Shown piece after piece: positions 1 to 64,000 of a stretch of DNA of 64,000 bases. Both the position numbers and the translations under genes were made by a program. Origin of the DNA: Eledone cirrhosa (lineage: Eukaryota); contig OZ024746.1 in the NCBI GenBank assembly GCA_964016885.1, forward strand, positions 23,064,001 to 23,128,000. Reading direction: 5' to 3'. The notes under the pieces were generated by a model, which had not been told where the DNA came from, ran no database searches, and saw only the letters and a list, made by a program, of their open reading frames with translations. Position 1 is the first letter of the stretch. Every line of letters starts with the position of its first letter.

Positions 1-30813: not shown

Positions 30814-31548
30814 CTGTCAATAAGATATAAACAGAAACAAAAGTGCTGGCTCTATTCTATTATTCCTCTTATCCAATATCCACTTCCATTATTTCTAGGT
30901 ATTGAAGCTGAATACATAAAAATGATACGAAATATTTCCCTCAAAACATGAACAATAAACAGACACATTATCGATAAAACAGAAATAATTGTATAAATTA
31001 TTTCATGCGAAAATAATAAGCTTGTCAGTGTTTTATATTTATTTTTTCAATTACAAATAAGTGTGTTAATTTGACCTTGTGGTTAGGATGTTCCACTGAC
31101 GATCCTAAGGTCGTGTATTCGATTCCTAGACGGCATTTCATTTTACGTTTTCATGACAGGAGAGTAGGACAGGGAATCTTTATTAAAACACCACAAAATG
31201 TCTCCAATGTCATGTAATATCGTTGGAAGCTCATCAGACTAAAGCTTCTTGGTGTTTATTGACTGAGAGAGAGTACAAAACAATACGCTGGACATGACGA
31301 TAATCCATTGCATGGTTACCCACTCCAGCTGCTATTACTCACTTTTAACTGAGTAGAGTGAAGAAGCAAAGTGTTTTTTTTTCCCTCCAGAACACAATTC
31401 ACCACACAGTCAACCACACATGACTGCACACCTTCACAGAAATACAGTTTAACCTTAATACATCCAATGGCTGCCTTTAATACGTCTAAGTAATTATGCA
31501 GTGGAAAAAAAACAACGAAACATAAGACCCGCCAAATAGCCAAATAGC

Positions 31549-31625
<77 letters not shown>

Positions 31626-31628
<3 letters not shown>

Positions 31629-31819
31629 ACCTGTCAACTCTCCCCGTCCGACGAGGATTTCTCCCACCCACTTGGGTGGGTGAGAGATGTCTTCTCTTGT
31701 GAAAATGGATATAGCTTTCATTATGTAAAATCTCCCCAATTTTGCCTCATTTCTCCCCGTTTTGGGACACCTTTTTCCATAGTACTCCCCGTTTGGGTTT
31801 TTAGAGGTTGGCAAGTCTG
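31626..31819. mobile_element. MITE with hAT-like terminal inverted repeats
   Basis: Ends CAGACCTGTCAAC / GTTGGCAAGTCTG; internal CTCCCC(G) subterminal repeats; TSD obscured by (GT)n. Confidence 0.65.
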
Positions 31820-32242
31820 GTGTTCGTGCATATACAGAGGCATATAAGTAAGCATATATTATATGTTTATGTATAACAAGCATAGATAAGTCACAGTGTG
31901 CGTCTTTTAATCTGTGATAATATCACAGCTACCTCAGTAGCCGTGTGACAACTCCAACGCTAATGTTTCAGAATTTCTATCCATCTCCAGTGCATCTATA
32001 AACATCTATTAACTTATTTTGTCTCGCTACCGAGTAAGTAAACGTCACTGAAGATGAAGATGGATAGGAATCCTAAAACATTAGTGTTTAAGATTCTTAC
32101 ACGGCTACTGAGATCCTATGACATGATTCCAGGTTTTAAATACCTACAGCGAGATATATGTTTGTATATTATACATAAACATAACATGTGAAAGAGGGGG
32201 GGGGGGGAATATGTCCAAATGTTGCTAGCGTCACCCTTCTTA

Positions 32243-32297
<55 letters not shown>

Positions 32298-32502
32298 AGA
32301 AGTGGAAATGTATTTGATATGTGAAATATATATATAGCTGAAACAAAATAAATAATATAAATCCACGTATAGCTGATTTCGGTTTGGTAAACATTATATT
32401 TAGATAACAACCTTGATGTTAAGATCTTTTTCAAGAAATAATAGCATTTTTCTTTTTACTTCGATTTCTAGTGTCATGACTTGCCTTCAATGAAATTTCA
32501 AA

Positions 32503-32830
32503 TTCACACACCACATACAACACTGACGCAACGGAATGTTGACTTCACACACCACATACAACACTGACGCAACGGAATGTTGACTTCACACACCACATAC
32601 AACACTGACGCAACGGAATGTTGACTTCACACACCACATACAACACTGACGCAACGGAATGTTGACTTCACACACCACATAGAACACTGACGCAACGAAA
32701 TGTTGACTTCACACACCACATACAATGAAATGTTGAATTCACACATCACACACAACGGAATGCTGAATTCACACACCACATACATTATTGACGCAACGGA
32801 ATTTTGAATTCAAACACGACATACATCATA
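32503..32830. repeat. Minisatellite, 41-bp unit
   Basis: TTCACACACCACATACAACACTGACGCAACGGAATGTTGAC, ~5 near-perfect copies plus degenerate ones. Confidence 0.95.
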
Positions 32831-33599
32831 CAAACGCACACGCCTGAATACATACGCTGTTAAACATACATACATATATGCAGATATGCACACATACATA
32901 TCCATCTAGATATTTACATAACATACATGCGTGTACACACAGACATGCACATACATACAATCATATATGCATCCATACATACATATATAATTGTACTCAC
33001 ATACACACATGTATATCTGTATAATTCAATACATTTACATATATACGAGTATATACACATACACATCTAGATATACATACACAAAAACGCCTACAAATAT
33101 AGAATATATTTTAGTTACATAGTTACATATTCATGACTATTATATTCAACTTTAACTTTATTATTGTTTGTCATGCGTATATCTGTCAGTTATTTATTGA
33201 AATATCTTCAAATATTCACTAGCTTCTAGCAGAAATATTTACTGTTTATTTAATCACGTCGCCAAACGCATGCACGTCATGAACATTAAACTGAACATTT
33301 CCGTTATTTTCTATATTCTGTAGTTAAGAGCCGAAACAGAGATTCATAGGAAAAGTTATTCTCAGACCAGGCGATGGGAAACGCTGAAATGCACACATAA
33401 GTATAATCTCGTGGTTTTCTGTGTAGGAAGAAATATATGAAAATGTTTAGAATTCACACTTCATTAACCATTATTCCACCAATGTCGGATCTACTTCCGA
33501 CACGCAGATTTTCGTGGATACATCTGCCAGGTTTCGAGTCTGTGCATCTCCGACTAGACTAACAATGACGAACGCCAACCACTTAAGCCAAAACCCCTA

Positions 33600-34070
33600 G
33601 CTCTCTGTTGGGTTAGGGTTTCTTATCACGTCCCCCTAGTTCGAGTCCTTTCTTGGCAATGTCACTACTTCACGGGTCACAGGATTTGGAATGTCCCTAG
33701 TCTACTTCCAGTTACAATAGGGAATAGGTCCGACATGGAAAAGTAGAACTCATAGAGTAGACCTTCCACTACCTATGCTTTGTTCCTCATACACTGGCTC
33801 AGCAAGTCTGCCAATTCATCTGCTGAGATTGGTTTTTCGTAACGCTGCTCCTCCCTGGTTGAGAACCTCTAAAGGCTGTTGGGGTAGGAACTGAAGTCCC
33901 TCACCTCCAGTTCATTGTTCCCAGCAAAACGTTCGGCAAAGGGCTGCTGGAACATCACACACATCTGCTTTAGGTCAGATTGTACGCTCTCTCTTCAGTC
34001 CGTCAGAGATACAATTGTGACTTTGTTGCCATGTTATGCTTCCGCCACACGAAACAGCTCTCGAAGCTTC
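33600..34070 (-). pseudogene. L1/Tx1-like LINE ORF2 fragment (just upstream of the RT core)
   Basis: Minus-strand translation ...KQMCVMFQQPFA...EKPISADEL...RNKA*VVEGLLYEFY...IPNPVTREVVTLPRKD matches KAPGxDGLxxEFY and GVVTLLxK; several stops. Confidence 0.7.
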
Positions 34071-34144
34071 ATCTTTTCACCCCACCCCACCCAAATTCAG
34101 AAACGCTTTCACCGCCCCTGCCTATTAGCACATATTATTTTCCT

Positions 34145-34450
34145 TGCCGAGGTTAACTTTGCCTTTCATCCTTACGGGGTCGATAAAATAAAGTACCAGT
34201 AATGTACTGGGTGTTTGCTGGCCTTGTGCCAAATGTAGAAACAATTATTTTCCTTAACAGTGGATTGGCAGTATCGGTAGAGGGTCGGACGCCATGCTTT
34301 GACGCATAGAGTTACGGCCCTTGCCATTCTGAGTTCAAATCCCGCCGAGGTTAACTTTGCCTTTCATCCTTACGGGGTCGATAAAATAAAGTACCAGTAA
34401 TACACTGGGTAATTGCTGGCCTTGTGCCTAACGTAGAAACAATTATCGTC
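34145..34450 (+). mobile_element. Two tandem tRNA-derived SINE copies (young subfamily)
   Basis: GAGTTCAAATCCCGCCGAGGTTAACTTTGCCTTTCATCCTTACGGGGTCGATAAAATAAAGTACCAG...GGCCTTGTGCC..GTAGAAACAATTAT. Confidence 0.85.
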
Positions 34451-34974
34451 CTTAACATTGTCTCACTGCCATGCTGTATGCAGAATTAAAGACTATTTCA
34501 ACCCAAATTCTTAGATATGTTTTCTAAAAGAAAATATTGTGTGTGTGTATATATATATATATATACAGAGAGAGAGAGAGAGTGAGAGAGAGAGAGAGAA
34601 AGAGAGAGATCGTTTTCAGATCGTACATTTTAATAATACCCTCCCAAACATTACAACTAATATGCTGTTTCCATTATTGTATCTCAATTAAAGCCTATCT
34701 TTCTGACATATCTTCTAATTGTCCTTGGTAACATCGCTTCAGTAAACAACAACGTCATTTCCCATAGTTTCCCAGTATTTATGGCTTTCTTCACAATTTC
34801 CTCTCCACAAACACTTTCGACAGCGACACATTCAAATGGTTCACTCTTCTTTTTTACCAAACAGATGTTACTATTTATTATATGAAGAATACATAAACTT
34901 GTCTGTCTGTGTGTATGTGTGCGTTTTATCGAACCCTCTTCGGATTTTAGTCTTCACATTTATTATTATTACTC

Positions 34975-35135
34975 GGTGGATTGGCAGTATCGGTAGAGGG
35001 TTGGACGCCATGCTGTCCCACAGTTACGTCCCTTTACGATCCGAGTTCAAATCCCGCCGAGGTAGACTTTGCCTTTCATCCTTACGGGGTCGATAGAATA
35101 AAGTACCAGGAATGCACTGGGTAATTGCTGGCCTT
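34975..35135 (+). mobile_element. tRNA-derived SINE (young subfamily)
   Basis: Same head and core as 34258-34450. Confidence 0.85.
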
Positions 35136-35408
35136 CCTTGCTCACATTCCAACCAGGTTTGATGGTCTTTATTCTCTCTCGTTCACGATTTCACCGAACT
35201 TATATTCATGGAAATTTGGTACTTGACTCGTTCTTCCTCACCTTTCGTTGCTTCGCCATCTTTGTTTGTTTACACTCTCGTGTCCCCTTTATTTACGTGT
35301 ACCAACGACTTTTTTTAGCCGTTGCTCGCACCAACCGGAGGTATATGGTCTTTAAAGCGATGAAATACCAATGATGGTTGGAAGATCACTGATGAAGGAC
35401 TAACTTTA

Positions 35409-35470
<62 letters not shown>

Positions 35471-35561
35471 TACATACATATATATATATATACATATATA
35501 TTTATATACATATATACATATATACATACATATATATGTATATATATATATATATATATAC

Positions 35562-35596
<35 letters not shown>

Positions 35597-35597
35597 C

Positions 35598-35646
<49 letters not shown>

Positions 35647-35693
35647 CATATATACATATACATATATACATATATATATATACATATATACAT

Positions 35694-35738
<45 letters not shown>

Positions 35739-35800
35739 CATATATATATATATATATATACATACATATATACATATATACATACATATATATGTATATA

Positions 35801-35832
<32 letters not shown>

Positions 35833-35871
35833 CATATATATATATACATATATATATATACATATATACAT

Positions 35872-35909
<38 letters not shown>

Positions 35910-35927
35910 ATACATATATATATATAT

Positions 35928-36054
<127 letters not shown>

Positions 36055-36057
36055 TAT

Positions 36058-36251
36058 AACGAAGGAAATGCGGTAAGTAACCAGGTGGACCATAACGCAC
36101 CAAAGTACTCAATACTTAGGGTAGTAGAGTGGGTAATAGGAACGAGTAGGACCCCGACGGCTGAGCTCAAGCCGTTTCGACGGCTAATTCTGGACCCAGA
36201 ATTAGCCGTCGAAACGGCTTGAGCTCAGCCGTCGGGGTCCTACTCGTTTCT

Positions 36252-36252
<1 letters not shown>
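36058..36252 (-). mobile_element. Family A fold-back element with a perfect 53-bp stem
   Basis: Arms 36141-36193 and 36196-36248 are exact reverse complements; tail 36058-36140; (TA)n on both sides. Confidence 0.8.
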
Positions 36253-36341
<89 letters not shown>

Positions 36342-36362
36342 TGTACTATACACTTATATATA

Positions 36363-36393
<31 letters not shown>

Positions 36394-36478
36394 AGGAATA
36401 CATTGAAGTACTCGTAAATATGCAAAGCTTACAATGACAGTTTTATATATATATATAAACTGTTAATGTAAGCTTTGC

Positions 36479-36564
<86 letters not shown>

Positions 36565-36596
36565 TGTGTATATATTGTACTATACACTTATATATA

Positions 36597-36637
<41 letters not shown>

Positions 36638-36974
36638 ATGGAAATACATTGAAGTACTCGTAAATATGCAAAGCTTACAATGACAGTTTTATATATATAT
36701 ATAAACTGTTAATGTAAGCTTTGCATATTATATATATATATATATATAATTGGACAGCTATTCAATTCCTCCTCTAATAGATTGTTCGTTATGTTTAATA
36801 CAATTTATTCTTTGCCAAATTCTAGATACTTCTCTTTATGATTTGGTCACAAATATTAATTCGTAGCTAATTACTAACCTTTCGGCCCTTTAGATATATG
36901 AAAGACATACAAAAGTTATAATACACTGAACAAAGGATAAAGCTGATGCGTAGGCTGTTAGACTCACAATTATA

Positions 36975-37072
36975 AGGTTAACTTTGCCTTTCATCCTTAC
37001 AGGGTCGATAAAATAAAGTACCAGTAATGCACTGGGTAGTTGCTGGCCTTGTGCCAAAAGTAGAAACAATTA
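36975..37072 (+). mobile_element. 5'-truncated SINE (young subfamily)
   Basis: Core and tail as above; ACAATTATAAG occurs at both ends (TSD-like). Confidence 0.75.
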
Positions 37073-37544
37073 TAAGTTCGTCGGTTCGTTTCCTGGTCAG
37101 GGAGACACATTCGGCAAACTCTTCATTTTAGGTTGGTTTTCACGATGAGACTGGCAAGCCCTATCATTAAATCGCCCAAGAAACCACCTATGATATACAT
37201 CTTTGTAGGAGACTAACTAAACCTGCAAAGGTGTGAGCTGTAAATTTCATTTCCTTTTTTTTTCCTGTACTCATCTATTATTGTGTCACTCGGGCTTCAA
37301 AAACAACTTTAAAAATGAAGTATTTCAAAACCATGCTATAAGATTTATTACATAGGTTGATAACCAAGCAAGGCGTCAATAGACCCAAGTCATCTGCTCC
37401 ATGACATGGCTGAGAATTCTCAGCTATTGGACCAACATCGTTTAATGTCACGCTGATTTCAACATGCTTCAGACGTGGTAAACAACAAACATTTCGACTC
37501 GCCCAACCGAATGTCAACTTTAAAACATCCTACCCTCTAGTCTT

Positions 37545-37648
<104 letters not shown>

Positions 37649-37779
37649 CTAAGAGCAATTATGCCCGAACTAGAACATAAACAGATATAAACGAAATCCA
37701 AGCGAGTGCAAACCACAACCTATAATGAGCCCTCAAAAGCCCGACTGCAATATGTGTGTTTGTGTGCAATCTCTATATG

Positions 37780-37833
<54 letters not shown>

Positions 37834-37925
37834 GTACGTCTGTATACATATATGTATGTACATATACATACTTACATTTAAGTATCACCCGTACTAAGAG
37901 TGAGAAATGAAATTTAATTTTTTCC

Positions 37926-37963
<38 letters not shown>

Positions 37964-37994
37964 GTGTGTATGTACACGCGCACACACACACGCA

Positions 37995-38047
<53 letters not shown>

Positions 38048-38704
38048 ACACAGATAATGTATTCTAGACAAATATTTGTATGAAATGTTAAATTCAAATC
38101 TTCCTTTACCCCTACTGAAGATTTTCAATTAAATATACCATTACTTTCAAGAGATAAACTTATCTTTAAATAAATAGATATTTCTATGGCATATCACACA
38201 TATCTCTAGATATAAACCACATAAGTTCTAAATCATTTTCTTTCTTCTTGTTCACGTATATACGAGTAGCAGTTATCACCGACATTACGTATTAATATAG
38301 TTATTACCAATATTATATGATTATATAGTTATTACCTATGTTATATGTTCTTATCGTTGGATCTCCATTAATTTCGACGACGAGTGGTCCAGTTATTCAA
38401 GAAATTAACATGGAAGTAGCTGAGCATTCGACAGCACGTGCAACCTGAATGTAGTTCTCAGAGATTCAGCATGACACAATATGTGAGAAGGTCGGGCCTT
38501 TGAATTATAAATACAACTTTTTTTCTTTTTTGCAGCTAAGTATACTGAGGAACAGCGTGAAATAAAGTGTCTTGCTTAAGGACATAACACGCCGAAAAGC
38601 ATCAACCTCGTGACTTGGTAGTTATTACCAATGTATGTGTATCATCAGTTTGAGAATTTCCTACAACTCATCTGTTCGCTATTTTCAATTAATTACTTTA
38701 TGCA

Positions 38705-38898
38705 CAAGCTAAACAATTCGTAGGCTGACCAAGATACTCTCATGGAATGACCAAATGAGGTTTATGTTTCAATATATTCCCTAGAAAGAAATAATGCAGT
38801 TATTAATAAGAAGAGTTGAAATGAATGCATGCAGAATTTCACAGCACTAGCATCATTCCTTCACAGTCAGCCTATGAACTTTTCAGCCGACCCTCGTA
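38705..38898. mobile_element. Mariner-type MITE (uninterrupted copy)
   Basis: Right TIR GTCAGCCTATGAACTTTTCAGCCGACCCTCG-TA; homologous to 41238-41625. Confidence 0.75.
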
Positions 38899-39194
38899 TG
38901 TTGGATAATCCATCTGCCCGTGGACCCTGGACTCCTGGCAAAGTCTCAGGGACGCCGTAGTGGACATTTAAATCTGGTGGAGATAATCCCTTTCTCCAGG
39001 TCTGAACACAACCGACCTTCCAGTAAGTTAGAAAGAGAAAGTGAAAAAGAGAAATAGAGTGGAGAATTGACCCTGGTACTAGACTGGAAAGGACCCTAGT
39101 ACTAGACTGTTCATCGACTTGGAAAGGATGAAAACAACATCGACCTCTGAGCGCAGAGCCGGACTGAATACCGTGAAGGATTCTGTCCGCCTAT

Positions 39195-39935
39195 ATATTG
39201 AATAATAACATAATTGATAAAAGCATCATCTCGTGTTCTTTGCGCCTCATAATCCCAACAGAGAGAATTGTAAACTTGTTACCTTGGCGGATAGCGAGGA
39301 AGACGTACTGAAACAGCCAGTGAAAACACGCGGGGGCTCGTTCTTCCTTATGGCCATCCTGTCCCAATCGCAGTATGTATGGACGTGTCTCGATCGTCCC
39401 GGACATCAGATGTTCTATGGGTTCAACAATATAAATGTTCGCCAGAACATGTATTAAAGAATGTCAACGTGACTATGCTCTGGGTGATGCCAAAATTGAC
39501 AGGCAGGGTAATTTGATATTGTTACCAAAGACATAAAAAGGTGATCGAAATAGTCTTCAAAATAGGCGGTAATGTATCTCTAAAGTATTTTTAAAAGAAG
39601 AAAAAATATTAAAATATAAAAATCTGGAATAAAGAAATAACCAGAATTTGATGATTGAAAGGAGGAAGAATCCCTATAAAAATAGATGCTTTGCAAATTA
39701 TTAAAGATTATGCAGACAAATACATAACCCAAACTCCAAGACTTACACACATTCACAACATATAGGCAATGGTGTTAATGGGTACTACACACGTATTACG
39801 AACAGAAAGCTTTCAATACAACAGAAAGAACGATACCAAAACAAATTACTGCACATACCCAAGGGGAACTGAGCTGCGCTCGATAATGCAGTGACAGCAC
39901 AAAATTGTATTAATAAAGATAATAATAATAATAAT
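39195..39935 (+). pseudogene. Old R4/Dong-like retrotransposon 3' fragment
   Basis: Degraded motifs PEHVLKNVNVTMLW, DIVTKD, KYKNLE, DKYITQTP, GTTHVLR; ends in (TAA)n. Confidence 0.55.
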
Positions 39936-40347
39936 CCGAAAGTGACGCTATCAAATGATCACAAAATCTAATAGTGGTTCTGTTAAAATATAACATGGAA
40001 ATATATATAGAGAGAGAGATACTAATCCACACGTTAACTCATTATATTCAGTTGGTGTTTATTTTTATAGCTTATCAAGAAACAATCGTTGGGTGCTTCT
40101 TTCACTTAAATTTCATTTTCCTCCTATGAATATAGATTTCTATGCTAGATTAAGCAATGGTGTTATCTACTGAAATATGAACGAAAGTGCTATCTGTTGA
40201 ACGAAAAATGACCGTGGAAGATGAAAGAAACAGAACTAACAAAAAAAGCATAGTAAACGCTTTTACGTTATAGAGATGAACAAATGAGATTAAAATAGTT
40301 AAATTAAAAGATAATTGAGGTTTTTTTTATATTATTATTCAACAAGC

Positions 40348-40620
40348 ATATGTGGCGAACTGGTAGAGTCGTTAGAACGTCGGATAGGATGCTTTACAGT
40401 ATTCGTTTCGACTCTCTGCTCTCTGAGTTCAAATCCGGTCGAGGTCAACTTTGCCTTCCTCTATATCTCTTTTTCACTCTCTATCCTTCTCTGGAAGAAA
40501 TCTACTGTATTCAGACCTGAAGAAAGGAGATGGGCTCCGCCAGGCTTTAAAATATCCAAGAAACGCCGCTGTCAATACGGTGCCCCTACTACTCGCTCAG
40601 GAGTTACGGAACCATGCATG
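40348..40620 (+). mobile_element. Composite SINE (family B)
   Basis: tRNA-like head plus a tail with CTGAAGA...GAAAC; flanking TATT(C/T)AACAAGC at 40336-40347 and 40621-40632. Confidence 0.8.
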
Positions 40621-40878
40621 TATTTAACAAGCGCAGATATGGCTGTGTGGTTAAGGTGTTTACTTAGCAACCAAGTGGTTTTGGATATACTCCCACTACG
40701 TGCCACCTTGGGCATGTCATGTGATTTACGATAACGTCCAGACGACCTTATGAGTGAAATTTGTTTGGCGAAAACTGTTAAATCTCGTCCTTAAAAAATA
40801 AATAAATAAAAGAATGGCAACGTAAAGTCATTAATAAAAGTTTTGTTTTGTTTTTTACTGACGTGTAATAGGGGAGAT

Positions 40879-41010
40879 AGTTGTTTCTACTTTAGGCACA
40901 AGGCCAGCAAATACCCAGTGCATTACTGGTACTTTATTTTATCGACCCCGTAAGGATGAAAGGCAAAGTCAACCTCGGCGGGATTTGAACTCAGATCGTA
41001 AAGAGACGTA
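40879..41010 (-). mobile_element. tRNA-derived SINE (young subfamily)
   Basis: Reverse complement of the core; TAGGGGAGATA on both sides (TSD-like). Confidence 0.8.
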
Positions 41011-41237
41011 TAGGGGAGATAATGCTGTGCTATTTCGGCGGGCGGGGGGGGGATCAATGTAGCTATGAAAGACTAGAGGAAATATCTAATATTTCTTACA
41101 GTTGAGAAACAAAGAAAAAAAAAACATAGACAGAGATAAATGAATATAAAAATAAAAACTAAATTAAAAAATAAATTGAATTGAATTAAAATTTTTTAAA
41201 ATAATGAAATAGGAAAGGCTAACAGGAGACAATGTAT

Positions 41238-41625
41238 GTACGGAGGTAGGCTAAAATGTTCATAGGCTGACCAAGATAATCTCATGGAATGACCAAATGT
41301 GGTTTATTTTTCAACATAGTCCCTGGAAAGAAACAGTGCCGTTATTAATAAGAGCGGTGGATTGGCAGTATCGGTAGAGGGTCGGATGCCATGCTTTCCA
41401 GCATAGTTACGTCCCTTAATGATCTGAGTTCAAATCCCGCTGAGGTTGACTTTGCCTTTCATCCTTACGGGGTCGATAAAATAAAGTACCAGTAATGCAC
41501 TGGGTAATTGTGCCAAAAAGTAGAAACAGTTATTAATAAGAGCTGAAATTAATGCATGCAAGATTTCACAGATCTAGCATCAATCCTTTATAGTCATCCT
41601 ACGAACTTTTCAGCCCACCCTCGTA
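41238..41625. mobile_element. Mariner-type MITE interrupted by a SINE (41356-41528)
   Basis: TA-flanked TIRs TACGGAGGTAGGCTAAAATGTTCATAGGCTGAC / ...CAGCCCACCCTCGTA; SINE TSD GTTATTAATAAGAGC at 41341-41355 and 41529-41543. Confidence 0.85.
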
Positions 41626-41639
41626 TAGTATTTTACCAG

Positions 41640-41818
41640 CCATCGGTAGAAGGTCGGACAACCATGCTTTGCAGCAAAGAGTTACGGCCCTTTATGGTCT
41701 GAGTTCAAATCCCGCCGAGGTTAACTTTGCCTTTCATCCTTACGGGGTCGATAAAATAAAGTACCAGTAATGCACTGGGATAATCGCTGGCCTTGTGCCA
41801 AAAGTAGAAACAATTATC
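41640..41818 (+). mobile_element. tRNA-derived SINE (young subfamily)
   Basis: Same core and tail as 34258-34450. Confidence 0.85.
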
Positions 41819-42202
41819 TGAGGTTATCGTTGGACCTCCATCGACCCACGTATGTATGTACGTAAATACGTTTATGCGTGCATGTGTGTAATATATATAT
41901 ATGTAGTGGCCAACGGTAACAGCAAGATCCTGCCAATGAAAAATTGTTACATTTTTTCGTTTCTTTGTAGGGCTACAATGATGACTCAGCTCTTTACAGA
42001 ACGACGGTTGACTGGACGGCATCTCGAGTGAGTGTACAATCGAACTATGAGGCTGTTTATGTACAGATAACAGAGGCAACTAAAGAAGCCAACAGCTCCA
42101 TAGATTTCGTATGTCAAGCAATTCGTATATTGACAAATACACGTAAGTATTAACACATCTTAAAGATGGAAGAGGAAGATTAACTGTGTGTTCCTAATAT
42201 GT

Positions 42203-42459
42203 AGCGGCGAATTGGCAGAGTCGTTCGAACGTCGGATAGAATGCTTTGCGGTATTCCTTTCGGCTCTCTGCTCTCTGGGTCAACTTTGCCTTTCATCCAT
42301 TGAATCTGGGAAGATTCTTCTCTATATCTCTTTCTATCGCTCTCTATCTTTCTCTGGAAGAAATTTGCTATGTACAGACTTAAAGAGGAGATGGGTTCCG
42401 CCATGTTAAAAAAAAAAAGGTTCTAAAAACGCCCTTGCAACTCCCTCGACCATCCTCCA
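42203..42459 (+). mobile_element. Composite SINE (family B) with 11-bp TSD
   Basis: Head AGCGGCGAATTGGCAGAGTCG; tail GAGGAGATGGGTTCCGCCA; TCCTAATATGT at 42192-42202 and 42460-42470. Confidence 0.8.
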
Positions 42460-42641
42460 TCCTAATATGTGTTGTGCAGACGATGGTCTTAATGGTTACG
42501 GTGATCGGTGTGTCCTTGAGCAAGACGTTTTATTTTACATTGCTCCAGCTGTAGCTGTAATTCGAAATGGGCAACCATGCGACACACTATGTTGCGCTGC
42601 ATCTCCCTGAGATTAAACTGAGGGTGTACACACACGCACAT

Positions 42642-42752
<111 letters not shown>

Positions 42753-43345
42753 AAACACGTATTCGGGTTCTAGAAAAATCCAGAAAACCGGCTAGATTTG
42801 AATTTGACGCCTAGTCCCTTCGAAATATTAGATGCGCTGTCCCCCAGCGTAGCCGCAGTCTAATACCTGAAACCAGTAAAACATTAATAAAGATAAAATA
42901 GACTGCTTTAGAAGTATATTCATTTGTGTCCGTTAAATACAGTTTCGTTCTTTACTTTTCAGAGTTTATTTTATATTTTAACTATATCCAGAAATTTGGC
43001 AAACCCGGAAATCCGGATAAATGCTTTGGTATTCTATTTTTAAAATGTGCTTCTCTTACATATGCTATTATATAAATAGATAGATTTAAGATGGATGGCA
43101 ATGATTGTAACACATTTTATAATATTGATTACTAGAAGTTATGTAAACCACTACTACTTGTTTCATGGTCAGTCCAACGGCAACTAAACTGGCAACGCCA
43201 ATCGAGGGTCTCACCCTGCATTGTGAAGAATAGATGGGCACCCTGCAGGTATCAACAGCCATCTATGGTCCTACAAATGGAATGAGAGCCCCATTAAGGT
43301 TTTTGGATCCTACAAATGGAATAAGGGCCCCATTAGGTTTTTTTC

Positions 43346-43421
43346 TCACCTTGAGTTGGCCTCGCACTGTTCGAAGGAGAAAAGTCCGTCCTTCGAACAG
43401 TGCGAGGCCAACTCAAGGTGA
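43346..43421. repeat. Perfect 33-bp inverted repeat with 10-nt loop
   Basis: 43346-43378 is the exact reverse complement of 43389-43421. Confidence 0.95.
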
Positions 43422-43453
43422 TTTGAATCAAGCCTGATTAAAATTATTATCTC

Positions 43454-43535
43454 ATTTTAGCCCTTGCCATTCCTCTAAGACAGGGAGACTCGAGCAAGAG
43501 TTTTCTTGGCCTAGAGGAATGGCAAGGGTTAAAAT
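43454..43535 (+). repeat. 38-bp imperfect hairpin with 6-nt loop
   Basis: ATTTTAGCCCTTGCCATTCCTCTAAGACAGGGAGACTC / GAGTTTTCTTGGCCTAGAGGAATGGCAAGGGTTAAAAT; 4 G.U pairs and 2 mismatches on the plus strand. Confidence 0.85.
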
Positions 43536-43802
43536 TATTGTCATTTAATTATCAACCGTGTCTTCCACATGTACCGACTGCTCATCAGTGAGGTTGCTCT
43601 GTCCAGTCGGAAATTACAGATGCGTACCACTCTATATATGTGTCTGTCTGTCTGTCCTTCTGTCTGTGTTTTGAACAAGTTGTTTTAAATAACAGTGTAC
43701 TTAAGCCATCAAGGAAAGTTTTTTTTATAAATGTTGATTGCTATTAGAAAAATATGTAGCAACACCAAATCCACTATTTCATAAAGCATATACCTATATA
43801 CC

Positions 43803-43850
<48 letters not shown>

Positions 43851-43899
43851 TATATATATGTATATATATACAGAGAGAGAGGGGGAGGGAGAGAGAGAG

Positions 43900-44098
43900 A
43901 TAGAAGCTTTCGCTGTATTTTTGACTGAAGAAACTTTACCCTGATATTGGGGTTTAGAAACCTCTAAGAAATGGAAAAAGATGAGTGTAGAGGGTTCTAA
44001 ACCCCAATGAGGCTAAATTTTCTTTAGTCAAAAATACGGCGAAAGCTTCTATTTTTAATTTCAAACTCGCTCGCTGCTTCAAAACAAACTTACTTGAT
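43900..44098 (+). mobile_element. Family D fold-back PLE-like end
   Basis: Inverted arms ~43900-43965 and ~43988-44051; ATGAGGCT...GAAAGCTTC resembles a decayed hammerhead with palindromic AAGCTT stem III. Confidence 0.55.
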
Positions 44099-44351
44099 AT
44101 ATAGATACAGTCGCGGACTGGGGCTAAAAATATTGGTTGCCAGGAGATGAAGGGGGCCCACCTACATATAGAATGTTATCATTTAATTTTTATAATGAAT
44201 AAATAACATTTTCAAAAAATACATAAGTAGAAACAAAACAGTGCAACTAAAATTTTTGCGGAAAAATATCTTACCTTCTCCAATAAAAAAAATATGTATT
44301 TTGTGAAATCCAGAGACTTTCAATAATGACCAGAAGTAGACCCTGAATAAT

Positions 44352-44737
44352 AATAACTCTAGGAACGCCTTGAACGACACCACATCGTTTTAACTTTTAT
44401 TTTGAAACTAGGTTTATAATTATCAATTTTCATTATACTTTTGTAGCTGTCTCGGTGGCCTACTTGGACGGTGGTAATCCTGGTCTGAATTTCAATACTG
44501 GTCGGGCGTAGGGTTCCCGGTAGACCTTTTCAGTTTTTTCTATTGGTTTTAAAATAAAAACTGAAAAAAGGTTACCAGGATTGAACCTAAGGACAGGATC
44601 TTCACCGGTTCTAGTACTTACCGCTAGACCACAGAGACAACTACGAAAAGTTTTATGAAAATATATACATATAAACCTACTTTCAAATTTTCAAACCAAA
44701 GTGTTGTGGTGTCGTTCATGTCTTTCTTAATGTTATT
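44352..44737. mobile_element. Palindromic MITE/foldback element with tRNA-like arms
   Basis: TGAACGACACCACA (44371) / TGTGGTGTCGTTCA (44705) plus further matching blocks; minus arm has GTGGTCTAGCGG and GGTTCAATCC boxes. Confidence 0.7.
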
Positions 44738-45030
44738 GCTCCATTGAACGGTTGGGCCCTAGCCAAGATATCCCATGTTAGTGAGTGTTCAATGTTGGTT
44801 AATTTAAGGTTTTTAATGAGCCTAGCTAGAGATGTCGAACATCTGTTGTTAGGGTCTCGGAAGGAAAAAGAGTGTGCGTTATAGCGTACCTTAAAAGGGT
44901 TAGAGCCGATATAGGAGCTGGTATGCGAAGCAGTTTTAACTGTGCACCTATAAACTATATTGGGTGTCAGGCAATGTCCATTTAGTGGTCATGCATTAGG
45001 GTAACGGCAGTTGCAGTTACTTCTGCGGTT
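44738..45030 (-). pseudogene. Penelope-like element GIY-YIG endonuclease fragment
   Basis: Manual translation NCNCRYPNA*PLNGHCLTPNIVYRCTVKTASHTSSYIGSNPFKVRYNAHSFSF...STSLARLIKNLK...LTWDILARAQPF; Cys-rich linker plus IVY...YIG. Confidence 0.9.
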
Positions 45031-45239
45031 AGTGAGAGTAGGTTATTTAAACTAAGCGGTTGGTCAGTGCTAGAAGGATTAGATGGGGGAGGTGTGCTAC
45101 TAGAGTAAGTATTGGTGTAGTGGCGTGGTGTATTTGATGGGGGTGGTGATACCGCGGTGTGGGAGTTATACTGTCTTAGTTTATGATGGTTACTGAATGC
45201 GATGTGGCTAGCAGTAACAGCACCTATACAGGGAACCTT

Positions 45240-45910
45240 ATAGTTTATATAAGATTGGTATTTCTCATTACTACCCTTATCCCAAAATTTTATTTTCCTT
45301 CGTTTTTAACAACATTCTTTAATAACATCTAATTCTTATTTATCACATCCATATGAATTAATATAAATTTATCCCTATAAGTATACCTATCAATTAATTT
45401 AATTTCTTGTTATAGATCTAGATTCCTTCTGGTTTAAATAAGATTGGTATTTCTCACTAATACCCTTACCCTAAAATTTTACTTTCCTTCGTTTTTAACA
45501 TTATTCTTTAATAACATCAAATTTGCGTGTACCCTTCACCGGCTTGACCTCCTTTCATCCCCAAAGTATTCTTTTCATTCAAAGTATTCTTTCCATTCAA
45601 AACATAAGTCTGCACTCCTCTACCCCTAAATTAAATTTCTACTACTACTATTCTATCAACTTGACCTCTAACTACTTTTCTATTAGTCAATTCAAAACCT
45701 GTTCCCAAACAGACCTATTATATTAAATCTTTGTTGGGTTTTTTTTTCAATAAACAAATCTCATCATTTCTGAAGACAGCATGTATATGTGAAGGTATGT
45801 ATATTTCCTCTGATAGTTTGTAATATTTTTACATAGATCTATATGATATACATACCAACACACATATATATCCTAGAAACGATCGTAAAATGCTGAATTT
45901 TTTAATATAA
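45240..45910 (+). mobile_element. PLE 3' region/pseudo-LTR, inverted relative to the GIY-YIG fragment
   Basis: Internal ~85-bp direct duplication (~45249 and ~45438); ends with the hammerhead at 45765-45892. Confidence 0.6.
45765..45892 (+). ncRNA. Putative type I hammerhead ribozyme with long stem II insertion
   Basis: CATTT-CTGAAGA-(~100 nt)-GAAA-CGATCG-TA-AAATG; perfect 5-bp stem I, palindromic stem III, GUA site; base of stem II is imperfect. Confidence 0.6.
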
Positions 45911-45918
45911 GGAACTTG

Positions 45919-46040
45919 TTCGAAACGGCCTGAGCTCTGCCGTCGGGGTCATACTTGTTCCTATTACCCACTCTACTACCCTAAGTATTGAGTACTTTGG
46001 TGCGTTATGGTCCATCTGGTTCCTTACCACATTTCCTTCG

Positions 46041-46043
<3 letters not shown>
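45919..46043 (+). mobile_element. Family A element, 5'-truncated, no inversion
   Basis: TCGAAACGGCCTGAGCTCTGCCGTCGGGGTC plus full tail to (TA)n. Confidence 0.75.
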
Positions 46044-46105
<62 letters not shown>

Positions 46106-46106
46106 C

Positions 46107-46153
<47 letters not shown>

Positions 46154-46222
46154 TATATATATATATATACATATATATATACATATATATATATACATAT
46201 ATATATACATATATATATATAC

Positions 46223-46287
<65 letters not shown>

Positions 46288-46288
46288 C

Positions 46289-46351
<63 letters not shown>

Positions 46352-46352
46352 C

Positions 46353-46383
<31 letters not shown>

Positions 46384-46425
46384 CATATATACATATATAT
46401 ATACATATATTTATATATATTTATA

Positions 46426-46494
<69 letters not shown>

Positions 46495-46626
46495 TTATAT
46501 GTAGGAGGTGAGTTTTATTGTAGTACAATAAAGCAATGCAGATATCGGATAAGAAGCACTCTACAGTTTGTGGGACTGGAGTATGCATAATATAAGATCA
46601 AAAGATGGTTAAAGGAGTTCCATATA

Positions 46627-46693
46627 TTTTATTATGCGCATTTCAAAAACAAACATCATCAAACAATAATATTTGCGTTTTCATCAGATAAAA
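46627..46693 (-). ncRNA. Minimal type I hammerhead ribozyme
   Basis: Reverse complement of 46802-46868; catalytic core intact. Confidence 0.8.
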
Positions 46694-46801
46694 CAGGAGA
46701 ACATGATATGAAGGCTAAAAAACACTTGTTGATAGTGCATATGTTGATTTAAAACTGCACTATCAACAAGTGTTTTTTAGCCTTCATATCATGTTCTCCT
46801 G

Positions 46802-46868
46802 TTTTATCTGATGAAAACGCAAATATTATTGTTTGATAATGTTTGTTTTTGAAATGCGCATAATAAAA
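46802..46868 (+). ncRNA. Minimal type I hammerhead ribozyme
   Basis: TTTTAT-CTGATGA-AAACGCAAATATTAT(tgtttg)ATAATGTTTGTTTTT-GAAA-TGCGCA-TA-ATAAAA; 6-bp stem I, long stem II, palindromic TGCGCA stem III, AUA site. Confidence 0.8.
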
Positions 46869-46935
46869 TATATGGAACTCCTTTAACCATCTTTTGATCT
46901 TATATTATATATTTATATATATATATATTTATATA

Positions 46936-46966
<31 letters not shown>

Positions 46967-46967
46967 T

Positions 46968-47039
<72 letters not shown>

Positions 47040-47053
47040 CATATATATATATT

Positions 47054-47110
<57 letters not shown>

Positions 47111-47111
47111 T

Positions 47112-47180
<69 letters not shown>

Positions 47181-47181
47181 T

Positions 47182-47238
<57 letters not shown>

Positions 47239-47239
47239 T

Positions 47240-47274
<35 letters not shown>

Positions 47275-47279
<5 letters not shown>

Positions 47280-47920
47280 TTTGAGAATAAACTCTCAGTC
47301 ATTTACAATAATTAAGCTCCAGGAAGGCTCTCTTCAGAGCAGTTAATACATTTAAAGTGTACGATAAACACGAAATGTGTTTACATTGCAACAGACAAAG
47401 TTAGCTATTAATGAAATAAACTAATAAAAGTGAATACAATTTGTCTGTCTCGATATAAGTCATTGTACGAGCTGATCCTTAATCCTGCATAAGCGGCTGT
47501 TATTTCTAGCACCGTGAATGTGGGATAGCTAGTTCTGGCCTGCCTACCCACGTGTAGTCAGTCTTGCAAAATTTTTGATGTGTGATATACTAATCTTACT
47601 GGATTCCTGTTGATAAGCACAGAAGATATGGGTATTTCACTCTTTTATTTCTATCCCATTTCGATTCTCTTTATTTTTCAATTCACATTCCACCGTTGCG
47701 AAACTTATTTGGGTTTCGAGGTTCAAATTCGTCTACAGAACAGGTTTGAATTTTGAAATTTAAATATGTCCAGGAATCATGGCTGTTGCCAATATAATAT
47801 TGTCTTTATTGACTTATATCGAGACAGACAAATTGTATTCACTTTTATTAGTTTATTTCATTAATAGCTAACTTTGTCTGTTGCAATGTAAACACATTTC
47901 GTGTTTATCGTACACTTTAA

Positions 47921-47925
<5 letters not shown>
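47275..47925 (-). mobile_element. PLE 3' fragment with ~115-bp inverted duplication
   Basis: 47347-47462 is the reverse complement of ~47810-47925; minus strand has an ISKFKPVL*-like ORF end and a decayed CTGAAGA-GAG...CTC-AAAA hammerhead. Confidence 0.6.
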
Positions 47926-47965
<40 letters not shown>

Positions 47966-47966
<1 letters not shown>

Positions 47967-48395
47967 GGTGGCTGCCAACTCGTTTTCGAGTACGGCCACT
48001 ACTTTATATCCATGTAGGAGAACCCCTAGGGATGCGCTGAACGAGTGTGACTTTTTAGTCCAGCCAGCGATTTGAAAACTCTGGTACAAACACTACACTT
48101 TTGACAATTATTGACTCATAGTGCTGGGCCCATGGTACCATCTGACGGCAAGTGCAGAGAGATCTCCAGATATAAAGCAATGCCTGTGCCGTGAAGCTTT
48201 TATAGTGAGCAAAGGCACTGCACAAAGCCAGTCCCACTCTCTTAACCAAGATGATATGTACCAAAAAGAAGAACAAGTCAACATCATTGGATACCATCAG
48301 GGTTGCAGGTGTTATATCAGAGTTTTCCTTCTCCTAGAATTCTGCTTTGACAAAGGCTAAGGAGTCATCTCTCCCGGTGATTTTGGATGGCCATT
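47966..48395. repeat. Unclassified dispersed repeat; second diverged copy at ~49102-49385
   Basis: Shared blocks GCCTGTGC..GAAGCTTTT, TCCCACTCTC, CCAAAAAGAA, TATATCAGAG; both start right after (TA)n. Confidence 0.55.
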
Positions 48396-48426
48396 GACTC
48401 TTATGTATATATATATACATATATAT

Positions 48427-48497
<71 letters not shown>

Positions 48498-48559
48498 CAT
48501 ATATATATATATATATATAGTAATAATAATAAATTTGAAGACTAAAATCTGTTATTTTA

Positions 48560-48644
<85 letters not shown>

Positions 48645-48651
<7 letters not shown>

Positions 48652-48998
48652 AGATCAAAAGATGGTTAAAAGAGTTCCATGTATTTTATTATGCGCATTT
48701 CAAAAACAAATATCATCATGCAATAACATTTGTGTTTTCATCAGATAAAATAGGAAGACATGATATGAAGGTTAAAATACACTTGTGAATAGTGCAGTTT
48801 TAAATCAACATATGAAAACACAAATGTTATTGCATGATGATATTTGTTTTTGAAATGCGAATAATAAAATACATGGAACTCTTTTAACCATCTTTTGTTC
48901 TTATATATTATGTATACTCCAGTCCTACAAACTGTAGAGTGCTTCTTATCCGATATCTGCATTGCTTTATTGTACTACAATAAAACTCACCTCCTACA
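48645..48998. mobile_element. PLE end (family E), second insertion: inverted pseudo-LTR plus tailed copy on plus strand
   Basis: Minus arm 48645-48812; plus arm 48812-48998 with AATAAA at 48979; homologous to 46500-46907. Confidence 0.85.
48683..48751 (-). ncRNA. Minimal type I hammerhead ribozyme
   Basis: ATTTTAT-CTGATGA-AAACACAAATGTTATTGCATGATGATATTTGTTTTT-GAAA-TGCGCA-TA-ATAAAAT. Confidence 0.8.
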
Positions 48999-49020
48999 TA
49001 TATATATATATGTATACATA

Positions 49021-49103
<83 letters not shown>

Positions 49104-49874
49104 GGCTGCATCTCCATTTCGAGTAATGCCATCGCTTCATACTTTAGCACGAACATCACAGACGTGGCTTTCTAGTCCTGCTAGGGACTTGCCTATGCAT
49201 CGCAAAACATTTTACATATGAAGTGCTGCCTGTGCTTGAAGCTTTTTTTAAGTGAGGAAAGGCTTTGTACGAGGCTAATCCCACTCTCTGAACATCGAAT
49301 GGATTTGCCCAAAAAGAAAAACTGTTCTACATCTTTGGATGCAGATGAAGTCGCAGCTTTTATATCAGAGGACTAGAAGTCTCTCGCTCCACACAAAAAA
49401 AATTATATGTATATACATATACACACACGACTGGCTTTCAAGCAATTTCCTTCAACCAAATACTACTCACAGCATTGATCAACATAAAGCTACAGTAAAT
49501 TACACTTTTCCAATATACAATGCAGTGGAATTGAACCCGAAACCCCGTGGTTGCAAACGAACTCCTTAACCACACAGTCATGACTGCCCCAATATTTTTC
49601 ATTATCTTTGTTTCTTTCTCTTGAAAACCAGTATCATCTCTTAAGCAAATATATCAAAATATATATTTCATTTTCTATGATTATATACTGTATTATATTA
49701 TATATGATATACTATATTATATCATATATTTTATATTCCCATTGATGAAATGCCAGGCAATATATAAAGATTGCTGCGGTTGCTATTTAGACAATAAAAG
49801 ATTTACAAACAGTCTGTAAACTATTTGACAAACTGTCAGACAACTCGAGAATGTATACAATGTATTGTGATGTT

Positions 49875-50105
49875 TGTTGTGTGATGTAGTTTTAGCTATG
49901 TCTGCTCTGATGTGATGTTTTAAGTATGTCTCCTCTGTCGTGTACTTTCGAGGTGCATCTTCTCTGTGGTTTAGTTTGAAGTAGGTCTGCTGATTGATGT
50001 ATTTTTAATTATGGCTACAGTGTGGTTCTGTTTTAAGTAGTTCTGATGTGTGGAGTAATTTTAAGTATGTCTTCTGTGTGGTTTAGTTTTAACTATATCT
50101 TCTCT
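49875..50105. repeat. Degenerate ~26-29-bp minisatellite, left half (continues at 53890-54105)
   Basis: GTGGTGTAGTTTTAAGTATGTCTTCTCT-like units on both sides of the RTE insertion. Confidence 0.8.
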
Positions 50106-53100
50106 TCAAAGGGTAGAAGAACTGATAAGAGTCAACGGCCTTCCAAAAATGTGTAAATATGTATATATACATGTACATATATATGTGTATGTATATACGT
50201 GTGCATATGCCTGGGGTGTCAGGGAGGGGCATGTACCTCTGTAGGGGGTGGGGGCTAGCCATGCCCTTTTCAGGACAGCTCGTCCTGCATTGGATCCCAC
50301 CTGACACTCAGCTCTCACCTGTGGCCCCAAGAAGCTGTAGCATGCGACAGCGGCCACACCCTGGTAAACCGCCTTGGCTGGCGGGCCGAACCAGATTGAG
50401 GGTATCCGGACGGGTCTGAAACCTCCTGGTGAGTTAGATAGGGGATGCCTTCCCCTGCATGCGAAGACTGGACCCGGCGGAGTGAGTGGAGGAGGACAAC
50501 ATCGTCCCAACTGTCACAAAGGCGGCGACAGCAAGCGGTGTGGAGCGCTAGGGCACGGCAAGGCACTACAGACGTCGTGGCCATCCACTGCAGCCAAGGA
50601 AGTCCCTGGTCGTGACGGTCCTCTGTACCACCGGATTCTGGCTTCTGCGGCCGAGTGAGTGGGACCGTCACTTGCACTGGCCCTCCCACTATAAACCTTT
50701 CCCGCACAGGTTTCTTCTTTAGCGTGCACTCCCAAAGCCCTGCGGCGATAGGCAAGAGGCGGAGGTAACAGGTGGAGGTAACCTCTGGGAGTTGCCAGTC
50801 TCAAACTCACACGTGGGCGGCCTGGATGCGCAAGTCGTTCTCCTCCTGACCCTGGGATGACAGAGGAGATCAGGCATTCCACCGGGGGACTGAGCAGCCC
50901 TTTTCAGGGGAGCACTGCTCACCCTCGCACGAGGAGAGGGGCGATAAAAGCAGCCCTGACCAAATGCTCGTCCCACATAAAGCTAGCCAGTCTACCGCGG
51001 CTAGCGGTTTTACCCTTGCAAGCGGTCGAAACCAACATAATAGAAAGAAGAACTTGATTCTTGACGCATGGAATATGCGCACCCTCATGGATAGGGAAAC
51101 CTCCTTGAGGCCAGAGAGAAGAACTGCCCTCATAGCAAGCGAATTAGCTCGCTACCGGATCTACATAGCCGCCCTCAGCGAGACTAGACTTGCCGAAGAA
51201 GGATCAGTAGCAGAGCCGAAAGGAGGCTACAGCTTCTTCTGGAAGGACAATGCAAATGACGAGGACAGAATCCACGGGGTAGGCCTGGCCATCAGGACTT
51301 CACTCTGCAAGCAGCTACCAGACCTCCCAACACCTGCGAGTGAGCGGCTGATGAAGCTCCGCTTCCCCTCGACCCATCTCGGCATGTCATAGTCACCAGC
51401 AGCGATGAAGCAAAGGACACTTTCTACGAGGAACTCAACGCACTCATCCCCCAAGCGATAAACTCATCCTACTGGGAGACTTCAGCGCAAGAGTCGGGTC
51501 TGACAGCAGCAACTGGAGAGGCGTGCTGGGACCTCATGGCACAGGGAAGCTGAACTCTAACGGCCTCATACTGTTGAGTTTCTGCGCCGAGAACGACCTC
51601 ACCATCACCAGCACACTGTTCCGCCAGGCAGACAAGTTCAAGACGACATGGATGCACCCCAGATCCAAACAATGGCATCTGATTGACGTTGCCATATGCC
51701 ACAGGAGGGACATATGTGACGTCAGAATCACCAGGGCCATGCGTGGTGCAGAGTGTTGGACCCACCATCGCCTTGTCAGGATCATCCTGTCACTGCACAT
51801 CACCCCGACGTATCGCAAGACTCCGAAAGTCTGTAGGCCAGCTTTCGACGTCGCACGACTCAAGCAGCCAGAGCATCGTGATGCATTCGCGGAAGACCTG
51901 GAGGGCCGGATGACTGCCCATGGACCACTGACCGGATCCCCAACTCAACAGTGGGACCACTTCAGGTCGCTGGTGACAGAGTCAGCCAAGGCAACCATCG
52001 GGCCGAGGAAGAGAATCCACCAGGACTGGTTTGATGAAAACAATGAGCGCATCAGACAACTCCTGGACGAGAAGAGGAGGGCTTTCATTGAGTGGCAGAA
52101 TGACAACTCCTCCACCTCGAAGCGCGACCGCTTCAAGCACCTCCAGAGTCAGACCCAAGCAGTGCTACGCAGAATGCAGGACAAGTGGTGGGAAAAGAAG
52201 GCCGAAGAAGTCGAGATATACGCTGACACAAAGAACTCCAAGATGTTCTTCAGCGCCATCGGGGATGTCTACGGACCCTCCAAGCCTGTCACCACACTGC
52301 TGCTGTCTACTGACGGCTCGATCCTGCTGAAGGAGAAGAGCAGCATCAACTAGAGGTGGAGAGAGAGCACTTCAGCAACCTGCTCAACAGGCCCTCCACT
52401 GTCGACCCTTCCGCCCTCGACCAGGTCCCACAGAAGCCCGTAGTCGGCATCCTCGCCGCAGCACGATCGACATGATCTTCTCTGTACACCAGGTACAGGA
52501 GAAGTGTGTTGAGCAGAACATGGACCTCTTTGCCATCTTCATGGACTTGACGAAGGCATTCGACACTGTCAACAGGGAACCCCTCTGGTCGATCCTGTTG
52601 AAGTTTGGATGCCCGACAAAGTTTGTGAACCTGATACGGCAATTCCATGACGACATGACCGAGCAGGTGCGCTCGGGCGGAGAAGCATCAGAGCCATTCG
52701 GAATCACCAACGGCGTCAAGCAAAGATGCGTGCTGGCTCCCGTCTTCTTCAACCTGCGTGCTCAGTAATGCCGTCAGGGACCTCGAGCACGGAGTGTATC
52801 TGCGATACAGACTGGACGGCTCCCTGTTTGACCTGCGGCGCCTGACGGCCAAGACAAGGACCATGCAGAGGATCGTCCTGGAGGCACGTTTTGCTGACGA
52901 CTGTGCCCTCATGGCCCACAGGGAGTCTGACCTCCAACTCATCGTCAACAAGTTCGCGGAGGCCTCCTGCCTCTTCGGTCTCACAATTAACTTTGGAAAG
53001 ACTGAGGTCCTATTCCAGCCTGGACCTGCCTCCGTCGCCCACCCTCCTTCCATCTCCATCTGAGGCACCCAATTAAAGACGGTGAACGACTTCAAGTATC

Positions 53101-53889
53101 TCGGCAGTGTCATCAGCAGCGATGGAAGCCTCGACAAGGAGATAAACGCCAGAATCTGCAAGGCCAGTCAAGCCTTCGGCCGCCTAAGGACACGCGTCCT
53201 GAACCAGCACATCAGGCAGTCCACCAAGCTCAAGGTGTACAGGGATGTTGTTCTCACCAGCCTGCTCTACGGATGTGATACATGGACCCTGTACAGAAGG
53301 CACCTGAAGCAGCTGGAACGGTTCCACATGCGCAGCCTGCGGTCAATCATGAACATCAAATGGCAGGACAAGGTCTCCAACATCGAAGTTCTTGACATGG
53401 CTGAGACAACCAGTGTCGAAGCTATGGTACTGAAGGGCCAACTTCGATGGGTGGGACATATCATCCGGATGGACGTTCACGGGCTTCCGAAGCAACTGAT
53501 GTATGGGGAACTCTGTTCGGCGAAACGAAAGCGGGACAGGCCTCACAAGAGGTTCAAAGACTGCATGAAGTCCAGTATCAACAACACTGGAATCGCGCCA
53601 AAACAACTCGAGTCTCATGCTCAGGACAGGACTGAGTGGTGAGCCCTTACCAGACGCGCCAAAGACTCTTTTGAAGAGAAGAGATGGCAGAGGTCACTGA
53701 GGCCCGTGAAAGGAGGAGAAAGGCGTCAACAGCTGCCCCAAGCGACTGTGGTCTCTTCCCCTGCCCCCACTGTCCCCGGACCTGCAAGTCAAGGATCGGC
53801 CTCCACAGCCACCTTCGTGCCCATGGCAGACGGGAACTAAAGTAAAGAAGATGTCATCATCGTTTACGATGGACAACCAAGAAGAAGAA
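50106..53889 (+). mobile_element. Near full-length RTE-clade (BovB-like) LINE with 11-bp TSD
   Basis: TSD ATATCTTCTCT at 50095-50105 and 53890-53900; GC-rich 5' UTR; EN, RT and C2H2 finger motifs; 3' (AAG)n tail. Confidence 0.95.
50964..53845 (+). pseudogene. RTE ORF (AP endonuclease, reverse transcriptase, C-terminal zinc finger), disrupted
   Basis: WNMRTL, AALSETR, LGDFSAR, DLTKAFDTVNR, GVKQRCVLAP, FADD, FKYLGS and CPHCPRTCKSRIGLHSHLRAH; stops at ~52351, 53061 and 53640, frameshifts and an internal deletion at ~52448. Confidence 0.95.
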
Positions 53890-54379
53890 ATATCTTCTCT
53901 GTGGTGTAGTTTTAAATATGATTACAGTGTAGTGTATGGCTACAGTGCCGTATAGTTTTAACTATGTCGGCCCTATGGTGTAGTTTTAAGAATGGCTACA
54001 GTGTGGTGTAGTTTTATCAAGGTTGACTGTGGTGTGGTGTTAGCAATGTCTTCTCTGTGGTGTAGTTTTAAGTGTGGCTACGGTGTGGTGTAGTTTTAAC
54101 AAGGTTTGTTTCTTGTATCGTCAAGTTATTATAGTCATAGGTAATATATTTCCTTTTAAAAGTTTTCTTGATCTAATTTTACTTTAATGCCAATGGTGGA
54201 ATTGCTTCTACAGTTAACGTTGAAATTATATATCTTATAAAATATTAAATAGGTTACAGGGAATATAAAAATACGTTTTACATATATTAGCGATAGCACT
54301 AGCAGAGTGTGATTCACAATAAAGGCGTATATAGACCCATATATAATGCCTATGTATGATATTTATATATAACTACTTC

Positions 54380-54905
54380 TTCACACAATTATTCCTAGGA
54401 GGGTCAAGGGGAGGACAGAGTGCTCAAACACTCCCTCCAGTGGGTCCTGTCAGAAGCAACCATCTCCAACTGATCCGGCTGGATCCCCAAGCGAGACCAG
54501 CCAAGCGCATGTATGTTATCCAACTATCTTGCTTGAGGTATACCCCTGGGTCTCCTGTCGGTTGGTTTTACCCGTAAAATCTGTCCAGTGATGTGATTCT
54601 TTCCTGAGACATTCTACCCACATGCCCATAGTGCCGGAGCTGTGATCTCTCAATTCGGAGTAGTGGTTCTATCTGGAGTAACTCTCTGGTCTCTTTCCGA
54701 GCTACACACTTTATTTAGTAACGTTACTCCAAAGACTCTACGGAGAAACCCCATTTCGGCCGCTTGTATTCGGCATCGTATTCTTTCGGTCGTTACCCAA
54801 GATTCATTACCATAGGTAAAAGTTGGCACGAATACCGAACTGAAGATAGCGAGTTTGGCTTTTACACCTACCTTCCTTTTTCTGATTACCGAATGCTGAA
54901 GCTGG
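54380..54905 (-). pseudogene. RTE-clade (Expander/Rex3-like) LINE 3' fragment
   Basis: Minus strand KAKLAIF..VFVPTFTYGNESWVTTERIRCRIQAAEMGFLRRV...IERSQLRHYGHVGRM. Confidence 0.85.
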
Positions 54906-57671
54906 GGCTTTTCCCTTATACAGGTGCTGATGCAGATGTGATATGATCACAGTTTTAAAATATTTACAGACATATATGAGCCTATATACAATATTATCAT
55001 TATAGATGCTGTAAATGGGATCTTTTCTAATCAATATAATTCTTGGAAAACTCTACCAAATCTTAATTAATAAACTTCCGCTTATAAAATCGAATGAAAC
55101 CACGGGGTGATTTGAATCAAAGAATTTCATTAATAATAAATATTTGCTAAACTCAGTGGAGAATTATCAATGTTTTTGTTTGTTTGTTTTTTACAGCGGT
55201 TTGTTGTATGTTAATTAATGAAATTCCTCAAATCATACTACTTAGAGAACGTTTTGCCTTCATGAGATTTGCAGAAATTAATTGTAACCAATGGCACTAA
55301 AGAGAAACACAGTCTGTTTCTGCTGTGTTTGGATTTTTATTATATTTCTATTTTGTTATATTTGCCCGAAGAAAAAAAAAATAATAAGAATGTATAAGAA
55401 GCTATTTTTAACTCTATTGAAATAACAAATTATTTATGCTTTCACAATCTTTCTGTGTCGTCTTATTTTATGTTCGCTTTTCTGCACAACTCAAAGAACC
55501 ATTTCTATAGATTTCTTTTTCGAAAAAAATATATAATTAATTGAAAAGAAACAGAAATGTGGATTTGTGTAGAAACATTGAGAGGAACGAACGTAGAGAT
55601 GGATTTTTGTGGAAATGTTAAGAACTAAAATAATTGGCGTGGATTCGTGTGGAAACAATGAGAGGAACTAAGGTAGAGATGTAGGTTTGTGTGGAAATGT
55701 TGAGAAGGGGAGGATAACATCAAAGTTTCATGTTTAGATTTTACTCATAATGTATTTAACTTAAGCCCACAAGATAGGCAATGAGAAGAGGAGGAGAGGT
55801 GAGTGGGTCGCGTGGCCTGAAGGAGGTGGATCAGCCACGTTGGAGGAGCAGAGGCCATTGTAGTAGTGGTAGAAACGGCAAAATATGGGACAACGTGTCG
55901 GTAGACGATACAATTCGGGAAAGCAGATGCCATTGTAGTAGAGGTAGAAATGGCAGAATTAGTTGACATCATGTCCGTGGACTAGAGTTTGGAGTTTGTT
56001 AGTGAGCAGTACATGAATAAGTTGATAAGGATGATATTTTTAAATGCATCTCTTAACTTTTTATATACTAACCCACCTGAAAGTGGTTCCGTTTTAAAAT
56101 GTTTATATTTATTTTAAAATCGTCCATCGTAATTTTATGCAAGAATCTGTTAAGTTCTAAACCCTAGCTTAATAATGAGAAAGCCAATTATTTTTCTAAA
56201 TCCCTCCAAATTCTTGATTATTTTCAAAATGATTTGAAAATTACAGGCAATGACCTTCATTAGAAATATGGTAAGAAATGGGTCCACATGCATTATTTTT
56301 ATATATCTATATTCTAAGTGTTAAACATTTAACAGATACAACAGAATTCAACGAAACAGCATTACTATTACACAAACAGAAAGGTGGTAGATTGGCAGAG
56401 CCGTTAGATTTGTGTAATGATTCTTTCTAACATTAGCACAAAGTAATTTGGGGGAAGAGAAAAGTCGGTTATATTAACGCCAGTACTTAACTGGTACGGT
56501 ACATTATTTTATCAACCTCGGAAAGATAAAAAGTTAACCTCGGTGGGATTCAATGCAAGATAAAATGCATGAAAAAATACTGCTAATGTTAGAAAAACTC
56601 ATTACATAAATATTTCCTATCTATAAACTATGTAAATTTGGATCCAATCTTGCAGCAAAATAAACGTCTTTGAAACTTAAATGTTTTAACAAGCCTTGAA
56701 AACTAATGGAAATTTCCTTTTTCCAACAAATAGATTTCAATCACTGTTAGAGCATATACCGATTGGTGACATCAAAGCACATTCTATAAATTGTGTTAGA
56801 ATGTGTAAATCTACGTGAAAGCTCTCACACAAATTTTCATTCTCCTCTAATGTCGATGAAGATGAAATGCCTTAGTCCATTATTTAAACTAGATAAATTC
56901 ACACCGTAAGCCTATACAAATTAGGAGCGAGGTACAAGGTTTAGAAAATCAAGAATACTGTGTTTTTCCCGCATAGTATTATTAGAACAAATTGCAAATA
57001 TAATGTAACACTTGAGGCTTGTATGAAATATTTAGAGCGCCGAAAACATTAGAATACTAGACGAGAAGTATCGGCATATTGGGTCGCAACCGTTGAAATT
57101 CCGAGTTCGAATCCTGCCATAGTTGACTTTGCTTTCATCTTTCCAAGATAAATAAAAAAAAATTAAAAAAATGATAAATACTGGGGAGTCGAGTAGGGAT
57201 TATACCCCAGTCTGCTAAAAGTTAGAAACCCTTGCAAAGGGCCTTGATGTATCAGAATTAGTAGAACACCGAACAAAACTGAGGTAGGGTAGGTATCGGT
57301 ATTGGGAGAGCACCGGACTAAATTGCAGGGTTCAAATCTCTCTCCGTTCAACTTGTCACTCGTTCCTCCAATGAAAATAAGAACCAGTAAATTACTGGTA
57401 CCATGTTAATTGAATGCTCACCTCTCGTCAAATGTGTGGCCTCTTCCATCAACTGCATAATTTACTTGTTGAATTAATATATACGTGGTGGTGGTAGTGG
57501 CGTCGGTAGTCAGCGTCGTCGTGGCGGCGCTGATGGTGGCGGCGACGGTAGCAGTAATATAGTGATGATGGCGTTGACGGCGGTGGTATTGTCCAAGTAG
57601 TTGTCAGTTTTTCATGTATTTCTTCTATGTGTAAACAAGTGTAAAGTCAAACTGTTTCCTTTCTCTGCCAG

Positions 57672-57731
57672 GTCTTTACACCGTCCTCCTGGCAGTCAGT
57701 ACAGCACTACCTATAGCCATGATGACAGCAG
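57672..57731 (+). CDS. Candidate 60-bp internal host exon (unknown product)
   Basis: Polypyrimidine acceptor TTTCCTTTCTCTGCCAG and donor CAG|GTAAAT; length is a multiple of 3; open in phase 1 (GLYTVLLAVSTALPIAMMTA) and phase 2 (SLHRPPGSQYSTTYSHDDS). Confidence 0.4.
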
Positions 57732-57819
57732 GTAAATACATTCACCTTCACCTTATACTCTTTTTTTTTTTCCTTTTTCATTTATTTGCCGTTTCCAAAT
57801 CAGTAATTTGTTTTAAAGT

Positions 57820-57965
57820 GTCGGACAACGTGTTTTGTGGCATAGAGTTACGGCCCTTTTACGTTCTGAGTTAAAATTAAGCCGAGATTAGCTTTGCCTT
57901 TCATCCTTACGGGGTTGATAAAATAAAATATCAGTAACACACTGGAGTCGATTTAATTGACTTGG
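57820..57965 (+). mobile_element. tRNA-derived SINE (same subfamily as the 34-42 kb copies)
   Basis: GCATAGAGTTACGGCCC...CTTTGCCTTTCATCCTTACGGGGTTGATAAAATAAA. Confidence 0.75.
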
Positions 57966-59830
57966 CCCTTCGCTTCAAATTGGTTACAACACAGTTTCAA
58001 ATAAAACAAAAATTTAGCTAACAAATGTGCTTCATATTTTCTAGCAAAACGAAATCAATTTTTTCAAGAAATAATTAATCAGATATTTTTAAATTACGCT
58101 AATGAGGAATTCCTGCTGTGGAAGGCAAAATTTCCAATTTAACACGATTTAATTAAAATATTTCAAGAACAGGAAACAGAACTATCGTAATTCAGAATTC
58201 AGTCGCACTGTGTAGCACGTTCGGCAAGGATCTCCTACTATATCCTCGAGTCAACCAATGTCTTGTGAGTGGTAGTCGGGAACTATAAACACGTCATGTG
58301 TGTCTGTGTGCGTGTGTGTGTGAGTGCGTGTGTGTACGTGTGTGCATTTATATCCTGTCAACTAGCGGTTCGACAATAAAAAAAAAAGAGATCGACAAAA
58401 TAAGTACTAGACTTAAACAAATAAGTACGGTGGTCGTCTAAATCAAGAGAGTGCCCCAGCCTGAACGTAATCTGATGACTTAAACCAGTAAAAGAGTTTT
58501 ACTTTTGTTTTCATTCTCCAACTAAAAGGGAAATTGAAATTTCTTCTTTTTTTTTTCTGTTGCTGTGTACGGGATTTAGTACATTGATGTTGGATTGAGG
58601 CAACAATGTCTGGTTAAAATGTTTCTTTCGCAACCATGAAGTCCCGGGTTCGATACCACTGCGTAGCATCGTGAGGAAAGTGTTTTTACCATCGTCTAGC
58701 AGACGGAAATTGTGTAGAAGCCTGTCAGATTGACTGTATCTACCTGCAATTCACAATATTCCAGCTTTGCGACGCTGGGTCGGCCTGGAAGTTACGTTAA
58801 AATGATACGTGTCATTGCAAAACTCACCCACTTATACGTTAATTCACGAGTTGAATAAACAACTGAATACTCATCATTGAAACTGACGGAGGATCCGTCA
58901 CATTCAACCTTAACATCTTTGATCTATTTGAGTTATTTCCCTTACCAATTCCATCCTATTCTAGTGCCTTAGCCTCATTATCATCTGTAGTAATGCTATG
59001 AGTTGTCTTAGCTTGCCTCAAATAATTTTTATGGAGGAAACACCAACATTCTCTGATTTAGTATGCAATTAAGGGTGCATGGCTCCTTTCTTTTTTTTTT
59101 CTTTTCTCTTATTTCTGACACTTTTTTATTATTATTATTGATTTTTTTTTCAGTTTGTAAATCATAAAAAAGTGAAAGGTGCGGATCATCAAATCGGACG
59201 AAGGAAATAATTTCCATAGGCCTTCCCATTGCTGATACATTGGGAAATAAAGCAATGCAGGGGTTAAACAAGGACAGGATCATAGGGTTTCTCATTTATA
59301 GTTGACCTGGGGCTAAACAACAACAATAACCAAGTACAGCTAACCATACTAACCATAACCCACCACGCCTTAATCCGGTAACTGTTATAATCAAACATAA
59401 TACTTCATCCTATTAAATTTCAAATTGGATTGAAATGGCCAGATACGCCGTTAGTTGAAAATATAGCATTACTAAAAGACATTATTCCAGCAAATGTGGA
59501 AAGATAAAATTGCTTATCTAAACAATAGCCCTGAAATTTTATGGAATATTAAAAGCTTAATTACGTACATATGTTGTTATAATGGCATTTAATGGTTTCA
59601 AATAATATCCAGTCATAATCCGGAATTCCTTCTCTCATGATATGCAATTTGTGTTAAATATTCTGTGAAGCTACAAAAAGAAATACATTCTTCCTTCTCT
59701 GGGTTGTTGTTATAGCAATGATGATGATGGTTGTGAGGATATAACAATTATATTTTAATGTGGTTTACTTTCTTTCACACGTCGCCCATCGCTGCTTTCG
59801 TTCGTTCTTCAAATGCTGAAATACGATCTT

Positions 59831-62230
<2,400 letters not shown>

Positions 62231-62355
62231 CAGGGTACCAATGGACTAAGTAACAGTAACGGTAGGCCTCTTAGCTCCCCGCATAGATTAGGTGAACATA
62301 GTAACCTTAGCAATGGAATAAATAATAATAATAATGGTAATAATAATAATAATAA
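62231..62355 (+). pseudogene. Probable 5' part of the interrupted PLE ORF (Asn-rich linker)
   Basis: Reads [35 protein letters not shown] into the (AAT)n that resumes after the Dong insertion. Confidence 0.45.
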
Positions 62356-62376
62356 GAAGAAGAAGAAGAAGAAGAA

Positions 62377-63612
62377 CTGAATACATTCGGAGAGTAAGGA
62401 GCGTATTGAAGTCACATCTGAACAGCAGAAATGCCATAAGCGCAGTAAATTCCCGAGCTGTGTCTATTATTAGGTACAGTGCGGGAATTCTGAGATGGAA
62501 TGTTGCTGAACAAAAAGAAATGGATAGGAAGACTAGGAAGCTATTGACTATCTACAACATGTTCCACAAGAGGAGTGATGTCGATAGACTCTACCTAAGG
62601 AGATCTGAGGGTGGAAGAGGTCTTATCAGCATAGAGGACTGTGTTCAGATGGAGAAAAACAACCTATACAAATACGTGACCTATAGTAAGGAGCCAATGC
62701 TCAAAACTGTACTGAAGGAGGGGACAGTAGGCCAGGGGATGTCCAAGGAGGAAATAACATCAAGGAGGAAGAGCAGCCTTAAGGGAAAATCCCTTCATAG
62801 TACCTTCTTTGAGAAAACTGAATTTAGAGATCCACAGACATGGAACTGGTTGAGAAGAGGAGACCTCAAAAAGGCTACAGAAGGAATGATAATGGCTGCG
62901 CAGGAGCAGGCCCTCAAAACGAAGTGGTTGAAGCACCATATTTACAAGGAGGAGGCTAGCCCACTGTGCAGGATCTGTGGAGAGAGAGAGGAGACTGTGG
63001 CTCACATTGTGTCCGAGTGTAAACACCTAGCCCAGACCCACTATAAGGGCTGGAGACACGATGTGATGGGCAGGGTGATCCACTGGCACCTGTGCAAAGT
63101 AAACAATTTACCACATTCTGAGAAATGGTATGAGCATAGGCCGGAGGCGGTGATGGAGAACAATCAGGTGAAGGTGCTGTGGGATTTTAGGATACAGACG
63201 GACAAAAAACTGGAACACAACAGACCTGACCTGGTGGTTGTGGACAAAGAAAAAAGATCGTGTCTGATTGTGGATGTGGCCTGCCCGTTCGACACGAGAG
63301 TGCAAGAGAAGGAGAGGGAGAAAATTAACCGATACCAGGACCTAAAGTGGGAGGTGAAAAGGATTTGGAACTGCCATGAAGTCAAAGTGATCCCGATTGT
63401 CATAGGCGCACTGGGGATTATCTCCAAAAGTTTCCAGGGATGATTAAAGAAAATCGGCCCCTTCACGCTTTTTGGAACGCTTCAAAAGGCATGCTTGCTT
63501 GGAACAGCAAGAACCCTCCGATACGTCCTGAATATCTGAGGCTGCAGGTAGTGGCTTGATATTCATTCCAACGGACTTTCCAGTTAACCAACATCAATGA
63601 CTGAGATTCAAG
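62377..63612 (+). mobile_element. 5'-truncated R4/Dong non-LTR retrotransposon inserted in (TAA)n
   Basis: SDVDRLYLRRSEGGRGL, CRICGEREETVAHIVSEC (CCHC), RHD, HNRPDLVVVD, DVACPFD, RYQDL; in-frame TGA at 63441, frame continues LQKACLLGTARTLRYVL to a stop at 63537-63539; (TAA)n on both sides. Confidence 0.92.
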
Positions 63613-63622
63613 GAATAACAAC

Positions 63623-63659
<37 letters not shown>

Positions 63660-63663
<4 letters not shown>

Positions 63664-64000
63664 TAAAAAGAATAGAAGAAGATTGAATAGATATTTTAAC
63701 CCCCCATTTAACTCCGAAGTGGCTACGAATATTCCTAGGGCCTTCTTCTCTGTGTTAGAAAGGAACTTCCCTCCTGGTAATAGGTACCATTCTATCCTCA
63801 ATAAGAATGTGGTTAAACTCTCGTATTCTACAACCCAAAATCTGGCCTCTCATCTAGCCAATACCAATAATAAGAAAATTAAGGAAGGCCTCGACACCTT
63901 ACGCCTAGGGGAAAACATTGGAGTCGACAGAGGTAGCCTGAACACCCGTGGTCAGCAAGCTGATGATCATTTAGATAATAGCATCACCAGAAATTGTAAC
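63660..64000 (+). mobile_element. Penelope-like element ORF segment (post-RT linker, running towards the GIY-YIG), open to window end
   Basis: KNRRRLNRYFNPPFNSEVATNIPRAFFSVLERNFPPGNRYHSILNKNVVKLSYSTTQNL...RNCN matches the PLE motif (W/Y)FNPPF..TN..FP..N.N.VK.SYS. Confidence 0.88.

Follow-up and report, generated by a model that had tools for sequence, protein, structure and literature searches.

The two fold-back insertions described here, which lie within a 64,000-nucleotide stretch of DNA (the window) from the 3.0-Gb genome of Eledone cirrhosa, appear to be very short head-to-head insertions of the pseudo-LTR (pLTR) of an autonomous Penelope-like element (PLE) with Hydra-type motifs, likely produced by twin target-primed reverse transcription on one RNA; we give this reading a probability of about 0.75. 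The repeated unit is the pLTR of an autonomous, high-copy PLE of the same genome and not a stand-alone element, and because it flanks an intact reverse transcriptase (RT)-endonuclease ORF, the window holds two of thousands of PLE stubs. The element is a new family of a known kind of PLE, and inverted pLTRs, one-sided tails, (TA)n targeting and opposite-strand hammerhead pairs have all been described for PLEs already. As a sequence feature, the fold-backs are thus ordinary PLE biology, and their value is that of a natural experiment on the origin of PLE inversions.

Positions within the unit are given as u numbers, u1 being window position 46740 and u0 the preceding A (46739); past u165 the numbering follows a natural copy (L173), with the tail-less end at u166-176 and the tail end at u258, relative to which the variant found in insertion A is 2 nt shorter. 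As the initial annotation had described, both insertions, A and B, consist of a tailed and a tail-less arm joined head-to-head, and (TA)n is present at all four of their ends:

46042..46499, no strand: (TA)n target microsatellite to the left of A, assigned from the sequence
46500..46739, minus strand: tailed arm of A, pLTR truncated at its 5' end and running from u17 up to the tail end (u258 site); the same sequence flanks the ORF in loci L171-L190
46624..46695, minus strand: hammerhead motif in the tailed arm of A, predicted cut after 46633
46738..46739, no strand: head-to-head junction of A, a 2-nt overlap common to both arms; 46739 is the u0 hotspot
46740..46915, plus strand: tail-less arm of A, pLTR from u0/u1 to the internal TA-rich site (u166-176), running into the target
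46800..46871, plus strand: hammerhead motif in the tail-less arm of A, predicted cut after 46862
46808-46814 (CUGAUGA), 46851-46854 (GAAA) and 46854-46861 (stem III), plus strand: parts of the hammerhead in the tail-less arm of A, which has an 8-bp stem I
46916..47274, no strand: (TA)n target microsatellite to the right of A
48402..48647, no strand: (TA)n target microsatellite to the left of B
48648..48813, minus strand: tail-less arm of B, from u0/u1 to the internal site
48681..48752, minus strand: hammerhead motif in the tail-less arm of B, predicted cut after 48690
48812..48998, plus strand: tailed arm of B, running from u72 up to the tail end and lacking the first core box; the arms overlap by 2 to 7 nt at the junction
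48999..49101, no strand: (TA)n target microsatellite to the right of B

The arms of A are 99% complementary over 153 nt (46587-46739 and 46756-46908), and a poly(A)-signal hexamer lies 15 nt upstream of u258.

The link to PLEs that had been drawn from the window is confirmed by the genomic context of the unit. A genome search with insertion B gave 381 candidates, of which 40 were scored, and many of these carry the same fold-back. In L026 and L029, the unit is preceded by about 1 kb of untranslated sequence and, further upstream, by an endonuclease-like frame, which is the end of an RT ORF and has 3,315 first-look candidates in the genome (another part of the ORF has 1,065). The 258-nt unit is present on both sides of the RT-endonuclease ORF, directly before it included, and the monomer of approx. 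3.5 kb is ordered pLTR, ORF, 3' region, pLTR. Two of the 20 near-full-length copies (L171-L190) have an uninterrupted frame (803 and 806 codons), and the ORF of L177 (L177:2794-5178) comprises 794 aa from its ATG, with a YRDD motif and a C-terminal IYE..YFG domain. Domains were assigned from motifs; Pfam gave no significant match for the ORF parts and their homologues, a PDB profile search with the ORF gave 0 matches, and the homologues of the ORF share 30-43% identity with it and bear no informative names. The L177 ORF also contains an insert of ~60 aa, rich in Asn, Pro and Ser, between the RT thumb and the endonuclease; most homologues are without it, and it resembles Asn-rich inserts reported in rotifer PLEs.

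The element has the single ORF for RT and a GIY-YIG-type endonuclease, the direct flanking pLTRs, the partial tandems, the inverted 5'-truncated copy and the one-end tail of a PLE, the last two of which also figure in the general PLE scheme (Craig et al. 2021, PMC8557442). Within PLEs, its motifs point to the Hydra clade. The DKT motif is found as HSDKT in the ORF and in 11 of 11 aligned proteins, the linker CNCPAKNKC fits CxCX5C, CNLC (CxxC) and CLH (CxH) are present, CCHH is absent, and no CxxC follows the first endonuclease strand in the ORF; insertion is into (TA)n and a hammerhead is present. Hydra-clade PLEs, as characterized in the relevant sections of the same work, are alike in having a single ORF for RT and a C-terminal endonuclease, with DKT, a CxCX5C linker and no CCHH, in having CxxC and CxH near the C-terminus, around conserved E and N, and in having a hammerhead near the 3' end and (TA)n insertion (PMC8557442). 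However, the monomer is longer here (Hydra elements are generally <3 kb), the tail comprises ~82-92 nt instead of 30-40 bp, and the position of the Hydra RWK motif is occupied by RWI (PMC8557442), nine of ten aligned homologues having RWK, RWR or RWE. One cephalopod Hydra family, Hydra-1_Obim, is included in the supplement of Craig et al. 2021 (PMC8557442), and the present hammerhead differs from that of Hydra-1_Obim in its long stem II and in having no stable stem III. A literature search on Hydra PLEs after 2021 gave nothing new. A reading of the element as Neptune, suggested by the Cys-rich linker, was dropped, as the motifs fit the definition of the Hydra clade.

The ends of the insertions are non-random (u0, u176 and u258), and the initial annotation's claim of (TA)n targeting is borne out on a large scale. 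Exact tailed ends (u258) running into TA repeats number at least 8,015, and exact tail-less ends (near u176) number 3,125 for one junction variant, with 0 in the reversed controls in both cases. Short-read contigs likewise have loose ends running into (TA)n, at both sites in X1 and X2 (one sample) and at u258 in X4. The sampled arms come from 70 tailed ends among the first 100 listed, 60 of these with upstream sequence of 4.5 kb, and from the first 30 listed tail-less ends, all on contig C1. The inversion is indeed stereotyped: by automatic chaining, the inverted partner of the 60 tailed ends is tail-less in 40, tailed in two, absent in 13 and unresolved in five, and inspection beyond the automatic chain gave a few further tail-less partners. 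Among 20 endonuclease-anchored long loci (a set in which L065 and L066 look like one duplicated insertion), 12 have an inverted arm, and all 12 combine one tailed with one tail-less end; thus, long ORF-bearing insertions match short ones in both ends and in the inversion. In some pairs, both arms lack a tail or both carry one, and either arm may be the complete one. The fixed unit of ~168 bp that had been proposed stands in so far as the start at u0 is fixed, whereas 168 bp is the length of one of two arm types and arms extend up to 3.5 kb. Short copies occur as head-to-head pairs or singly, and no head-to-tail arrays of the unit were seen in the sampled loci. A sister family (L281-L310, 916 exact matches) shares the start motif and both 3' ends but has no poly(A)-signal hexamer; because of this, and because A-tails are absent at tailed ends, the idea that a poly(A) site causes the u258 end is weakened.

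Evidence of a common template comes from comparing the two arms of an insertion. At polymorphic positions, the arms differ at 18 of 1,057 positions in 58 short pairs and at 13 of 783 in 36 long pairs, i.e., by 1.7% within an insertion vs. 26.6% in random pairs. Moreover, 33 of 34 pairs are concordant at u0, where either both arms stop or both pass; three of the 22 pairs in which both stop (L195, L217, and L138) are read-through arms of diverged subfamilies, and two pairs in which both pass (L232 and L243) may be separate insertions, which leaves the concordance unchanged. Shared haplotype and shared stopping or passing argue for twin target-primed reverse transcription on one RNA. Random RNA dimers, formed via stem III, were rejected as the source of the two arms since the arms share a haplotype, although dimers of RNAs from one locus are not rejected by the haplotype data. 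As most arm pairs overlap, either strand displacement or two RNAs from one locus would be needed, and the data do not separate the two. Seven arms start at u160-169, vs. about two expected; this cluster sits in a TA-rich tract and may have originated by microhomology.

Long perfect hairpins beside long (TA)n runs are hard to assemble, and TA flanks resemble the target sites of Tc1/mariner elements. Nonetheless, fold-back chimeras of the assembly or a hairpin DNA transposon (MITE) residing in microsatellites can be given almost no weight: the arms are unequal and differ by 1.3% at non-polymorphic sites, the junctions are varied and carry added bases, and both ends are present in independent short-read contigs. 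Both explanations are refuted by the link to the ORF together with the variety of the junctions.

One haplotype in both arms would also be expected if a single cDNA folded on a short palindrome and copied itself, or if an antisense RNA primed itself. The earlier model for PLE inversions, self-priming on an antisense template, was indeed proposed for head-to-head PLE palindromes (Arkhipova et al. 2013), and in the fetched loci 18 junctions form perfect palindromes with four shared bases at u0. However, the tail-less arm extends further 5' than the tailed arm in both A and B (u0 vs. u17 and u72), the arms have no overlap at all in L235, L247, L209, and L242, and the reverse order of arm reach is also seen (L202 and L219). 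Arms that do not overlap, and tail-less arms that are longer at the 5' end, exclude simple snap-back as a general model, which makes it an improbable account of the family, even if it could be the source of some perfect palindromes.

Apart from the two 3' ends, twin priming on one RNA has to accommodate the hotspot at u0, where 54 of 155 sampled arms start (u-4..+4), the other 5' ends being random over kilobases. Exact arms that begin at u0 next to a non-template base number at least 4,205, and at least 1,672 read through. The base before u0 is G in 43 of the first 100 arms listed (hand count), compared with 10 of 100 and five of 36 at two control sites (Fisher p 1e-7 and 0.002, respectively). 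This cap signal is moderate, because in ten of the 43 cases the G could have been templated by the partner arm and because, in the 31 arms of fetched loci whose partner ends elsewhere, the base is G in 8 and a templated-looking C in 10 (A 7, T 6). The start motif is kept in the sister family while its flanks diverge. The u0 base also falls within what we take to be an initiator-like motif. An internal promoter is known from the Penelope element of D. virilis (Schostak 2008), and in LINE-1 an untemplated G is taken as a cap signature, according to a review. Position u0 is likely a capped transcription start; a bacterial promoter scan stayed at chance level and has no bearing on this. Of nine long arms that reach the upstream pLTR, one stops at u0 and eight pass it (p 0.065 vs. 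short arms, in a small, score-selected sample of ORF-linked 5' pLTRs), which is not predicted by a simple linear capped RNA. Passing u0 could result from a circle made by the hammerhead, from read-through of a tandem, or from a template jump that links the cap with the 3' pLTR.

The hammerhead itself is well preserved. The core is intact in three of the four arms of A and B (CUGAUGA, GAAA, palindromic stem III, and AUA triplet), in agreement with the three cores initially annotated; in the tailed arm of B, the first core box is absent and the stem III palindrome is broken. The motif comprises an 8-bp stem I, a stem II of ~16 bp closed by A-U, and an 8-nt self-complementary stem III (computed self-duplex -10.5 kcal/mol), with a predicted cut after u123. 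Among 118 arms sampled by position, 110 have an intact core, which upholds the assignment to minimal type I hammerheads, and 99 have both the core and the stem III palindrome. All seven common variants of stem II keep pairing, as had been observed between the copies in the window, and loop positions vary freely. The closing pair (10.1-11.1) is A-U in 101 of 112 arms and G.U in 11 of 112, the latter representing an intermediate subfamily. The canonical G10.1-C11.1 pair is absent in the window's family and is G-C in the 916 exact matches of the sister family; the window's family has lost the canonical closing pair that the sister family kept. It is therefore reasonable to regard the hammerhead as well formed, with pairing conserved beyond chance, and self-cleavage is predicted; the stem II and closing-pair evidence is support, not proof, because most of the changes affect one side only and occur in related copies. 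Scoring with covariance models, which had been suggested as a check, did not help, since Rfam gave no hammerhead model at E<=1 in 44000-52000, the output being microsatellite and hairpin noise. The common variants of stem II (L173 u76-u102) are mostly A/G on the sense strand, which could be CpG decay or retrotransposed A-to-I editing.

The minimal hammerheads of metazoan PLEs are similar in their type I core, enlarged stem II and palindromic stem III, but stem II is ~16 bp here, no base is bulged after A9, and the G10.1-C11.1 pair, conserved there, is A-U in the window's subfamily (PMC4209133). In the same study, single minimal motifs were inactive and dimers weakly active in vitro, and opposite-strand pairs of minimal hammerheads 100-700 bp apart were ascribed to truncated PLEs (Cervera and de la Pena 2014, PMC4209133). 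The initial annotation expected a transcript through A to carry both a ribozyme and a long dsRNA stem. The stem is there (153 bp), and the computed fold is a single hairpin of -243.5 kcal/mol that would bury the hammerhead; the presence of the ribozyme sequence in this transcript thus does not imply a ribozyme that can fold. Thousands of such ready-made long hairpins in the genome might be sources of dsRNA where they are transcribed.

The hammerhead cut site sets neither end of the stubs. Arms starting at the cut site (u124) number 102, compared with 36 at a control site and at least 4,205 at u0; of 100 cut-site arms listed, 25 read GC, and most of these 25 are small deletions or palindromic joints. 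With an excess of about two-fold over a single control site, the hammerhead cut is at most weak as a 5' boundary. This bears on the conclusion of the initial annotation, which took the unit for a separate, non-coding, ribozyme-processed element of ~168 bp, non-autonomous and retrozyme-like. Such an element would agree with the excess of u0 starts (at least 4,205) over first-look candidates for the two ORF parts (1,065 and 3,315) and with the intact hammerhead core in most sampled arms, and a preprint argues that PLE pLTRs gave rise to animal retrozymes (Li et al. 2026). Non-LTR retrozymes also share the non-coding, pLTR-derived sequence with a type I hammerhead, but theirs are arranged head-to-tail with a hammerhead per unit, whereas the units here are head-to-head and end away from the cut site (Li et al. 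2026). Neither head-to-tail repeats in the sampled loci nor a unit bounded by ribozyme cleavage was found; the ends lie at u0 and u176/u258, not at the cut after u123, the unit is the pLTR of a coding element, and long insertions end in the same way. A separate element of this kind is therefore very improbable.

A more serious competitor retains twin priming and assigns the two size classes to two RNA templates, i.e., a short capped RNA (u0 to ~u258, with one hammerhead, uncut) would give rise to the stubs, and a circular monomer, cut out by dimeric hammerheads at the two pLTRs, to the long and more-than-unit insertions. The two clean classes of arm pairs, the passage of u0 by most long arms in the upstream pLTR, the scarcity of arms starting at the hammerhead cut site, the self-complementarity of stem III and the poly(A)-signal hexamer ahead of u258 are all in line with this, and templates of circular form have been suggested before (Cervera and de la Pena 2014, PMC4209133). 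However, the contrast of one in nine is not significant, tailed ends are without A-tails, the sister family ends at the same site without the hexamer, and passage of u0 would follow just as well if tandem arrays were read through or if the template switched between the cap and the 3' pLTR. Two distinct templates are thus possible, with the odds against them.

Under the preferred reading, twin priming on one RNA, an internal promoter would drive transcription of the element RNA, whose capped start would lie at u0, and the element protein would cut both strands of a (TA)n tract. One DNA end would then prime at u258 and the other near u176, on the same pLTR copy of the RNA. When this is the 5' pLTR, both cDNAs would end by run-off at the cap, so that the arms could not exceed 258 and 176 nt, whereas priming on the 3' pLTR would give long, randomly truncated arms. 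The cDNA 3' ends would be joined by short microhomology, often with trimming of one arm (u17 in A, u72 in B), and arms starting at u160-169 might have been blocked there by the second primer. The hammerhead would be carried along uncut, and it likely serves the full-length RNA, through dimer cleavage, and not the ends of stubs. A stricter version, which we put forward tentatively, is that twin priming is programmed in PLEs: one protein complex would prime both ends of a double-strand cut at two fixed sites of a single pLTR, the inversion would be the normal product, and the RNA would be capped for stubs and circular, through the hammerhead, for the coding, more-than-unit copies. If true, programmed twin priming together with the circle would give the PLE hammerhead its missing function.

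Twin priming as such was described for LINE-1, in which two target ends reportedly prime on one RNA to give an inverted 5' segment with small junction indels. Two ends on one RNA, as well as the untemplated G at capped starts, are common to both systems. By contrast, the second priming site is fixed here, overlap between the arms is usual, a poly(A) tail is absent, and inversion predominates (at least 42 of 60), whereas in LINE-1 it concerns a minority of insertions; the LINE-1 model is that of Ostertag and Kazazian 2001, as cited in PMC4859970. Biochemical support for priming from both ends comes from work in which a purified PLE protein cut and extended both strands in vitro and two internal starts defined the tail (Frangieh 2024, PMC11167929). 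The element concerned, the Poseidon element PAc of Anolis, is like the present case in that two internal RT starts bound the tail, both target strands are cut and extended and targets are AT-rich, and uncleaved RNA was its main template; however, the start sites here precede the ATG, within the 5' untranslated part, and microhomology to the target is clear at the u176 site (PMC11167929). The PAc study gives no explanation for the inverted arm (PMC11167929). Neither twin priming nor cap run-off, nor population evidence for such a mechanism, was found for PLEs in the literature searched, the coverage of which leaves aside older subscription papers; queries on twin priming and on template switching in Penelope each yielded a single off-topic review.

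The origin of the tandem and inverted structures of PLEs was named as unresolved by Craig et al. 2021 (PMC8557442). Within this context, thousands of young insertions fix two priming sites, a likely capped start and the use of a single template, and the same insertions show that the hammerhead has no role in setting the ends. The fixed u0 start is the most informative part, and the family may serve as a test bed for the formation of PLE inversions, with intact ORFs at hand for an in vitro test.

Several other repeats deserve mention, with coordinates in the window unless a locus is named. A second, unrelated family of the same design (670-893, 36059-36253, and 45920-46041) is also head-to-head, with tailed and tail-less arms in (TA)n, and has a hammerhead-like 3' half (GAAAC, stem III with a palindromic loop, and GUC); it was matched in 63 fetched loci, with the 5' core box in L302 alone, in deviant form. 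At L290:1390-1560 (minus strand), another fold-back belongs to a third hammerhead family, which is more diverged and differs in its stem II. Between A and B, a 580-bp element with perfect 116-bp terminal inverted repeats (47347-47926) adjoins (TA)n, has matches in four fetched records, and is likely a non-autonomous DNA transposon. Another dispersed repeat is represented by two 73%-identical copies (48170-48322 and 49216-49370), each following a (TA)n run, and is matched in about 20 fetched records. Finally, the 4-kb stretch at 50001-54000 has a GC content of 54%, compared with 30-38% in the window.
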